From contig PCXQ01000006.1 of assembly GCA_002794035.1 (NCBI GenBank), forward strand, positions 24,533 through 88,532: a stretch of 64,000 nt of DNA, in the 5' to 3' direction. Positions 1 through 64,000 of this stretch are shown piece by piece. The notes beneath the pieces were generated by a model that searched no databases, was not told where the DNA came from, and saw nothing but the letters and a program-made list of their open reading frames with translations. The position numbers and the translations under genes are program-made. The DNA comes from Candidatus Yanofskybacteria bacterium CG10_big_fil_rev_8_21_14_0_10_36_16. Lineage in GTDB: Bacteria > Patescibacteriota > Minisyncoccia > 2-02-FULL-40-12 > IGHO2-01-FULL-4-A. Every line of letters starts with the position of its first letter. The first letter of the stretch is position 1.

Positions 1-1082
1 TTGTCGGTGTTGTTATAACCTTTTCTCTTTTGCTTATTTTTAATCTCATTTTACCTTCAATGTTTGATAACTCAGAATTTATATCTCTGGGAGCATTGTT
101 TATGCTGCCATTTATCACATTTACTTTTTATTCCATAACAAAACGTCAATTCCTTGATGTAAAAATAATAGCTACTGAAATCTTTGCAATTGTACTATCT
201 ATAATAGTTTTGTTTGATGTAATTGTCGCTAAAGATCTTGGAACAGTAATTCTAAGATCCGGTATTTTCTTAATAGTCCTATCATTTAATATTTTAATTG
301 TAAAAAGCGTTTGGAACGAGGTTAAACAAAAAGAAAAACTTGAAATATTGGCTAAAAAATTACAATCAACAAACGACAGGCTTAAGGAACTAGACATGCT
401 CAAATCTCAATTTTTGTCTTTTGCTTCCCATCAAGTCAAAGCACCAATGGCCATTGTAAAAGGATATGCTGATTTAATAGCCAAAGGAGATTATGGCGAA
501 GTACCTGAAGAAGTCAAAAACACAGCAAATAAAATCAAGAACTCAGCCGACAAAATGATAAGTCTCGTAGAAGAACTTCTGAACCTCAGAAAAATAGAAG
601 AAGGGAAAATAGAATACGACATGAAAACAAAAGATATAACATTTATAATAAAAGAGGTGGTAGACGAGCTACAAACATTGGCAGATGACAAGAAACTACA
701 CCTAAACTTTGAAACACCTACCAAACAATTCAATGCAAAAATTGATGAGGGCAAATTCAAGCAAATCATCCAAAACTTAGTTGAGAACTCAATCAAATAC
801 ACTGAGGAAGGCTGGATAAAAGTAACTATTGAAGAAAAAGATGACAGTGCCTTAATAACAGTTTCCGATTCAGGTATTGGCATGAGCAAAGAAACAACAA
901 ATGATCTTTTTGAACAATTCCATCGCGGTTCTGGAAAAAGCAGATCTATTAAAGGCACAGGGCTTGGTCTTTATATAGCAAAAAAGATGATAGAAGCACA
1001 CAACGGCAAGGTGTGGGCAGAATCTGAAGGCGAAGGAAAAGGATCTCAATTTCATGTTCAGCTACCGTTAGAATATTCGTAG
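1..1082 (+). CDS. Membrane sensor histidine kinase (HisKA + HATPase_c), 5-prime end probably truncated by the window edge
   Basis: The reading frame is open back to position 1 (TTG at 30 is only the first in-frame start). The N-terminus is hydrophobic. H-box SFASHQVKAPM; ATP-binding G-boxes SDSGIGM and GTGLGLYIAKKMIEAHNGKVWAESEGEGKGSQF. Confidence 0.8.
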   Translation, partial: VGVVITFSLLLIFNLILPSMFDNSEFISLGALFMLPFITFTFYSITKRQFLDVKIIATEIFAIVLSIIVLFDVIVAKDLGTVILRSGIFLIVLSFNILIVKSVWNEVKQKEKLEILAKKLQSTNDRLKELDMLKSQFLSFASHQVKAPMAIVKGYADLIAKGDYGEVPEEVKNTANKIKNSADKMISLVEELLNLRKIEEGKIEYDMKTKDITFIIKEVVDELQTLADDKKLHLNFETPTKQFNAKIDEGKFKQIIQNLVENSIKYTEEGWIKVTIEEKDDSALITVSDSGIGMSKETTNDLFEQFHRGSGKSRSIKGTGLGLYIAKKMIEAHNGKVWAESEGEGKGSQFHVQLPLEYS

Positions 1083-1218
1083 TTTGCCGCTTATTATATA
1101 TCCCCAAAAAACATGGAGCGTATTCTATGTTTTTTTATTTTTAAATACTTAGGCATTATTACTTATTTTTAATCCCAGCTGTGGCTAATTCAATTTTTTG
1201 TTGTGTTATAATGATTTT

Positions 1219-1647
1219 ATGGAAAATCAATTAAAACAAACTATACTTATCGTTGATGACGAAAAAGATTTTAGGGAAATTTTAGTTACCAAACTAAAAA
1301 CATTGGGCGTTAACATAGTAGAAGCCGAAAATGGAGAAGAAGCGCTTGTAAAGCTTAAGGAGATCAAGCCTGATTTAATCATGCTAGACGTAAACATGCC
1401 AAAAATGAATGGGCCAGAAACGCTTTCCCAAATTAAAGCAAACCCTGAATGGGCAGACTTAAAGATAGTTTTTTTAACCAACTATGGTGAACCGCAACAA
1501 GAAGTTGCATGGACTGATGAAAGACTGGCCCGCGAAGCTGGGGCAATGGACTATATAAGAAAAAGTGATGACCTTGATACTATCATTGGAGAGGTAATAC
1601 CCCTTATCAGCCCGTCACAATTAGACGGCCCTGAAAATAACGGATAA
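1219..1647 (+). CDS. Single-domain response regulator (CheY-like REC)
   Basis: ILIVDDEKDF...LIMLDVNMPKMNG... carries the receiver-domain DD/D/T/K signature. ATG at 1219 lies in frame inside the longer TTG ORF (1198). A TATAAT-like box lies just upstream. Confidence 0.8.
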   Translation: MENQLKQTILIVDDEKDFREILVTKLKTLGVNIVEAENGEEALVKLKEIKPDLIMLDVNMPKMNGPETLSQIKANPEWADLKIVFLTNYGEPQQEVAWTDERLAREAGAMDYIRKSDDLDTIIGEVIPLISPSQLDGPENNG

Positions 1648-1759
1648 AATCAAAGACAAAATGTTAAATAACAAATATTTTCTAATTCAAATTTTAAAAA
1701 TTTGAGTTTTTAACATTGGATCTCAGTTTAATGCTTGTCCTAAATTTTAATTTGTAAAC

Positions 1760-3502
1760 ATGGCAAAAGATGTAAGTAAAACAATTTTAATAATAGACGA
1801 CAACCCTTTCATGGTTGAGATTTTAGCGAACGAACTTAAAAACTCAGGATTCAACATAGAAAAAGCTGACAGTGGAGAAAAAGGTATTAAAAAAATAAAG
1901 GATTCAAAACCTTCATTGCTTATACTTGATATGCCCCTGCCTGACAAAGCCGATGGATTTAAAACATTAAAAGAGATCAAAGAAAATTCTAAAGACTTGC
2001 CAATATTAATTGTTTCCAACAACGATACTGTAGAATTTAGAAAAAAGGTATTGGAGGAAGGTGTAAACGGATACTTAATAAAAGCATTTGCAGGAAAAGA
2101 CGAGGTCATACAAGCAGTTAATGAAATCATGGCAGGTAAAGTTATCATGCCATCTATGGAAGAACAACCGGCATCAGAAAAAACAAAAGATGAATCAGGT
2201 GAATCGGAAGGTAAGGATGAAAATAAAATTAAATACAAAAGCCCCTTCAGCTCAACAAGTATTAACATTGGGGTTCCACCAAAAATAAAAGCAAAAATAG
2301 AAAAAGCTTTAGTTTCACCACGTGCCGAGTTATCAATAATAAACCTTGTAAATGACTTGATAGAATACGCTTACCATGCTCGTGCATCAGATATTCACCT
2401 TGAGCCATACAGTGATAGATTTATTGCAAGAATGAGAATTGATGGCATACTTCATGATGTATTTTCACTTCCCAAAAATACACAATCAGAAATTATAGCC
2501 AGAATAAAAGTTCTTGCCGGAATGAGAACCGACGAACACCAAACCGCCCAGGATGGCAGATTTAAAGCAACAATAAAAAGCCCGCCCAAACAATTTGATA
2601 TTCGTGTTTCAATAGTACCAACATATTACGGAGAAAACTCTGTTCTTAGGCTTTTGGCCGAACAATCATCCATAAAAACCATAGAGGACTTGGCATTCTC
2701 ACCAGAAGACAAAGAAAGAATAAAACGTGCAATTAAAAAACCTTACGGCATGATACTTGTCACAGGACCAACTGGTTCAGGTAAATCAACCACTCTCTAT
2801 ACTGTAATTAGAGAATTAAACAAACGTTCAGTATCAATAATCACCATCGAAGATCCAGTGGAATACTCAGTAGAAGGAATAGACCAAATACAGGTAAACA
2901 CCCGAACAGGATTAACTTTTGCAACAGGATTAAGATCAATACTAAGACAAGACCCCAATGTCATTATGGTAGGAGAAATACGAGACAAGGAAACAGCATC
3001 TATTGCGGTTAATGCGGCCCTAACAGGCCACAAACTTCTTTCGACACTTCATACGAATGACGCCGCAACGACACTGCCTCGATTGTTGGACATGGAGGTC
3101 GAACCTTTCTTAATTGCCTCAACTGTTAATGTTGTGATAGGTCAGCGTCTTGTTAGAATGTTGTGCACAAAATGCAAGAAAAAAAGAAAAATGACTGAGA
3201 CCGAGCTAAAGAACCTCACCAAGAGCATCCCCGAAAAAATATTAGGCAATCATAAAGAATTTTATGAAGTAGGCGGATGTGAAGTTTGTGGCGATACCGG
3301 ATACTTTGACAGAATGGGCATTTATGAAATTTTAGAAATGAATGATGAAATAAGAAGCGCAATATTAAGAAGAGCGGACTCAAGTGAAATAAACGAAATA
3401 GCAACAAAAAGCGGAATGAGTACTCTGCTTGAAGACGGATTTAAAAAAGTCGTTTCGGGACTGACAACGATTGAAGAATTATTAAGAGTTGTCAAAGAAT
3501 AA
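1760..3502 (+). CDS. Type IV pilus/T2SS assembly ATPase (PilB/GspE family) with an N-terminal REC receiver domain in place of the usual N1 domain
   Basis: N-terminus ILIIDDNPFMVEIL...SLLILDMPLPDKADGF...ILIVSNN...GYLIK is a complete REC domain with the acceptor Asp. C-terminal half has Walker A GPTGSGKSTT, the His box LLSTLHTNDAA, and a tetracysteine CTKC...CEVC motif typical of GspE/PilB. Confidence 0.85.
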   Translation: MAKDVSKTILIIDDNPFMVEILANELKNSGFNIEKADSGEKGIKKIKDSKPSLLILDMPLPDKADGFKTLKEIKENSKDLPILIVSNNDTVEFRKKVLEEGVNGYLIKAFAGKDEVIQAVNEIMAGKVIMPSMEEQPASEKTKDESGESEGKDENKIKYKSPFSSTSINIGVPPKIKAKIEKALVSPRAELSIINLVNDLIEYAYHARASDIHLEPYSDRFIARMRIDGILHDVFSLPKNTQSEIIARIKVLAGMRTDEHQTAQDGRFKATIKSPPKQFDIRVSIVPTYYGENSVLRLLAEQSSIKTIEDLAFSPEDKERIKRAIKKPYGMILVTGPTGSGKSTTLYTVIRELNKRSVSIITIEDPVEYSVEGIDQIQVNTRTGLTFATGLRSILRQDPNVIMVGEIRDKETASIAVNAALTGHKLLSTLHTNDAATTLPRLLDMEVEPFLIASTVNVVIGQRLVRMLCTKCKKKRKMTETELKNLTKSIPEKILGNHKEFYEVGGCEVCGDTGYFDRMGIYEILEMNDEIRSAILRRADSSEINEIATKSGMSTLLEDGFKKVVSGLTTIEELLRVVKE

Positions 3503-3580
3503 AATTAAATAATTAAATAATTTAAATTGAAAAAATTTAACCTACAAAAACTATTTCTTCATATCTCCCTAAAGGAGCAA

Positions 3581-4600
3581 ATGCTTTTTGCTAAACACAT
3601 GTCAGTAATGATAGGTTCCGGCATGCAAGTCATACAAAGCTTAAACACACTTAAGGAACAGGTGGACTCTCGTTCATTTAAAATGATTTTGGATGATTTA
3701 ATAAATGACACAAAAAGCGGGCAATTTTTGTCCACCAGCTTAGAAAAATACAAAAATGTATTCAGTGAATTTTTTATAAACGTAATAAGGGTCGGAGAAG
3801 CAAGCGGAACACTGCCTGAAAACTTTAAATACCTTGCCGAAGAACTTAAAAAACGACAAGAACTAGCAAACAAAATAAAAGGTGCGATGGTTTACCCAGT
3901 AATAATATTGATAGCAACATTTGGCATAACAGGATTGCTGGTATTTTTCATATTTCCCAAGATACTCCCCGTGCTTAAAAGCATAGATGTAGAACTGCCT
4001 GTTTTGACAGTATATTTTATTTCAATATCTGAATTCACCTTCAAATATGGTTACTGGTTATTTGGCGGTGTGATTGCCCTAATTATAGGAATATGGGGCA
4101 TATTAAGAATCAGGCCTGTAAAATTTTTGTGGCATAAAATAATACTAAAAATACCCATAGTTAACAAAATGTCACAAGCTATAAACATGATAAAATTTTC
4201 AAGAACCCTGGGACTTCTTTTAAAAAGTGACGTAAAAATAGTGGAATCACTAAACATCACATCAAACACTATCAGTAATCTGGTTTATCAAAAAGCAATC
4301 AGAGAAACTGCTAACAGTGTTCGTATGGGTGATCAAATATCAAAATATTTAGCGACAAAGCCGCATCTTTTCCCAAAACTTTCAACCCAGATGATATCAG
4401 TCGGGGAAAACACAGGAAAATTAGATGAATCAGCTTTTTATCTGGCTGATTTCTATGAAAGCGAATTGAATGAAACCACCAAAACTCTTTCAAATGCAAT
4501 AGAGCCCATCCTTCTTCTGGCAATGGGACTTATCGTAGGATTTGTGGCACTAGCTATAATAACTCCTATATATAAAATAACACAAACATTGTCCCGTTAA
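3581..4600 (+). CDS. PilC/GspF-type inner-membrane platform protein (short, ~340 aa)
   Basis: GspF-family sequence pattern (MIGSGMQVIQSL..., GEASGTLPENFKYLAEEL) with hydrophobic segments. ATG at 3581 is preceded by AAGGAG; the longer TTG ORF from 3527 is less likely. Confidence 0.8.
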   Translation: MLFAKHMSVMIGSGMQVIQSLNTLKEQVDSRSFKMILDDLINDTKSGQFLSTSLEKYKNVFSEFFINVIRVGEASGTLPENFKYLAEELKKRQELANKIKGAMVYPVIILIATFGITGLLVFFIFPKILPVLKSIDVELPVLTVYFISISEFTFKYGYWLFGGVIALIIGIWGILRIRPVKFLWHKIILKIPIVNKMSQAINMIKFSRTLGLLLKSDVKIVESLNITSNTISNLVYQKAIRETANSVRMGDQISKYLATKPHLFPKLSTQMISVGENTGKLDESAFYLADFYESELNETTKTLSNAIEPILLLAMGLIVGFVALAIITPIYKITQTLSR

Positions 4601-4727
4601 TGATAAAAATTAACAAAAATACCAGTTTTACCAAAAATACCAATGAGTATTTTGTTTTTTCTCATAAAAATAAGGGATTCACCCTGCTCTTGTTAAATGG
4701 TTTATTAACTAAATTTTTAAATTAGTC

Positions 4728-7421
4728 GTGAAATTTAAAATAGCAAAAATATTTTCTTATGATAATTTTCCCTTTTCAAGGGCGGGGTTCACAATCTTGG
4801 AAACTCTTATTGCTGCTGCACTATTTGTTATCATTGGCGGAGGTATATATTTAGCCTACTCAAATATACTTGAAATAATCACTAGGGGACGGCTTGATGC
4901 TGAAGCCGCTTTTATTTTGGAAAAAGAAATAGAAATAGTAAGGAACATGTCTTATGAAAATATTGGAACCACAACAGGAGCACCATTTGGCAAATTAAAA
5001 AGTGAAAAAACTGTAATAGCAGGTAATATACCTTTTGTTTTAAGAACTACTGTCAGAAACATAGACCATATTTTTGACGGCAAATTAAAAGGCAAGAATA
5101 ATATAGCCAATCTAGATGTAGGTGCTCAAGTTGGAGAAGGAGGGTTAAGAATGGAAAACCAATCTAAAATAATAGGGGATGTGTTTTCAAACGGCGACAT
5201 AATTGGAACCGGTAATTCTAATATTACAGGGAGTGCATGGGCTGCAGGATCTAGCAAAATTGATACAGTCAATGTGGCTAATGATGTTCATGCAAATACT
5301 ATACTTAACAGCTTTGTGGGAAGAGATGCTTATTACAAAAACATTTCCAATACAACTGTAGTTGGTAATTTGTTTTCTAATGTCCCGGATATTGAACCCC
5401 AAGAGCTTCCAATATCACCCCAACAACTGGCTGAATGGAAAACACTCGCTGCTGAAGGAGGCACTATCCCGACCCAAACCATAAGCGGATCCAATATTGT
5501 TCCTCTTGGACCAATTAAGATAAACGGAAATCTTACCATAAGAAATTCCGGACGCTTAATAATAACAGGGGTAATCTGGGTCACAGGAGATATTCTTATG
5601 CAAAATGATGCGGTAATTGAGATCGATCCGTCATTTGGAATGTTAAGCGGTCTGATAATCACAGACGGCAGTGTAATGATAAGAAATGAATCTGCCATAT
5701 GCGGGTCTGAGGGTTATAACACTTCAACCCAGACATGTAACCCGCCTGACTCAAGCTTTGTTTTCATAGTTTCAACAAAAGAAACCCTTGAAGATCCGGC
5801 TATAACAATAAATAACGCATCTGACTTAAGAACTCTTGTACATGCCAACAACGGAACAATAAATTTAAAAAATGCTATCCAACTAGTTAATGCTACGGGT
5901 TATTCAATTTTATTAGAAAACACCGCGTCAGTTATATATGACGAGGATTTGGATGATGTAGAATTTGGTTTTGGATCATTGGCATCAGTCCAAGAAGATC
6001 TGGCGCCAGGGGACTACAAACTGGTGGAAATTGAAATAAGCTGTCCTGAATGCACACTACCATTCACACCCAAAAAAGTTACCGCCACCGTAGCTCCACA
6101 GGGCCTTGAAACAGTAAGTAGAAATGGATCATTGTTTATTAATGCAATTGATGCATCGGGTGACTCCACAGCAAATGCTACTGTGCATGTTGTTAATAAT
6201 TCTGCCAATCCTCCAATTGACATCACTGATGTAACCGGCTCTGATGGCAAACTCCAGATCATTGATGTAGCCACAGGATCTTTTACATATGAAATTATTG
6301 TTTCTAAAGCAGGATATTCCACCGAACAAACATATCTGCCAGGGGAACCATCGAACCCCAATCCTGTTAAACCTCATGCAACGGTAGCAGAACAAGACGT
6401 AACTGAAATTACTTTCGTCATAGACAGAACTAGCACCATGAACCTAACCACAAGCGATTACATATGTTCTCCTGTGGCTGACATTAATTTCCTACAGGAA
6501 GGAAGCAAGCTCATAGGCCAAAGCCCAGATGTATTAAAATATTCTGAGAACCTTTCAACAGACACGAACGGAAATTACACAAACAACTCACTGGAATGGG
6601 ATACATACAATTTATCTCTAACTGATTCCGGATTTGACCTGGCTGGAACTGATATTCTTATGCCTTTGGTTATTAACCCAAACACCAACAGAAATATCAC
6701 CTGGACAGTAAAGCCCAAATTTTCTAATTCACTTCTCGCTGTAGCAAGAGACACAAACGGAAATTTTGTAAACGATGCCGAGGTTACAGTATCAGGCCCA
6801 GAAACCAAATCTGCTTTTACTGGTCTGGCATCCATATCTTATACTGACTGGTCGGGGGGCAATTATGACTCTCAAAGCGGAGGAATCGCAACAACGCCTG
6901 CGGGACAGCTAACCTTGGTTGATTTAGGAGGAAACAAATATGCTTCAAACAGTGAGGAGTGGTTAATTTCCAACACTATTGATTTTGGAACATCAACAAT
7001 ATTTTATGGAAAAATTGATTGGGACCCCAAAAACCAGCCAGCTCAAACTGGAGCAAATAGCTTAAAATTCCAAATAGCAGCAAACAACGATAACAACACC
7101 TGGAATTTTGTAGGACCTGATGGTTCCTCAAACACTTATTACACGACCGCAAAAACCGATATTTACAGTCAGCATGATGGGAATAGATATCTAAGATATA
7201 AGGCATATCTACAAACAGTAGACCAAGGGTTCACCCCATTATTAGATAAGATAATCATAGAGTTTAACTCAAGCTGTGTTCCTGAAGGGCAAGCCCTTCT
7301 AAACAATTTACCGAATGGATCATACAACATAACAATAGATCACCCGGGTTATAAAACATACAATGACAACATAAATATAAACAGCGAGTGGCAAGAATAT
7401 AGAGCCATTTTGGTTCCATAA
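4728..7421 (+). CDS. Giant (897 aa) pilin-like protein: class III signal peptide, N-terminal pilin helix, large beta-rich adhesin-like body
   Basis: GTG start. Leader MKFKIAKIFSYDNFPFSRAG|FTILETLIAAALFVII has G at -1, F at +1 and E at +5 (prepilin peptidase site). Body contains beta-helix-like G/N/S-rich repeats and carboxypeptidase-regulatory-like segments (GSLFINAIDASGDSTANATVHVVN...KAGYSTEQTY; ITIDHPGYKTYN). Confidence 0.7.
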   Translation: MKFKIAKIFSYDNFPFSRAGFTILETLIAAALFVIIGGGIYLAYSNILEIITRGRLDAEAAFILEKEIEIVRNMSYENIGTTTGAPFGKLKSEKTVIAGNIPFVLRTTVRNIDHIFDGKLKGKNNIANLDVGAQVGEGGLRMENQSKIIGDVFSNGDIIGTGNSNITGSAWAAGSSKIDTVNVANDVHANTILNSFVGRDAYYKNISNTTVVGNLFSNVPDIEPQELPISPQQLAEWKTLAAEGGTIPTQTISGSNIVPLGPIKINGNLTIRNSGRLIITGVIWVTGDILMQNDAVIEIDPSFGMLSGLIITDGSVMIRNESAICGSEGYNTSTQTCNPPDSSFVFIVSTKETLEDPAITINNASDLRTLVHANNGTINLKNAIQLVNATGYSILLENTASVIYDEDLDDVEFGFGSLASVQEDLAPGDYKLVEIEISCPECTLPFTPKKVTATVAPQGLETVSRNGSLFINAIDASGDSTANATVHVVNNSANPPIDITDVTGSDGKLQIIDVATGSFTYEIIVSKAGYSTEQTYLPGEPSNPNPVKPHATVAEQDVTEITFVIDRTSTMNLTTSDYICSPVADINFLQEGSKLIGQSPDVLKYSENLSTDTNGNYTNNSLEWDTYNLSLTDSGFDLAGTDILMPLVINPNTNRNITWTVKPKFSNSLLAVARDTNGNFVNDAEVTVSGPETKSAFTGLASISYTDWSGGNYDSQSGGIATTPAGQLTLVDLGGNKYASNSEEWLISNTIDFGTSTIFYGKIDWDPKNQPAQTGANSLKFQIAANNDNNTWNFVGPDGSSNTYYTTAKTDIYSQHDGNRYLRYKAYLQTVDQGFTPLLDKIIIEFNSSCVPEGQALLNNLPNGSYNITIDHPGYKTYNDNININSEWQEYRAILVP

Positions 7422-7432
7422 TAAACAAAACC

Positions 7433-7567
7433 ATGAATCTTCATAAAGTTTTAAAAAAATTACTTAGCAATATATCTCCCTCTTCAAGGGCGGGGTTTAC
7501 CCCGCTCTTGAAGATGGATGCGCCTTTTTATCTAATATTTATCAGTAATCACCCTGTTAGCTCATGA
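7433..7567 (+). pseudogene. Truncated duplicate of a pilin 5-prime end (44-codon ORF MNLHKVLKKLLSNISPSSRAGFTPLLK...); its TGA stop overlaps the ATG of the next pilin gene (ATGA)
   Basis: Nucleotides 7433-7500 nearly repeat 7564-7632. It encodes the same leader as the downstream pilin, then diverges. An embedded hairpin tcttcaagggcgggg-ttta-ccccgctcttgaaga is present. Confidence 0.45.
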
Positions 7568-8199
7568 ATCTTCTTAAAGTTTTAAAAAAAATACTTAGCA
7601 ATATATCTCCCTCTTCAAGGGCGGGGTTTACATTAATAGAAATAGTAATCGGATTGGCCATAATGTCTATTATAGTTATTTTAATCGGGTCTTTTGGGCT
7701 TGATATTTTAAGCTCTCAAACATCATTTAGTAGAACACTTGAAATACAAAGCGAAATAAATCAAACATTCAAAGAAATTATACCCGAAATTCGCTCAATG
7801 GAAGAATCAGAAAATGGAGCTTACCCAATTATTTCGGCATCATCGGATTCATTTGAATTTTATAGTGATGTGGATAGCAACGGAACAGTAGACAAAGTAA
7901 GATATTTTGTTGATGGAAGTGAGATGAAAAGAGGAACAACAAAACCCTCAGGCAACCCGCCTGTTTATGATCCGTCTGATGAAAAAATTAAAAGATTAAT
8001 TTCTGATTTAACTTTAACATCAGCGGGCATGTTTAAATATTACGATAAAAATTTCACGGGATCCGAAAACTCATTGGCAGTTCCCGTAAGCATACCGGCA
8101 ATAAGATTAATCAGAATTGAAGCAATAGTTGACCCCAAAATACCGGGCTCATCAAATTTTGTTTCATCAATGCAGGCAACGCCCCGTAATTTACGCTAA
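7564..8199 (+). CDS. Minor pilin / pseudopilin (prepilin-type N-terminus)
   Basis: Leader MNLLKVLKKILSNISPSSRAG|FTLIEIVIGLAIMSIIVIL with F at +1 and E at +5; 211 aa. Confidence 0.7.
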   Translation: MNLLKVLKKILSNISPSSRAGFTLIEIVIGLAIMSIIVILIGSFGLDILSSQTSFSRTLEIQSEINQTFKEIIPEIRSMEESENGAYPIISASSDSFEFYSDVDSNGTVDKVRYFVDGSEMKRGTTKPSGNPPVYDPSDEKIKRLISDLTLTSAGMFKYYDKNFTGSENSLAVPVSIPAIRLIRIEAIVDPKIPGSSNFVSSMQATPRNLR

Positions 8200-8223
8200 A
8201 ATAAAATTTTAGAGTTTAGAATT

Positions 8224-9651
8224 ATGAAATTAAAAATTAAAAATTTGGAAGCAGGCCAACTTTCCCTCTATGTTTTAATTTTCGGCTCTGTAGCTATTGT
8301 TATACTGTCTGGATTTATACTTTGGGCTGACTTAAGCTTTAAAGCAGCAATAAGACAAACAGATCGGCTTTTGGCGCTTGAAATTGCTGAATCAGGCATT
8401 GAATACTACCGCTGGCATTTAGCTCATGTCCCCGATGATTTTCAGGATGGAACAGGAGAACCAGGACCATATGAACATGATTTCTTTGATAAAAACGGGA
8501 ATATTATTGGCAAGTTTACGCTTGAAATAACTCCGCCCTCAGAATCCTCGGGAGTTGTAATTATAAAATCTACAGGAACCGTTGATGTTGATGATAGTAT
8601 TGAAAGAATAGTTGAAGCTCGACTAGCTCTGTCGTCTCTTGCGGGATATGCCATTGTTTCAAATGACAGCATACACATAGGGCAAGGCGCGGAAGTGTTT
8701 GGACCAATACATTCAAATGGAGGTATAAGCTTTAACGGGATTGCACACCATATTGTAACCAGCACCAGAGAAACATATGACGACCCCGCTCACGCAGGAG
8801 TGGAAGAATATGCAGTACACACCCACATAAACCCTGCTGACCCTCTACCCCCAAATCCATTACAAAAAAGACCTAGTGTTTTTAAAGCAGGGCGTGATTT
8901 CCCTGTTCCGGCGGTTGACTTTGATGGCATTGCCAGAGATTTGTCAGATATAAAAACCGGCGCTCAAGCTAGTGGATCATATTTTGGACCCTCAAGTGCT
9001 GAAGGTTATCGTGTAGTCCTGAAAACAAATGATACTTTTGATTTGTATAAAGTTAATTCACAAATTGCACCGCCTGCCGGATGCACCAACGACTTAAGCG
9101 AATCAGACTGGGGGACATGGAGTATCGATTCTGAAACATTTTTAAATAATTATGCACTTCCTTCAAACGGACTTATTTTTTTTGAAGATAACGCATGGAT
9201 TGAAGGTGAAATTGACGGTGAGCGTCTCACCTTGGCTACGGGTATTTTTCCTGAATCACCTGGTAATTACAAGCATATTATAGTAAACAATAATCTAACT
9301 TATTCTAATATTAATGCCCGAGACAAACTGGGCCTGGTAACACAAGGCAATATTATTATAGGAATGGAAAGCACTGGCGACTTGCGTATTGATGCAGCAA
9401 TAGTGGCTAAAAACGGGCGGGTAGGCAGGTTTTATTACAATCCAAGCTGTTCTCCGTACCACAACAGACAATCCTTAACAATTTATGGAATGATAGCAAC
9501 TAACGAAAAATATGGTTTTGCCTATACAGACGGTACAGGATATCAGCAACGATCCATTACATATGACCCAAGATTACTGTCTGATCCGCCTCCGGGGTTT
9601 CCTTCTGATGCCGGATTTTATGAAATTATAAGTTGGAAAGAATTAAAATAA
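8224..9651 (+). CDS. Pilus-associated protein with a PilX-N-like N-terminus (475 aa)
   Basis: N-terminal hydrophobic helix followed by ...DRLLALEIAESGIEYYRW, resembling the PilX N-terminal motif. Located inside the pilus operon. Confidence 0.55.
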   Translation: MKLKIKNLEAGQLSLYVLIFGSVAIVILSGFILWADLSFKAAIRQTDRLLALEIAESGIEYYRWHLAHVPDDFQDGTGEPGPYEHDFFDKNGNIIGKFTLEITPPSESSGVVIIKSTGTVDVDDSIERIVEARLALSSLAGYAIVSNDSIHIGQGAEVFGPIHSNGGISFNGIAHHIVTSTRETYDDPAHAGVEEYAVHTHINPADPLPPNPLQKRPSVFKAGRDFPVPAVDFDGIARDLSDIKTGAQASGSYFGPSSAEGYRVVLKTNDTFDLYKVNSQIAPPAGCTNDLSESDWGTWSIDSETFLNNYALPSNGLIFFEDNAWIEGEIDGERLTLATGIFPESPGNYKHIIVNNNLTYSNINARDKLGLVTQGNIIIGMESTGDLRIDAAIVAKNGRVGRFYYNPSCSPYHNRQSLTIYGMIATNEKYGFAYTDGTGYQQRSITYDPRLLSDPPPGFPSDAGFYEIISWKELK

Positions 9652-9754
9652 TATTTACTGTGGATAAAAGCCCTTAAAAACCTAGGGTTTTAGTGCTAAC
9701 CTAAAGCTATGAAATAGGTCGATAAAAAGCCCAAAAAATAGTTTGGGCAAAATA

Positions 9755-9772
9755 TAAACTGAGCTCAGTTTA
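9755..9772. promoter_or_regulatory. Perfect 18-bp palindrome TAAACTGAGCTCAGTTTA upstream of the major pilin gene (candidate operator)
   Basis: Perfect dyad seen in the sequence 30 bp upstream of the pilA-like ATG. It is preceded by the hairpin gcccaaaaaatagtttgggc at 9729-9748. Confidence 0.4.
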
Positions 9773-9803
9773 TTTTATTAATTAAAATCAACTAAACTAA
9801 AAA

Positions 9804-10274
9804 ATGAGTAAATTATTTAAGACGAAGAAATCACAGGCAGGGTTCACTCTTATTGAATTATTGGTTGTAATAGGTATTATTGCCATTTTGGCAGCGGTAG
9901 TTATTATCGCCATAAACCCAGCCCGTCAGTTCGCACAAGCCAGAAATACCCAGAGGTGGTCAAATGTTAACGCCATCTTAAATGCTATCGGCCAAAACAT
10001 GGCTGATAACCGTGGTGTATTTAACTGTGGTGTTGCATTGCCAGCATCAGCATCGGTTATGTCTAACACAGGATACAATATATACACCTGTATAGTTCCT
10101 ACTTATATATCAACCTTACCAGTGGATCCTTCAGTTGGAGTTAACAATTCTCCAACAGACTACAATACTGGCTACACTGTAGCAAGAGATGCTTCAACAG
10201 GTAGAATTACTGTTAGTGCTCCTGAAGGATTAAACGAAACCGCAGTTCCAGAAAACATTGGCGTAACTAGGTAG
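9804..10274 (+). CDS. pilA: Type IV major pilin (PilA-like)
   Basis: MSKLFKTKKSQAG|FTLIELLVVIGIIAILAAVVIIAI is the classic type IVa prepilin N-terminus. 156 aa. A strong terminator follows directly. Confidence 0.85.
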   Translation: MSKLFKTKKSQAGFTLIELLVVIGIIAILAAVVIIAINPARQFAQARNTQRWSNVNAILNAIGQNMADNRGVFNCGVALPASASVMSNTGYNIYTCIVPTYISTLPVDPSVGVNNSPTDYNTGYTVARDASTGRITVSAPEGLNETAVPENIGVTR

Positions 10275-10293
10275 TAATTCATATCACAAAACT

Positions 10294-10318
10294 AAAAACC
10301 GCCCACAAGGCGGTTTTT
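10294..10318 (+). terminator. Rho-independent terminator after the major pilin
   Basis: aaaaaccgcc-cacaa-ggcggttttt. Confidence 0.75.
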
Positions 10319-10430
10319 AGTTTTGTGCAATTTAATTTGTGAATATAAAAATTTAAAAATAATGGTATCATTAAAAAAAGACTAAAGATTTCTAACCAAC
10401 TTCTCCTAATTTAAAAAATGGGATTTGAAA

Positions 10431-10466
10431 TTTGATTAGAAATTAGAAATTAGAAATTAGAAATTT
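10431..10466. repeat. Tandem heptamer repeat (TTAGAAA) x4 in a promoter region
   Basis: gattagaaattagaaattagaaattagaaattt. Similar repeats occur at 22560-22590, and (AAAATCC)n at 18039-18072. Confidence 0.7.
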
Positions 10467-10710
10467 AAACATATCAAAAATAAATATAGCAATATTAATT
10501 TCAACAGTACTTCTGGGTATAGCTATATTTCCATATACTGCTAAAGCCCAAGATGTAAAAACATACGAATTTAATCCCGATAAATCTTGGAGATTTATAT
10601 ACCCAAGCGCAGAAACAGTATCTCTCAAATTCCAACCATCAAACGATGCCGTAAACGGTTTTGATCTTTGGATAAACAATGGAGGAAGCCAAGGCCAGGC
10701 AACTTTTGTT

Positions 10711-12192
10711 TTGCGTAATTCATTCGGTACTGTTTTAGCTCAAAAAAATAATGTATTCATAAATCCTATACCTCTAAAGGAAGGCGGTACGCGTTTTCAT
10801 ATAAACCTGCCCGCCCAAGTTCCATTAAACATTAATGAGGTATATGAACTTGAAATAATAAGCGACATGGGAGGATTGGGCCTTTACTATGGAGCGAGCG
10901 TTGAAATACTTCAACACGACTCCGAATACAACATAAGCTATATCCCGGGCAAAGCTGTGATTGATAATGAAGAACAAAGCTGGACCTTTAAGTATGCAAC
11001 CTATGAGAGTCAGGATGCTCAGCCGCCAGAACTATCAAACATTTCAGCAACAGTAACAAACTCAAATACAGTAGAGATAAATTTCAATGCCAACGAGCCT
11101 GTTGACTGGTCAATTCTTTGGGGCTTTGAAGGCCAGGACTATAACCAGCAAACAGGATTTAAAAATTATTACACCTCATGTTTACCCGGTATAGGAACAT
11201 GCAATACACCTCTCCAAGTTAACCCAAATACTGCATATGATTACCAAATCATTGCCAAAGACGAATGGGGAAATATAAGCCAAAGAACAGGCTCTTTTAA
11301 CAGCGCGGTGGTTGATACCGAACCAACACCAACAGGATCACCCGAATCAACACCACCGCCTCAAGAAGTATTCTCAACTCCTCCTGCAATATCAGGCACA
11401 ACAATATCGGAATTAACAGATGATTATGTAAAAATAACCTGGCAAACAAATAAAGCCGCCAACTCCAGCTTGTTGATCAGCCTTGATCAAGACGGGAACA
11501 GTGTTGTTGCTAATGTGGGAGATGCAACTTATGAATTAGCTCACTCGCTAAGCGTCTCGGGTCTTGAACCAAACACTGAATACTTTGCAAGAATAACTTC
11601 AACAAATCCGGGGGTAGCATTCGTAGTCAGCAAAAATCTAGCCACAATAATATCAAGCAGTAACAACGATACATCCTCATGGCAAATATTAACATTCAAA
11701 ACCGCAGAAGCACCCCTACCCGATGAAGCCCCGAACAACGAACAACCCAGCAATAACGAAATTGAAACAAGTCAGGAAACAGATGGGATTGAATCAACTG
11801 TAAATATAAGCTGGCAGGCTCCTTCGGGCGGTGAACCCACGGGCGGATACAGAGTAGATGTTTTTGATGAAAATAATATTTTAGTAAAACAGATAACAGT
11901 TCCCGCAGGCGAGCACAGCACAACGGCCGAAGATTTGCCAAGAGGCGATTACACAGTAGTTGTTTATGAAGACAACGAAGGAACACTAGATAAAATTGCG
12001 CCTCCTGCAATAAGCCGTGCGCCAGAACCATCAATAACAAATACTCAAGTTGTAATAATTGGAATTTTGATTCTTGTCTTGGCAGGACTTATAAAGATCT
12101 GGCTAAGTGTAAGGAAGAAAAATAAGTTCAAAAAAACTATTACACCCCCTTCCTCAGATTCTTCAAGCGGAATAGAGCTTGGACAAATTTAA
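10711..12192 (+). CDS. Cell-surface protein with Fn3-like repeats, Thr/Pro-rich linker and a C-terminal TM anchor; the true start is probably upstream (about 10471), where the frame encodes a signal peptide
   Basis: The frame is open back to the stop at 10450 and encodes KINIAILISTVLLGIAIFPYTAKA|QD, but contains no ATG/GTG/TTG there. Fn3-like segments (VEINFNANEPVDWSILWGF; VKITWQTNKAANSSLLISL; VNISWQAPSGGEPTGGYRVDVFD). C-terminus VVIIGILILVLAGLIKIWLSVRKKNKFKK. Confidence 0.6.
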   Translation: MRNSFGTVLAQKNNVFINPIPLKEGGTRFHINLPAQVPLNINEVYELEIISDMGGLGLYYGASVEILQHDSEYNISYIPGKAVIDNEEQSWTFKYATYESQDAQPPELSNISATVTNSNTVEINFNANEPVDWSILWGFEGQDYNQQTGFKNYYTSCLPGIGTCNTPLQVNPNTAYDYQIIAKDEWGNISQRTGSFNSAVVDTEPTPTGSPESTPPPQEVFSTPPAISGTTISELTDDYVKITWQTNKAANSSLLISLDQDGNSVVANVGDATYELAHSLSVSGLEPNTEYFARITSTNPGVAFVVSKNLATIISSSNNDTSSWQILTFKTAEAPLPDEAPNNEQPSNNEIETSQETDGIESTVNISWQAPSGGEPTGGYRVDVFDENNILVKQITVPAGEHSTTAEDLPRGDYTVVVYEDNEGTLDKIAPPAISRAPEPSITNTQVVIIGILILVLAGLIKIWLSVRKKNKFKKTITPPSSDSSSGIELGQI

Positions 12193-12196
12193 TGTT

Positions 12197-12710
12197 ATGT
12201 TTAAACAAAAAGTATTAAAAATTGTGTCTAATATTCCCAGGGGTCAAACCTTGAGTTATAAAGATGTTGCCCGCCTTGCCGGTTCACCCAACGCCTATAG
12301 AGCAGTCGGCAGCATACTGAACAAAAACTATAATAGGGGGTGCAGAATACTAATTATTATCGCTTGAGAAGTCCAAAAACGAAATGATTTCGAGGCGCGA
12401 TGACGAAGATGTAGATTCTACATCAAGGAGGAGTAACAAAAAAAATCATTCATTTTTGGACTTCCCTATGGGCGGGCTGATTTTAACCTTATTCTTTGTT
12501 GTTCGTCATTCATGTACCATCAAGTACACATCATTCCTCATGCCTCGAATAAGATTAAAATCAGCTACGCTCAAATGATAATAATTAGTATTCCGCACCC
12601 CCAACATACCCTGTCATCGTGTAATTAAATCAAATGGCATGCTTGGCGGTTACAACAAAGGCCTCGCACTAAAAACAGAAACTCTAAAAAAAGAAGGATA
12701 CATAAAATAG
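12197..12710 (+). pseudogene. MGMT/alkyltransferase-like gene (DNA-binding domain with PCHRV active site) split by a 268-bp inserted element
   Basis: Upstream part ...YKDVARLAGSPNAYRAVGSILNKNYN. After the insert the frame resumes NIPCHRVIKSNGMLGGYNKGLALKTETLKKEGYIK*. Removing 12335-12602 restores one continuous ~88-aa ORF. Confidence 0.65.
12335..12602. mobile_element. MITE-like insertion (268 bp) with 26/27-bp terminal inverted repeats and nested internal inverted repeats
   Basis: Left end AGGGGGTGCAGAATACTAATTATTATC; right end GATAATAATTAGTATTCCGCACCCCC (1 mismatch). Internal inverted repeats gaagtccaaaaa/tttttggacttc and ttcgaggc/gcctcgaa. No transposase ORF. Confidence 0.6.
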
Positions 12711-12846
12711 ATATTTTTTGCTTCTTATAAGCCCCAAAATAAAGCAATAGGGGGTTGACAATCTGCCAATAAAATGCTAAGAATATACTATAGAACCTCA
12801 TCTTCGGATAAGGTTTTTGTTTTTTAAAAAATAAATAAGGGGGAGA

Positions 12847-13890
12847 ATGATTCTAAACTTAAAGAAACCAAGGATTTGTGTTTTAATCCCGGCACATAAC
12901 GAAGAATTAACTTTGGGCAGGTCCATAAAAAGCCTGTTTGAATCTGGGATTGACCCTTCTGACATATACGTGATAAACGATTATTCAACAGACAACACTG
13001 CGAATGTTGCTACAAAACTTGGAGTTAATATTTTAAACAATATTAAAAACATAGGGAAAGGAGGCAGTATTGAACATGGCATAAAAGAGCTCAAAATTTG
13101 TACAAATTATGAGTTCGCGCTCTTTTTAGATGCTGATACCGTGATTGATAAGGACTATTTTTACTGGACCATGGAAAGGTTTGGTTCTGATTATAGCATT
13201 GTTGCCGTACCCGGTCAGCCCAAAAGCATTCAACACAATTGGCTGACGGCCCACAGAGCTTTGCAATATTTTACGTCATGTTCAATCTATAAAGGCGGGC
13301 AATCAGCAATGGGTGTTATAACTGTTGCACCTGGTTGTTCTACAACATTTAAGACTAAGGTTTTGCCTGAACTTAACTGGAATAACGGAACACTGGTAGA
13401 AGACATGGATGTTACCATGCAAATCTATCGTAAAAAACTGGGTAAAATAGCATACGAACCAAAAGCTGTGGTACACACCCAAGACCCAATGACCATAAGT
13501 GACTACTGGAAACAAATGAACCGATGGTATTGCGGAACTTGGCAGGTTGCAAAAAACCATAACGTACCATTCGGTTTTTCTAGAATTGATATTGAGTTGT
13601 TATTTCTTTTAGCCGAAGGAATGATCTTCGGATTATTGTTTACAGCCATACCCTTAATAGCCATAATCTATCCAAATCTAATAAGTCTTCTTATTATAAC
13701 TGACCAAACCATCTTATTGTTGTTTGCTTTAATGCTGGGAATTAGGGACAAAAGATCAGATGTTCTAAGGTTTTTTTGGTCTTTTATATTTCTAAGATTT
13801 GTTGATTGTTTTGTTTTGTTATTAAGTTTTTGGAAAATCATCATACAAGACAAGAAAAGAATTGGGTGGTTTAGCCCTGCCAGATATTAA
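12847..13890 (+). CDS. Processive family-2 glycosyltransferase (cellulose/chitin/PNAG-synthase-like) with C-terminal TM helices
   Basis: RBS AAGGGGGAG. ICVLIPAHNEE; DxD in FLDADTV; ED in TLVEDMDV; Q(M)NRW matches the QxxRW motif; four C-terminal hydrophobic segments. Confidence 0.8.
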   Translation: MILNLKKPRICVLIPAHNEELTLGRSIKSLFESGIDPSDIYVINDYSTDNTANVATKLGVNILNNIKNIGKGGSIEHGIKELKICTNYEFALFLDADTVIDKDYFYWTMERFGSDYSIVAVPGQPKSIQHNWLTAHRALQYFTSCSIYKGGQSAMGVITVAPGCSTTFKTKVLPELNWNNGTLVEDMDVTMQIYRKKLGKIAYEPKAVVHTQDPMTISDYWKQMNRWYCGTWQVAKNHNVPFGFSRIDIELLFLLAEGMIFGLLFTAIPLIAIIYPNLISLLIITDQTILLLFALMLGIRDKRSDVLRFFWSFIFLRFVDCFVLLLSFWKIIIQDKKRIGWFSPARY

Positions 13891-13912
13891 ATATAGTGAA
13901 GAAGGAGGAGAA

Positions 13913-14365
13913 ATGTTTAAAAAAATCTTTTTGTTCATTATGCTGATGATTTGGGTTAAGTCATTTCTTTTTGCTCAAAGACTTGGAGAAGATTATATTG
14001 TACACAATCTTCATAATCCATATATCTTATTCTTAATTGTAAGCACAATTATTTTAATTATTGTACTTACATTTCGGCTTATCTCTTACATATCAAAATG
14101 GTCAGGTAGACCGGTTCTAAAAATGTTAGAGCCAATAATGGTTAACCCTACATTAAACGATCTAAAGAATAAAAAAAAGCCCGTAGATATACTTCTAACT
14201 CTAAACCGAGAACGTAAGACTGTAAGGTGTATAGTAGCTGAAAACCCAAGAGGTAATGATTTGCCTCCTGTAGTTTATTTCGAAGGATCTAACCATCCTG
14301 TAAGCTGGGAAAAAAGAAAATTAGGCGCAGCCCAAACCCTACCTAAAAGTTCCAAAACGTTTTAA
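13913..14365 (+). CDS. Small membrane protein of unknown function (possible accessory subunit of the synthase)
   Basis: ATG preceded by GAAGGAGGAG. Two TM segments followed by a soluble C-terminus. Confidence 0.5.
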   Translation: MFKKIFLFIMLMIWVKSFLFAQRLGEDYIVHNLHNPYILFLIVSTIILIIVLTFRLISYISKWSGRPVLKMLEPIMVNPTLNDLKNKKKPVDILLTLNRERKTVRCIVAENPRGNDLPPVVYFEGSNHPVSWEKRKLGAAQTLPKSSKTF

Positions 14366-14436
14366 TGTTGTGATATTGTAATTAGCCTGAATATAGTTTT
14401 TATTGTCACGACCAATCTGTTAACACTAACAAAAAC

Positions 14437-14543
14437 TTCATTGCCCTTCACCGGGGATGATCACGAGTGTTTAGTGTTCGGCCAAATAAGTTTTAACTAA
14501 AGAAAATGGACGGTTCATTGCCCTTCACCGGGGATGATCACGA
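14437..14543. repeat. Two copies of a 30-bp direct repeat TTCATTGCCCTTCACCGGGGATGATCACGA separated by 47 bp
   Basis: Exact copies at 14437-14466 and 14514-14543, lying between the synthase cluster and the LysM gene. Confidence 0.6.
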
Positions 14544-14668
14544 AAATTTTCTGGAGTTACTGCACTTCACAGGCTAATTACCAATTGTTGCAACAACAAA
14601 ACATTCAGGACAAACAACGAATATTAAGAAAGATTTCTTAATTTAGACAAGACAAAGGAGGAAACACC

Positions 14669-16165
14669 ATGAGAAAGCATCGGGAGATCAAAATCGCTGT
14701 TGTGGCTTTGGCCATATTAGCTGTTGTAGTATTTTTTGGTCGCGCATGTTCTTGGACATTAGATAAGTCTGAGTCAGAAAATACAACCTTAAATAATCAG
14801 GAAGAAACGCGAATTTCTTCAATGGAAGCAACGATAAAGAGTCTTGATGAGGAAAGGGCGAAATTAATTATTGAATTAAATCAGGAAAAAAATCGTACCA
14901 AATGCGGTAACAAACCCTGTGATGGAAGATGTTATGGCGTTCAAAGAGGCGATAATCTATCGTCCATCGCCCTTCGTTTTTACGGCAAAGTGTCTGCACT
15001 TAAAAAAATTGCTGAAGTTAATGGAATTAAAAACTCTGATGAGATTTTTGCTGAGTCATGCATCTGTCTGCCGGCTGAAGTTGAAGGAAGTAAACTAAAT
15101 GACAAAAACACAAAAAAGAAAGCAACTAGAGTCGGCCACGCAAAAACTGATCGGCCTTATTGGAGCTTGATGTATCCCACAATACCGACTCCTATTGTGG
15201 TTGTAGAATCTCCGAAACAACTTGCTGTGGCAAAACTGCCTAGGGTTGAAACAAAAGTTATTGAAAATAAACCCGTTGAAGAAGTTGGCCAAGCACCCAG
15301 CATTAGACCGGGTTTGCTAATGGAACAAAAAGCTCAAACAGCCTTAGCATTAATGCATGCGTTGCCACCTAAACCAAGCACACCCCAAGAACAGCCAGCA
15401 AAAACTGAGGGGACGCAAAAACCAAAGACAAATCCTCCTCTTGTTCTTCCAGGAAGCGCTTGGAATTCAAGCGGTAACTTATCACCTGTTGAAGAAGGCA
15501 ATTTTCAAAATTATTCTTATGTAGAACAAGGAATAACAGTTTGGAGAAACAATAAGTGGTCTCTGGTTCCTTATGTTTCAGTTTCAAACTCTGTAGATAC
15601 AAAGGGTTATAGCTGGAATAACAGAATCACTGGTCAGTTGGGAACCAAGATGGTAAAAAGTTTTGGCAACGGACTGGTTCAATTCGGTGGCGGATACATG
15701 CACGAAAATCGACGTGTCTCCGATCAAAATGAAGGTCAAGCTTTTGGCTTCGGGAGTTACTGGTTTGGATGGGATACACCAAGCTCCAATAAGGCCGAAG
15801 GGCTTTTCTCTGCATTTCCCGGTTCAAGCTGGGGAATGATAGGGAACACTTCTCCCGCTGAAGAAAATAATATTATTGGCACTGTTTATTTACAGCAGGG
15901 CGTTACCTTGGCAAAAATTAATCGAGTATCATTAATACCTTTTGTTGAAAACACCGTCAGTTTTGACACTAAAGATTACGCATGGAACAACAGAAACACA
16001 TGGGGAGCAGGCATCAAAGCATCTGTTCCTGTAAAATCCGGAATAGTTGAAATTGGGGCTAAACACTTAGATGAATATCGCTGGCAAGTTGGAAAACGTG
16101 CCAGTGGAGTAACAGGTTTTGTTAATCTGTGGTTTGGTTGGAATCCACCCTGGAAAAATCAATAA
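14669..16165 (+). CDS. LysM-domain protein with N-terminal TM/signal, Pro/Thr-rich linker and an internally duplicated ~110-aa C-terminal domain
   Basis: RBS AAGGAGGAAACACC-ATG. LysM: YGVQRGDNLSSIALRFYGKVSALKKIAEVNGI. Two repeats share ...NNR(I/N)TG..G.K..V.....V..G..H..E.R......A.G.TGF.N.WFGW. Confidence 0.7.
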   Translation: MRKHREIKIAVVALAILAVVVFFGRACSWTLDKSESENTTLNNQEETRISSMEATIKSLDEERAKLIIELNQEKNRTKCGNKPCDGRCYGVQRGDNLSSIALRFYGKVSALKKIAEVNGIKNSDEIFAESCICLPAEVEGSKLNDKNTKKKATRVGHAKTDRPYWSLMYPTIPTPIVVVESPKQLAVAKLPRVETKVIENKPVEEVGQAPSIRPGLLMEQKAQTALALMHALPPKPSTPQEQPAKTEGTQKPKTNPPLVLPGSAWNSSGNLSPVEEGNFQNYSYVEQGITVWRNNKWSLVPYVSVSNSVDTKGYSWNNRITGQLGTKMVKSFGNGLVQFGGGYMHENRRVSDQNEGQAFGFGSYWFGWDTPSSNKAEGLFSAFPGSSWGMIGNTSPAEENNIIGTVYLQQGVTLAKINRVSLIPFVENTVSFDTKDYAWNNRNTWGAGIKASVPVKSGIVEIGAKHLDEYRWQVGKRASGVTGFVNLWFGWNPPWKNQ

Positions 16166-16177
16166 GGAGGAGAACAT

Positions 16178-16604
16178 GTACATACCTGGAGTCGGAAGCT
16201 GTTCAACATTTATTCATTTAATTGCACAATATCCTAAAGTCGCAGCCGGAATAGGTCTGCTGGCAACAATTGGCATTGTTACATCACCCGTAGGACCCGG
16301 TAAGTACGCAGGGTCAGAAAAAATATTAGAGAATTATGAAATATCTCTCGTGTCCGGCAACTTAGCCATGGACGAGACCAAGATTAATGATGTATTTGAA
16401 AGTGTTGCAAGCCAACACAATATTTCAAATGAGAATATTGCTCACATCCTTAAAACTTGTGAGAAATGTTCCGACATTGAATTAGAAAATGTATTAGCGG
16501 ACGATAATTTATACAAAAAAGTCGCCTACCTATATTTCTTGGACCTTGTCCATAAAAATGACGGCAACTTGGAAAAAGCCGCTAAAGCATTCCTCATTAA
16601 ATAA
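16178..16604 (+). CDS. Hypothetical protein (142 aa)
   Basis: ATG with RBS AAGGAGGAG; a terminator follows. No recognisable motifs. Confidence 0.5.
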
Positions 16605-16644
16605 AAACAGCTCTTTTAACAGTTCTTTTTAGAAAAACAAAACA

Positions 16645-16672
16645 AAGACCTCGCCTTGGCGGGGTCTTTTTT
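16645..16672 (+). terminator. Rho-independent terminator
   Basis: agacctcgcc-ttgg-cggggtcttttttt. Confidence 0.6.
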
Positions 16673-16674
16673 AT

Positions 16675-16700
16675 CCCCACACTCATGCATGAGTGTGGGG
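16675..16700. repeat. Palindromic element CCCCACACTCATG|CATGAGTGTGGGG (member of a CCCCAC...GTGGGG hairpin family)
   Basis: Perfect 26-bp palindrome. Related elements at 22372-22387 and 24344-24396. Confidence 0.6.
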
Positions 16701-16846
16701 ATTTATTTATGTTGGAATTAGCTTTATTTTATGTTAATTTATAAACAACATGTCCCATTAACAATACACGAGGTGATTAACCTATAACAATTATCAAATT
16801 GTGATTGAATTAATTCAGTTACAATAATTATTTGTTATAAATTAAT

Positions 16847-17059
16847 TTGATAGATTTAACCTCAACAGAAAATCAGTTTATTTTGATTCTGCTTATTGTA
16901 TGGACCTTACCATGGAAAGGCCTTGCATTGTGGAAGTCTGCCCAAAGAAAAGAAAAATGGTGGTTTATTGCCATGTTATTAACCAATACTCTTGGGGTAT
17001 TGGAAATACTTTATCTATACATCTTCAGCAAAAGAAACGATAAGCAAAAAGTGGATTAA
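16847..17059 (+). CDS. Small two-TM membrane protein (short conserved-hypothetical type)
   Basis: TTG start. ILILLIVWTLPWKGLALWKSAQRKEKWWFIAMLLTNTLGVLEILYL. Confidence 0.4.
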   Translation: MIDLTSTENQFILILLIVWTLPWKGLALWKSAQRKEKWWFIAMLLTNTLGVLEILYLYIFSKRNDKQKVD

Positions 17060-17166
17060 TTTTAATTTATTTTGTGATAACATTAAAAATAGTTTTCAAG
17101 TTATAGTTAATAGCTTATAGTTTCCACAATAAGAAACTACTAGGGTAAAGACTATAGCCTTACAGT

Positions 17167-17439
17167 ATGCCTGATTTAGAACAATACAAAGCTCTTATGA
17201 GTGACATTATTAGCAAACAAGCCGTAATATTAGGTCCTGATATTGCTGTTTTACGTGCTCGTAACGTTGAGGGCTTGGAAGTTTCGAATGAAGGAAGGGT
17301 GACAGACATCAAGGGCGATCCAGGCCAATCCTTGGAACAGTTGGTTGATGAGTATGTAAGCTTATCCGGCCAAATTGTAAAAAGTGCACTGGGGTCGGTA
17401 TTTGAAAAACATCCGGACATAAAAAACGTTATTCAATAA
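17167..17439 (+). CDS. Hypothetical protein (90 aa)
   Basis: ORF only; weak RBS. Confidence 0.3.
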   Translation: MPDLEQYKALMSDIISKQAVILGPDIAVLRARNVEGLEVSNEGRVTDIKGDPGQSLEQLVDEYVSLSGQIVKSALGSVFEKHPDIKNVIQ

Positions 17440-17508
17440 CGTTAGACTATTTAATACACGGAACTTCTCAGTTTCAAAATTGGCGATATTGATTTCGGTT
17501 GGCAACCC

Positions 17509-17973
17509 ATGTACCCAAATGGGAACAAGGATAATCTTCTCGAAATCATACAAGAAATGCCTAAAACAATTTACAAAAAAATGTCAGCTTCTCATATTAT
17601 TACAGCATCTTTTATTATGGGTTTCCCTATGTATGCAGCAGCTGCCCAGCAATCAATAAACAAAGGGGCAGAATCAGCTTTCATCAATATGATACCAGGC
17701 TGGATATCTCTAGCTGGGGGGATTATTGTCTTGGTATTGGCATTCAAGTACATGAAGGGGGGGAGTCTGGCAAAGCCCTTTGCGCTTATTGGTATAGGTG
17801 CCTTAATTGATTCATTTGGACAAATTTTAGACTCTTTAGCCACAACAAATTTAATAGCTTCACCTGACTACCTAACCCAGATCGTATGGTTTGCGAGTTT
17901 AATATTTAGGTTCTCTGTAGTAATGGGCGTCGTGTGGATAGCTAATGTATTTGGCGTGCTAAGAAGCAGATAA
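17509..17973 (+). CDS. Hypothetical membrane protein
   Basis: Multiple hydrophobic segments; the start is uncertain (internal ATGs at MPKT..., MSAS...). Confidence 0.4.
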   Translation: MYPNGNKDNLLEIIQEMPKTIYKKMSASHIITASFIMGFPMYAAAAQQSINKGAESAFINMIPGWISLAGGIIVLVLAFKYMKGGSLAKPFALIGIGALIDSFGQILDSLATTNLIASPDYLTQIVWFASLIFRFSVVMGVVWIANVFGVLRSR

Positions 17974-18036
17974 ATAAAAATCATTAGATTCATTGTGCAC
18001 AGCAACATTTTTTGTTTTGGAATTATTTTTTTTAAA

Positions 18037-18170
18037 CTCAAAATCCAAAATCCAAAATCCAAAATCCAAACCAATTTTTAATTTCAAAATCCAAATTTTT
18101 GAACAACAATTTAAAATTTTTGGATTTTAGATTTAGTTTGATTTTTGAGTTTTGGGTTTTGGATTTTTTA
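18037..18170. repeat. (AAAATCC)n tandem repeat with an inverted partner, forming a long imperfect AT-rich dyad upstream of the histidine kinase gene
   Basis: caaaatccaaaatccaaaatccaaaatccaaacc at 18039-18072; inverted copy ttttgagttttgggttttggatttttt at 18136-18168. Confidence 0.6.
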
Positions 18171-18192
18171 AATATTAAACGCTATTTAAAAA

Positions 18193-19962
18193 ATGGGTAA
18201 CATTATAATAATAATCTTGGGTATTTTCGGCTTGTTTGTCGGTTTTTTGTCTTACCTTAAAAGCAGAGAACTTAAAACAAAGCTTCAAACCCACATCTCG
18301 CTTGATACAGCAAGAGAAGAGGAGCTCAGCCAAAGAGTTTTTGAGCTATCCATATTAAAAGAGCTAGGAGAACGAGTAGGTTATTCTTTGGACGTCCAAA
18401 AAATTGTGGATGTAATTACTGGCTCCTTGCACCAATTTATAGAGTACAGCGCGGTATCATATATGTTTCTTGAGCCGGAAAAGATTGTATTTAAAATTCA
18501 TCTTGAGAAATCAGTGGACAGAAAATTCATTGATAATGTACGCGACAGAATGTTGCAGTCCTTATCGGCATTAATGAACAAGGAATTCGACAAAAGCCAA
18601 GTTGAAGAGTTTCTTTCAGGCGCCATACTTGTAGAAGATTTAAAACAACCAGTAAGGTCATTTTTCAATATTCCTATAGTAATCGCCAACAAAGTCATGG
18701 GAATATTAACTATCGCCCATACGGAAATAGGACTATACAAAGAAAAAGAAATGAGCATGCTTTATCGCATAATGCAGCAAGCATCAAGTGCTGTAACTCG
18801 TTTGCAAGAAGTAGTTGAAATAGAACAAAGGAAATTAAACTCAATGGTTGAAAGCATGACAGAGGGGGTTATTATGACCGACAAAGATTACAGAATCTTG
18901 GTAGCTAATCCTGCAGCTAGATCCGCAGTTGGACTAGAACAAGAAAAAGAAGTAACAATTTTTGATTTCATTGATAAATTAGGGGATAAGCTAGACATAA
19001 AAAATAAACTTGAGGAAAGCATACGTTTAGACAAGGTTCTTGAAGTAGAAGAGTTGCTTATAAATGACAAATTTTTTCAAGTTTTTGTATCTCCGGTCAA
19101 AAGCAAACAGGGCATTGAGAAAGGCAAAATCCTCGGAGGCGTTGTTATATTCCATGACATAACAAATGAAAAAGAAGTTGAGAAATTAAGAGAAGACTTC
19201 ACTTCTATAATGGTTCACGAATTAAGAGCTCCTCTTGATGGAATAAAAAAGAGAGCCGAGGTACTTAAAGAAGGATTGGGTATGGCAAAAGACCAAGCAG
19301 GCAAAGACGAAATCATGTCTGTTATTTATCAAAATGCCTCCCACATGCTAGAATTGGTTAATGACCTTCTTGATGTAGCTAAAATTGAAGCAGGTAAATT
19401 TGAACTTCGTAGAGAACCTTCGAATATTAAACAGATAATGAAAGAAAGGGTCAACTTCTTCAAAATTCTAGCCGAAGATGCTAAAATTGACTTGAGTTTT
19501 CAAGCCGCAGAAAACGTACCCGACGATCTGAATTTTGACCCATTAAGAATAGAACAAGTTTTAAATAATCTTATTTCAAATGCAATAAAGTTTACTGATG
19601 CAGGCGGAAGAGTGGTCGTACAAGCATTGATTCATCAAAATGGAAACAACATATCAGAGGAAGCAATCAGCAGTGGCATTGAGTGGCTAATTGATCCAAA
19701 TGATCCCAAATTAAAAAATTATCCCGATTCTTTAATTGTTGCTGTTACCGATACGGGAATCGGATTATCAAAAGAAAACATAATCCAGCTTTTCAATAAG
19801 TTCAAACAACTCCAATCATCCGCAAAAAGGAAAGAAAAGAAAGGCACAGGTCTTGGTTTGGTCATAGCAAAAGGAATTGTTGAAAGCCACAATGGAGTCA
19901 TTGGGGTAGGTTCTGAGGAAGGAAAGGGGAGCACATTTTACTTTACAATACCTATCAATTAA
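18193..19962 (+). CDS. Sensor histidine kinase (TM, GAF-like, PAS-like, HisKA, HATPase_c)
   Basis: H-box MVHELRAPLDG; G-boxes TDTGIGLS and GTGLGLVIAKGIVESHNGVIGVGSEEGKGSTFYFTIP. Confidence 0.8.
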   Translation: MGNIIIIILGIFGLFVGFLSYLKSRELKTKLQTHISLDTAREEELSQRVFELSILKELGERVGYSLDVQKIVDVITGSLHQFIEYSAVSYMFLEPEKIVFKIHLEKSVDRKFIDNVRDRMLQSLSALMNKEFDKSQVEEFLSGAILVEDLKQPVRSFFNIPIVIANKVMGILTIAHTEIGLYKEKEMSMLYRIMQQASSAVTRLQEVVEIEQRKLNSMVESMTEGVIMTDKDYRILVANPAARSAVGLEQEKEVTIFDFIDKLGDKLDIKNKLEESIRLDKVLEVEELLINDKFFQVFVSPVKSKQGIEKGKILGGVVIFHDITNEKEVEKLREDFTSIMVHELRAPLDGIKKRAEVLKEGLGMAKDQAGKDEIMSVIYQNASHMLELVNDLLDVAKIEAGKFELRREPSNIKQIMKERVNFFKILAEDAKIDLSFQAAENVPDDLNFDPLRIEQVLNNLISNAIKFTDAGGRVVVQALIHQNGNNISEEAISSGIEWLIDPNDPKLKNYPDSLIVAVTDTGIGLSKENIIQLFNKFKQLQSSAKRKEKKGTGLGLVIAKGIVESHNGVIGVGSEEGKGSTFYFTIPIN

Positions 19963-20044
19963 ATTTTATGCGCTATAAGGCATCGCTGTACATATCGTAA
20001 AACGATACGAGCTGCGCCACCGTATACCGCAATATGAATAACAA

Positions 20045-20431
20045 ATGTCTAAAAAAATACTTGTCGTTGATGACGAAGAATTTGTATTAAAAGCATTGTC
20101 TGACAAGCTTCAACAGTCAGGATTTGAGGTGTTTGAAGCATCAGACGGCGAAGAAGGTCTTGATGCAGCATTCAAAAACCATCCAGATCTAATTTTGCTT
20201 GATGTTGTAATGCCAAAAATGGACGGCATTGAGGTCATGAAAAAACTAAGGCAAGACAACTGGGGCAAGGATGTGCCATTGATTCTTCTTACCCGTCTTG
20301 AACCAGACGATAATATGCTTCAGGAAATTATCGCTAATAAACCCACTTACTACTTAGTTAAAAGCAATTACAGAATAGAGGACGTAGTAAATAAAGTAAA
20401 AGAAAAACTCGGAATGCCTGTGGAAGAATAA
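20045..20431 (+). CDS. Single-domain response regulator (CheY-like REC)
   Basis: ILVVDDEEFV...LILLDVVMPKMDG...LILLTRLEP. Confidence 0.8.
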   Translation: MSKKILVVDDEEFVLKALSDKLQQSGFEVFEASDGEEGLDAAFKNHPDLILLDVVMPKMDGIEVMKKLRQDNWGKDVPLILLTRLEPDDNMLQEIIANKPTYYLVKSNYRIEDVVNKVKEKLGMPVEE

Positions 20432-20443
20432 AAGACACTATAT

Positions 20444-20476
20444 AAAAAAACAGACGTATTAATGTCTGTTTTTTTA
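20444..20476 (+). terminator. Rho-independent terminator
   Basis: aaaaaaacagacg-tattaa-tgtctgttttttt. Confidence 0.7.
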
Positions 20477-20531
20477 TATAAGTCATATTTATTCTCTTGA
20501 TATAATGCCAAAAATATAGTAATATAAAAAT

Positions 20532-20608
<77 letters not shown>

Positions 20609-20696
20609 TTTTAAGCGTAAAAATTGCGTCGAAATGAGCACATTTCAACGTACTTAAAAAATACCCATTTGGGTATTTTTTGTTTCAACTAATTAT

Positions 20697-20778
20697 GCGG
20701 TAGGATTTGAACCGCGGGTCGCAGGCGAAGCCGTAGATGCCGAGTACTCTCGGCGTCAAATCCTACCCCCGCAACCAT
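20697..20778. repeat. Inverted plus direct partial copies of the tRNA-Met 3-prime end (about 20 nt each) flanking a small hairpin-rich spacer
   Basis: 20757-20778 gtcaaatcctacccccgcaacca matches the tRNA 3-prime end including CCA. 20700-20718 gcggtaggatttgaacc is the reverse complement of the T-arm region. Confidence 0.45.
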
Positions 20779-21063
20779 CCTACGCCAAAACCGCCTAAAA
20801 GGCGGTTTTGGCTTCGGAATGGTTCTGCGAGAATAGCATTCCGAAAGTTTACTGAAGGATACCCCACAATTGAGCGAGGGCGACCTAAGGAAGCCCCGCG
20901 GGGCGAAAACGTACTGAGGTCAATAGACCGAATGTGCAACAAACGAACGGATGTGGAGGGGCAAATATTGATCCCGCCCTTGAATCTCAAGAGCGGGATT
21001 GACAGAATAGTATATTTTTGCTATTCTGTTTTTAGTTATTTAAGAATAAGGAGATTGGCAACG

Positions 21064-21642
21064 ATGAGCAGAGAAACGCGGCAAAAATCTAGGTTTGAGC
21101 TTATCGAAAGCAAAAAAACTTTTCTTGTAGGACATTATGTTTATTCTAACGGTCTTGATTCACCGGACATTGTTTCCTTAAGTTCAGGCAGAATTATACT
21201 TAACTTGGCAGAACAAGAGAACCTTGTTGCAGATGAAGAGAAGCAAGAAATATTAGCCCAGCTTGAAAATTCTGGGCTCCCAGAAAACGATCCCGCAAGG
21301 TTTGAACTTTGCGATTGTCCAAATACTATACCCCCTGGATATTTCTATACTTCTAAAGGAAACGTGTCATGTGTTATATTTTCCCTAAGTTTGGGCAGGC
21401 AAGTCCTTAAAATGGGACAAGAAATTCCAATTTTTTTGAATGAGGATGCTGAGGTAATGCTAACTCAGCTAGAAGCATCAGGTCTTCCAGAAAACGATCC
21501 CAGCCCAGAAGAAATCCGGAATGCAAATAAAAAAGCCCAAGAAGTTGAATTTGAAAAAATGTTGTTGAAAGATATGGGCATTCCCAAGAATGAAATCGAA
21601 GCTTTTCTGTCAGGAGGTCTCCCTGACACAGAAGAAAACTAA
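21064..21642 (+). CDS. Hypothetical protein with an internal repeat (L.QLE.SGLPENDP twice)
   Basis: ATG with RBS AAGGAG. The longer ORF from 20737 overlaps the tRNA-like fragment and a GC-rich structured region and is rejected. Confidence 0.5.
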   Translation: MSRETRQKSRFELIESKKTFLVGHYVYSNGLDSPDIVSLSSGRIILNLAEQENLVADEEKQEILAQLENSGLPENDPARFELCDCPNTIPPGYFYTSKGNVSCVIFSLSLGRQVLKMGQEIPIFLNEDAEVMLTQLEASGLPENDPSPEEIRNANKKAQEVEFEKMLLKDMGIPKNEIEAFLSGGLPDTEEN

Positions 21643-21660
21643 GTTCACATAAAACCACAG

Positions 21661-21686
21661 CCCCGCCGTAGCGGGGTTATTTTATT
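21661..21686 (+). terminator. Terminator hairpin ccccgc-cgta-gcgggg + T-run (one of a convergent pair)
   Basis: Seen in sequence. The mirror hairpin at 21708-21734 serves the minus-strand gene. Confidence 0.6.
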
Positions 21687-21754
21687 TTTAATTATAGAAT
21701 TTTTCATACAAAAACCCCGCTACGGCGGGGTTTTAATGTTTTCAATTATTACTA

Positions 21755-21949
21755 CTATCTTAGAAAAATAACCTGAGATGCAACCATAGCTGATGACAAC
21801 AAATCAATTGTGTTAACCATGTGACTGAACACGGCAAGCATTATGCCTGCAAACGTAGCAACAAACATATGATAAATCATACTCATACCAGCTGCTTGTT
21901 TTTGCTTTCTAGAAACCTTCAAAACCTTACTATGTTTTTTTGAAGCCAT
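21755..21949 (-). CDS. Small membrane protein (64 aa; basic N-terminus plus one TM)
   Basis: On the minus strand, AGGAGGG lies 8 nt before the ATG; a terminator hairpin follows. Confidence 0.5.
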   Translation of the reverse strand: MASKKHSKVLKVSRKQKQAAGMSMIYHMFVATFAGIMLAVFSHMVNTIDLLSSAMVASQVIFLR

Positions 21950-22261
21950 GTTTATAATTCCCTCCTATTAATTACAAACTATGAAGCGCGAATTGCACTC
22001 TTAGTAACTAAATAGTGTATTTATTGCTAGTTTAGGAGTGCAGAGCCCAAATAATAAGAGTTTGGATTCTGTACTTTTATTATTATACCACCTTGAAATA
22101 CATAGGAAAATACGATATTATCAACATTAGAATTAATCGTTCTAAAAATATAAAAATTACCAATTGCCGGTGTAGTTCAACGGCTACCTGCCCGCCAATC
22201 GCCTGACGGCTCAAGCCAGATGGCAGGCGGGGAACGAAGGACTCATGCTACTCAATTTTTT

Positions 22262-22335
22262 GGCAGGGTAGCTCAGCTGGTTAGAGCGAGGGACTCATAA
22301 GCCCTAGGTCGCGGGTTCGAATCCCGCCCCTGTCA
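22262..22335 (+). tRNA. tRNA with CAU anticodon (elongator Met or lysidine-modified Ile2)
   Basis: Acceptor ggcaggg/ccctgtc (one G-U), D-arm gctc-agctggtta-gagc, anticodon loop cuCAUaa, T-arm gcggg-ttcgaat-cccgc. No CCA encoded. Confidence 0.75.
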
Positions 22336-22402
22336 CTGCCAAAAAATTGAGTAACTAAACAAACCTAGACACCCCACCATGGTGGGGTCATCGATGCTAT
22401 AT

Positions 22403-22456
22403 ATGAAATCCCTATGGTTTTCCGCACGGAAAATCATAGGGATTTCATTTTTATTT
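22403..22456 (+). terminator. Long-stem rho-independent terminator (22-bp stem)
   Basis: atgaaatccctatggttttccg-cac-ggaaaatcatagggatttcat followed by ttttattt. Confidence 0.7.
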
Positions 22457-22590
22457 AATTTTCATATATACTAGGTTAGGCAATTAATTTTACAATTTTC
22501 AATTTTTAATTTTCAACAAATAAATTTTAACATTAAAAAATATAATATTAGTAAATTTAGTTTAGAAATTAGAAATTAAAAATTTTTATT

Positions 22591-24093
22591 GTGTTTAGAG
22601 GTAAAACTTTCAAAGACTTCTTAATACGTCCGCAAAAAAGCGTAATAATCTCCAGAAGAAAAGGAGTGGATTTGTCGTTGCCGTTATCAAGCAACATAAC
22701 GCTTCAATTGCCTATTGTTGGTGCCAACATGGATACAGTTTCCGGACCCAAATCTGCTAAAGCAGCAGCCATGGAAGGCGGAATAGTTTTCTTACCCCGC
22801 AATTGTTCCATAAAAAAACAAGCTGGATGGGTTAGGGAGGTAAAAAGACAACATGCTTTTGTTGTTGACAATCCAGTAAGCGTTGAAAAAGACATGACAA
22901 TAGAAGAAGCAAAAGAAATCATTGATAAACACAAACAGGAAGGACTACGCATAAGCGGACTACTAGTTGAACAATCAAAAAATAGCAATAAGCTGTCGGG
23001 TATATTAACTGACAGAGATATTAAATATGGACTAAGCCACAAAAACAACAACATGAGAAAAGTGAGTGATTTTATGACTTCGTTTAAAGACGGAAGGCTC
23101 ATAACTGCAACTCCCGGTATTAATATAGAAGATGCCGAAAAAATAATGCTTGAGAGTCGCAAAGAAAAACTGCCCTTAGTAGATGAGGTTGGCAACATAA
23201 AGGGTCTTATAACCATGAGAGACATCACCACATTCAAAAACAAACCCTATTCAAATAGAGATAAGAAGGGGCGCCTTAGAGTAGGTGCAGCAATAGGGGC
23301 AAGAGGTGATTATCTTGAACGAGCCGAAGAACTCATCAAAGAAGGGGTGGACTGCATACTGATTGATATAGCTCACTTTGACTCAGAAGTAGGGCACAGT
23401 GCAGCAGTAGAGTTTAGAAAAAAATTCCCAGACACAGAGCTTGTATGTGGCAACATGGCAACATCAAAAGCAGTTGAAAGAGCATTAGAACTTGGAATAA
23501 ATATAAACGCAGTCAAAATAGGCATCGGACCCGGCAGAGGATGCAGAACCCGCCTTGAAACAAATTTTGGGGTACCACAGCTTCAAGCAATAAGAGAGGC
23601 ATATCTTGTAATACGCCGAGCCCAATTAACCGGAATGACAAATTACAATGTTCCCATAATTGCCGACGGGGGCATTAATTACAAGGGAGGAATCGCTCTG
23701 TCTTTACTTTGTGGAGCATCATCAGTAATGCTCGGAAGTATGCTTGCTGGCACGCGCGAAGCGCCGGGAATACTTTATAAAGATCCTAAAACAAAACAAC
23801 TTATGAAGATTTACAGAGGAATGACCTCCCCTGAAGCAGTAATTGACAGTCACGATGACGAAGGAGAAGCACTCGATGCCCTTGAAACTCCAGCCGAAGG
23901 GCAATCCGTTCCTGTTCAATATACAGGCCCCATGGAAGATCTCCTAAAAGAAATAAGAGGTGTATTGGCATCCGCAGTAAGTTATGCAGGAGAAGAAACC
24001 CTAGCCAATGCTCGAGAAAAGATATCCCAAAATCCAGAACGCTATATTGTGCCATTGTCTGAAGCATCGAAGCATGAATCTTTTGATAGATAG
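22591..24093 (+). CDS. guaB: IMP dehydrogenase family protein with CBS domains
   Basis: GTG start. KTFKDFLIRPQKS...LPIVGANMDTVSG...AMEGGIVFL; catalytic loop GIGPGRGCRT; CBS pair. Confidence 0.75.
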   Translation: MFRGKTFKDFLIRPQKSVIISRRKGVDLSLPLSSNITLQLPIVGANMDTVSGPKSAKAAAMEGGIVFLPRNCSIKKQAGWVREVKRQHAFVVDNPVSVEKDMTIEEAKEIIDKHKQEGLRISGLLVEQSKNSNKLSGILTDRDIKYGLSHKNNNMRKVSDFMTSFKDGRLITATPGINIEDAEKIMLESRKEKLPLVDEVGNIKGLITMRDITTFKNKPYSNRDKKGRLRVGAAIGARGDYLERAEELIKEGVDCILIDIAHFDSEVGHSAAVEFRKKFPDTELVCGNMATSKAVERALELGININAVKIGIGPGRGCRTRLETNFGVPQLQAIREAYLVIRRAQLTGMTNYNVPIIADGGINYKGGIALSLLCGASSVMLGSMLAGTREAPGILYKDPKTKQLMKIYRGMTSPEAVIDSHDDEGEALDALETPAEGQSVPVQYTGPMEDLLKEIRGVLASAVSYAGEETLANAREKISQNPERYIVPLSEASKHESFDR

Positions 24094-24287
24094 AACTTAC
24101 GCGGTAAAAAATATGAACCCCTAAAAAAATGGGGCTTACATATTTTTTACCCACAGGGGTTTGAAACAATTTCTTTGTTAAAATTTCCGCTTGGCACTCG
24201 ACGTACTATTTGTACGCCTCGTGCCAATGCTCTATTTTGCCTCGAAATTGCTCAAACGCGTAAAGTTCTAAAAACTGTTTTTTAATA

Positions 24288-24316
24288 TTGAATTTATTAT
24301 AAAAATGGGTTATAGT
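24288..24316 (+). promoter_or_regulatory. Candidate sigma70-type promoter for tRNA-Asp (TTGAAT-17-TATAGT)
   Basis: ttgaatttattataaaaatgggttatagt; the spacing matches the -35/-10 consensus. Confidence 0.35.
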
Positions 24317-24343
24317 GTTTTCATGATGTTGGGGGGGGTTATC

Positions 24344-24396
24344 CCCACACTCATTTGTCGCACATCATCTATGAAATCGACAAATTAGTGTGGGGG
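24344..24396. repeat. Palindromic hairpin CCCCACACTCATTTGTCG...CGACAAATTAGTGTGGGGG overlapping the 5-prime end of tRNA-Asp
   Basis: 18-bp stem with 1 mismatch. Shares the CCCCACACTCAT arm with the palindrome at 16675. Confidence 0.55.
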
Positions 24397-24465
24397 CGTA
24401 GCTCAACTGGTCAGAGCGCTGCCCTGTCACGGCAGAGGTTGCGGGTTCAAGTCCCGTCGCTCCCG
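24392..24465 (+). tRNA. tRNA-Asp (GUC)
   Basis: Acceptor gggggcg/cgctccc, anticodon arm ctgcc-cuGUCac-ggcag, T-arm gcggg-ttcaagt-cccgt. No CCA encoded. Confidence 0.8.
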
Positions 24466-24654
24466 CTTCAATAAATTAAAACGGCATAAATGCTGTTTTA
24501 ATTTGGTGCAATGTTTGAGAGTAAGGGGACTTGAACAGTCCCGCAAAGCGGGACAAGGTTCAGCTCAAATTTTTAACGCCCCGCTGTGTTTCGTAAACTC
24601 AACACAAAGCGGGACTAAATTTGAGGATTAAAGCCAAGCAGTTGGCTTTAATCG

Positions 24655-24708
24655 CCGTCGCTCCCGCTTCAATAAATTAAAACGGCATAAATGCTATTTT
24701 AATTTGGT
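24655..24708. repeat. 54-bp direct repeat of the tRNA-Asp 3-prime end plus downstream flank (second copy; first copy at 24454-24507)
   Basis: ccgtcgctcccgcttcaataaattaaaacggcataaatgct(g/a)ttttaatttggt appears twice, 53/54 identical, enclosing a 147-bp hairpin-rich segment. Confidence 0.7.
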
Positions 24709-24807
24709 ATAAATTATAGAAACAATTATTTTTTATTCATACAGCCCTTAAGAATTTCAAAGGCTAAGTTTGCCAAAAAAAACAGATACTGCTAAATTAA
24801 AGATAAT

Positions 24808-25965
24808 ATGGAAATTAAAATTGATTATGAGAAAGAAAAACAACTAAGAGAGGAGCTGTCTAAAAAAGACGATCCTGACAGCAAGCGCTTAAAGCGCTTT
24901 TTGGATATGCCAGACCTCACCCGCACGCCGGGCAGTCCTATACACGAAATAACAAAACGAATCATAGACCTGCCTGATTTTAAGGATTTTGATACCGTAG
25001 AAGCCCCTGAAATAGTACCGGCTGATATTAGCTTTGATCTCTTTAATTTCCCGGAAGATCACCCAGCCCGAAGCAAATCCGACACATACTATGCGGATGA
25101 CAAAAACATTCTCCGCACTCACACAACTGTCATGTGGTACTACTACCTTATGAATGAAAAGATAAGAGAAAGGATTAAAAATCTTGAATCAATAGGCTCT
25201 TTGTCTCATGGAAAAGTTTATCGAAAAGATGAAATAGACCGAAATCACATGAACGTTTTCCACCAAATGGATGGATGGTATTTAACACCCCGCGATAAAA
25301 AAGTCATCGGCATTGAAGATCTACAGGACGTTTTAGTAAAAATTGCACAGGCAGTTTTTGGTAAAGACATTAAATACAGATTTAACCAAGATGAGTTCCC
25401 ATACACAGATCCGAGCGTTGAAATGGAAGTTGAAGTTGGCCCTTCGACAAACTCAGGACAAGCTCGCTGGATTGAGGTGCTTGGCAGTGGAATAGTTAGG
25501 GGAGTCGTGCTTGAAAAACTAGACGTTGATTCAAAAATATACAACGGATGGGCTTTTGGGTTCGGTCTTGAGCGTTTGGCAATAATTAGCATGGACTTGC
25601 CCGATATTCGATTGCTTTGGTCAGATGATTCAAGAGTAAAAAAACAGCTTAAACTAGGCAAAAAATTCAAAGAAGTAAGCAAATACCCGCCAATCACAAG
25701 AGATATTTCGTTTATTGTTTCAAAAGATTTTGTACCAAATAATTACTTCGATTTAATAAGAGATTTAGGCGGAGATCTCATAGAGGAGGTACAGCTGATA
25801 GACAAATATGAAGATGACAGCAAGTTTGGTAAAGATAAAATGAGTTATACCTATCGCATAATCTACCGAAGCATGGAACGTACTCTCACAAACGAAGAGG
25901 TAGATGAAATAAATGATAAAGTTTATGAGCAAACAAAATCTCAGTTCCAAGCTGAATTGAGATAG
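24808..25965 (+). CDS. pheS: Phenylalanine--tRNA ligase alpha subunit
   Basis: Class II motifs: FPEDHPARSKSDTYY, FHQMDGW, GFGLERLAIISMDLPDIRLL. Confidence 0.85.
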   Translation: MEIKIDYEKEKQLREELSKKDDPDSKRLKRFLDMPDLTRTPGSPIHEITKRIIDLPDFKDFDTVEAPEIVPADISFDLFNFPEDHPARSKSDTYYADDKNILRTHTTVMWYYYLMNEKIRERIKNLESIGSLSHGKVYRKDEIDRNHMNVFHQMDGWYLTPRDKKVIGIEDLQDVLVKIAQAVFGKDIKYRFNQDEFPYTDPSVEMEVEVGPSTNSGQARWIEVLGSGIVRGVVLEKLDVDSKIYNGWAFGFGLERLAIISMDLPDIRLLWSDDSRVKKQLKLGKKFKEVSKYPPITRDISFIVSKDFVPNNYFDLIRDLGGDLIEEVQLIDKYEDDSKFGKDKMSYTYRIIYRSMERTLTNEEVDEINDKVYEQTKSQFQAELR

Positions 25966-25972
25966 TACTTTA

Positions 25973-26443
25973 GTGGAAATATTACTGAAAAAATCATACT
26001 TAACAATGATTAAAAATAGCATAGGAACAAAAATGTTCCGAAATCTTTTTGCCTATTTAGAAAATGGTGAGGAAAAAGACATTTTACAAAACGGCAAAAA
26101 CTCCTGTGCTGTTTTTGTTTCTGCTGTGTTATATATGAGCAAATTAATTGAAAGCATGCACGCAACAGTTGCCAGCACAGTGAAAGATCTGGAAAAATCA
26201 GGATGGGGAAAGGTTGAAAATCCGAAATCAGGAGACGTTTTGGTTTGGGAACCATTTCTCTGGCCCGGAGATAAAGAAAAACATGAGCACATAGGTTTCT
26301 ATATTGGAGATGAAAAAGCCATAAGCAATGACTCCAAATCCGGCACACCACAAGAACATCACATCACATACGGCGAAGAAAGCGGTTCTCCTGTTAGAAA
26401 AATTACGGCAATTTATAGACATCCAAAAATAAATAGTAAATAA
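25973..26443 (+). CDS. Hypothetical protein with a possible papain-like (CHAP/NlpC-P60-like) Cys/His arrangement
   Basis: NGKNSCAVFVSAVL ... HEHIGFYIGD pattern only; no signal peptide; weak assignment. Confidence 0.35.
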   Translation: MEILLKKSYLTMIKNSIGTKMFRNLFAYLENGEEKDILQNGKNSCAVFVSAVLYMSKLIESMHATVASTVKDLEKSGWGKVENPKSGDVLVWEPFLWPGDKEKHEHIGFYIGDEKAISNDSKSGTPQEHHITYGEESGSPVRKITAIYRHPKINSK

Positions 26444-26464
26444 GTAGTATCTGGCACATCTAAA

Positions 26465-26498
26465 AAAGCCAATAAAACACGTTTTTGTTGGCTTTTTT
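26465..26498 (+). terminator. Rho-independent terminator
   Basis: aaaagccaa-taaaacacgttttt-gttggctttttt. Confidence 0.6.
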
Positions 26499-26669
26499 GC
26501 TTATTTTTGGGGGATAATTTAAGTTGATTATAATTGTCAAAAATGATAGTATAAAATAGTTAAGGGACCGCCCAATAACTCACATAATGGGTGGTCTATT
26601 TAGTAAACCATCAATTCCTCCGCCTTATAGTTCCACTAAATTAGGACCAGCGGATGAACCTTCAACAAG

Positions 26670-28766
26670 ATGCCCGAAGAAACAACAAAAACAAAAAAGG
26701 AATCTAACTATGGTGCCAAGGATATATATGTTCTAGAAGGTCTTGATCCTGTTAGAAAAAGACCAGGAATGTATATTGGTTCAACAGGCATAGATGGTCT
26801 TCACCACCTTATTTGGGAGGTAGTAGACAACTCTTTAGATGAAGCCATGGGTGGCTATGCCACAGAAATAGAAGTAAGCCTACTTCCTGAAGGCAGAGTT
26901 TCAGTTAAAGATGACGGACGAGGTATTCCTGTTGAAACGCACAAACAAACTGGCAAATCAGCCCTTGAGACAGTTATGACAACCCTTCATGCCGGAGGTA
27001 AGTTCGGTGGAGAATCATACAAAGTAGCAGCTGGATTACACGGCGTAGGTGTTTCTGTAGTAAACGCTCTTTCAACATACTTAAAAGCAGAAGTTTGCCG
27101 TGACGGAGCAATATATGAACAAGAATATGTAAGAGGCAAGGCAAAGAGAGCCTTAAAAAAAGTAGGTAAATGTAAAGGCACAGGAACAACTGTCACATTT
27201 GAACCTGATCCAGAAATATTCAAAGACCGAAAATTTGATTGGAATAGAATTTTGTCCCATCTGCGTCAACAAGCATACTTAACTAAGGGAGTTAAAATCA
27301 CAATAAATGACAAAAGAAACCCGGTAGAGATTGTGGGGGCAAAGGAAAATGACGGTCACGTACTCTATCCAACTCATACATTTTATTTTGAAGGAGGAAT
27401 TGTTTCTTATGTTCAATATTTAAATCGTCATGAAGACGTCAGACATTCTAATATTTTTTATGTTAATAAAGAACAAGACAACATACTAACAGAGGTAGCA
27501 TTTCAATACACCAACGACATTCAGGGCCATGAATTAAGCTTTGCTAACAATGTTCACACAATAGAGGGAGGCATGCATGTAACCGGTTTTAGAACAGCCA
27601 TAACAAGAACTCTTAACGACTATGCAAGAAAAAATAATTTCCTTAAAGAAAAAGATGATAATCTAACTGGTGAGGATATCAGAGAAGGATTAACAGTTAT
27701 AATCTCCGTTAAATTACAAGAACCTCAGTTTGAAGGCCAGACCAAAGCAAAACTAGGAACAACAGAAGCAAGAACTGTTGTTGAGTCAGTAGTAAGCTCG
27801 GAATTAGCTGATTGGCTAGATCGTCATCCAAACGATGCAAAAGAAATTCTAGGCAAAGTAATTCTTGCAGCAAAAGCCAGAGTTGCGGCAAAGGCAGCAA
27901 GAGATACCGTCATTAGGAAAGGAGCACTTGAGGGTTTTACATTGCCTGGGAAATTAGCTGATTGTTCTTCTAAAAAAGCAGAGGAGTCAGAACTGTTTAT
28001 TGTTGAGGGTGAATCAGCGGGTGGTTCATCAAAGCAAGGACGAGATCGCAGAACTCAAGCCATCTTACCTTTGAAAGGAAAGATTTTAAACGTTGAAAAA
28101 GCGCGCATAGACCGCATGCTTTCATCTCAGGAAATAAGATCTTTGGTCATAGCATTGGGTACAGCTATTGCAGATGAATTCAACATTGATAAACTAAGAT
28201 ACCACAAAATAGTGATAATGACTGACGCTGATGTTGACGGTGCTCACATAAGAACACTTTTACTTACACTATTTTTTAGATATTTCAAAGCGCTAATAGA
28301 GGGCGGCTACGTTTATATAGCACAGCCCCCACTTTACAGAATCCAAAAAGGCAAAGAAATCACATATGCCTACACAGAAAAACAAAAGATTCAAATATTA
28401 GCAAGATTAGCAGATGCACAAGAAAATAAAAAAGAAAAAACCGAAAAAAAGGCCAAAGGAAAGAGATCACAAGACGAGAAATGGGAAGTAACAGAACTTG
28501 GTTCTGATAACAATGATGAATCATTAGAAGATGAAACAAAAATTTCGGGAATCTCAATACAAAGATACAAAGGTTTGGGTGAAATGAACCCGAGCCAGCT
28601 TTGGGACACAACAATGAACCCTGAAAGCCGGATGTTATTAAGGGTTGATATTGAGGATGCGGAAGAAGCAGATAAAATATTTGATATTCTCATGGGTTCT
28701 GAAGTTTTGCCAAGGAAAAGATTTATAGAAACCCACGCAAAAGACGTAAAGAATTTAGATATATAA
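26670..28766 (+). CDS. gyrB: DNA gyrase subunit B
   Basis: GLDPVRKRPGMYIGSTG...HHLIWEVVDNSLDEAMGG; Toprim PLKGKILNVEKAR; 698 aa. Confidence 0.9.
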   Translation: MPEETTKTKKESNYGAKDIYVLEGLDPVRKRPGMYIGSTGIDGLHHLIWEVVDNSLDEAMGGYATEIEVSLLPEGRVSVKDDGRGIPVETHKQTGKSALETVMTTLHAGGKFGGESYKVAAGLHGVGVSVVNALSTYLKAEVCRDGAIYEQEYVRGKAKRALKKVGKCKGTGTTVTFEPDPEIFKDRKFDWNRILSHLRQQAYLTKGVKITINDKRNPVEIVGAKENDGHVLYPTHTFYFEGGIVSYVQYLNRHEDVRHSNIFYVNKEQDNILTEVAFQYTNDIQGHELSFANNVHTIEGGMHVTGFRTAITRTLNDYARKNNFLKEKDDNLTGEDIREGLTVIISVKLQEPQFEGQTKAKLGTTEARTVVESVVSSELADWLDRHPNDAKEILGKVILAAKARVAAKAARDTVIRKGALEGFTLPGKLADCSSKKAEESELFIVEGESAGGSSKQGRDRRTQAILPLKGKILNVEKARIDRMLSSQEIRSLVIALGTAIADEFNIDKLRYHKIVIMTDADVDGAHIRTLLLTLFFRYFKALIEGGYVYIAQPPLYRIQKGKEITYAYTEKQKIQILARLADAQENKKEKTEKKAKGKRSQDEKWEVTELGSDNNDESLEDETKISGISIQRYKGLGEMNPSQLWDTTMNPESRMLLRVDIEDAEEADKIFDILMGSEVLPRKRFIETHAKDVKNLDI

Positions 28767-28861
28767 AATCATCGTTCGAGGTTGACTTTAAAGGGCGTTT
28801 GATATATACTTGTATTATAAGTGAATGACGCCCCGGAAGGGGTTTTAAAATAGAAACATAT

Positions 28862-28952
28862 AACATCAATTCCAGTTAAGAACTCCCGATGCAAAGCATC
28901 GAGGTTCCTCAATAATCTAATCGAGGGACTCGAAAGATTTATCGGGATTTCG
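28862..28952 (+). promoter_or_regulatory. Conserved structured ~95-nt leader element, copy 1 (immediately upstream of secE)
   Basis: acatcaattccagttaagaactcccgatgc-aaa-gcatcgaggttcctcaataatctaatcgagggactcgaaagatttatcgggatttcg. Hairpins cgatgc/gcatcg, gagg/cctc, tcgag/ctcga, atcg/cgat. Copies at 29727-29800 and 34039-34134. Confidence 0.55.
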
Positions 28953-28957
28953 ATGAA

Positions 28958-29137
28958 ATGGACAAAGTCACTTCTTTTCTCAAAGATGTAAAATTAGAAA
29001 TGTCGAGGGTCAGCTGGCCCACAAAAGAACAAACCGTTAAATATACGGCCGTAGTTACGGTGATAAGTTTAATCGTGGCAGGATTTTTGGGAGGACTAGA
29101 TGTAATATTTCAATATATATTAAATAAAATAATTTAG
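28958..29137 (+). CDS. secE: Preprotein translocase subunit SecE (59 aa; below the ORF-track length cutoff)
   Basis: MDKVTSFLKDVKLEMSRVSWPTKEQTVKYTAVVTVISLIVAGFLGGLDVIFQYILNKII matches the SecE pattern (R..W P...E......VV). Sits directly before nusG. Confidence 0.75.
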   Translation: MDKVTSFLKDVKLEMSRVSWPTKEQTVKYTAVVTVISLIVAGFLGGLDVIFQYILNKII

Positions 29138-29175
29138 TTTAGGTTCAAATTGTTTTAACTTGAACCTTTGATGAG

Positions 29176-29721
29176 ATGCCTAAACAACAAGAAACAAAAG
29201 AAAAACAATGGTTTGCTATCCATACCTATTCAGGATACGAAGATAACGTTATGCAAAACCTCAAACAAAGAGTTGAATCTTTGGGTTATGAAGACAAAAT
29301 ATTTAATGTTGTAGTACCAAAAGAAAAAAAGGTTAAAATGAAAGGCGGCAAAAGATCGACTTTTGAAGAAAAAATATACCCGGGCTATGTTTTGGTTGAA
29401 ATGATAGTAACTGATGATTCATGGTATATAGTAAGAAACACACCAAATGTTACAGGATTTATAGGTGCAGGGACAACCCCAACACCTCTTGCCAAAGAAG
29501 AGATAGACAATCTCATGAAAAGAATGGGTGTTGAAGAACCTAAATATAAGATTGACGTAATGGTAGGTGATATGGTAAAAATCACCGACGGACCTTTCAA
29601 AGATTTTGATGGCCGTGTATCTGAAGTAGACATTGATAGAGGCAGAATAAAAGTTTTAGTAGCAATATTCGGAAGAGAAACACCCGTAGAATTGGATTTC
29701 CTCCAAGTTAAAAAACTATAA
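29176..29721 (+). CDS. nusG: Transcription antiterminator NusG
   Basis: WFAIHTYSGYEDNV...; KOW: VGDMVKITDGPFKDFDGRVSEVD. Confidence 0.9.
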   Translation: MPKQQETKEKQWFAIHTYSGYEDNVMQNLKQRVESLGYEDKIFNVVVPKEKKVKMKGGKRSTFEEKIYPGYVLVEMIVTDDSWYIVRNTPNVTGFIGAGTTPTPLAKEEIDNLMKRMGVEEPKYKIDVMVGDMVKITDGPFKDFDGRVSEVDIDRGRIKVLVAIFGRETPVELDFLQVKKL

Positions 29722-29726
29722 AAAAA

Positions 29727-29800
29727 ACTCCCGATGCAAAGCATCGAGGTTCCTCAATAATCTAATCGAGGGACTCGAAAGATTATCGGGTATTCAACGT
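29727..29800 (+). promoter_or_regulatory. Conserved structured leader element, copy 2 (in the rplK 5-prime UTR), followed by a long UUCG-capped hairpin
   Basis: Near identical to copy 1 (ctcccgatgcaaagcatcgaggttcctcaataatctaatcgagggactcgaaagattatcggg). Downstream: tcggtgat-tcaa-tcggc-at-ctctgc-TTCG-gcagag-gccg-atcaccga (29826-29873). Confidence 0.55.
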
Positions 29801-29964
29801 TTAACATCGATTCCAGCTAATATCTCGGTGATTCAATCGGCATCTCTGCTTCGCAGAGGCCGATCACCGACCATAGAATTGTTTTAAAGAAGCAAACCTC
29901 TCGGGAGGAAAGAAAGAACTTCTTTAAAACAATTCTACTGATATTAACTTGAACCTTCGATGAT

Positions 29965-30387
29965 ATGGCTAAAAAGATTAAAACAATTATAAAACTACAA
30001 GTAGAGGGGGGGAAGGCTACACCAGCTCCACCTGTGGGAACAGCATTGGGTCCTCATGGATTAAATATCCAGGAGTTTGTATTAAAATTCAACGAAGCAA
30101 CCAAAGATAAAGTAGGCGAAGTAACCCCTGTTGAATTAACTGTTTATGAAGATAGGACTTTTGATTTTAAATTAAAGACCCCGCCTGCTGCATTTTTACT
30201 GCGAAAAGCTGCTGGTATTGAAAAAGGTTCAGGTGAACCAAACAGAAAGAAAGTGGGCAAAGTTACAAAAGACCAAGTACGTCTAATAGCAGAACAAAAA
30301 ATGGCAGATTTAAATGCAAACGATATTGAAAATGCATCAAGGATAATAGAAGGGACTGCTCGCTCAATGGGAATTGAAATAAAATAA
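29965..30387 (+). CDS. rplK: 50S ribosomal protein L11
   Basis: [38 protein letters not shown]... Confidence 0.9.
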
Positions 30388-30412
30388 AATAAAAAAAAAT
30401 CTATTAAAATAA

Positions 30413-30446
30413 AAACCATCACGTTAATGCGTGATGGTTTTTATTT
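30413..30446 (+). terminator. Rho-independent terminator after rplK (no rplA follows)
   Basis: aaaaaccatcacg-ttaat-gcgtgatggttttt. Confidence 0.7.
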
Positions 30447-30581
30447 TAGTTTGTGTTGATAACAGCATGCTAAAACTAAGTTATAATATAAGTATATTTG
30501 GAGTTAACATTAAACAACTTAACGATATGATTATGTAAACAAAACCGCATGGTACGGTGTTTTTGGAATTTTTAATTTATT

Positions 30582-31151
30582 ATGCCAAATCAAGAACCGG
30601 GCAATATACAACTACTGCCCGCGACAAGAAAAGAAGTCAAAATAAAAAGGCGCAGAAGCTTTAAGGATTTTATAATACCAGCAGGTGCCATAGGAATTGT
30701 TTTGGCAATTTATGGCGGTTTATTTTATTACAAAAATACATTAATGAATCAACTGACAAACATTGACCAAGAAATTTTAGTAGTAGAAAGAAGCCGAGAC
30801 AAGGAACTTGAAAAGGAAATTTTGTCCCTTGAAAAACAACTAAGCATAGTAGGCCCCATGCTTAACAATCATATATTTTGGTCCAAGGGTTTAGAAAAAA
30901 TTGAATCTCTAATAAAACCCCAGATAGAAATTGAGACTCTTTCCATTGATACAGTAAAATCAGAAGTTTCTGTAAGTATTAACGCATTGAACTATTTGAT
31001 AATAGCAAAACAAATTGCTGCACTGTTTTCAGATGATGTTATTACCGCGGTTTCTTTAGGAGAAATGAGATTAGACCAAAACGGCAGAATAACCTCCTCC
31101 ATGAGAATAGGATTTGACGGCGACAAACTATTAAAACAAAGAGTGGAATAG
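30582..31151 (+). CDS. PilN-like pilus assembly protein
   Basis: N-terminal NIQLLPATRKE matches the PilN 'INLLP' motif; single TM; coiled-coil periplasmic region; 189 aa. Confidence 0.6.
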   Translation: MPNQEPGNIQLLPATRKEVKIKRRRSFKDFIIPAGAIGIVLAIYGGLFYYKNTLMNQLTNIDQEILVVERSRDKELEKEILSLEKQLSIVGPMLNNHIFWSKGLEKIESLIKPQIEIETLSIDTVKSEVSVSINALNYLIIAKQIAALFSDDVITAVSLGEMRLDQNGRITSSMRIGFDGDKLLKQRVE

Positions 31152-31194
31152 ATAATTTGCACTAAAAGTTTTTAATAAAAAATAAATTAATTTA

Positions 31195-31728
31195 ATGATA
31201 AGAAATATTTTACCTTCATTTTTAATTGGTGCTGCCTTCTTCGGGATTTTTGTGTTGGTACTACCTCAATATGATTCCATTAAAACTCTTTGGGGTGAAA
31301 TAGCATCAAGACAAGAAATATTAGACGAAAGACGAGAGGCCTTACAATCTGTAACAGCACTAGGAAGACAAATAAGGAATAGCGAAGAACTTGAAAGATT
31401 AGAGTTACTAGTCCCCACAAGCGCTAAAACAGAGGAAATAATTTCCAGCTTAGACAATATTGCTGCCCAATCAGGATTAACAATGAATAGTCTTACTGTT
31501 GCAGGCACTACAAACAACACAAAAAGAGGCGGCAGTTCCGGATATAAAAACGTACTAATAGACATTTCCCTCAATGGAAGCTACAACTCATTACTTAATT
31601 TCCTATCATTAATTGAACAAAACTTAAGGGTATACGACATAAATGAAATCTCTATGACAACTGATCGCGGTAGCTTCCTAATAAACCTAACCATTAACGC
31701 TTACCAATTAGAGGTACCCGAGGGCTAA
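31195..31728 (+). CDS. PilO-like pilus assembly protein
   Basis: Single N-terminal TM, coiled coil (EILDERREALQSV), C-terminal alpha/beta region; ordered directly after PilN. Confidence 0.5.
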   Translation: MIRNILPSFLIGAAFFGIFVLVLPQYDSIKTLWGEIASRQEILDERREALQSVTALGRQIRNSEELERLELLVPTSAKTEEIISSLDNIAAQSGLTMNSLTVAGTTNNTKRGGSSGYKNVLIDISLNGSYNSLLNFLSLIEQNLRVYDINEISMTTDRGSFLINLTINAYQLEVPEG

Positions 31729-31754
31729 TAAATAATTAATATTAAAATAATCTA

Positions 31755-32120
31755 ATGGCAAATTCTATAAGACAAAAAAGCTCTACTAAAACCATGCTAA
31801 TTATGATGGTATTTTTGGGTATAGCAGCGGGTTATATTTTTTATTTTCAAACGCTAAAAGACCAAGCGCTAAGCATTGCACCATTGCCAATTAGAACAGG
31901 CGATGATCTTACTAAGCTAAAAGATAAAAAACTTAATTTGACTGTTTTTAATAATAATATTTATAAAACCCTTCGTATTTTTGGAGAGGTTCCTGTAGAC
32001 CCAGGCATAGTTGGCAAAGAAAACCTTTTTGATCTAATAAGCGTACCAGAGGAAGCACTCCAGCCTTCTCCACAGCCTGAAGAATCTGCGCCACCAGAAA
32101 CAACCCCACAAGCTCAATAA
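31755..32120 (+). CDS. Small TM protein with a Pro-rich C-terminus (possible PilP-like component)
   Basis: Position in the operon; single TM; PSPQPEESAPPETTP tail. Confidence 0.35.
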   Translation: MANSIRQKSSTKTMLIMMVFLGIAAGYIFYFQTLKDQALSIAPLPIRTGDDLTKLKDKKLNLTVFNNNIYKTLRIFGEVPVDPGIVGKENLFDLISVPEEALQPSPQPEESAPPETTPQAQ

Positions 32121-32234
32121 CATTTAATAAAAATAAAAACTAATAAATCAGGCTATAGTACTAAAACCTTGAACAACCAAAACACGGGATATCTCAGACT
32201 TGGCACTTTTAGCTTATGGTTTATCTAAAAGTAA

Positions 32235-34025
32235 TTGCCCTATAAACAACCCACGTATCTAATAAGTGAGATAACAAAAAGGGGGCTCATAGCGCCCGAG
32301 GTTATTAGCATAGCAGAAACAGAAGCTGTTGAAGAAAACAAAGATTTAGGACAAATACTTGTTGAAAAAGAAGCTATTGATGATGACAATCTAGCAAAGT
32401 TAAAATCTGAAATATATCAACTCCCAATCGTTAATCTTCCTTCTGTTGAAGTCAAAAAAGAAGTAGCTCAATTAATTTCTGCTGATGTTATGGAATTTTA
32501 CCAGATAATCCCTTTTGCTATTGAAGGCGATATTTTAAAAGTTGCGATAGTAAACCCTGAAGACATAGATGCTCTTGAGGCATTAAAATTCATAGCAGCG
32601 GAAAAAGAGCTAACTACCGAGAAATACATAATAACATACAAGGATTTTGAAAACTTAAAAAGAAATTTAAGACCACTATCACGAGAAGTAGGCAAAGCCC
32701 TAGAATCATTCTCCCAAGAAACATCAAAAAAGGAGCTGGAGTTGGAAAAAGGAGGAGGTCTTGATGAAATCACCGTGGATGCTCCGGTAAGCAGGATAGT
32801 AGCAGCTATTGTAAAACATGCCGTTGATACAAGAGCATCAGACATACACGTAGAACCTTTTGAGGAAAGCGTACGGTTAAGATTTAGAATTGATGGTGTT
32901 ATGCAAATAATGCTATCTTTGCCAAAAAATCTTTTAGCACCGGTTGTGACTAGAATTAAAATATTATCTGAAATGAAAATAGATGAGACTCGCATACCTC
33001 AAGACGGCCGTTTCTCCACAGCTCTAGGAGATAGAAAGATAGACTTTCGTGTGTCAACAATACCAACAAGGAACGGAGAAAAAACCGTTATGAGAATTTT
33101 AGACCCGCTAGTGGGAGATATAAACCTAACGGAGCTTGGACTTGAAGGCCGCTCCCTAAAATTAGTAAGAGAAAACATAAACAAACCATTTGGTTCTATA
33201 TTAATAACAGGTCCTACAGGATCAGGAAAATCAACGACTCTTGCAGCAATATTAAGAGAAATAAACGATGAGGGCATTAACATCATAACCCTTGAAAACC
33301 CTATTGAATATTATGTAGAGGGCGTAAACCAATCTCAAATTCATGAAGAAGTAGGTTATACCTTCGCATCAGGTCTTAGACACATATTAAGGCAAGACCC
33401 AGATATAATAATGGTAGGTGAGATACGTGATGGTGAGACGGCTAATCTGGCAATTCAATCTGCCCTTACCGGTCACTTAGTATTGTCAACACTCCACACA
33501 AATGACACAATAGGCATAATACCCAGATTGGTAAACATGGGTGTTGAGCCATACCTTGTGGCCCCAACCTTAAACATAGGGCTTGCTCAGCGTCTTTTAA
33601 GAAAGTTATGCGATCAATGCAAAGCAGAAACAAAAGCTACTTCTTCTGAAGCCGAAATTATTAAACGAGCGCTTAAAAATATGCCAGAAGATGAGAAGAA
33701 AGATTTACAACAAGACAATTTCAAAATCTATAAAGCAGGCGAAGGATGCAAAGAATGCGGAGGCAAGGCATACAAAGGACGAATCGCCATATTTGAAACT
33801 CTTGAAATGACTGACCAGCTTGAAAAAATTATACTTGGAAAAATTTCAGAGCAAGCTTTTCGTGAAGAAGCTAAAAGACAAGGAATGATATCGGTGTTCC
33901 AAGATGGCATAAGAAAAGTCCTTCATGGCGTATCTTCCCTAGAAGAATTATTCACAGTAGCTCAAGAAGGACAAGAGAGCAGTGATAAAAATGAAAAAGA
34001 AATAACTAAAAATAATATAAATTAG
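32235..34025 (+). CDS. pilB: Type IV pilus assembly ATPase PilB (canonical; T2SS-E N-terminal domain present)
   Basis: N1 domain (ISEITKRGLIAPEV...LKVAIVNPEDIDALEALKF); Walker A GPTGSGKSTT; VLSTLHTNDT; tetracysteine CDQC...CKECGG. Confidence 0.85.
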   Translation: MPYKQPTYLISEITKRGLIAPEVISIAETEAVEENKDLGQILVEKEAIDDDNLAKLKSEIYQLPIVNLPSVEVKKEVAQLISADVMEFYQIIPFAIEGDILKVAIVNPEDIDALEALKFIAAEKELTTEKYIITYKDFENLKRNLRPLSREVGKALESFSQETSKKELELEKGGGLDEITVDAPVSRIVAAIVKHAVDTRASDIHVEPFEESVRLRFRIDGVMQIMLSLPKNLLAPVVTRIKILSEMKIDETRIPQDGRFSTALGDRKIDFRVSTIPTRNGEKTVMRILDPLVGDINLTELGLEGRSLKLVRENINKPFGSILITGPTGSGKSTTLAAILREINDEGINIITLENPIEYYVEGVNQSQIHEEVGYTFASGLRHILRQDPDIIMVGEIRDGETANLAIQSALTGHLVLSTLHTNDTIGIIPRLVNMGVEPYLVAPTLNIGLAQRLLRKLCDQCKAETKATSSEAEIIKRALKNMPEDEKKDLQQDNFKIYKAGEGCKECGGKAYKGRIAIFETLEMTDQLEKIILGKISEQAFREEAKRQGMISVFQDGIRKVLHGVSSLEELFTVAQEGQESSDKNEKEITKNNIN

Positions 34026-34038
34026 AGGTTTGCAATTA

Positions 34039-34134
34039 AACATCAATTCCAGTTAAAAACTCCCGATGCCTTGCATCGAGAATCCTCGATAATTAAATCA
34101 AGGAACTCGAAAAATTTATTGGGATTCCAACACA
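34039..34134 (+). promoter_or_regulatory. Conserved structured leader element, copy 3 (ends at the GTG start of pilT)
   Basis: acatcaattccagttaaaaactcccgatgc-ctt-gcatcgagaatcctcgataattaaatcaaggaactcgaaaaatttattgggattcc. Loop and stem substitutions keep the pairing (cgatgc/gcatcg; atcgag/ctcgat). Confidence 0.55.
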
Positions 34135-35205
34135 GTGGACTACCAAAAACAAATAAATGACTTGTTAATGGAAACAGCCCAAAAAAATGGGTCTGATTTG
34201 CATTTATCGCCTGGATATTATCCAACAGTTAGAATTGATGGCCGACTTATACCACTAACTGATTACAAGGTTTTAGATTCCCAAACACTGGAAAGCATGG
34301 CTTTTAGCATAATAGATGATTTTAAGAAAGACAGATTTAAAACAGAAAAAGAGCTTGATTTTACATACGAACTAAAAGGGCGAATAAGATTTAGATCTAA
34401 CTTTTATTTAACCAGAGGAAAAATAGCAGCTGCATTCAGGCTTATTCCTACTGAGATTAAAACTTTGGAGGAGTTAAGACTTCCGCCTATTCTAAAGATT
34501 TTTAGTAAGCTATCTCAAGGTTTTGTTCTTATTGTCGGACCAAACGGTCACGGGAAAACGACAACCTTGGCGGCACTAATAGATTCAATCAACAAAGAAA
34601 GGGCTGAAAAAATAGTTACCATAGAAGACCCGATTGAATATGTGTACACTCCCGACAAATGTATAATAGACCAAAGAGAGCTAGGTCAGGACACGCTTTC
34701 ATTCGGTAAAGCACTTAGATCAACTTTTAGAGAAAACGTAAACGTAATTATGGTAGGTGAGATGAGGGATTACGAAACAATGAGCGCAGCTGTAACAGCA
34801 GCTGAGACAGGGCACTTGGTATTTGGCACTCTTCACACCAATAATGCAGCTCAAACAATTCAAAGAATTGTTGATACTTTTCCGCCCTCACAACAAGCAC
34901 AGGTAATAGCACAGTTAGCAAATACTATCTCAGGAATTGTTTCTCAAAGATTAATACCTAGGATCAAAGGAGGTCAGATCCCGGCAGTAGAAGTTTTAAT
35001 AGCAAATTCTGCAGTAAGAACTTTGATAAGAGAAAGAAAATTCCAACAGTTAAACCTTGTAATAGATACGAGTTTTGAGAGCGGAATGATATCTTTGAAC
35101 AGATATCTTGCGAATCTTGTAAAGAATAAGGAAGTATCAAAAGAACAGGCAGAATTCTTCTCATTAAACCCAGAAGAATTAAAAGAATTAATGAAAAACT
35201 ATTAA
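34135..35205 (+). CDS. pilT: Type IV pilus retraction ATPase PilT
   Basis: GTG start. LHLSPGYYPTVRIDG; Walker A variant GPNGHGKTTT; GTLHTNNAAQTIQRIV; 356 aa. Confidence 0.85.
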   Translation: MDYQKQINDLLMETAQKNGSDLHLSPGYYPTVRIDGRLIPLTDYKVLDSQTLESMAFSIIDDFKKDRFKTEKELDFTYELKGRIRFRSNFYLTRGKIAAAFRLIPTEIKTLEELRLPPILKIFSKLSQGFVLIVGPNGHGKTTTLAALIDSINKERAEKIVTIEDPIEYVYTPDKCIIDQRELGQDTLSFGKALRSTFRENVNVIMVGEMRDYETMSAAVTAAETGHLVFGTLHTNNAAQTIQRIVDTFPPSQQAQVIAQLANTISGIVSQRLIPRIKGGQIPAVEVLIANSAVRTLIRERKFQQLNLVIDTSFESGMISLNRYLANLVKNKEVSKEQAEFFSLNPEELKELMKNY

Positions 35206-35233
35206 AACTTATAAATAGTTTCTAAGTTTATAA

Positions 35234-36448
35234 ATGGCAGAGTTTATTTACCAAGCAAAAAATCCAGCTGGTGAAACAGTTGAAGGGAAAATAGACGCAC
35301 CGTCAGAAAATGACGCCGTTAATTTTTTGCATGAAAGAAATTTTGTAATATTAAGCCTTGAAGAAGCACAAAAGAATATATTCAGCATAGACATTTCATC
35401 TCTATTTGAGCAGGCAAATACCAAAGACATCGTTATATTCACGAGGCAGCTAGCTACTCTACTAGGAGCTGATGTACCCTTAGTTGAAGGCATAAAAACA
35501 ATAGCAAGGCAAACAGAAAAAGAATCATTTAAAAAAATAATAAATGCCGTAGCTGCATCTGTCGAAGGAGGCGCAGCATTATCGGCTGCCTTATCTGAAT
35601 TTGGTGATATTTTTTCTGATTTTTACATCAGCTTGGTAAAAGCAGGTGAAGTTTCAGGCAAACTTAATGAAACCCTTAATTATCTAGCGGATTACCTTGA
35701 AAGAAAGGAAGGTATCAGCTCAACCATTCGAGGAGCAATGGCATATCCTGTTTTTGTTCTTATTGCCCTTGTTATTGTAATGATAATAATGATGATATGG
35801 GTTTTACCGCAACTATTGGCCATTATCAGTGATGCAGGGGTTAAAGAAATTCCCTTTACTACCAGGGTTATAATATTCACAACAGAATTTTTTAATAAAT
35901 ACATATTACTAATCGCCTTAGGAGCAATAATGGCTGGAATGGGCCTTTTTAGTTATTTAAAAACACCAGGGGGCAAGGTTTGGTTTGATGGATTTAAAAT
36001 TTCAATTCCAAGACTCGGAAGCATAATAAAAAGCTTTTATATCTCACGTTTCGCAGAAACCTTATCAACACTAATTAAAGCAGGAGTACCAATATTAAGA
36101 TCGTTACAGGTAACAGGAGATGTTGTCGGAAATTCGATTTACAAGGAATCTATAATGGAGGCTCATGAAAGCATAAAAACAGGAGGAACAATGTCTGAGG
36201 TATTCCAAAAATACCCCAATGAATTTCCGACATTAGTTACATCAATGTTATCCATTGGAGAAAAAACTGGAAGAACTGATTTTATGCTTGAAAACATATT
36301 TAATTTTTACAAAAAAGAAACCGAAAACAGCATAAACAGTTTATCTCAACTTCTTGAACCTGTAATGATTATGATTCTAGGTATAGGTGTAGCATTTTTG
36401 GTTTCGGGTATACTTTTGCCTATATACAGCTTGGTTGGATCAAATTAA
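35234..36448 (+). CDS. pilC: Type IV pilus platform protein PilC (full-length, two GspF repeats)
   Basis: 404 aa; GspF repeats (GEVSGKLNETLNYLADYL; GEKTGRTDFMLENIFNFY); three TM segments. Confidence 0.85.
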   Translation: MAEFIYQAKNPAGETVEGKIDAPSENDAVNFLHERNFVILSLEEAQKNIFSIDISSLFEQANTKDIVIFTRQLATLLGADVPLVEGIKTIARQTEKESFKKIINAVAASVEGGAALSAALSEFGDIFSDFYISLVKAGEVSGKLNETLNYLADYLERKEGISSTIRGAMAYPVFVLIALVIVMIIMMIWVLPQLLAIISDAGVKEIPFTTRVIIFTTEFFNKYILLIALGAIMAGMGLFSYLKTPGGKVWFDGFKISIPRLGSIIKSFYISRFAETLSTLIKAGVPILRSLQVTGDVVGNSIYKESIMEAHESIKTGGTMSEVFQKYPNEFPTLVTSMLSIGEKTGRTDFMLENIFNFYKKETENSINSLSQLLEPVMIMILGIGVAFLVSGILLPIYSLVGSN

Positions 36449-36621
36449 AGTTAATTTTTACTTTTTTAATATTTTATGTTTGATATTAATGTTGATAACA
36501 TTCTTGCTAGTAACCTATGATATAAAATATAATTAAATTAAATAGCTATAATATTAATTACAGCTTAAATTTTGTTTGACAGTTCGTTAGATAATAGTCG
36601 GATGTATCCGTCAATTGTCCA

Positions 36622-37284
36622 ATGTTAATTGTCAAATACCAATTCATCGTGTCGATTTTAAATAGTATAAAAAACCTTTTCGTTATAAGCCCAGACAGAA
36701 AGGGCCCCAAAGGTTTTACGTTGGTCGAGTTATTGGTTGTTATAGCCATCATTGGTATTTTGGCAACATTGTTATTGCTTCAATTGGCTGTTGCCAGAGG
36801 TAAGGCTAGAGACGTTAAAAGAATTGCCGATGTTAACCAAGTTAGAACCGCTCTTGAATTGTGGTTCGACGACAACGCAGCCCAATATCCAGCAACAATG
36901 GACTTGTATAGCGACATTGTTCCTAAATACATAGGACAATTACCACAAGATCCTCTTGCTGCTGGTGGTTGCAACACAGATGCAGGTGGCAATCCTAGGT
37001 ATGATGGAACTGCAGTTGGTACTGTTAACTGTTACGGTTATGCTTACCACCCCGATGGTGTTGCTTCAGATCCTATAAGATTCCAGGTATGGTCACAGCT
37101 TGAGCAATGGGCCCCTGCATTAGGTTCTGATGCTGACATTGACTCAACAGGTGCAGGTGTTAATGGTAACCCTTGGCCAGCTGCTGGAGCAGGAGCAACA
37201 GTAGAGGGTGGTTTGGATGATGTTACTGCCAACTGTGACGACGCCACCCCTGGAGATTGCATATACGACCAAGGAATTCTGTAA
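36622..37284 (+). CDS. Type IV pilin (start uncertain; likely an internal GTG about 36649)
   Basis: ...PDRKGPKG|FTLVELLVVIAIIGILATLLLLQLAVARGKARD; Gly/Ala-rich C-terminal region. Confidence 0.7.
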   Translation: MLIVKYQFIVSILNSIKNLFVISPDRKGPKGFTLVELLVVIAIIGILATLLLLQLAVARGKARDVKRIADVNQVRTALELWFDDNAAQYPATMDLYSDIVPKYIGQLPQDPLAAGGCNTDAGGNPRYDGTAVGTVNCYGYAYHPDGVASDPIRFQVWSQLEQWAPALGSDADIDSTGAGVNGNPWPAAGAGATVEGGLDDVTANCDDATPGDCIYDQGIL

Positions 37285-37300
37285 AATACTCTTAGTTAGT

Positions 37301-38128
37301 GTGATACAAAACAGTATTATCTTATTCATAATCGGTACAGTAATAGGAAGCTTCCTAAATGTTCTCATTTATAGAATACCGATAGGCAAAGATTTCATTT
37401 CGGGCAGGTCATCCTGCCCGAAATGTTATAAAGTGATACCGTGGTACGGTCTTTTTCCGGTTTTTAGTTATGTCTTTCAACGAGGAAAATGCTTGTTTTG
37501 CAAAGAAAAAATAAGCATTCAATATCCTGTCATTGAAACTATTTCAGGGCTGATTTTTGTTGGAACATCAATGTTTCTATACAGCCCTTTCTTATCAATA
37601 CCCGATTTAACTTATTGGCTTTTTTATATTGCAATAATTGAAATAACATTATTACTATTTGTTATAGACTTAAAACACTTCATACTCCCTGACTCACTGG
37701 TATTATCTCTTCTTGTTGCTTTCGGAGCTTATTACTTAACAACGCAAATTCTGGGAATATCTCCGGACTATGTCCAATCCTCTCTAACTATCCAAAACAG
37801 ACTCTTAGGAAGTCTAGTAATAGGCGGCGCTTTATTTCTGCTATGGTTTTTATCCAAGGGCAGGGCTCTGGGGTTTGGTGATGTAAAGTTAATGTCTGTG
37901 CTGGGTATAATTTTTGGCTTAAAAGGTGGTATAATAATATTTTACATGGCAATGTTTATCGGCTTAATTGTTGGCTTGTTTCTAATTTTTTTCAAACAGG
38001 CAGACCTAAAGACAAAAGTGCCATTCGGAACATTTATAGGATTGTCTGTCCTAACATACATATTTTTCTATAATCAAATTATATCCTATGTTAATTTTTT
38101 AATACTAAGAGCGTTCACAACAGTATAG
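37301..38128 (+). CDS. pilD: Prepilin peptidase (A24 family) PilD
   Basis: GTG at 37301 in frame. Zinc-binding pairs CPKC...CLFC; catalytic Asp motifs IDLKHFILPD and GFGDVKLMSVLG; polytopic. Confidence 0.8.
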   Translation: MIQNSIILFIIGTVIGSFLNVLIYRIPIGKDFISGRSSCPKCYKVIPWYGLFPVFSYVFQRGKCLFCKEKISIQYPVIETISGLIFVGTSMFLYSPFLSIPDLTYWLFYIAIIEITLLLFVIDLKHFILPDSLVLSLLVAFGAYYLTTQILGISPDYVQSSLTIQNRLLGSLVIGGALFLLWFLSKGRALGFGDVKLMSVLGIIFGLKGGIIIFYMAMFIGLIVGLFLIFFKQADLKTKVPFGTFIGLSVLTYIFFYNQIISYVNFLILRAFTTV

Positions 38129-38139
38129 TTTTATAACAA

Positions 38140-38589
38140 ATGGAGTATCAAACAAAAAATCAAAAGGTTTTATTTATCTCATCTTTAATATTGTTAATTG
38201 CTTCTTTAATATACTTAAATTTTAATAACTTAAAAAACCTAATAGAAAATCGGTTCAATCTTAGTTCCCCAATTTCATCCTCAAAAACTTCGGCACTAAT
38301 CATCGATTATGGGAACGGCAGACAAAGAATGTTTGAAGGACCCGTAACAGACAACATGGATGTATTTGAAGCAATTCTTGCAGCAAAAAATGGGGGAGGT
38401 TTTAATATTTTATATCATGCCAACTCCAACAAAGAGCCCGTAGCAATTTCTTCCATAGATGAAATTGAAAGCGACCCCTTTGGAAAAAAATGGTATGTCT
38501 ACATCAACAACAACCTCATTGAACAAGGATTTGATGCTTTGTCTTTATTAATAGAAACGGGGGATTTAATTGTTTTAAAATACGAATAA
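38140..38589 (+). CDS. Hypothetical membrane-anchored protein
   Basis: N-terminal TM; ...KKWYVYINNNLIEQG; no confident family. Confidence 0.4.
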   Translation: MEYQTKNQKVLFISSLILLIASLIYLNFNNLKNLIENRFNLSSPISSSKTSALIIDYGNGRQRMFEGPVTDNMDVFEAILAAKNGGGFNILYHANSNKEPVAISSIDEIESDPFGKKWYVYINNNLIEQGFDALSLLIETGDLIVLKYE

Positions 38590-38862
38590 AATTATTTTAA
38601 AATCTTATCAAGACAAAGAAAAAATACACTTAAATTTAATTTCTTATTTATATAAAGACAACATAGAACTCTATCAATCGATGGCTTGCCCCGTTTTTAA
38701 AAAAGGAAATGTTGCTAATAACCTTCGCCCACAAGTTGCCAAATTGATGAAGCTCGGTGTTAACAAAATTTCATTTAAAAATATTCCTCCTTTTTAAAGA
38801 GCGGGTTTGCCTTGAAGTGAGATTTCTGATTGCTTTTGGGGACTAATTTAAATTTATAAATT

Positions 38863-39477
38863 ATGTTAGGCAAATTATCAAAAATAAAACAACCTGCCTT
38901 ATCTTTTATTTCCAGTAGGAAATATTTCGGGAATTCTAATTCGGGTTTTAGTTTGATTGAAGTATTGCTTGTTACTACTATTTTATCCATTTTATCAACG
39001 GTTTTAATTTTGACCTTTAGAAGTGATACATCTAATCAAGTATCGAGGATAAGGGCTGCGAAAGTAATAGCAACTGACATTAGAAGAATCCAATCATTGG
39101 CTCTTTCTACAACCTCTTATGATGGCGAAACAACATGCGGCTATGGCATGCTAAAACAAAATAGCAATACTTATATTTTATATGCCGGACTATCTGGTGG
39201 TATAACATGTCAGTCCAAACCAAAAAATTATCAAGCTGGTATAGACAAAATAATTGAGGTTAAACAAATAATTAACTCAAATCTTAAATTTCAAAACAAT
39301 TTTAAAGACATATTTTTTAAACCACCTGACCCAATAGTATACTTCCAAAACACGCACAACATCAACGCCCAGCCCGAGGAAATAAAAATAATAAAAAAGA
39401 GTGAAAACACTTGCGCTCAATCACCTTGCACAATTGTTAAAGTTTATGTAAGTGGAAAAGTAGAAATAGTACCTTAA
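38863..39477 (+). CDS. Minor pilin / pseudopilin
   Basis: ...FGNSNSG|FSLIEVLLVTTILSILSTVLILTF. Confidence 0.6.
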   Translation: MLGKLSKIKQPALSFISSRKYFGNSNSGFSLIEVLLVTTILSILSTVLILTFRSDTSNQVSRIRAAKVIATDIRRIQSLALSTTSYDGETTCGYGMLKQNSNTYILYAGLSGGITCQSKPKNYQAGIDKIIEVKQIINSNLKFQNNFKDIFFKPPDPIVYFQNTHNINAQPEEIKIIKKSENTCAQSPCTIVKVYVSGKVEIVP

Positions 39478-39591
39478 TGCTTTATCTTCATAAAAAAAGG
39501 CTTAATTCATACAATCTGAAACCACTGGAAGATAGTGGTGGTTTTACCCCACTCTTGAACAGCTTGTTTCTACTATTCGTTTAATTAAAAT

Positions 39592-40143
39592 ATGAAATTT
39601 AAATTAATAAAGACATTGTTTAACAATGATTTTCCTTATTCAAGGGCGGGGTTTACTCTGGTTGAAGTTGCAATATCAACCGTAATTTTGGGTATTTTTA
39701 TGTCTGCACTTCTGTTTATTTTATCTTTAAGCATATCCAGTGCCACTACTGTAAAAAATAATTTTGTTGCAGCATTTTTGGCCCAAGAAGGTGTAGAACT
39801 AATGAACAATCTGAGACACGAAGACTGGATTCAAGGAAGAGAATTCGGGTCTTTTGGAAGTATTCTAGGTGCCGTAAGTGACGGTGAATACCGTATTCAA
39901 TGGGACTCACTTGAACTCATGTCTCTAAACGGAAATCCACAATTACTAATTGATGATTCGACTGGATTGTATGGATACTCTGATGGAGGAATAGTTGGTG
40001 GAAATTCTGGTTTTTATAGAAAAGTAATAGTTGAAACTGTTGTTCCAGATATAGAAAAAAGGGTTACAGTAAGAATAGAATGGTCTGATGATGGAAATGC
40101 AAAACAAATAAACACGGAGTGGCATGCATTTAATTGGAAGTAA
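39592..40143 (+). CDS. Minor pilin (SRAG|FT leader class)
   Basis: MKFKLIKTLFNNDFPYSRAG|FTLVEVAISTVILGIFMSALLFIL. Confidence 0.65.
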   Translation: MKFKLIKTLFNNDFPYSRAGFTLVEVAISTVILGIFMSALLFILSLSISSATTVKNNFVAAFLAQEGVELMNNLRHEDWIQGREFGSFGSILGAVSDGEYRIQWDSLELMSLNGNPQLLIDDSTGLYGYSDGGIVGGNSGFYRKVIVETVVPDIEKRVTVRIEWSDDGNAKQINTEWHAFNWK

Positions 40144-40243
40144 ACAATGACTAATTTTTGTTAATCAATTTTTAAAAAACTAATGCAATTAAAACCAACA
40201 AAACAATTATTTAATAGTACTTTTTCACTCTCCTCAAGAGCAA

Positions 40244-40364
40244 GGTTTACCCCACTCTTGAACAGCTCGTTTCTACTATTCGTTTAATTAAAATATGAAA
40301 TTTAAATTAATAAAGACATTGTTTAACAATGATTTTCCTTATTCAAGGGCGGGGTTTACCGTAT
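40244..40364 (+). repeat. ~120-bp near-identical duplicated block (upstream region plus first 23 codons) shared by the two tandem minor pilin genes; the other copy is 39541-39661
   Basis: From tttaccccactcttgaacagct through caagggcggggtttac the two copies differ at a single position; downstream mature-protein coding diverges completely. Confidence 0.75.
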
Positions 40365-40852
40365 TTGAAATGTTAACTGCGGGCACAATATTTACCATTG
40401 CTCTTGTTGTTGTTACGGGGTCGTTTGTGCAATCTCTAAGAACAGAAAGGCGTGCCGATAATATAAAGATAGTACAAGAAGATGCTCTGTTTGTTATGGA
40501 AGTTATAAGCAGAGAAATCAGGGTAGCTGAAATCCAAAATAGAACGGGTGATCCTGACTGCCCAGACGATCAGCCAGCATTAGTGCTTTGCATAATTCAC
40601 CCTGTAAATGGCGACATCGTATATTCAATTTCTAATAATCAAATACACAGGAACGTTAATGGTAAAGACACCATATTAAGTTCAGACAATATTGAGTTTA
40701 CAAAACTAGAATTTTACCATTCAGGACTTGAAGCTGGTGATGGCTTGCAGCCCCGAATAACAATTTTAGCAACAGTAAAAAGCGTGGGTCCAAATGAAAC
40801 TGTCGAAATAAAAGTACAAACAACAGTATCTCAAAGATTATTACAAAGCTAA
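40295..40852 (+). CDS. Minor pilin (SRAG|FT leader class; tandem paralog of 39592)
   Basis: MKFKLIKTLFNNDFPYSRAG|FTVFEMLTAGTIFTIALVVV. Confidence 0.65.
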   Translation: MKFKLIKTLFNNDFPYSRAGFTVFEMLTAGTIFTIALVVVTGSFVQSLRTERRADNIKIVQEDALFVMEVISREIRVAEIQNRTGDPDCPDDQPALVLCIIHPVNGDIVYSISNNQIHRNVNGKDTILSSDNIEFTKLEFYHSGLEAGDGLQPRITILATVKSVGPNETVEIKVQTTVSQRLLQS

Positions 40853-41826
40853 TGAAATATTATAAAAACAATTCTGGAATTGCCTTATTGCTAACCATAG
40901 TTTTTGTTACAGCAATGATCACTGTTATGATAGCTCTAATTGCAACATTCTTACCGAGAATAAAAACCTCATTTGATGTTAAAAATTCGGTAAATGCTCT
41001 ATACGCCGCGGATACAGGGATTGAATATTGTTTATATGTTAGAAAAGCAATACTCACAGGAAGCAGATTGTATTGGAAATTTAATGAGGGTAACGGTAAT
41101 AAAGTTTATGACTCAACAACAAGTAGCAATGACGGCAATATTTTTGGAAACAGAATTTGGACCATAGGTTTTTCAGGCAATGCGCTCCAATTTGACGGAG
41201 CTGGGGATTATATACTACACGAAAACGGAAGCACCGGGAGGCCGACATCACTCGCCAACAACCCTCTAAGTTTTACCGCTTGGATAAAAACACTCTCAAC
41301 AGAAGGACTGATCATGCAACAAGGTTCTACAGATGCCGGAATGATGCTTGCCATAAGAGGCGGTAGGGCCGAATTTACATACAGGTGGAGCGCCTCAAGC
41401 CTTACAACACTTACAGGGACAACCTTTGTTAATGATAACAATTGGCATCTTTTAGTCGGAACCATAGATGGATCGGGTAATATGAGGTTGGTGGTTGATA
41501 ATCAAACACAGGGTACAGGATTAGCGACCCTATCTACAACCGAACCAACTTATGGTTTTCTGGTAGGATCTGCAGTGGCAATATCAGGAGGAGTTATAAA
41601 CCCCACAGCTGATTTTAATGGAACAATCGATGATGTAAGAATATATGCCAAAGATTTGACTCCTGATATAATTGAAATTATATATAATGGTTTTACTCTA
41701 CCAGTCTTTCAAAACGATTCTGAATTTACCCTCAATCCACCAGATTGTACAACAGAACCTCTTATATCAGTAGGCTCCTCTGGAACCTTTAGAGGAGTAA
41801 ACAGGGCTTTTGAAATAAGTTTTTAA
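40852..41826 (+). CDS. Pilus-associated protein: PilX-N-like N-terminus fused to a concanavalin-A/LamG-like lectin domain
   Basis: N-terminal TM plus ...NALYAADTGIEYCLYV (PilX-N-like). LamG signature ...GTIDDVRIYAKDLTPDIIEIIYNG (compare DEVRIYNRALSAAEI). Confidence 0.6.
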   Translation: MKYYKNNSGIALLLTIVFVTAMITVMIALIATFLPRIKTSFDVKNSVNALYAADTGIEYCLYVRKAILTGSRLYWKFNEGNGNKVYDSTTSSNDGNIFGNRIWTIGFSGNALQFDGAGDYILHENGSTGRPTSLANNPLSFTAWIKTLSTEGLIMQQGSTDAGMMLAIRGGRAEFTYRWSASSLTTLTGTTFVNDNNWHLLVGTIDGSGNMRLVVDNQTQGTGLATLSTTEPTYGFLVGSAVAISGGVINPTADFNGTIDDVRIYAKDLTPDIIEIIYNGFTLPVFQNDSEFTLNPPDCTTEPLISVGSSGTFRGVNRAFEISF

Positions 41827-41919
41827 CATTGAATAGTTTTTATTTTATGTATTAAAAAACGCCATTTTTAGTGCGTTTTTTAATTGAAAATATCAATTAG
41901 AAGTGGTTAAATTATATTA

Positions 41920-43974
41920 ATGAACGACAAAAACCCAACAAAACAAGAGGCAAAAGAAAGAATAGAACAGCTTAAAAAACTTATTAAAAAATACCGTTAT
42001 AGCAGATTAACTCTAGACAAACCGTTGGCGGAAGAACAGGTTGAGGACTCCTTAAAAAAGGAACTTTTTGATTTGGAACAACAATATCCTGATTTAATTA
42101 CTCCTGATTCTCCCAGCCAAAGAGTAGGAGGAAAACCGCTTGATAAATTTGAAAAATTTAAACACCCTCGCCCCATGTTGTCATTTAATGATGCTTTTAA
42201 TCAAAACGACATGGAAGATTGGCAGGATAGAATTGCAAGGGTCTTAAACGTAGAAATCCCAAAAGATGGACATGCCCGCTCAAATTTTGCAGAGCAAAAA
42301 CTAGGTGGGTATTATTGCGAATTAAAACTTGATGGGCTTGCAATTGAGTTGGTTTATAAAGATGGCAAATTAGAAGTTGGTTCAACAAGAGGAGACGGAT
42401 TGGTAGGTGAAAATGTGACTCAAAATTTAAAAACAATAGAATCAATTCCTTTGTCTTTGATAGCAGACCCCAACAACAAAGAGGTGGTGGTTAGAGGAGA
42501 GGTCTTTATTAATAAGAAAGATTTTGAAAAAATAAACAAAAAATACGAAAAGGAAGTTAAAAAAACATATGCCAATCCAAGAAACCTTGCTGCGGGCTCT
42601 GTTCGACAGCTAAACTCTAAGATTACAGCCGAAAGAAATCTAGATTTCTTTGCTTATGATTTAATAACAGATTTTGGTCAAAAAACCCACGAAGACAAAC
42701 ATGATATTTTAAAAAATATGGGCTTCCCAACAAACCCCAACAACAAATTCTGCAAAAACTTAAAAGAAGTCCAAACATTTAGAGATCAATGGGAAAAACA
42801 AAAAGAAAAATTACCCTATCAAATAGATGGTGTAGTTGTTCAAATAAACGATAATAAATTATTTGAAAAATTAGGAGTTGTTGGAAAATCACCTCGCGCC
42901 GCAATTGCTTATAAGTTTTCGCCTGAGCACGGAACTACAAAGGTTAAAGACATCATAATAAGCGTAGGCAGAACTGGAACACTAACCCCTGTGGCAATAC
43001 TTGAACCAGTTGAAATTGGAGGTACAACCGTAAGCAGAGCTACTTTACATAACGAGGATGAAATAGATCGTCTTGGCATAAAAATAGGCGATACAGTAGT
43101 AGTAGGCAGAGCAGGAGACGTTATACCAGACATATTAGAAGTCATTAAGGACCTAAGAACAGGCAAAGAAAAAACGTTTAGATTCCCCGAGCAATGCCCA
43201 ATTTGTGGCAACAAAACTGAACGCGCAAAAGGTGAAGCCGCCCACAAATGTGTAAATAAAAATTGCCCTGCAATAAAAAGAAGGGGCATGTATCATTTTG
43301 TATCAAGAGGAGCATTAGATATCGAAGGATTGGGACCTAAAATCATAGATCAACTATTAGATGCGGGACTAATTAAAGATTCCGCTGATTTATACAATTT
43401 AAAAAAAGAAGATCTCTTAAACCTTGAACGTTTTGCTGAAAAATCTGCCGAGAATACCATAAACGCAATACAAGACAGAAAAAAAATACCGCTTGATCGT
43501 TTTATATATGCACTAGGTATTCCAAATGTTGGTTCTGAAACAGCGCTGGATCTTGCAAGAAAATATGGAACATTAGAAAAATTATCTAAAGCCAACTTTG
43601 AAGAACTGGAAAAAATAAAGGACATCGGCAATGTAGTCGCCAAAAGCATAGACAACTGGTTCACTGATCCTTACCACAAAAACTTGCTCAATAAATTTAA
43701 AGAATCTGGAGTTAAAGCACTAGAACAAAAAACATCACAAAAATCTTCTAAACTAAAAGATCTCACATTTGTTTTCACGGGAACGCTAGAGTCAATAACT
43801 CGAGAAGATGCTGAGGAACTAGCACGAGAAAATGGAGGCAACACATCATCATCTGTTTCAAAAGCAACAGATTACCTTGTAACAGGTGAAAGCCCTGGTT
43901 CAAAGTATGACAAAGCTCAAAAATTAGGCATCAAAATAATAAGCGAGGAAGAATTCATAAAATTGTTAAAGTAA
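41920..43974 (+). CDS. ligA: NAD-dependent DNA ligase
   Basis: KLDGLAIELVYKDG (KxDG); zinc finger CPICGN...CVNKNCPA; HhH region; C-terminal BRCT domain. Confidence 0.9.
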   Translation: MNDKNPTKQEAKERIEQLKKLIKKYRYSRLTLDKPLAEEQVEDSLKKELFDLEQQYPDLITPDSPSQRVGGKPLDKFEKFKHPRPMLSFNDAFNQNDMEDWQDRIARVLNVEIPKDGHARSNFAEQKLGGYYCELKLDGLAIELVYKDGKLEVGSTRGDGLVGENVTQNLKTIESIPLSLIADPNNKEVVVRGEVFINKKDFEKINKKYEKEVKKTYANPRNLAAGSVRQLNSKITAERNLDFFAYDLITDFGQKTHEDKHDILKNMGFPTNPNNKFCKNLKEVQTFRDQWEKQKEKLPYQIDGVVVQINDNKLFEKLGVVGKSPRAAIAYKFSPEHGTTKVKDIIISVGRTGTLTPVAILEPVEIGGTTVSRATLHNEDEIDRLGIKIGDTVVVGRAGDVIPDILEVIKDLRTGKEKTFRFPEQCPICGNKTERAKGEAAHKCVNKNCPAIKRRGMYHFVSRGALDIEGLGPKIIDQLLDAGLIKDSADLYNLKKEDLLNLERFAEKSAENTINAIQDRKKIPLDRFIYALGIPNVGSETALDLARKYGTLEKLSKANFEELEKIKDIGNVVAKSIDNWFTDPYHKNLLNKFKESGVKALEQKTSQKSSKLKDLTFVFTGTLESITREDAEELARENGGNTSSSVSKATDYLVTGESPGSKYDKAQKLGIKIISEEEFIKLLK

Positions 43975-44044
43975 AAAACATAATAATAATCATGATAAAA
44001 CTTAGGTTTTTTTAATATTTTGTGTTAATTTATGAATATAACTT

Positions 44045-44356
44045 ATGTCAAAAATAACTAAAATTGAAGTAACAAATATTGCAAATCTTGCTCGAATCGA
44101 TTTAACAGACAAAGAAAAAGAAAAAATGGCCAAAGAGCTTGGTTCGGTTTTGGAATATATTGATCAGCTTCAAGAAGTTGATACTAGCAAAGTCCAAGCG
44201 GACATTAACCCCCATCACGAACTTATTAATATTTTAAGAGAAGATGATAAATTAAGTCATGAACCCGCTGAAAATACGGATAAATTATTAAAAGAAGCTC
44301 CTGAAACAAAAGATGGTTTCATTAAGGTTAAATCCGTATTTAATAAAGATAAATGA
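44045..44356 (+). CDS. gatC: Glu/Asp-tRNA amidotransferase subunit C
   Basis: KIEVTNIANLARIDLTDKEKEKMAKELGSVLEYIDQL; overlaps gatA by 4 nt. Confidence 0.8.
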   Translation: MSKITKIEVTNIANLARIDLTDKEKEKMAKELGSVLEYIDQLQEVDTSKVQADINPHHELINILREDDKLSHEPAENTDKLLKEAPETKDGFIKVKSVFNKDK

Positions 44357-45762
44357 CAAAAGAAAACACAATTAAATCAATTCACGAAAGCCTTGAGAAA
44401 GGAGAATTTAGTGCAGAAGAAATTTTTAAACATTACCATGACAAGATAAACAAAAAGAATAAGGAACTAAACGCTTATCTTTCTGTGTTTAAAGACCCTC
44501 AAATTGAAGGCTCACGTCCTTCAGTTCTTTCAGGCATACCCTCAGCAATCAAGGACAATATTTTAATTGAAGGTGAAAAATGTACCGCAGCATCTAAAAT
44601 CCTAGAAAATTACACTGCAACATATGACGCAGGTGTTATATCAAAACTAAAAAAATCAGGTGTTCAATTTTTAGGAAAAACGAACATGGATGATTCCGCA
44701 ATGGGTGCATCTGGAGAAAGTTCAGCTTTTGGTCCAACAAAAAATCCTCATGACTTATCTAGAGTGCCCGGTGGTTCATCAAGCGGTTCAGCTGCTGCTG
44801 TAGCTGCTGACCTTGCTGTTTTTGCTTTGGGCTCAGACACAGGAGGATCAATCAGGTGCCCAGCATCGTTTTGTGGGATTGTAGGATTAAACCCAACATA
44901 TGGCAGAGTATCGCGCCATGGTTTAATAGCTATGGCATCAAGTTTAGACCAGATAGGGCCTCTTACAAAAAATGTAGAAGATGCAGCTCTGATTTTAAAT
45001 GCCATATCAGGACATGACGAGATGGATGCAACTTCAGCAAAAAAAGAAGTGCCTGACTTTACCAAAAACTTAGACAAGCCACTAAAAGGATTACGTGCCG
45101 CAGTACCAAAAGAATTTATGGGGGAAGGATTAGAAGAAAACGTAAAACAATTAGTATTAAAAACCATAGCAAAGCTTGAATCGCTTGGTGTTCACGTGGA
45201 TCAAGTTTCTATGCCTCACTTAAAATATTCCATAGCTGTTTATTATATTATTGTACCTTCCGAGGTTTCTGCTAACTTAGCAAGGCTTGATGGCATAAGA
45301 TACGGCTTATCTGAAAAAGCTGACAATTTATTCGATGTTTATGCAAAATCAAAAGAAAAAGGATTTGGTCCGGAAATCAAAAGAAGGATAATGCTTGGAA
45401 CCTATGCGTTATCTTCTGGTTATTACGATGCCTATTACAAAAAAGCACAAAAGGTGCGAACTGTTATAAGACATGATTTTGATAAGGTTTTTGAAGATTT
45501 TGACATTATTGTTGGTCCAACAATGCCCACTCCCGCATTTAAACTAGGAGAAAAATCAGAGGATCCTCTATCTATGTATTTAGCAGATATATTTACATGT
45601 CCTTCTAAGCTTGCTGGATTACCTGCTATTTCTGTGCCTTGCGGTATCACGAATAAACTACCAGTAGGATTTCAAATAATAGGCAGACATTTTGATGAAT
45701 ACACCTTATTAAGGGTAGGTCACCAACTAGAAAAAGAAGGGATAAAAAACCAGACGGTTTAA
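44353..45762 (+). CDS. gatA: Glu/Asp-tRNA amidotransferase subunit A
   Basis: Amidase signature GGSSSGSAAAVAADLAVFALGSDTGGSIRCPASFCG. Confidence 0.9.
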   Translation: MTKENTIKSIHESLEKGEFSAEEIFKHYHDKINKKNKELNAYLSVFKDPQIEGSRPSVLSGIPSAIKDNILIEGEKCTAASKILENYTATYDAGVISKLKKSGVQFLGKTNMDDSAMGASGESSAFGPTKNPHDLSRVPGGSSSGSAAAVAADLAVFALGSDTGGSIRCPASFCGIVGLNPTYGRVSRHGLIAMASSLDQIGPLTKNVEDAALILNAISGHDEMDATSAKKEVPDFTKNLDKPLKGLRAAVPKEFMGEGLEENVKQLVLKTIAKLESLGVHVDQVSMPHLKYSIAVYYIIVPSEVSANLARLDGIRYGLSEKADNLFDVYAKSKEKGFGPEIKRRIMLGTYALSSGYYDAYYKKAQKVRTVIRHDFDKVFEDFDIIVGPTMPTPAFKLGEKSEDPLSMYLADIFTCPSKLAGLPAISVPCGITNKLPVGFQIIGRHFDEYTLLRVGHQLEKEGIKNQTV

Positions 45763-45772
45763 TTAATAAACA

Positions 45773-46399
45773 ATGGCCATTGCTCAAGCTAATAATTTAA
45801 ATTTCACATCGAGTACTGATGCAGCACAAAATGTCGGACCCAACTTAGGTCCAGCAATTGCTCAAATAGCAACTCGGGCCTTTGATTTTGTGCAAAATTT
45901 TGATTATGTAGGGCTTTTATCTACCTTAAGATTTATTTCTTACATATTTACAGTTATATTTGTTTTAATTCTGGGATATATACTTTATAAAGTAAGCCAA
46001 TTGTCATCAAAAGGAACAGGAAGTAGTATGCCACTAGAGGGCATCAAAGACGAGCTCTCACCACCCCAGCCAGCTCAAAGTGCCTACGATGCAAGATGGA
46101 AAGAAATTAAGAAACATGCCGAATCATTCAATGTTGCCGAGTGGAAATTTGCCGTAGTTGAGGGAGACAAACTTGTTCATGACACCTTAAAGAAAGCAGG
46201 TTTTGGTACTGGGTCAATGGGAGACATTCTAGAATCAACATCACATGATCAGTTGCCTGAAATAGGAAACCTGTGGGATGCTCACAAACTAAGAAATCTA
46301 TTAGTTCATGATTCAGATTATGAACTAACCCACAACCAAGCCTTGGCTGCAATAAATGTTTTTGAAAGGGTATTAAAAGAATTAGGCGCAATAAACTAA
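45773..46399 (+). CDS. Membrane-anchored protein with a C-terminal DUF4145/HEPN-like domain
   Basis: TM segment LRFISYIFTVIFVLILGYILY. C-terminus ...LWDAHKLRNLLVHDSDYELTHNQALAAINVFERVLKEL fits the R-N-x-x-x-H (Rx4-6H) HEPN motif. Confidence 0.45.
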   Translation: MAIAQANNLNFTSSTDAAQNVGPNLGPAIAQIATRAFDFVQNFDYVGLLSTLRFISYIFTVIFVLILGYILYKVSQLSSKGTGSSMPLEGIKDELSPPQPAQSAYDARWKEIKKHAESFNVAEWKFAVVEGDKLVHDTLKKAGFGTGSMGDILESTSHDQLPEIGNLWDAHKLRNLLVHDSDYELTHNQALAAINVFERVLKELGAIN

Positions 46400-46462
46400 A
46401 AGATTAAGCATGATTGCTCACAGCTAACATTCATGTTATTCTGGGAGTGCACAACACAAACT

Positions 46463-47755
46463 ATGAATCAAAATCACAATCATTATCATTACCACACTTA
46501 CTCCAACGGCTTACGATTAATAACCGTGCCAATGGAAAGCACCAAGACAGTTAACGTCTTGGTTTTGGTTGGAACTGGATCTCGCTATGAAACAAAGGAC
46601 ATTAACGGGATTTCACATTTTCTTGAACATATGATGTTCAAAGGTACAAAAAAAAGACCCGGGGCATTAGACATAAGCCAAGAGCTTGATTCAATTGGAG
46701 CTGAATATAACGCCTTCACATCAAAAGAGTACACGGGTTATTACATAAAAGCAGCTAGTTCAAAATTTGATCTAACGCTTGATGTAATATCAGACATATT
46801 CCAAAATTCAAAACTTGATGAAAAAGAAATAGACAAAGAAAGAGGAGTAATTATAGAAGAAATAAATATGTACTTTGACATGCCTCGCCGAGATGTCCAT
46901 GATGTTTTTGAAGGACTTCTTTATGGCGATCAGCCACTGGGCTGGAATATTGCAGGAGAAAAAGAAAACATAAACAACATACAAAGACATCAATTTGTAG
47001 ATTATTTTAATAGCCACTATTTTGCAGGCAATACTATTGTTGCTGTATCTGGCAACGTTACACCTGATGAAGTAAAAGAAAAGGTTGAAAAAAGTTTCAA
47101 TAACATAAGGGAACATGAAAAATTAACAGCCCTTCCAACTCATGAAAAACAAGACAAACCGGCACTTAAAACAAAGGAAAAGAAGACCGACCAAACAAAC
47201 TTTATATTGGGCTGTCGTGCTTACAACATGTTTGATGATCACAACTTGAACACAGCTGAGGTGCTATCTGTAATTTTGGGAGGTAACATGAGTTCACGCT
47301 TATTTACCGAGGTTAGAGAAAAAAGAGGGTTGGCATATTCAGTAGCAAGTTGGGCTGATGCATTTACAGATGTCGGCTATTTCGGCACTCAATCAGGAAC
47401 TGACAATAGTCGTTTTCTTGAAGCATTAAAGGTTGTGTTAGATGAGTATAAAAAAATAGCAAACGAAAAAATACCCGAAAAAGAACTCAAAAAAGCTATT
47501 GAATACATAAAGGGCAAAACAGTTATAGGACTTGAGTCTTCGGATTCTATGGCTGTTTTTTATGCTGAACAAGAATTACTTAGAAAAGAAATCAAAACCC
47601 CAGAAGAAAAATTAAAAGAAATAGAAAAAGTTACGATTGATGATATACAAAAAATTGCTCAAGACATTTTTAAACCTGAAAAATTAAACCTCGCAGTAAT
47701 TGGGCCAGTTCAAGATAAGGAGGAGGAAATACAAAAAATACTCAATTCATGGTAA
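46463..47755 (+). CDS. M16-family (pitrilysin-like) zinc peptidase
   Basis: Inverted zinc motif HFLEHMMFKGT (HxxEH); ATG at 46463 preferred over the upstream TTG. Confidence 0.75.
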   Translation: MNQNHNHYHYHTYSNGLRLITVPMESTKTVNVLVLVGTGSRYETKDINGISHFLEHMMFKGTKKRPGALDISQELDSIGAEYNAFTSKEYTGYYIKAASSKFDLTLDVISDIFQNSKLDEKEIDKERGVIIEEINMYFDMPRRDVHDVFEGLLYGDQPLGWNIAGEKENINNIQRHQFVDYFNSHYFAGNTIVAVSGNVTPDEVKEKVEKSFNNIREHEKLTALPTHEKQDKPALKTKEKKTDQTNFILGCRAYNMFDDHNLNTAEVLSVILGGNMSSRLFTEVREKRGLAYSVASWADAFTDVGYFGTQSGTDNSRFLEALKVVLDEYKKIANEKIPEKELKKAIEYIKGKTVIGLESSDSMAVFYAEQELLRKEIKTPEEKLKEIEKVTIDDIQKIAQDIFKPEKLNLAVIGPVQDKEEEIQKILNSW

Positions 47756-47766
47756 TATTAACTTAG

Positions 47767-48849
47767 GTGAACAATAACCACTCATTAGAATTATCTACCT
47801 ATTCAATTTTTAAGGTTATCATAATAATCTTATTTTTTGCTTTCCTTTATTTTGTAAAAGACGTTATTTTAATATTACTTTTTTCAATTGTTATTGCTTC
47901 TGGGGTCAGCCCATTTGCTGATTGGCTTGAAAAAAAGAAGGTACCTCGTCTAGTGGGTGTATTATTGCTATACATTGCACTGTTTGGACTTTTTGCCTTT
48001 TTGATGTCCCTTGTTGTGCCAATAATTTCGGTTGAATTAAATCAATTAACTGAAACCCTGCCGCAACTTTTTGAAAAAATATCAGGCGCTCTTGAAAAAG
48101 CCCAGCAATCAAGCGCTGCTGGATATTTTGATTTTGTAAGCGAGATTCAAAATCTTCTTGATGCATTATCCCAATTTTTACATGTCTCATCTCAGTCAAC
48201 CATTAGTTTTTTGATTGGAATCTTTGGCGGTATATTTTCATTTCTAGCAATAATAGTAATTTCTTTTTATCTGTCGGTAACCAAAAACGGAATAATAAGC
48301 TTCATAGAATCAATACTTCCTGAAAAAAAAGAAGAGTATGTTATAGGCCTCATTAAAAGATCGGAAAAAAAAGTTGGAAGATGGCTTCAAGGACAACTCC
48401 TTTTGGCTCTTACAGTTGGCTTAACAGTATTTGTTGGTCTTTCTATTCTTGGAGTAAAATTTGCTTTATTGCTTGGTATAATAGCAATGATTCTTGAGTT
48501 AGTTCCTTTTGTTGGTCCTGTAATAGCTGCGGTTCCTGCTGTTGTTCTTGCTTTAACACAGGGTCCGGTATTTTCACTGTGGGTAGGATTGTTTTATATA
48601 GGAGTCCAACAAATTGAAAACAACATTTTAACACCGCTTATCCTTGGAAGAACCACGGGGCTAAACCCTGTTACAGTTATTCTTGCCCTGCTTATGGGAG
48701 GAAAATTAGCTGGTATACTAGGGTTTTTTTTAGCAATCCCAGTTACGGTTGTAATAGTTGAAATAATAGAAGATATGGCACAAAGAAGAGGAGAACACAA
48801 AGTAATACCGGAAGAAAAAGAAGGAATGCCAACAGCTGAAGCGTCTTGA
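47767..48849 (+). CDS. AI-2E family (UPF0118/PerM-like) transporter
   Basis: Eight predicted TM segments and an overall family-like pattern; 360 aa. Confidence 0.65.
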   Translation: MNNNHSLELSTYSIFKVIIIILFFAFLYFVKDVILILLFSIVIASGVSPFADWLEKKKVPRLVGVLLLYIALFGLFAFLMSLVVPIISVELNQLTETLPQLFEKISGALEKAQQSSAAGYFDFVSEIQNLLDALSQFLHVSSQSTISFLIGIFGGIFSFLAIIVISFYLSVTKNGIISFIESILPEKKEEYVIGLIKRSEKKVGRWLQGQLLLALTVGLTVFVGLSILGVKFALLLGIIAMILELVPFVGPVIAAVPAVVLALTQGPVFSLWVGLFYIGVQQIENNILTPLILGRTTGLNPVTVILALLMGGKLAGILGFFLAIPVTVVIVEIIEDMAQRRGEHKVIPEEKEGMPTAEAS

Positions 48850-48873
48850 TATTTAATAACTAATTGAAAACAA

Positions 48874-49533
48874 ATGAACTTGTACGTAGTCGCAACTCCC
48901 ATCGGAAATCTAAAAGACATGACATTTCGAGCCATTGAAACCCTGAAAGGGGTTGATTTAATACTGGCTGAAGACACAAGAGTTACCAGAAAACTCTTAG
49001 ATCACTATGGAATTAATACTCCGCTTGAAAGCTTCCACCAACATAGTGATTCTGAAAAAATTAATAACATTGTTGAACAGCTACAAAAAGGTAAAAATGT
49101 CGCCCTTGTTTCAGATGCCGGCACTCCTGGCATAAATGATCCCGGCGGAATCCTTGTAAACAAAATTATTGAATCAGGGCCTGAAATTAAAATCATTCCT
49201 ATCCCGGGGCCCAACGCTGCAATTACAGCTCTGAGTATTTCAGGAATTAACGCTGACAAATTTATTTTTCTTGGTTATCCTCCTCACAAAAAAGGCCGTC
49301 AAACATTCTTTAAAGAACTTTCTGAATCAAAGTGTCCATCAGTATTTTATGAATCTAGTCACAGAATTTTTAAAGCATTAACCCAATTATCTGAACTTGA
49401 AGGAACAAAAGAGAAACACATAATTGTCGCGCGTGAATTAACCAAAAAATTTGAAACAATTTACAGAGGTACAGCATCTGACATTTTAACCAAACTAGAA
49501 ACAAGAGGGGAGTTTGTGGTAATTGTAACTTAA
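48874..49533 (+). CDS. rsmI: 16S rRNA (cytidine1402-2'-O)-methyltransferase (tetrapyrrole-methylase fold)
   Basis: MNLYVVATPIGNLKDMTFRAIETLKGVDLILAEDTRVTRKLL. Confidence 0.8.
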   Translation: MNLYVVATPIGNLKDMTFRAIETLKGVDLILAEDTRVTRKLLDHYGINTPLESFHQHSDSEKINNIVEQLQKGKNVALVSDAGTPGINDPGGILVNKIIESGPEIKIIPIPGPNAAITALSISGINADKFIFLGYPPHKKGRQTFFKELSESKCPSVFYESSHRIFKALTQLSELEGTKEKHIIVARELTKKFETIYRGTASDILTKLETRGEFVVIVT

Positions 49534-49597
49534 TAAACTATATACCCCATAATTAAAAACCTTTATTTTTAGGGGTTTTTTTGGTATATTTTTAACA

Positions 49598-51088
49598 ATG
49601 CCAAACAAATTTTATATTACAACTGCTATAGATTATGTTAATTCAAAGCCTCATATTGGACATGCTTTGGAGAAGCTTCAAGCTGATGTTCTGGCTCGTT
49701 ATCATCGCTTAATCGGCGATGAAGTTTTCTTTTTGACCGGTACAGATGAGCATGGCGCAAAAATAGTAAAGGCAGCAGATAAAGCAGGTAAAACTCCGCG
49801 AGAATTCACAGATGAAATATCTGCCAGTTTTGTTGAACTTACAAAAAAATTAAACATTTCAAATGATGATTTTATCCGGACTACTGATCAAGAAAAACAT
49901 TGGCCCGGAGTTTATAAAATATGGAATGCTATCAAAGAAAACGAGGATTTATACAAAGACACTTATGAAGGTCTTTATTGCGTAGGACACGAAGCTTTTA
50001 TGAAAAAATCTGACCTAAAAGATGGCGAATGCCCCGATCACAAAACTAAACCCGAAAAAATAAAAGAGGAAAATTACTTTTTTAAACTATCAAAATACAA
50101 AAAAGACCTTGAGAAAGCATACCGAGATGGAGTTGTTAAAATATTTCCTGAAACAAGAAAAAATGAAGTACTTTCAATGCTTAAAGATTCAGAAGATATC
50201 AGTTTTTCAAGACCAAGCAAAGATTTAAAGTGGGGCATTCCCGTGCCAAACGACAAGGATCATACAATATATGTTTGGTCGGATGCCTTAACAAACTACC
50301 TTTCTGCTATAGGGTATGGAAGAAATGATGACTGGCTAAAATGGTGGCCAGCCAACACCCATGTAATAGGCAAGGATATTCTTCGTTTTCATGCTATCAT
50401 TTGGCCAGCAATGCTAATGTCAGCTGGCATTGATTTGCCAAAATCAATAGCTGTCCACGGTTTTATTACGGTAGAAGGAGAAAAAATGTCAAAAACAATC
50501 GGGAATGTTATAAGTCCCATAGATTTAATTGGAAAGCACGGCGTAGACCCAATCAGATATTTTCTTTTGCGGGAAATTCCCTCAACTCAAGACGGTGATT
50601 TTTCACAATCCAAACTTGAAGAAAGATATAATGGAGATCTTGCAAATAACTTGGGAAATCTTGTCAGCCGTACAGCTAAGTTAATAGAAACACGCCTGAG
50701 TGGAGAGTTGGATTTTAAAGATCATTTTGTTGATATTGACGCTCATAAAAAAGTGCAAGAAACATCTCAAAAATATGCAGTTGCACTCAATGATTTCAGA
50801 TTACATGACGCCCTGAGCGCTGTTTGGGAATTGCTTAGTTATGCCAATTCATATATCGATACTCGCAAACCTTGGGACAAAGATGCAGATGCCCAAAATA
50901 TTATGACAACTTTAACAACTGTTCTTGGCATCATATTGAATTCCGCATGGTTTTTAAAACCATTTATACCAGACACAGCAGATAAGATATTCAAGATGTT
51001 TGGAACAACAGAAGACCACACAAAATGGGTCGGCAATAAATTCGAAATTAATAAATTGGAACCTTTGTTTCCTAGAATAAAATCTTAA
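49598..51088 (+). CDS. metG: Methionine--tRNA ligase
   Basis: HIGH motif PHIGHAL; KMSKS motif KMSKTIGN. Confidence 0.9.
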   Translation: MPNKFYITTAIDYVNSKPHIGHALEKLQADVLARYHRLIGDEVFFLTGTDEHGAKIVKAADKAGKTPREFTDEISASFVELTKKLNISNDDFIRTTDQEKHWPGVYKIWNAIKENEDLYKDTYEGLYCVGHEAFMKKSDLKDGECPDHKTKPEKIKEENYFFKLSKYKKDLEKAYRDGVVKIFPETRKNEVLSMLKDSEDISFSRPSKDLKWGIPVPNDKDHTIYVWSDALTNYLSAIGYGRNDDWLKWWPANTHVIGKDILRFHAIIWPAMLMSAGIDLPKSIAVHGFITVEGEKMSKTIGNVISPIDLIGKHGVDPIRYFLLREIPSTQDGDFSQSKLEERYNGDLANNLGNLVSRTAKLIETRLSGELDFKDHFVDIDAHKKVQETSQKYAVALNDFRLHDALSAVWELLSYANSYIDTRKPWDKDADAQNIMTTLTTVLGIILNSAWFLKPFIPDTADKIFKMFGTTEDHTKWVGNKFEINKLEPLFPRIKS

Positions 51089-51099
51089 CTAAAAAATAT

Positions 51100-51846
51100 A
51101 TGATTATTGATTCACACTGCCATCCGCAGTTCCCACAATACAACAAAGATCGCGACGAGGTCATAAAACGTGCTTTAGATAATAAAGTAGAGATGATTTG
51201 TGTCGGTACTGATTTGGAAATGTCCAAAAAGGCTATTGAGCTTTCGGAAAAACACAAAGGAATATGGGCATCTGTAGGTGTTCACCCAACAGACGTAGAT
51301 GGAGGTATAAATGTTGAACCATTTGAAGAATTGTTGAGAAATAAAAAAGTTGTTGCACTTGGAGAAATAGGCCTAGATTATTACCATATTAAAGATGAAG
51401 CACTAAGAGAACACCAAAGGATAACTCTTATGCAATTCCTAGACATGAATGAAAAACATGGATTACCCCTAATAATACATTGCCGAGAAGCATATGAAGA
51501 CATGCTTAAAATTGTTGATTCTAGATTTAGGGGAGTAATACATTCTTGGACTGCCAACTGGGAAACAGCAAAGAAATTCGTTGATTTGGGTTTTTATATT
51601 GGCTTTAATGGTATCATCACCTTCACAGATCAATATAATGATACTGTTATAAATACCCCTCTTGAAAAAATCCTGATTGAAACCGATGCACCGTTTCTAG
51701 CACCAGTACCAAATAGAGGAAAAAGGAATGAGCCCTTGTGGGTTAAGCATGTAGCTGAAAAAATATCTGAACTTAAAAAGATAAGCATTGAAGAAGTCGG
51801 AAAACAAACAAAAGAAAATACAAAAAAATTGTTTAGAATAAAATGA
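51100..51846 (+). CDS. tatD: TatD-family metal-dependent hydrolase
   Basis: MIIDSHCHPQF...; GEIGLDYY; conserved His/Asp positions. Confidence 0.85.
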   Translation: MIIDSHCHPQFPQYNKDRDEVIKRALDNKVEMICVGTDLEMSKKAIELSEKHKGIWASVGVHPTDVDGGINVEPFEELLRNKKVVALGEIGLDYYHIKDEALREHQRITLMQFLDMNEKHGLPLIIHCREAYEDMLKIVDSRFRGVIHSWTANWETAKKFVDLGFYIGFNGIITFTDQYNDTVINTPLEKILIETDAPFLAPVPNRGKRNEPLWVKHVAEKISELKKISIEEVGKQTKENTKKLFRIK

Positions 51847-54767
51847 AATACAATCCTTCCAAAATAGAATCAAAATGGCAACGCAAATGGTCTAAAGACA
51901 AACTTTATATTGCGCGTGACACAAAAAAAGATAAAGAGAATTATTATCTTTTAACAGAATTCCCTTATCCTTCTGGCAACTTACACATAGGACACTGGTA
52001 TGCCTTTTCTGTGCCAGATATTTTTGGACGTTATGTGAGAATGAGAGGCAAAAACGTAATGTACCCCATAGGATTTGATTCATTTGGATTACCAGCCGAA
52101 AACGCCGCTATTAAAAGAGACCTTCAACCTGAAGATTGGACAAATCAAAATATTAAATACATGACTGGACAGCTTGAATCAATGGGGGCAAGTTTTGATT
52201 GGTCGCGTAAAGTAATAACATCTCACCCCGATTATTACAAATGGACTCAGTGGTTGTTTATACAATTTTATAAAAATGGGCTTGTGCGCAGAGATAACAC
52301 ATTAGTTAACTGGTGCCCAAGTTGTAAAACAGTTCTTGCAAATGAACAAGTTGTTGAGTCTAAGAAAAAAGAAGGAGTTGTAAATGTTTGTGAAAGATGT
52401 GGTACAGAAGTTCAACAAAGAGAAATGATCCAATGGATGCTTAAAACCACAAAATATGCAAAAGAATTAACAGACAGTCTAGAAAATGTTGACTGGCCAG
52501 AAGCTACGAAATTGGCTCAAAAAAATTGGATTGGCAAATCAGAAGGAACGGAAATAGAATTCAAAATAAAACACGCCTCAGTTGCTAAATCCAAGGAAAA
52601 CAAACAAATATTTAAGATAAAAGTCTTTACAACAAGACCAGATACTTTGTTTGGGGCAACTTATTTAGTATTGTCACCGGATCATAAATTAATCCAAAAC
52701 AACAATTTAGAGATACTAAACAAGGAAGAGGTTAATAAATATATTAAAAAATCAAAACAAAAAACAGAGCAACAAATAAAGGAAAGCAGAACCAAAACAG
52801 GAGTAGAACTAAAAGGAATCAAGGCGGTCAACCCGGCAAACAATGAAGAGATCCCGGTTTGGATTGCAGATTATGTAGTAAGTCACTACGGAACAGGAGC
52901 CATTATGGCAGTACCTGCCCACGATGAACGTGATTTTGAATTTGCAGTAAAACAAGGACTGCCCATAAGGGAAGTTGTTGTTCCTAATATAATCGATAAG
53001 CGTAATCCGCCAAAAGAGGGTAAAAAATCTAAAGAAAGAAAAAATGTACACGCCATAGTAAAGGACCCTAATACAGGACAATATTTGGCTTTGAAATGGA
53101 CAAAATTTGACTGGATAACATTCCCGATGGGCGGGATAGAGGAAGGCGAAGATGTTGTGACTGCAGCAAAACGAGAAGTAAAAGAAGAAACGGGTTTTTG
53201 CAATTTAAAATTAATTAAAGTTCTTGAAGGTCAAGCAAGGGCTGAGTATTTTGCTGCCCACAAAGACGAAAATAGAGTTTCATTTACTACAGCTGTTCTT
53301 TTCGAGTTAATTGACAACACACAATCTGACATTAGCAAAGAAGAAAAAGAAATGCATGAAGTTGTATGGATTGATAAAAACAAGTTAAACTATCAGGGCA
53401 TGACCCATGCAGAAATTGATCTTTGGGCACAAAAAATGCACTCTGAAAACCCGGCTTATACAAAGCATGGGATTTTAATAAACTCAGGAAAATTTAATGG
53501 CATGGATTCTGAAAAAGCCAAGTGGGAAATTACAAAATATGTAAAAGGCGAAAAGCAAACCAATTATAAACTACATGATTGGATAATTTCTCGTCAAAGA
53601 TATTGGGGAGTGCCAATACCAATGATTTATTGTCCAAACTGTGGATATAAGCCTGTAAAAGAAAAAGACCTACCCCTAAAACTGCCAAGATTGAATGATT
53701 TTAAACCAACAGATGATGGCAAATCACCCTTAGCCAAAGTTGCCAAATGGGTAAAAACAACATGCCCTCATTGTGGCAATGAAGCGGAAAGAGAAACAGA
53801 CACCATGGATACCTTTGTAGATTCTTCGTGGTATTTTTTGCGCTATTCTGATCCACAAAACAAAACAAAACCATTTGATGGTTCCAAACTTAAAAAATGG
53901 CTACCAGTTAATATGTACATTGGCGGAGCTGAACACAACACAATGCACCTATTGTATTCAAGGTTCTTTACCAAAGCAATGCACGAATTAAAATTAATTG
54001 ATTTTGATGAGCCTTTTGCCTCGAGACGAAACCATGGAATAATATTGGGGCCCGATAGCCAAAAAATGTCTAAATCAAGAGGAAATGTTATTGATCCCGA
54101 TGATTTAGTAAAACAGTTTGGAGCTGACACAGTAAGAATATATCTAGCCTTTATGGGGCCATATGACCAAGGAGGTCCTTGGAGCCCTGGGGCAATAAAT
54201 GGAGTTTATAGATTTTTAAACAGAGTATGGAACCTTTTCGAGACTAAACACAAAATCCAAAATATAAAATCCAAGACAAATTCCAAAACCCAAAGCAATA
54301 AAAAATTGGAACAATTACTGCATAAAACCATTAAAAAAGTAGGAGAAGATATCGAGGAAATGAGATTCAACACTGCTGTTAGTGAGTTAATGAAACTTCT
54401 TAATGAAATTGAGGCTTCAGAAAACCAATTAACAAATACGGATTATGAATTATTTGCCAAAATCATTGCTCCTTTTGCCCCTCATCTTGCAGATGAAATT
54501 TGGCATGAATTGTTAGGCAGAAAAAAATCTATCCATCTTGAAAAATGGCCAAAATATAATTCAAACCTTGTTAAAGAACATTCGGTTGAATTTATAATAC
54601 AGATCAATGGAAAACTTAGAGATACGGTAGAATTGCCCATAGATTCCCCAGAAGAAACAGTGAAACAATTTGCACTAAAAAGCGAAAATGTAAGGAAACA
54701 CATGGGAAACCAACAATACAAAAAAGCCATATTTGTGCCGAATAAACTAATAAATTTTGTATTGTAA
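51843..54767 (+). CDS. leuS: Leucine--tRNA ligase carrying an inserted NUDIX hydrolase domain (974 aa)
   Basis: HIGH: PYPSGNLHIGHW; KMSKS: KMSKSRGNVIDP; editing-domain motifs. Inserted block about nt 52990-53460 has a perfect Nudix box GGIEEGEDVVTAAKREVKEETGF. Confidence 0.9.
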   Translation: MKYNPSKIESKWQRKWSKDKLYIARDTKKDKENYYLLTEFPYPSGNLHIGHWYAFSVPDIFGRYVRMRGKNVMYPIGFDSFGLPAENAAIKRDLQPEDWTNQNIKYMTGQLESMGASFDWSRKVITSHPDYYKWTQWLFIQFYKNGLVRRDNTLVNWCPSCKTVLANEQVVESKKKEGVVNVCERCGTEVQQREMIQWMLKTTKYAKELTDSLENVDWPEATKLAQKNWIGKSEGTEIEFKIKHASVAKSKENKQIFKIKVFTTRPDTLFGATYLVLSPDHKLIQNNNLEILNKEEVNKYIKKSKQKTEQQIKESRTKTGVELKGIKAVNPANNEEIPVWIADYVVSHYGTGAIMAVPAHDERDFEFAVKQGLPIREVVVPNIIDKRNPPKEGKKSKERKNVHAIVKDPNTGQYLALKWTKFDWITFPMGGIEEGEDVVTAAKREVKEETGFCNLKLIKVLEGQARAEYFAAHKDENRVSFTTAVLFELIDNTQSDISKEEKEMHEVVWIDKNKLNYQGMTHAEIDLWAQKMHSENPAYTKHGILINSGKFNGMDSEKAKWEITKYVKGEKQTNYKLHDWIISRQRYWGVPIPMIYCPNCGYKPVKEKDLPLKLPRLNDFKPTDDGKSPLAKVAKWVKTTCPHCGNEAERETDTMDTFVDSSWYFLRYSDPQNKTKPFDGSKLKKWLPVNMYIGGAEHNTMHLLYSRFFTKAMHELKLIDFDEPFASRRNHGIILGPDSQKMSKSRGNVIDPDDLVKQFGADTVRIYLAFMGPYDQGGPWSPGAINGVYRFLNRVWNLFETKHKIQNIKSKTNSKTQSNKKLEQLLHKTIKKVGEDIEEMRFNTAVSELMKLLNEIEASENQLTNTDYELFAKIIAPFAPHLADEIWHELLGRKKSIHLEKWPKYNSNLVKEHSVEFIIQINGKLRDTVELPIDSPEETVKQFALKSENVRKHMGNQQYKKAIFVPNKLINFVL

Positions 54768-54938
54768 ATTGTGCCACCAATAAATGAAACCTTTTTCTCT
54801 AAAAAACGTCTTATTAAGAGCCTGCCTAAACCCTTTATTCTATTCTCTAACTAATTTTCTCACCAAAGGGGGTCTAGGCAGGCCTTCTTACAAAACTGCC
54901 CAGTTGTTTTATTAAGTACAAAGAATATAATTGTATTA

Positions 54939-55490
54939 ATGAAGGAAACTCTAAAAAATCTTGATAACTTTGAACAAATTGTGGTTCAATACCAGCGCGA
55001 TATAATAAATTTTCATTACCGTTTTACCGGTAATCGTTTTGAAGCTGAAGATTTAGCTCAAGAAACATTTATTAAAGCGTACAAGAAATTGCACACACTT
55101 AAGGAACATGACAAGTTCAAAAGCTGGCTTTTTCATATTGCCCGAAATACAGCCGTTGATTTCTTCCGTAAAAACAAAAACAGGGCTATACCTGTTGATC
55201 ACGAGATATTAGCCAGCTTAGCGAGTATGTCTGATTCACCGAATTATGAAAAGCTTGTCGAACAAAACAACATAAGCAAGCAAATAAAGAATTGCGTTAA
55301 TTTATTAAAAGAAGAAGAAAAATTACTAATAAAACTTCTTTATTACCATGATTTCTCATACGCCCAAATATCTAAAATGCTTAACATCAACCAAAACACT
55401 CTTAAAAGCCGTTTGCGCCGAGCAAGAATGTCTTTGTTTGATATTATAAAAAGCAAAGGTTTGATGGAGGAGCTAGCTCTATCAATATAA
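54939..55490 (+). CDS. ECF-type sigma-70 family RNA polymerase sigma factor
   Basis: Region 2 (EDLAQETFIKAYKKL...WLFHIARNTAVDFFRK) and region 4 (FSYAQISKMLNINQNTLKSRLRRAR). Confidence 0.75.
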   Translation: MKETLKNLDNFEQIVVQYQRDIINFHYRFTGNRFEAEDLAQETFIKAYKKLHTLKEHDKFKSWLFHIARNTAVDFFRKNKNRAIPVDHEILASLASMSDSPNYEKLVEQNNISKQIKNCVNLLKEEEKLLIKLLYYHDFSYAQISKMLNINQNTLKSRLRRARMSLFDIIKSKGLMEELALSI

Positions 55491-55494
55491 TGTT

Positions 55495-55893
55495 ATGGCA
55501 ATTCACTTAGAAGACAACAAAATGGATGAAATTATAAAAACACACATCGGTAATAAAAAAGCCTTTGGCTTTTATGATATAGATCCGTCATCAGATTTTA
55601 CCAAAAATGTTATGATAAAATTACACAATTTTAAAAAAATGCAAAATTGGATGTCTAAACTAGCCGTAATTGCTGTTAGCTTATCCCCATTTTCTATAAG
55701 AATAATTTGGGACTATGTCAGAGGAGATTATTTTTCCGTATCTTCAATGCCTCTTGGTAATTATCTGTACCAGGCCTACCACGTGCTAATGACAAGCATG
55801 GCCGCCTACTCAATGTTTGCACTAGGTATTGTCGCAGCATTCTTATTCCTTAATAAAAACAAGATTACTCAAAATATTTTCACCAAAGGATAA
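55495..55893 (+). CDS. Putative anti-sigma factor / membrane protein (by position)
   Basis: Immediately downstream of the ECF sigma; two TM segments; no motif evidence. Confidence 0.35.
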   Translation: MAIHLEDNKMDEIIKTHIGNKKAFGFYDIDPSSDFTKNVMIKLHNFKKMQNWMSKLAVIAVSLSPFSIRIIWDYVRGDYFSVSSMPLGNYLYQAYHVLMTSMAAYSMFALGIVAAFLFLNKNKITQNIFTKG

Positions 55894-55986
55894 ACAAATA
55901 GTAGACCACCGAACAGCTAGAGACAAGCTGTTTTTTATTTACAAAAGTGATAGCATGTTAACGTATTAAAATAAGTTTTAATCAAT

Positions 55987-57825
55987 ATGTGTGGAATAAT
56001 AGGTTATGCAGGCAATAAAAATCCCATGCCAATACTCATTGGCGGTTTAAAGCGCTTGGAATACCGCGGTTATGATTCAGCAGGCATAGCGATATTAAAT
56101 GCGAAAAAATTTTATGTCCAAAAAAGTGTGGGCAAAATTGAGCAACTCGTAAAAAAAATATCATATAGACAAAATATTGAAGGCGGTGTGGGTATTGGCC
56201 ATACAAGATGGGCAACACATGGAAAACCAACCTTAACAAATGCACATCCCCATAATTCCTGTGATAACAAAATATGGGTAGCACACAATGGCATTATCGA
56301 AAATTATAAGGATATAAAAAATCAGCTTATTGCCAAAGGCCACAAATTTAAATCAGAAACAGACACAGAAGTGATTCCACACTTAATAGAGGAGTATTCA
56401 AAAAAAGGTTTTGATTTTAAAAAATCTGTTAGACTTGCCATGTCTGACATTAAGGGAACTTATGCTTTAACAATAATCAACTCGGATGAACCGGATAAAT
56501 TAATAGCGGTAAAAAATTCCAGTCCACTTCTTATAGGAATTACAAAAAACGGCCAGTATTTTGCTGCGTCTGATGCCACAGCTTTATTGACCCATACCAG
56601 AGAAATTATTTATCTCAATGATAAAGAAATGGCCGTTTTGAATGGTACAGGGTATCAAATAGAAACTATTAGTGGCCAATCAATTAATAAAAAGATTGAA
56701 GTATTGAAAGAAAAAGAAGAGTCAATTCAAAAAAGCGGATTCCCTCATTTTATGCTTAAGGAAATTTTTGAAGAACCTGAAGCGGTAGAAAATGCAATAA
56801 ATGGACGCCTTATATACAAAGAGGGCACTGCAAAACTTGGTGGCATTGAAACTATAAAAAATGAACTAAGCAAGATTAACCACTTAACAATAACAGCATG
56901 TGGAACAGCTTATCTTGCCGGACAAATTGGCGAATATCTAGTAGAAGAATTATCCGGCGTTAGCTCAAAGGTAGAATATGCTTCTGAATTCAGATATAAA
57001 AACCCGGTTATTAAAAACAACTCTGCCATATTAGCAGTAAGCCAGTCAGGAGAAACTGCCGATACCTTAGCAGCGCTTTATGAAGCAGAAAGAAAAAACT
57101 GTTTAACCTTAGGCATAGTCAATGTCGTTGGATCTTCAATCGCCAGACAAACTCACGCTGGCATATATAATCATGCAGGACCTGAAATAGGTGTTGCATC
57201 AACCAAAGTTTTTGTTTCTCAGCTTTCTGTTTTGATTTTATTGGCTTTATTTTTAGGTCGCCAGCGGAATCTTTCCCTAACAGAAGGCAAGAAAATAATA
57301 ATGGAGCTTTCGTCTTTGCCAAAAAAAATGCGTCAGATTTTAAAGCAAGCACCTTTGATCAAAAAAATGGCACGTAAATATTCAAAATTTGACAACTTCC
57401 TTTATCTTGGCAGAAAATACAATATGCCTATTGCATATGAAGGGGCTTTGAAACTTAAAGAAATTTCATATGTACATGCTGAAGGATATGGAGCAGGCGA
57501 GATGAAACACGGACCAATTGCAATGATAAATAAAAATTTTCCTTCTGTGGCAATAGCTACCACCAACAGTGTTTATGAAAAAATGGAATCAAATATTGAA
57601 GAAATAAAGGCTAGAAACGGAAGGGTTTTGGCTATAGCAACAAAGGGCAACAAAAAAATAACAAAGTTGGCTGATGATGTTATTTATATTCCCAAAACTC
57701 TAGAACCGCTTGAGCCCATACTAACTGTTTTACCATTACATCTTTTTGCATACTACTTTGGAGTATTGCGAGGTTTTGATGTAGACAAACCCCGCAATTT
57801 AGCCAAATCAGTTACAGTAGAATGA
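55987..57825 (+). CDS. glmS: Glutamine--fructose-6-phosphate aminotransferase
   Basis: N-terminal MCGIIGY (Ntn Cys); two SIS domains; 612 aa. Confidence 0.9.
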   Translation: MCGIIGYAGNKNPMPILIGGLKRLEYRGYDSAGIAILNAKKFYVQKSVGKIEQLVKKISYRQNIEGGVGIGHTRWATHGKPTLTNAHPHNSCDNKIWVAHNGIIENYKDIKNQLIAKGHKFKSETDTEVIPHLIEEYSKKGFDFKKSVRLAMSDIKGTYALTIINSDEPDKLIAVKNSSPLLIGITKNGQYFAASDATALLTHTREIIYLNDKEMAVLNGTGYQIETISGQSINKKIEVLKEKEESIQKSGFPHFMLKEIFEEPEAVENAINGRLIYKEGTAKLGGIETIKNELSKINHLTITACGTAYLAGQIGEYLVEELSGVSSKVEYASEFRYKNPVIKNNSAILAVSQSGETADTLAALYEAERKNCLTLGIVNVVGSSIARQTHAGIYNHAGPEIGVASTKVFVSQLSVLILLALFLGRQRNLSLTEGKKIIMELSSLPKKMRQILKQAPLIKKMARKYSKFDNFLYLGRKYNMPIAYEGALKLKEISYVHAEGYGAGEMKHGPIAMINKNFPSVAIATTNSVYEKMESNIEEIKARNGRVLAIATKGNKKITKLADDVIYIPKTLEPLEPILTVLPLHLFAYYFGVLRGFDVDKPRNLAKSVTVE

Positions 57826-58511
57826 AAGCCATTATCCTAGCAGCAGGCAAAGGCACTCGAATGCAACCCCTAACAGAAAAAGTGCCCAAACCTCTCATAA
57901 AAGTTATGGGCAAACCCTTAATAAAGCACATATTAGATTCTTTGCCCCCAGCAATAGACGAACTTATTATAGTAATAGGGTATAGAGGAGATCAAATTCG
58001 TGAATTTTTAGGAAATAAACACAATGGAATTAATATAAAATATATTTTTCAAAAAAACACTTCAGGGACAGCTCACGCCCTTTTATTATGTAGACCATTT
58101 CTGGGCAAAGAAAAATTTTTGGTTCTATTTGCTGATGACATTCATGGTTCTGATGGATTAAAAAATGTCATTAAGCATGAGTTAGCACTAGTTGTAAGCA
58201 AATCAAAAAATCCTGAAAAATTCGGAGTTATTATTACAGACAATGAAAACAGAGTGATCGATTTTGAAGAAAAACCTCAAAAACCAAAGTCCAATTTGAT
58301 ATTCACAGGAATAGGAATTTTAGATCATAGGATTTTTAACTACAAAAGTTCTAAAAATATAACGCTTGGTGAATACTATCTAACAGATATGATAAATCAA
58401 TTAATACGGGATCACAAAGTTATCGCTGAACCAGCATCTCTTTGGATTCCTGTAGGATATCCCAGAGATATAAAAAGGGCAGAAAAAATATTAAAAAACA
58501 AAAATGACTAA
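57822..58511 (+). CDS. Sugar-phosphate nucleotidyltransferase
   Basis: MKAIILAAGKGTRMQPLTEKVPKPL (G-x-G-T-R nucleotidyltransferase motif). Confidence 0.75.
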   Translation: MKAIILAAGKGTRMQPLTEKVPKPLIKVMGKPLIKHILDSLPPAIDELIIVIGYRGDQIREFLGNKHNGINIKYIFQKNTSGTAHALLLCRPFLGKEKFLVLFADDIHGSDGLKNVIKHELALVVSKSKNPEKFGVIITDNENRVIDFEEKPQKPKSNLIFTGIGILDHRIFNYKSSKNITLGEYYLTDMINQLIRDHKVIAEPASLWIPVGYPRDIKRAEKILKNKND

Positions 58512-59445
58512 AAAGATTACTGTCATGGGCGGAGGAACAGGCGTTTACACTGTTTTGTCTTCTCTCAAAAATAAAAACTTAGAACTATCTGCGATAGTTT
58601 CAATGTGTGACGATGGTGGTTCAACCGGACGCCTTCGTGATGATTACGGGGTGTTGCCACCGGGGGATATACGAAGATCTTTAGTGGCCCTTTCATCAGC
58701 TGAAAACCAGCTAAGAAAATTGTTCGAGCATCGATTTGCAAATGGAGGTCTTGCGGGACACAACTTTGGCAATATTTTTTTAGCAGCACTTGAAAAAACA
58801 TCAGGCAATTTTTATAACGGCGTTAAGTTGGCTTCTCAAATTCTTTCTGTAAAAGGAAATGTCGTGCCAGTAACATTAGACGATGTCCGACTATATGCAA
58901 AGCTTGAAAATGGTAAAATAATAAAAGGAGAGACCAACATAGATATACCAAAACATAATCCCAAACTAAAAATAACCTCTATTTACACAAAACCCAGAGG
59001 AAAGGCCAACCCAGATGCTATAAAAAAAATACTAGAGGCTGATTTTATCATAATTGGTCCCGGAGATCTTTATACCAGTATTCTGCCTAATCTTTTAATT
59101 TCAGGGGTGTCGAATGCCCTAAGAAAAACAAAAGCCAAAAAAATATACATCTGTAATTTAATGACAAAAAAAGGAGAAACAAATAAGTACACTGGAAAAG
59201 ACTTTGTAGAGAATTTAGAAAATTATTTAGGTAAAAATGTTTTGGACTACGTATTGATCAACAACAAAAAACCAGGCAGAACAAGATTACAAAAATACTC
59301 AAAACAAAGGTCTGAAATTGTAATAATGCCACGAGGATTCAAACCCAAAGGATTAATAAAATCAGACTTAATAACAAATAAAGGTTTTATAAGGCATGAT
59401 ACAAAAAAATTAGGAAGATTAATTTTAAAAATAATAAATACCTAA
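58504..59445 (+). CDS. YvcK/UPF0052 (CofD-like) family protein
   Basis: ITVMGGGTGVYTVLSSLK...DDGGSTGRLRDDYGVLPPGDIRRSLVALS. Confidence 0.7.
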   Translation: MTKKITVMGGGTGVYTVLSSLKNKNLELSAIVSMCDDGGSTGRLRDDYGVLPPGDIRRSLVALSSAENQLRKLFEHRFANGGLAGHNFGNIFLAALEKTSGNFYNGVKLASQILSVKGNVVPVTLDDVRLYAKLENGKIIKGETNIDIPKHNPKLKITSIYTKPRGKANPDAIKKILEADFIIIGPGDLYTSILPNLLISGVSNALRKTKAKKIYICNLMTKKGETNKYTGKDFVENLENYLGKNVLDYVLINNKKPGRTRLQKYSKQRSEIVIMPRGFKPKGLIKSDLITNKGFIRHDTKKLGRLILKIINT

Positions 59446-59552
59446 AATTGACAAATACCCAAAATCAATTTATATTATTCAATACGTGCCCAAACATCAT
59501 ATTCATAAAAACCGTAACCACAAATCAGGCAAACACCAACTAGGCCTTAATA

Positions 59553-60203
59553 ATGAAAACGTTAAAAATAAACCTCGCAGAGGATTATTCTTCAAAAATA
59601 AATGATATTATAAAAGTTCTTAAAAAGGGCGGTGTTATAATTTACCCAACAGATACCGTCTATGGGCTAGGAGTAAATGCAATTAATGAGAAGGCGGTAG
59701 AAAAATTATTTAAAACAAAAGAACGTCACGCAACAAAACCATTGCCTATAATTGCGAAGAATATGAAGTGGGTAAAAGAGTTAGCATATGTACACCCCAA
59801 ATTAGAAGACAAACTTCCTAAAATTTGGGAGTTAGGCCCTGTCACTATAATACTACCCAAAAAGGAACTGGTGCCGGATATTGTAACCTCAAAGCAACCG
59901 AATATTGCTATAAGAATTCCTTCTTTTGATTTCACAGACAAACTATTGGGAAAATTCGGTTACCCTCTAGTTGCAACTTCCGCCAATATTTCGGGTCTTA
60001 AAGAATCAGGCAAAATTGATAGAGTAAAAAAAATGTTCTGGATGTACAGAACATGGAAACCAGATTTAATAATTGATGCAGGGGACTTGCCTGAGTTAAA
60101 ACCATCAACCATACTTGATTTAACGACTATTATGCCTAAAATACTAAGAAAGGGAGCGATAGATGAAAAAAAGATATGGGAAATATTGGGAATTAAAAAT
60201 TAA
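59553..60203 (+). CDS. tsaC: L-threonylcarbamoyladenylate synthase (YrdC/Sua5 family)
   Basis: GGVIIYPTDTVYGLGVNAINEKAVEKLFKTKERHATKPLPII. Confidence 0.8.
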   Translation: MKTLKINLAEDYSSKINDIIKVLKKGGVIIYPTDTVYGLGVNAINEKAVEKLFKTKERHATKPLPIIAKNMKWVKELAYVHPKLEDKLPKIWELGPVTIILPKKELVPDIVTSKQPNIAIRIPSFDFTDKLLGKFGYPLVATSANISGLKESGKIDRVKKMFWMYRTWKPDLIIDAGDLPELKPSTILDLTTIMPKILRKGAIDEKKIWEILGIKN

Positions 60204-60219
60204 TTTTTAAATCAAAATT

Positions 60220-61368
60220 ATGTCTATAAAACAACTAATTAAAAAAGAAGAGTCTCGACAAAAAAAAGTAATAAATCTTATTGCGTCTGAAAATTATGCA
60301 TCTAAAAATGTTTTGGAGGCTCTAGGATCCTCTTTGGTCAATAAGTACGCTGAAGGATACCCAGGTAAACGATATTATTTCGGCAATAAAATAGTTGATG
60401 AAATTGAAAGCCAAACCAAAGAATTGGCAACCAAGGTGTTCGGTCTATCTTCTCAAATGTGGAATGTTAATGTTCAACCGTATTCAGGAAGCAGTGCCAA
60501 TCTTGCCGCCTATTTAGGCTCAGTGGGGCCGGGATCTAAAATATTAGCAATGTCTTTAGAGCATGGCGGGCACTTAACTCATGGGCACCAAGTTAGTTGG
60601 ACTGGTAAATTATTTAATTTCAAACACTATGGAGTTGATAGAAACGGATTGATTGATTACGAGGAAGTTTCAAAAATAGCAAAAGATTTTAATCCTGACA
60701 TAATAGTATGCGGAGCAACGGCATATCCTAGAATACTTGATTTTGAAAAATTTGGTGAAATAGCAAAATCCGTAAATTCATTATTAATGGCAGACATCTC
60801 TCACATTGCAGGACTTATTGCGGGAGAAGTTCACCCATCTCCATTCCCACATGCTGATATTATTACCTCAACCACACAAAAAACACTTCGCGGGCCAAGA
60901 GGTGCATTTATTATTGCTAAAAAAGAACTAATGGAAAATATTGATAAATCTGTTTTCCCGGGTCTTCAAGGTGGACCGCATTTACACACCATTGCTGCCA
61001 TGGGAGTAATGTTTGAGGAAGCATTAAAACCAAGTTTTAAAAAATATGCAAAACAAATAGTAAAAAATGCTAAGACATTAGCAGACGAACTGCAAAATTT
61101 GGGCCTAAAGGTTATCACAGGCGGTACCGATAATCATTTGATGCTTGTTGATGTTACATTTCTTGGCTTAACAGGAAAACAGGCAGGGGAATTGTTGGAA
61201 AGCAAAAACATTATAGTTAATAAAAATATGATACCCTTTGACCCACGGAAACCTTGGGATCCATCAGGAATTAGATTGGGAACCTCAGCTGTCACCTCTC
61301 AGGGCATGACCGAAAAAGACATGGTTAAAATAGCTCAGAAAATTTATACTATTTTAACCAAAAAATAA
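60220..61368 (+). CDS. glyA: Serine hydroxymethyltransferase
   Basis: LIASENYASKNVLEALGSSLVNKYAEGYPGKRYY...; PLP-lysine region SSTTQKTLRGPRG. Confidence 0.85.
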   Translation: MSIKQLIKKEESRQKKVINLIASENYASKNVLEALGSSLVNKYAEGYPGKRYYFGNKIVDEIESQTKELATKVFGLSSQMWNVNVQPYSGSSANLAAYLGSVGPGSKILAMSLEHGGHLTHGHQVSWTGKLFNFKHYGVDRNGLIDYEEVSKIAKDFNPDIIVCGATAYPRILDFEKFGEIAKSVNSLLMADISHIAGLIAGEVHPSPFPHADIITSTTQKTLRGPRGAFIIAKKELMENIDKSVFPGLQGGPHLHTIAAMGVMFEEALKPSFKKYAKQIVKNAKTLADELQNLGLKVITGGTDNHLMLVDVTFLGLTGKQAGELLESKNIIVNKNMIPFDPRKPWDPSGIRLGTSAVTSQGMTEKDMVKIAQKIYTILTKK

Positions 61369-61371
61369 TTA

Positions 61372-62208
61372 ATGATATTAGTTGACGGTAAAAAAATAGC
61401 AAATAATATTCTTGATAATTTAAAATCAAAAACAAACCAAAAGCTAAAATTGGCGGCAATTTTAGTCGGCGATATAAGTAATGCTAAAAAATTCCTTGAG
61501 GTAAAACAAAAAGCAGCTGAAAGAGCTGGGATAGGTTTTGAGATTTATGAATTTAGTGAAAATATTGAACAAAACAAACTTGAAGAAGAAATTAAAAAAA
61601 TAGTTGATGATAATAATAATTCAGGAATTATTATTGAATTGCCCATACCTAGCCATTTGGAAACACAAAAAATACTCAATCTTATACCAAAGGAAAAGGA
61701 TCCTGACGTATTGTCCAACGACGCTCAGAATGAATTTTTAAAAGGCAATTATATTGTTTTGCCTCCGGCAGTCGAAACCATAAAACAAATTTTTGAAAAT
61801 TATAAAATATCACTTAAAAACAAAAAAGTGGCGATATTTGGCCACGGAATTCTTGTAGGAAAACCAACTGCATCGTGGCTGACAAAAAGCGGTGCTCAAG
61901 TACAAACAATTGATGAGTTCACGCCAAAAAAAGAAGCAGCCGAACATTCTCTTGAAGCTGATATTATAATATCGGGGGTAGGAAAGTCCGATTTAATAAA
62001 TTCAGAAATGATAAAAGATGGTGCAATACTTATTGATTTTGGTTTTAACCCTTCGACAAATAGCTCAGGGCAAGCAAAAATAGTAGGAGACGTAAGCCCT
62101 AGAGCGCTAGAAAAAGCATATCTTGCCACACCAGTGCCTGGAGGTGTTGGTCCAATTGTTGTCGCAACTGTTTTTAAAAATTTAATTACACTAAACACAA
62201 GGAGATAA
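61372..62208 (+). CDS. folD: Bifunctional methylene-THF dehydrogenase / methenyl-THF cyclohydrolase
   Basis: LAAILVGDISNAKKFLEVKQKAAERAGI...; VPGGVGPIVVATVFKN. Confidence 0.85.
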   Translation: MILVDGKKIANNILDNLKSKTNQKLKLAAILVGDISNAKKFLEVKQKAAERAGIGFEIYEFSENIEQNKLEEEIKKIVDDNNNSGIIIELPIPSHLETQKILNLIPKEKDPDVLSNDAQNEFLKGNYIVLPPAVETIKQIFENYKISLKNKKVAIFGHGILVGKPTASWLTKSGAQVQTIDEFTPKKEAAEHSLEADIIISGVGKSDLINSEMIKDGAILIDFGFNPSTNSSGQAKIVGDVSPRALEKAYLATPVPGGVGPIVVATVFKNLITLNTRR

Positions 62209-62263
62209 AATAAAGCCCTTACACTCATACTTGAATGCAAGGGCGCAACCCCACTTGGGATTT

Positions 62264-63385
62264 TTAATTAATATAGTGAAACTTATCCGGACGTTTAAGA
62301 ACAGGGGGTTTATCTTCTTCCTTTTCACCGCCATCTTTGCTTTCAGGCTCTATAACATCATCATTTTTTCTACGAAGTTTTGGTCTACTATCATCATATT
62401 CCTTGTCTTTACGCCTAAACTCCTCATTTAATGTGACAAGTCGATCTTTAACCGATCTAAACTCGGCGGTATTTAAAACATACTGGTCTTTATTTGGTAA
62501 GCACTGCATTAAATCTTGTATGGTTCCCGCACGTTTGCTATTGGGCGGGTGACTGGAAAAAACCTTAGCTAAAGTACCTTTTTTCCTTTTTTCCAAAGCA
62601 GCCAATTTTTCAAAAACATCTACCATAGAACTTGGATCATATCCGGTAGCCCATAAATATTGCAGTCCCAGCCAGTCAGCCTCTGTTTCAAAATTTCTTG
62701 AAAACTTTAGAAAGGTCATGGGAATAGCAAGACTAGCACCTTGATATATCGCATAACCTGCCCATCCGCCACCAGTCATAATCATTAAGGGTATACTTGC
62801 CAAATTAGCTATCTGACCACGAGTTGCCTGCTTAACTCCATGACGCGAAGTTACATGCGCAATTTCATGAGCCATTACACTAGCCATTTCAGATTCATTG
62901 TCTACATTCAACACTAACCCTGAATTAATAAAAAAGAAGCCTCCCGGTAAAGCAAAGGCATTAATTTCAGGACTATCAATCATTTTTATAGTAAATGGAA
63001 CCTTGGCGTCTGAATTTCTAACTAAGTTTTGCCCAACCCTATTAACATATTCAGAAATAACCGGATCATCTATAATTTTTGCATATTCTTCTACCTCTTT
63101 AGCCATTTGACTGCCTAGGGCAATTTCTTTCTCAATGGAATAAAAATTTAACCCTTGACCCACATCTCTTGCTCCAATTTCATCAAAATTAAAATATTCA
63201 CCCTTACAGCTAATACTTACTTTGTTTTTCTGAACATTATCAAGATCAGATTTTTGTGTTTCCTTGTTGCTATTTGATGGTGCAGGAGGAACATCTGTTG
63301 AACCAGCGTTGTCTTTAGCTGCACATGAACACAGAAACAAACAAATTAAAACAAAATGAGCCATGCCAGACATTTTTTTTGTCAT
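62264..63385 (-). CDS. M48-family zinc metallopeptidase lipoprotein
   Basis: Lipobox LFLCSC|AAK; HEIAHVTSRHG (HExxH). Confidence 0.75.
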   Translation of the reverse strand: MTKKMSGMAHFVLICLFLCSCAAKDNAGSTDVPPAPSNSNKETQKSDLDNVQKNKVSISCKGEYFNFDEIGARDVGQGLNFYSIEKEIALGSQMAKEVEEYAKIIDDPVISEYVNRVGQNLVRNSDAKVPFTIKMIDSPEINAFALPGGFFFINSGLVLNVDNESEMASVMAHEIAHVTSRHGVKQATRGQIANLASIPLMIMTGGGWAGYAIYQGASLAIPMTFLKFSRNFETEADWLGLQYLWATGYDPSSMVDVFEKLAALEKRKKGTLAKVFSSHPPNSKRAGTIQDLMQCLPNKDQYVLNTAEFRSVKDRLVTLNEEFRRKDKEYDDSRPKLRRKNDDVIEPESKDGGEKEEDKPPVLKRPDKFHYIN

Positions 63386-63840
63386 CTTTCTCTCCTTTCT
63401 TTCAATTTTTCAACTGCATACTTGGCGTATCTACTAGTGGGATATTGTTTTATTATCAACCAAAGAGGATCGTCTTTATCAAACCATGTTCCCATATAAT
63501 AAAGTGCTGCAGCAGCTGTCATTTCACTTGTTTGATGAGGATTATTGTAAATAAGGCCGTCTTTTTGTCTGGGTTCAACAAAAACAAAATATTTATCACG
63601 AGGATAATTTTTAATTACATTTTTTAAGTATTTTTTTGTTTTTTTCTCCCAATTTTTGTCATATAAGGAAGGCGAGTAGTAAGGACTTTGCTGGTCAAAT
63701 TTATCCTCAATACCAAGCTGTCTATGAAATCCGGCCATCATTAATTCTACCTCTGCAATAAAATTGCTTTTAGGATTATCCTTAACAAAATCATCTAGAC
63801 AGCTTATTAAGCTTTTCAATGTACCCATTTGATCAACCAA
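63382..63840 (-). CDS. Hypothetical protein (may extend beyond the annotated start towards the window end)
   Basis: ORF only; overlaps the M48 gene by 4 nt. Confidence 0.35.
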   Translation of the reverse strand: MVDQMGTLKSLISCLDDFVKDNPKSNFIAEVELMMAGFHRQLGIEDKFDQQSPYYSPSLYDKNWEKKTKKYLKNVIKNYPRDKYFVFVEPRQKDGLIYNNPHQTSEMTAAAALYYMGTWFDKDDPLWLIIKQYPTSRYAKYAVEKLKERRER

Positions 63841-64000
63841 GGTTAAAGATTTCTCGCGAGGAATAAATGGCCTTAGATAATATTGAACACAAAAATATAC
63901 TTCAAAAAATTCTTTTTTTTGGTCATAATTTAAATATTCAGTTTTAGAACTGGGGTCTCCCTTATTTAAATATTGTCCAAAAGATATTTGGCCAAAACAA

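Follow-up and report, generated by a model that had tools for sequence, protein, structure and literature searches.

The element that precedes secE, rplK and pilT in three copies is a composite, in which a young duplicated hairpin is joined to borrowed pieces of an older leader helix. The hairpin core is restricted to one species as far as our data reach, and what is conserved across genomes is the closing helix of this older leader type, formed by two strands termed the A-box and the D-box, and not the three-copy core. Tentatively, we favour a reading in which the core is a species-restricted duplicated leader hairpin that acts in cis, if at all, on translation or mRNA stability. The core is neither a ligand sensor nor a ribosomal-protein operator, and the observation is real yet ordinary in kind, namely a lineage-specific intergenic hairpin repeat. 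The window denotes throughout the whole stretch of 64,000 nucleotides that was analysed, which derives from an uncultured Candidatus Yanofskybacteria bacterium (Patescibacteria); NCBI proteins bearing this name match its NusG and PilT at 100% identity.

Three copies of a composite element between gyrB and pilT

The element lies within a series of plus-strand genes in which the identities of secE (28958-29137), nusG (29176-29721), rplK (29965-30387), pilB (32235-34025) and pilT (34135-35205, GTG start) are backed by Pfam. The gene 5′ of secE is gyrB (26670-28766), pilus assembly genes occupy the interval between rplK and pilB, and pilC (35234-36448) follows pilT. A repeat finder identified one plus-strand repeat family (D2) at 28862-28963, 29707-29808 and 34039-34140, the latter two being 70% and 81% identical to copy 1; the copies themselves span 28862-28952, ~29722-29800 and 34039-34134. 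The 21-nt hairpin pattern CTCCCGATGCNNNGCATCGAG gave three plus-strand matches in the window against 0.00 expected, and an nhmmer profile of the copies (E 1e-25 to 1e-31) found only these three places in the window. The existence of three copies upstream of secE, rplK and pilT, as originally predicted, is therefore real and far above chance by repeat finder, pattern and profile. No further copy was found in ~10 kb of extra flank; the three copies in the ~74 kb seen all fall within 5.3 kb and all are in sense orientation.

Copy 1 comprises an A-box (ACATCAATTCCAGTTAA, 28863-28879), a core hairpin (28883-28949) of 21 pairs with a closing stem (28884-28891 with 28940-28947) and predicted inner stems (28899-28910 with 28923-28933), and a tail TTCGATGAAATG (28949-28960) that includes the secE ATG at 28958. 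Copy 3 has the same order, with an A-box at 34040-34056 and a core at 34060-34127 (closing stem 34061-34068 with 34117-34124). The A-box of copy 1 matches that of copy 3 at 17/17 positions and that of the rplK leader at 15/17. Copy 2 consists of the core (29722-29800, closing stem 29730-29736 with 29784-29790) and is positioned between the nusG stop codon (29719-29721) and a separate rplK leader. The arrangement proposed as common to the three copies thus holds for the core, but copy 2 lacks the 5′ ACATCAATTCCAGTTAA block. A variant of that block with two mismatches, ACATCGATTCCAGCTAA, does occur 3′ of the copy 2 core at 29804-29820, where it is part of the different, conserved rplK leader and not of copy 2. 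The 3′ end of nusG (CCAAGTTAAAAAAC) resembles the A-box linker, a likeness that may possibly represent microhomology for the insertion of copy 2.

It had also been claimed that the element ends exactly at the start codon in copies 1 and 3. The N-terminus of PilT read from GTG 34135 is conserved in an 86%-identical homologue (P0122); for secE, ATG 28953 does not share the reading frame of the gene, which starts at ATG 28958. By direct reading of the sequence, the end of the closing stem lies exactly 10 nt upstream of the start codon in copies 1 and 3; copy 2 lies 165 nt from its start codon and the 10-nt spacing is therefore not general. In the extended minimum free energy (MFE) fold of copy 1 the stem continues across UGGA of the start region. 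Strong AAGGAGG sites had been said to precede most other genes, but only ~5 of ~55 ORFs of at least 150 amino acids in the window carry any Shine-Dalgarno-like motif, counting the first start of the ORF or a nearby alternative in-frame start, and the remaining starts show plain AT-rich upstream sequence. Absence of a Shine-Dalgarno site is the norm in the window and is therefore no mark of the secE or pilT element; secE, nusG and rplK lack such a site in relatives as well.

Upstream of copy 1 we identified a promoter-like sequence, TTGACT-17-TATACT, followed by a hairpin and TTTTAAAA (28782-28848, plus strand). The promoter-like site itself (28782-28810) is conserved and would place copy 1 in the secE 5′ UTR; no plus-strand terminator was called at any of the copies. 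The same promoter-like arrangement, with a short G+C hairpin and TTTTAAAA within ~20 nt, is also present before secE in five related loci (L012, L018, L068, L085 and L087), and promoter-like site plus hairpin precede secE-nusG in many Paceibacteria. From its sequence this secE-nusG arrangement has the look of an attenuator in a leader, at which NusG might exert feedback.

Other features of the window were noted in passing. We considered a general bridging of stop and next start codons by hairpins and rejected it, as the intergenic regions of the window taken end to end are no more compact than shuffled sequence. The 3′ end of a tRNA-Asp together with the hairpin that follows it (24443-24507) is duplicated 201 nt downstream (24644-24708, 91% identity), a layout reminiscent of the termini of a small element that has integrated or been excised. 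Two pairs of near-identical repeats (96-97%), 39543-39666 with 40246-40369 and 7432-7500 with 7563-7631, extend from upstream of paralogous ORFs into their 5′ ends, and at least the pair within 7432-7631 involves a pilin-like (N_methyl) gene.

Fold, divergence and distribution of the core

The core is a self-folding sense-strand hairpin of about 72-75 nt, and the same plus-strand fold is predicted in all three copies with z-scores of -2.6 to -3.2. An 8-bp closing stem, UCCCGAUG/UAUYGGGA, is followed by an internal loop and then by an irregular inner hairpin in which UCGAG pairs with CUCGA and UCCUC with GAGGG; the MFE of the copy 1 core (71 nt) is -24.7 kcal/mol. An alternative fold in which the A-box pairs with GGGAUU is 2.1-6.2 kcal/mol less stable than the main fold. 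We set aside a switch to this conformation, which is possible yet 2-6 kcal/mol less stable.

The cores of copies 1 and 2 differ by one mismatch and two single-base gaps in 73 nt (~99% identical). Their duplication or conversion is therefore recent, and only copy 3, which differs from copy 1 at 14 of 71 core positions, is informative on variation. The divergence of copy 3 had originally been read as compensatory change and as a signature of selection on RNA structure. The first part of this reading does not survive: in an alignment of the three copies, where 95% of cells are paired, three are broken and two changes to a wobble pair affect one side only, not one pair has changed on both sides, because there are just three copies and two of them are near-identical. 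The fold of copy 3 is nevertheless kept. Alignment and fold read together place 10 of its 14 substitutions in unpaired columns while two more keep pairing via G-U. Its folding energy is -20.8 kcal/mol as against -12.1 ± 3.4 for a null in which copy 1 was randomly mutated 2000 times with the substitution spectrum of copy 3 (p-values of 0.0115 for the plus and 0.05 for the minus strand, from one diverged copy run on two strands). Some selection for sense-strand RNA folding is thus plausible. The internal loops vary by copy (AAA vs CUU). Copies 1 and 3 show no difference in the 17 positions of the A-box, as against 14 differences in the 71 positions of the core, and this constancy suggests a role tied to sequence, which a module acting by structure alone would leave unexplained. 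The core also contains an upstream ORF of eight codons (28889-28915, MQSIEVPQ*, in copy 1; 34066-34092, MPCIENPR*, in copy 3), of which start, frame and stop are kept in copy 3 despite six substitutions; conservation does not extend to the peptide.

The minus strand folds more stably than the plus strand (about -33 vs -27 kcal/mol) and could in principle form a hairpin, CCUCGAUGC-UUU-GCAUCGGGAG, followed by a U run, that would serve as an antisense intrinsic terminator or a small antisense RNA. We regard such a role as very unlikely. Copy 2, with its tail AGTTTTTTTT, is called terminator-like on that strand and is the only copy to pass the terminator scan, the tail of copy 1 being UUCUUAAC; there is no minus-strand gene or promoter nearby; fold retention is the weaker on this strand (p = 0.05), and the closing stem of copy 3 would carry A-C mismatches. 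Integron attC sites, kink-turns, boxA, a promoter inside the A-box and a minus-strand small RNA were likewise dropped on inspection by eye, as the consensus, order or promoter that each would need is missing.

An nhmmer search of 80 species-representative nusG loci (66-80% NusG identity) found the core in none, and in 1.34 Mb of window and relatives a covariance model trained on the copies, a check proposed with the original prediction, matched just those three. Four loci with identical NusG (L001-L004) are from the same strain, being 99.9-100% identical, and therefore add no variation. A metagenome scan with the hairpin pattern yielded 97 stretches, all of which match just the 21-nt hairpin and are chance matches, and viral contigs scanned with hairpin, A-box and D-box gave chance matches or none. 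In three groundwater contigs the hairpin match extends to GAGGATCCTC, which is part of a different CTCGCAATGACG repeat, and the CTCGCAATGACG part of that repeat is absent from the window. This groundwater repeat (L119 853-881, L143 1712-1740, L139 716-745) ends in CCTCGCAATGACGG and carries a hairpin, CTCCCGATGC-TTC-GCATCGAGGATCCTC, that matches the 5′ hairpin of the core at 27 of 30 positions, whether by shared ancestry or by chance. A scan of the whole window against Rfam 15 at the gathering threshold returned three tRNAs only, and for the region 28600-34400 at E up to 10 it returned weak chance matches, the best on the element scoring 20.4 bits against a gathering threshold of 49.5. The three-copy element therefore matches no Rfam family. 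No 23S rRNA lies in the window.

Comparison with orthologous sites in relatives identifies the copies as insertions. The nearest relatives show 82-84% identity in NusG and 81-86% in PilT, and include a sister genome, GCA_030698885.1 (loci L085 and L198), with NusG at 82% and PilT at 86%. In the nusG-rplK spacer of the sister genome, 8 nt after the nusG stop are followed directly by ACATCGATTCCAATTGATATC..., a homologue of window 29804-29964, with no core, and copy 2 is accordingly an insertion between the nusG stop and the rplK leader. L087 (NusG 84%) has a secE leader of ~25 nt and a nusG-rplK spacer of 6 nt, and this spacer is 0-40 nt in most relatives. Neither A-box nor core precedes pilT in L198, L199 or L200. 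The region upstream of pilT is occupied by an unrelated 63-nt palindrome in L198 and by ~60-100 nt of unrelated sequence in L200, and L199 has a called pilB-pilT spacer of 6 nt, or ~50 nt of unrelated sequence if the GTG homologous to that of the window is used. Empty orthologous sites are thus seen in L085, L087, L198, L199 and L200.

As the core is missing both from orthologous sites in relatives and from all collections searched, it is no conserved riboswitch and no conserved ribosomal-protein autoregulatory leader. Both had been offered as explanations, and a small riboswitch or an operator of the L11 or L1 type would fit the structured fold and the position of copy 2 upstream of rplK. We give this reading hardly any weight. 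The element has no Rfam match even at E up to 10, the core is conserved in no relative and has no homologue outside the species, no pair is changed on both sides, the internal loops differ (AAA vs CUU), and the associated genes are incoherent in function. In the sister genome the core is missing upstream of rplK, and the leader that is in fact conserved at rplK has another sequence.

The spacers of the secE-pilT neighbourhood, chiefly the site before secE, collect lineage-specific insertions of which the core is one example. The sister genome contains an unrelated repeat with 16-nt terminal inverted repeats (TCTACYAATTACYAAT...ATTRGTAATTRGTAGA), present in at least six copies in 37 kb (L085 6589-6795, 9644-9732 and 9917-9996; L198 4420-, 9078-9224 and 10438-10575), which stand before secE, nusG, pilC and other genes. 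Five of the six copies seen begin directly after the upstream stop codon, and in four of the six the end is followed after 3-4 nt by the next ATG, set in a GAYGANATG context. In L188 a GIY-YIG endonuclease gene (167-433) is inserted precisely where the secE leader meets the secE ATG, the same site as that of copy 1, and in L189 the site is empty.

These observations bear on a further explanation, that the element is a selfish or neutral small palindromic repeat, MITE- or REP-like, residing in permissive intergenic sites, lacking any function in its own right, with its folding a by-product of palindromic DNA. We judge it somewhat unlikely on its own account, and a purely selfish repeat is nearly as likely as the leader hairpin. 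The empty orthologous sites, the unrelated terminal-inverted-repeat family in the same kinds of spacers of the sister genome, the GIY-YIG insertion at the same secE site, the near-identity of copies 1 and 2 and the finding of a core on either side of an A-box would all be expected of such a repeat. However, reading of the flanks by eye reveals no evident target-site duplication, and there is no transposase among the Pfam labels of the called genes, which cover most of the ~74 kb. With regard to the terminal inverted repeats of a MITE, only the 8-bp closing stem is inverted, and the A-box and the 3′ end do not form inverted repeats. Just three copies occur in the ~74 kb covered, all in 5.3 kb and all sense, and the fold is kept preferentially on the plus strand through G-U pairs.

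The rplK leader and the A-box/D-box closing helix

Just downstream of copy 2 lies a separate rplK leader (29802-29964, plus strand), ~165 nt in length and predicted to form a three-way junction, so that copy 2 is not itself the leader of rplK as had been supposed. Its closing helix pairs the A-box ACATCGATTCCAGCTAATATC (29804-29820) with the D-box GATATTAACTTGAACCTTCGATG (29942-29961), which ends 2-4 nt before the rplK ATG at 29965. When window 29802-29967 was aligned with L085 10554-10722 using RNAalifold, 8 of the 47 pairs were changed on both sides and 0 were broken, and the leader is conserved at the orthologous site in the sister genome as a ribosomal-protein leader would be. The tail of its D-box, TTCGATGATATG (29956-29967), is nearly identical to the copy 1 tail. 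The rplK leader has no match in Rfam and is absent from a 2020 list of ribosomal-protein leader candidates (PMC7247131). Here a terminator, and not rplA, follows rplK. A perfect 20-bp hairpin at 30404-30449, 3′ of rplK, is terminator-like on both strands, and rplK is therefore effectively monocistronic. Absence of L1 has been reported for the lineage of the window. A structured leader before an rplK gene that rplA does not follow could represent a new mode of L11 control.

The A-box/D-box family was defined from four leaders in three genomes, those of window gyrB, window rplK, L085 rplK and L067 nusG (9934-10003). All four share a closing-helix design that combines UUC:GAA with a C/U mismatch and a CCU bulge, and have a distal helix that differs in sequence in each leader and always pairs. 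The gyrB leader (26609-26669, plus strand) contains no core and consists of the A-box CATCAATTCC, a TCCGC/GCGGA helix and the D-box TGAACCTTCAACAAG up to ATG 26670; no A-box/D-box leader is present in the gyrB leader of L085. Within the window nusG leader (29141-29175, plus strand) a hairpin, AGGTTCAA/TTGAACCT, carries a D-box (family D7) that pairs with a local partner and is followed by TTGATGAG and ATG 29176. The distance from D-box to ATG is equal in window gyrB, nusG and rplK, L085 rplK and L067 nusG. Among ~90 related loci (~1.26 Mb), only L067 and L085 contain members of the family. The architecture is an older, rare, covariation-supported type of leader.

The ACATCAATTCCAGTTAA block of copies 1 and 3 is the 5′ strand, or A-box, of this older closing helix. 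For the A-box feature CAUCRAUUCC, copies 1 and 3 carry the CATCAATTCC of the gyrB leader and match the rplK leader at 9/10 positions. Copy 2 has no A-box of its own and sits outside the rplK helix. The D-box partner UGAACCU is missing from copies 1 and 3, which have GGGAUU in its place. Of the tails, that of copy 1 fits UUCRAYNNN-AUG; that of copy 3 is CCAACACAGTG, which resembles the pilT start context of L199 and is therefore probably ancestral pilT sequence.

A shared A-box raises the question of a shared factor. Under such a scheme one trans-acting factor, whether a protein, a small RNA or the ribosome, would bind the A-box as the operator of a regulon comprising secE, rplK, pilT and perhaps gyrB and nusG, which would explain why the A-boxes of copies 1 and 3 are identical despite a 20% difference between their cores. 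Recurrence of the A-box before gyrB and rplK, a single A-box/D-box helix design in four leaders of three genomes and a D-box at fixed distance from the ATG are consistent with it. We consider it unlikely, however, since conservation does not lie in the three-copy core, the D-box partner UGAACCU is missing from copies 1 and 3, the rplK helix does not include copy 2, the genes downstream have unrelated functions, and the family is rare, being found in 2 of ~90 related loci. A broader proposal, which we consider a little less probable again, is that the A-box/D-box helix with interchangeable inner hairpins, the core being one of them, constitutes a novel class of leader that controls the translation of Shine-Dalgarno-free genes in Patescibacteria. 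One common factor or the ribosome would read the helix, and duplication of a "leader cassette" would recruit gyrB, secE and pilT; this further step we hold to be equally doubtful.

Proposed mode of action and comparison with known systems

In the cis-acting leader-hairpin reading that we favour, the element would be a young module consisting of the ~72-nt core and, in copies 1 and 3, the A-box strand of the older leader helix. Local duplication or gene conversion would have carried it to three intergenic sites in a stretch of 5.3 kb. We infer that the core is transcribed, as part of the secE 5′ UTR, the nusG-rplK spacer and the pilB-pilT spacer, and in the transcript it would form an extended hairpin with the 8-bp closing stem. 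At secE and pilT the stem would end 10 nt before the start codon, and that of copy 1 could be extended across the start codon via GAA:UUC, UUA:UGA and UCCA:UGGA. Any action would probably be a local tuning in cis of Shine-Dalgarno-free translation initiation, or of the stability of the host mRNA.

Non-coding RNA in bacteria of the candidate phyla radiation (CPR) is, as far as we are aware, almost uncharted. Against this background the three-copy repeat is an example of a structured 5′ UTR module copied onto new genes within one lineage, and it flags an insertion hot spot immediately 5′ of secE. In practice it has been most useful in pointing to the rplK leader and to the shared closing-helix design, which are the better leads.

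A number of known systems invite comparison. In E. coli, rpsA is an example of a gene that has a structured leader and no Shine-Dalgarno site. Similarly, copies 1 and 3 place a hairpin 10 nt before a Shine-Dalgarno-free start codon, and the stem of copy 1 may extend over the start. The 10-nt spacing occurs in only two of the three copies, and the comparison is one of sequence; most Shine-Dalgarno-free genes of the window start after plain AT-rich sequence in which no comparable hairpin occurs. Ribosomal-protein autoregulatory leaders include the L10 leader (RF00557) and the E. coli L11-operon leader bound by L1. The element resembles them in being a structured RNA directly upstream of a ribosomal-protein gene, and the ~165-nt rplK leader behaves in this way; the core, in contrast, is not conserved, also precedes secE and pilT, and has no Rfam match.

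ERIC (IRU), pneumococcal BOX, Neisseria Correia (NEMIS) and REP sequences are intergenic imperfect palindromes of tens to ~150 nt that are co-transcribed with flanking genes; they are lineage-specific and present or absent at orthologous sites, and BOX elements are built from modules A, B and C. Like these, the window element is an intergenic imperfect palindrome with lineage-specific presence or absence and predicted co-transcription, and its composition of A-box, core and tail parallels the modularity of BOX. It differs in that three copies were seen in ~74 kb, clustered and in one orientation, and in that its terminal inverted repeats are limited to the 8-bp closing stem and neither a target duplication nor a transposase was found. 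A further difference from these repeat families is that its A-box module is common to a conserved, covariation-supported leader.

Follow-up and report, generated by a model that had tools for sequence, protein, structure and literature searches.

A small Nudix subfamily nested in the CP1 editing domain of leucyl-tRNA synthetases from CPR bacteria

Few enzymes have been studied as thoroughly as the aminoacyl-tRNA synthetases, and the catalytic modules that they carry are thought to be a well-known set. The CP1 domain, the INS/YbaK domain of ProRS, AlaX and the GNAT-containing IleRS (a curated exception family, NCBIfam NF040702) all embody the same concept of an extra catalytic domain grafted on a synthetase, although these modules are aminoacyl-tRNA deacylases or acetyltransferases, whereas the domain described here is of the pyrophosphohydrolase (Nudix) type. 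The established substrates of Nudix hydrolases all contain a diphosphate linkage, and several classes of these enzymes can be told apart by residues downstream of the Nudix box: a conserved X-loop Tyr about 17 residues downstream marks Ap(n)A hydrolases, a conserved X-loop Pro marks ADP-ribose pyrophosphatases and the sequence SQPWPFPxS marks NADH pyrophosphatases (PMC5389931). Synthetases make Ap3-5N, which are degraded by Nudix enzymes of the RppH/NUDT2/MutT1 type (PMC7705103). In NadM-Nudix, a bifunctional NMN adenylyltransferase / ADP-ribose pyrophosphatase of an unrelated pathway, the Nudix domain is fused at a terminus and is not nested. The words 'synthetase' and 'tRNA' do not occur in the 2017 survey of the Nudix clan (PMC5389931).

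The window analysed here, a 64,000-nucleotide stretch of Candidatus Yanofskybacteria DNA, contains leuS (51843..54767; all features given here are on the + strand), the start codon of which shares an ATGA overlap with the stop codon of a tatD-like gene upstream. The 974-aa product is 100% identical to a protein from a Ca. Yanofskybacteria metagenome-assembled genome and scores 977.2 bits against the bacterial leucyl-tRNA synthetase equivalog TIGR00396 (curated cutoff 548.4). The class I signatures HIGH (aa 48-51; 51984..51995), which belongs to the catalytic site, and KMSKS (aa 741-745; 54063..54077) are both present, together with an anticodon-binding domain (aa 820-939; 54300..54659; Pfam PF08264, 85.6 bits). 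The CP1 editing domain is split into two parts. The first (aa 227-379; 52521..52979) is delimited by Pfam PF13603, positions 1-146 of 185 of which match aa 227-385, and by an alignment with Tth LeuRS that runs up to Tth residue 362; the second (aa 537-575; 53451..53567), which carries the G-I-L-x-N-S-G segment, resumes at Tth residue 375. The editing site is 99-100% conserved across 120 homologues. T263, T264 and T268 of the Thr-rich motif TTRPDT (aa 263-268; 52629..52646) are invariant in all 120, as are G350, G352, H360, R363 and D364 of the stretch that holds the GTG loop and the AHDERD motif with its universally conserved editing Asp (aa 350-364; 52890..52934); D361 is found in 119. In the second part, G543 and S548 are invariant among the aligned homologues. 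The LeuRS of the window is complete and apparently functional, with HIGH, KMSKS and every CP1 editing motif intact.

Between the two CP1 parts lies a 157-aa Nudix domain (aa 380-536; 52980..53450) that takes the place of a 3-54-aa surface loop. An earlier note on this DNA had recognised a Nudix domain in the protein and proposed a profile scan as a check; the scan confirms it, with PF00293 matching aa 399-516 at 51.7 bits (gathering threshold 21.1, E = 1.2e-13). The note had placed the insert after the end of the editing domain, which is wrong: it is inside CP1, with both halves of that domain flanking it. The Nudix box, GGIEEGEDVVTAAKREVKEETGF (aa 430-452; 53130..53198), is a perfect fit to GX5EX7REUXEEXGU, as the note had read it. 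In an alignment of 106 sequences, which takes in one (P0117) whose insert is a different domain, conservation of the catalytic residues is 92-100%: G430 is present in 105 sequences, G431 in 104, E436 in 98, R444 in 100, E445 in 105, E448 in 101, E449 in 105 and G451 in 106. Further downstream is the X-loop YFAAHKDENR (aa 469-478; 53247..53276), which is likely to be the substrate-specificity loop. Its first position, 17 residues past the box, is Tyr in 74 and Phe in 29 of the 106 sequences, and H473 (93), K474 (102), N477 (101) and R478 (100) are also widely kept. The insert has the alpha/beta/alpha sandwich fold of Nudix proteins, a family-specific N-terminal segment (P-x3-D-x2-NPP-x2-GK) and the same composition as the remainder of leuS. 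It is a complete, autonomously folding Nudix domain swapped in for one CP1 surface loop. Its metal-binding and catalytic residues are under strong purifying selection, and the domain looks catalytically competent.

A comparison with LeuRS from relatives, also suggested in the earlier note, covered the 120 best homologues. In 105 of them, all from CPR/Patescibacteria, the insert is in frame, at the identical site and of unvarying length (about 157 aa). A scan of species genomes made with the 12 closest sequences, and thus limited to the closest subgroup, found it in ultra-small bacteria, in the representative genomes of at least 140 species; among these 140 confirmed matches, the insert lies inside the LeuRS ORF in 80 of the 80 loci that were kept. 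Nudix-nested LeuRS is the common form among the closest relatives of the window protein, not a rare one, and most LeuRS from CPR bacteria of the Parcubacteria type have a member of the subfamily in their CP1 loop. The subfamily itself is small, with only 551 matches at E ≤ 1e-3 among 1.84 billion representatives, and LeuRS or LeuRS fragments make up about two thirds of the best 150 of these 551. The earlier note had taken the fusion to be an undescribed LeuS architecture. That view holds for the searchable literature, in which full-text searches found no paper describing a Nudix-bearing LeuRS or other synthetase, and in which we did not find this synthetase-associated enzyme family described; it does not hold for the databases, where this common CPR form already carries precomputed Pfam labels.

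By sequence and by fold, the nearest relatives of the insert are RppH/NudH and the Ap(n)A hydrolases, and it is a member of neither group. Among characterised families, RppH comes closest by sequence and second by fold. Of all family models, the NCBIfam RppH/NudH ones (PRK00714) are matched by the most subfamily members (40 and 37 of 46; best E-value 4.1e-10), none of them reported near a cutoff, and the best score, 33 bits, compares with cutoffs of 116-118 for E. coli RppH (NudH/YgdP; 118) and the bacterial 'invasion' Nudix Ap(n)A hydrolases. Identity to these proteins is just 17-20%, and, unlike them, the insert has its own N-terminal NPP-x2-GK and an H-K-x-x-N-R X-loop. RppH is moreover an independent RNA-decay factor, whereas the subfamily described here is nested in a synthetase or encoded beside one. 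The asymmetric Ap4A/Ap6A hydrolases (lupin 1f3y/1jkn, human NUDT2 and Chlamydia CT771) rank high in both profile-sequence and fold searches, as do T. thermophilus Ndx1 and M. tuberculosis Rv2985 of the same group. In the insert, an aromatic residue occupies the X-loop position, about 17 residues past the box, at which Ap(n)A hydrolases have their marker Tyr; the insert subfamily falls outside these hydrolases at the level of family sequence models, and has Phe at this position in 27% of sequences. The window protein itself has Tyr there. The Pro of ADP-ribose pyrophosphatases, expected about 15-16 residues after the Nudix box, is replaced by Ala and Glu at positions 467 and 468, predominantly so in the homologues as well, which separates the insert from the subfamily to which NadM-Nudix belongs. 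SQPWPFPxS is absent from aa 452-536. RNA-decapping Nudix proteins, AvrM14 and Dcp2, are also among the profile matches. A single-sequence search of the PDB with the insert gave one weak match, and the profile search was more informative. The Enterococcus faecalis MutT/Nudix family protein in PDB 2azw (17% identity) is free-standing, and its title names no function, so it offers no functional lead.

The association of this subfamily with synthetases extends beyond the single nested copy. Some LeuRS hold two to three copies of the domain. In other genomes the closest free-standing members are neighbours of leuS: in all four contigs examined, the gene for one of them (P0135, P0271, P0273 or P0274) directly precedes leuS in the same orientation, and in three of these four the neighbouring LeuRS (806-828 aa) is without the insert. 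That the domain is nested in some genomes and a separate leuS-adjacent gene in others is Rosetta-stone evidence for a tie between Nudix enzyme and LeuRS. In one locus (L081), 578 nt separate the free-standing Nudix gene from leuS, and an Rfam search of this gap found no T-box or other leader. More distant free-standing members (P0275, P0277 and P0156) do not adjoin leuS, so the adjacency is limited to the clade closest to the LeuRS inserts. The same subfamily is also nested in ProRS of likely DPANN archaea, in five clusters from independent contigs, where it sits between the anticodon-binding and C-terminal domains of an archaeal-type ProRS that has no Pfam editing-domain match. Some copies have altered boxes. 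The copies that precede CP1 are of types A and B, of which 'type B' carries E->Q and R->A changes, and in the ProRS copies the first half of the box is divergent; even so, these variants have all three Glu of the E-x2-EE core. Generic Nudix genes found in the same neighbourhoods (near loci L081, L086 and L088) were considered as further members and rejected, with 16-26 bits on the subfamily model as against 100-215 for members; because they coexist with it, the subfamily member is not simply the only Nudix enzyme of the cell. In short, this Nudix subfamily is small and distinct and has genetic ties to synthetases: it is nested in LeuRS in one or more copies, encoded beside leuS and nested in ProRS. 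Its recruitment by class I (LeuRS) and class II (ProRS) enzymes, which are unrelated hosts, was independent.

Our best guess for the function of the insert, a tentative one that may well prove wrong, is that it clears Ap4A-type by-products in cis. The domain would act as a pyrophosphohydrolase that depends on Mg2+ and is of the kind represented by RppH/NudH and the Ap(n)A hydrolases. Enzyme-bound aminoacyl-adenylate that reacts with ATP or another nucleotide, and not with tRNA, would yield adenylylated polyphosphates, and the Nudix domain would destroy these by-products (Ap4A/Ap4N, Ap3N and p4A) on the same polypeptide. The host organisms scavenge nucleotides, and the reaction would give ATP and AMP back to them; it would also keep alarmone levels down and restrict the Np4 capping of RNA. 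The main gains from placing the domain on CP1 would be co-expression in stoichiometric amounts and closeness to where the by-products arise. The idea, which the earlier note had also raised, is compatible with the evidence: the nearest neighbours of the subfamily are RppH/NudH and the Ap(n)A hydrolases, and it is tied to two unrelated synthetases. A second proposal of the note was pre-transfer proofreading, in which the insert would hydrolyse misactivated aminoacyl-adenylates such as norvalyl- or isoleucyl-AMP. The domain is indeed embedded in an editing domain, misactivation is a known problem of both hosts (norvaline and Ile for LeuRS, Ala and Cys for ProRS), and the host ProRS has no Pfam match to an editing domain. 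However, an aminoacyl-adenylate has only one phosphate, joined to the acyl group as a mixed anhydride, the known hydrolases of this compound are HIT-family proteins, and the canonical post-transfer editing site shows 100% conservation, so there is no editing deficit in need of compensation. Such a reaction is chemically unlikely, a weaker idea than Ap4A clearance, and we regard proofreading as very improbable.

The substrate might instead be the 5' end of an RNA held or met by the synthetase, such as a tRNA precursor or a capped RNA, from which an RppH-like activity would remove a 5' triphosphate or diphosphate, or an Np4, NAD or similar cap. We consider this unlikely. In its favour, RppH ranks first by sequence and decapping enzymes are among the profile matches, both host synthetases bind tRNA, CP1, into which the domain is inserted, deals with the acceptor end of the tRNA, and the conserved basic residues R399, K474 and R478 could contact an RNA backbone. 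Against it, RNase P cleavage already leaves mature tRNA with a 5' monophosphate, these organisms are not known to make leaderless or capped tRNAs, the scores are far below the RppH cutoffs, and there is no obvious reason why such an activity should be tied only to LeuRS and ProRS. It is somewhat less likely still that the insert is a housekeeping Nudix enzyme (for nucleotide-pool sanitation, ADP-ribose or another NDP-X, for example) that in streamlined genomes became fused to a gene both essential and highly expressed, with co-expression as its only benefit and no mechanistic coupling to aminoacylation. Sequence alone assigns no substrate, and the CP1 region of CPR LeuRS hosts several unrelated domains, which makes it a permissive insertion hot spot; but the subfamily is small and almost exclusively synthetase-associated, was recruited independently by LeuRS and ProRS, keeps its place beside leuS when it is a separate gene, is duplicated within LeuRS and coexists with generic Nudix genes. 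A non-catalytic role, as a nucleotide sensor (of Ap4A or (p)ppGpp, for instance) or as an appendage, structural or tRNA-binding, through which LeuRS is modulated, would have precedents in non-enzymatic Nudix domains (PMC5389931) and in CFIm25, which binds Ap4A (PMC7705103), and some copies have altered boxes. This is improbable: the CP1-loop copies, that of the window included, keep the full box, with E445, E448 and E449 at 95-99%, and even the variant copies retain E-x2-EE, the pattern expected of catalysis rather than of binding alone. Finally, because the source is a metagenome-assembled genome, a chimeric contig could have spliced a Nudix gene into leuS, as the earlier note had cautioned. 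This is effectively refuted by the in-frame insert at the same site in those 105 homologues and all 80 kept loci, from many independent projects, by the matching composition of insert and host gene and by the precise flanking of the insert by the two CP1 halves.

A conserved pyrophosphohydrolase nested in an editing domain would be a new piece of synthetase biology. If the insert degrades Ap4A-type by-products, the producer and the destroyer of an alarmone would be physically coupled, of which we know of no earlier case, and the in vivo Ap4A output of a synthetase would gain a direct experimental handle. If RNA ends are the substrate, tRNA charging would be linked to RNA 5'-end metabolism. Either reading gives a testable prediction on an easily expressed protein. 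It is possible, although clearly less likely than not, that the subfamily constitutes an accessory enzyme dedicated to synthetases and not recognised before, which adds to synthesis and CP1 editing a third LeuRS activity (destruction of adenylate-derived polyphosphates or RNA-end processing), was recruited independently by class I CPR and class II likely-DPANN synthetases, and was amplified to as many as three copies in CPR LeuRS alongside other CP1 hydrolase inserts. The CP1 domain of CPR LeuRS is in any case flagged as a hot spot for gaining extra enzymes.

Other domains are found in this region. An NTase-like domain occupies the same CP1 loop in one CPR LeuRS, and an alpha/beta-hydrolase or a DUF559 endonuclease-like domain occurs further upstream in the CP1 region of others. 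In a neighbour-joining tree of the LeuRS core, the 14 insert-less LeuRS and the one with the NTase-like domain mostly grouped together but were not strictly monophyletic, their last common ancestor spanning 34 leaves. Loss of the leucine-specific domain was considered as a cause of the insertion and rejected, since this segment is about 165 aa long with or without the insert. Pairwise distances of the LeuRS core and the Nudix insert gave a flat or negative correlation (r = -0.56 relative to the query), which we rejected as an uninformative test of co-inheritance because the 120 sequences had been chosen on total score within a narrow band, forcing a negative relation. A nearest-neighbour test was mildly concordant: when the 105 sequences were ordered by domain, the nearest neighbour by core had a median rank of 10.5.

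The leuS gene (51843–54767, forward strand) encodes a leucyl-tRNA synthetase (LeuRS) of 974 aa. The protein scores 977 bits against TIGR00396, the bacterial LeuRS equivalog (cutoff 548), is 100% identical to an annotated leucine--tRNA ligase from a Candidatus Yanofskybacteria MAG (CPR/Patescibacteria), and is a bona fide bacterial LeuRS. Pfam detects the class I catalytic core and the anticodon-binding domain, with the HIGH and KMSKS motifs at aa 48 and aa 741. In CP1, the editing domain, T263, T264 and T268 of the Thr-rich motif TTRPDT are invariant (120/120 homologues), the GTG loop of the editing site is present, and in the AHDERD motif D364 is invariant (120/120) and D361 nearly so (119/120). 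Neither the synthetic nor the editing machinery is disrupted. The leucine-specific domain is missing: residues 580–636 of T. thermophilus (Tth) LeuRS have no counterpart, and four residues (aa 737–740, 54051–54062) bridge the site. Because the segment at this site is of the same length (~165 aa) in relatives with and without the Nudix insert analysed here, those without it also appear to lack the leucine-specific domain.

Alignment to Tth LeuRS (PDB 1h3n) pairs query aa 2–379 with Tth 3–362 and resumes at aa 537–736 with Tth 375–579, so that aa 380–536 (157 aa; nt 52980–53450, forward strand) replace a 12-residue Tth loop. The profile scan proposed in the earlier note bears out its assignment of a Nudix domain to this region: NUDIX (PF00293) matches aa 399–516 at 51.7 bits (E=1.2e-13; gathering score 21.1), and the Nudix box GGIEEGEDVVTAAKREVKEETGF (53130–53198, forward strand) is a perfect GX5EX7REUXEEXGU, the only such box across the six frames of the window. 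That note had placed a block of ~150 aa after the editing domain and ahead of the segment GILINSGKFNG. The block is there, but its position has to be corrected, because the replaced loop lies inside CP1, which in Tth LeuRS spans about residues 224–417, and because the editing-domain profile PF13603 is split into two stretches, the first of which breaks off at profile position 146 (profile 1–146 of 185 at aa 227–385). The Nudix domain is nested inside CP1, and with GILINSGKFNG CP1 resumes.

The insert folded alone (157 aa, alignment of 46 sequences) is predicted with a pLDDT of 95.9 and a pTM of 0.89; the order of its secondary-structure elements is that of the Nudix fold, and Foldseek concurs. 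A construct of CP1 plus the Nudix domain (aa 222–580) is predicted with a pLDDT of 85.4 and a pTM of 0.77, with values of 87–97 in the Nudix part and 76–87 at the two junctions. The model is compatible with, but does not prove, a reasonably fixed arrangement of the two domains. On every point that could be tested, the insert behaves as a member of the Nudix superfamily.

We assessed the distribution of the insert in the 120 best LeuRS homologues, a sample chosen by similarity to the query (44–64% identical in the best local alignment, apart from the window's own protein at 100%) and drawn from many assemblies and projects. An insert of 151–164 aa, mostly 157, occupies exactly the same site in 105 of the 120; another 14 have only a loop of 3–54 aa there, and one, P0117, carries a different domain in the same CP1 loop. 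When one genome per GTDB species was scanned by pattern, a close relative turned up in 140 genomes; in all 80 loci kept the domain lies within the LeuRS ORF, which contains one copy in 76 loci and two in the other four. Organism names among the bearers include Paceibacterota and Wolfe-, Wildermuth-, Giovannoni-, Kaiser-, Moran-, Kerfeld-, Yonath- and Tayloriibacteria. An assembly chimera, raised earlier as a possible refutation, is contradicted by this recurrence at one site across assemblies and projects and by the GC and GC3 of the insert, which equal those of the remaining leuS gene. The insert is neither an artefact nor rare. Across 106 aligned inserts, P0117 included, the box residues are conserved at G430 (105), G431 (104), E436 (98), R444 (100), E445 (105), E448 (101), E449 (105) and G451 (106), and R399, W424, H473, K474, N477, R478, L489 and W509 are conserved family-specific positions outside the box. 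The insert is a complete Nudix fold with catalytic residues under purifying selection.

CP1 of CPR LeuRS clearly tolerates insertions and is a hot spot for them. In P0117, the loop equivalent to 52980–53450 holds an insert of ~164 aa that is unrelated to Nudix and nucleotidyltransferase-like (aa 380–495, PF10706, aminoglycoside-2''-adenylyltransferase, 30.8 bits), so the loop accepts varied nucleotide-handling domains. Three LeuRS that also bear the Nudix insert have an alpha/beta (Ser) hydrolase (PF06821, PF12697, PF00561) between the CP1 hinge/start and the Thr-rich motif (P0043 aa 242–348, P0059 aa 651–753, P0125 aa 437–538), which could be an editing-related esterase; P0059 (1558 aa) combines it with three Nudix domains. 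In P0030, another Nudix-bearing LeuRS, a DUF559/REase_MTES_1575 endonuclease-like domain (aa 292–395, PF04480, 124 bits) precedes the Thr-rich region of CP1 and might be a mobile-element remnant; P0089 has the same precomputed Pfam labels.

Around the insert, a small Nudix subfamily with links to synthetases can be defined. When the insert was searched with full HMMER against 1.84 billion representative proteins, only 551 matched at E<=1e-3, of which 195 reached E<=1e-10; of the top 150, roughly two thirds are LeuRS, whole or fragmentary. Some LeuRS have two or three copies, with one or two ahead of the Thr-rich region of CP1 in addition to one in the CP1 loop; P0121, P0123, P0050, P0052 and P0059 have three copies, P0124, P0125, P0047, P0065 and others also have extra copies before the Thr-rich region, and P0041 has tandem copies inside the CP1 loop. 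In most multi-copy LeuRS the second of the pre-CP1 copies carries a variant box, 'type B', GG-x-E-x-G-Q-T-x-EE-x-A-x-A-E-x2-EETGY, whose E-x2-EE core retains its three Glu; Gln and Ala (or Met, Gln, Lys) usually take the places of the first Glu and the Arg, both changing together. Type-B proteins also occur free-standing (for example P0235 and P0261). In two of the species-genome loci, additional ~285-aa stop-to-stop frames 3' of leuS (L003, start 6811; L038, start 7001) match the subfamily model weakly in their C-terminal half (42–50 bits) and might represent a remote paralogue whose N-terminal domain is unassigned.

The subfamily also has free-standing members, 156–170 aa long, which begin with Met and contain the N-terminal NPP-x2-GK segment. 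Genes of the clade nearest the LeuRS inserts (51–58% identity) immediately precede leuS, on its strand, in 4/4 contigs examined: with a 1-nt gap in P0135, whose 951-aa LeuRS has an internal Nudix domain too, and, beside LeuRS without the insert, with a 1-nt overlap in P0271 (806 aa), a 578-nt gap in P0273 (807 aa) and one small ORF intervening in P0274 (828 aa). Nudix and leuS, which are neighbouring genes in some genomes and a single fused gene in others, form a classical Rosetta-stone pattern. None of the more distant free-standing members adjoins leuS in the contigs examined, and Nudix genes of generic type in these neighbourhoods reach only 16–26 bits against the subfamily model, versus 100–215 bits for members. 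The 578-nt gap (L081 10493–11070) matches no Rfam family at E<=0.1 and holds no T-box or other known leader.

The subfamily also occurs in prolyl-tRNA synthetase (ProRS). P0238 has the order tRNA-synt_2b, HGTP_anticodon, NUDIX, ProRS-C_1, shared by five ProRS clusters (61–100% identity, 641–674 aa) on independent contigs. Their nearest insert-less relatives are named Nanoarchaeota or Woesearchaeota, and the contigs are likely to be from DPANN archaea. In the genes at L088 3720–5744 and L089 5593–7524 the Nudix domain follows the anticodon-binding domain and precedes the C-terminal one. Several ProRS copies have a box that deviates in its first half. ProRS at L088 has a generic Nudix gene close upstream and a MazG gene downstream, and a tRNA_bind (PF01588) gene directly precedes that at L089. 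The subfamily is genetically coupled to two unrelated synthetases.

The multiple copies, free-standing members, leuS adjacency and ProRS occurrence all go beyond the earlier note, which had considered the fusion not to be a described LeuS architecture. Within the literature searched this holds: full-text searches found no relevant report of a LeuRS–Nudix or other aminoacyl-tRNA synthetase–Nudix combination, and a comprehensive 2017 survey of the Nudix clan contains neither 'synthetase' nor 'tRNA' (PMC5389931). The architecture is nevertheless not categorically new, because it is already visible in public databases, where insert-bearing proteins are named 'leucine--tRNA ligase' or 'class I tRNA ligase family protein' and carry precomputed Pfam labels. 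Judged by sequence, these proteins would be synthetases with an extra nested catalytic module, of a Nudix type that is, as far as we found, unreported in synthetases.

Sequence and fold comparisons of the insert all point, if weakly, to one substrate class. Most subfamily members match the RppH families of NCBIfam (40 and 37 of 46), but the best score, 33 bits, falls short of the curated equivalog cutoffs (116–118), and the domain does not belong to those families. A profile search of PDB sequences ranked 2azw first, lupin Ap4A hydrolase second and the decapping effector AvrM14 third. The marker of dinucleoside polyphosphate (Ap(n)A) hydrolases sits in the X-loop at position 17 after the box (PMC5389931); at this position, where the X-loop starts, the inserts have an aromatic residue, Tyr in 74/106 but Phe in 29/106. 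The insert has neither the Pro that marks ADP-ribose pyrophosphatases nor the NADH pyrophosphatase motif SQPWPFPxS. Synthetases are the classical source of Ap3-5N, formed when a nucleotide attacks the enzyme-bound aminoacyl-adenylate, and the classical asymmetric Ap4A hydrolases are Nudix enzymes of the RppH/NudH, NUDT2 and MutT1 type (PMC7705103).

The best-supported mechanism, which we put forward tentatively, is that the insert would act in cis as an RppH/NudH-like pyrophosphohydrolase, clearing adenylylated polyphosphate by-products and so recycling ATP and AMP. We favour it because class I LeuRS and class II ProRS have adenylate chemistry and tRNA binding in common. Hosts of this type are, as far as known, nucleotide scavengers. 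The main rival, action on RNA 5' ends or caps, is rather unlikely. Such a permissive CP1 would suit a housekeeping Nudix enzyme that gains only from co-expression, but the association with synthetases is repeated and specific, and we give this reading a small chance. A non-catalytic role fits poorly with the conserved Glu residues and is improbable. Least credible is hydrolysis of aminoacyl-AMP, which is chemically unlikely because that compound has no diphosphate bond and the canonical CP1 editing site is intact.

In the window, metG (methionyl-tRNA synthetase, judging from sequence), leuS and the tatD-like gene between them are closely packed on one strand (49598–54767). The leuS ATG overlaps the stop of the tatD-like gene that follows metG (ATGA, 51843–51846), which suggests a single operon with two synthetase genes. 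A 183-aa ORF 3' of leuS (54939–55490) resembles a sigma-70/ECF-type factor by appearance only. The gene after leuS in the P0135 and P0273 contigs carries Sigma70_r4/HARE-HTH (L081 13666–14721), and a sigma-type gene in this place may be conserved synteny.
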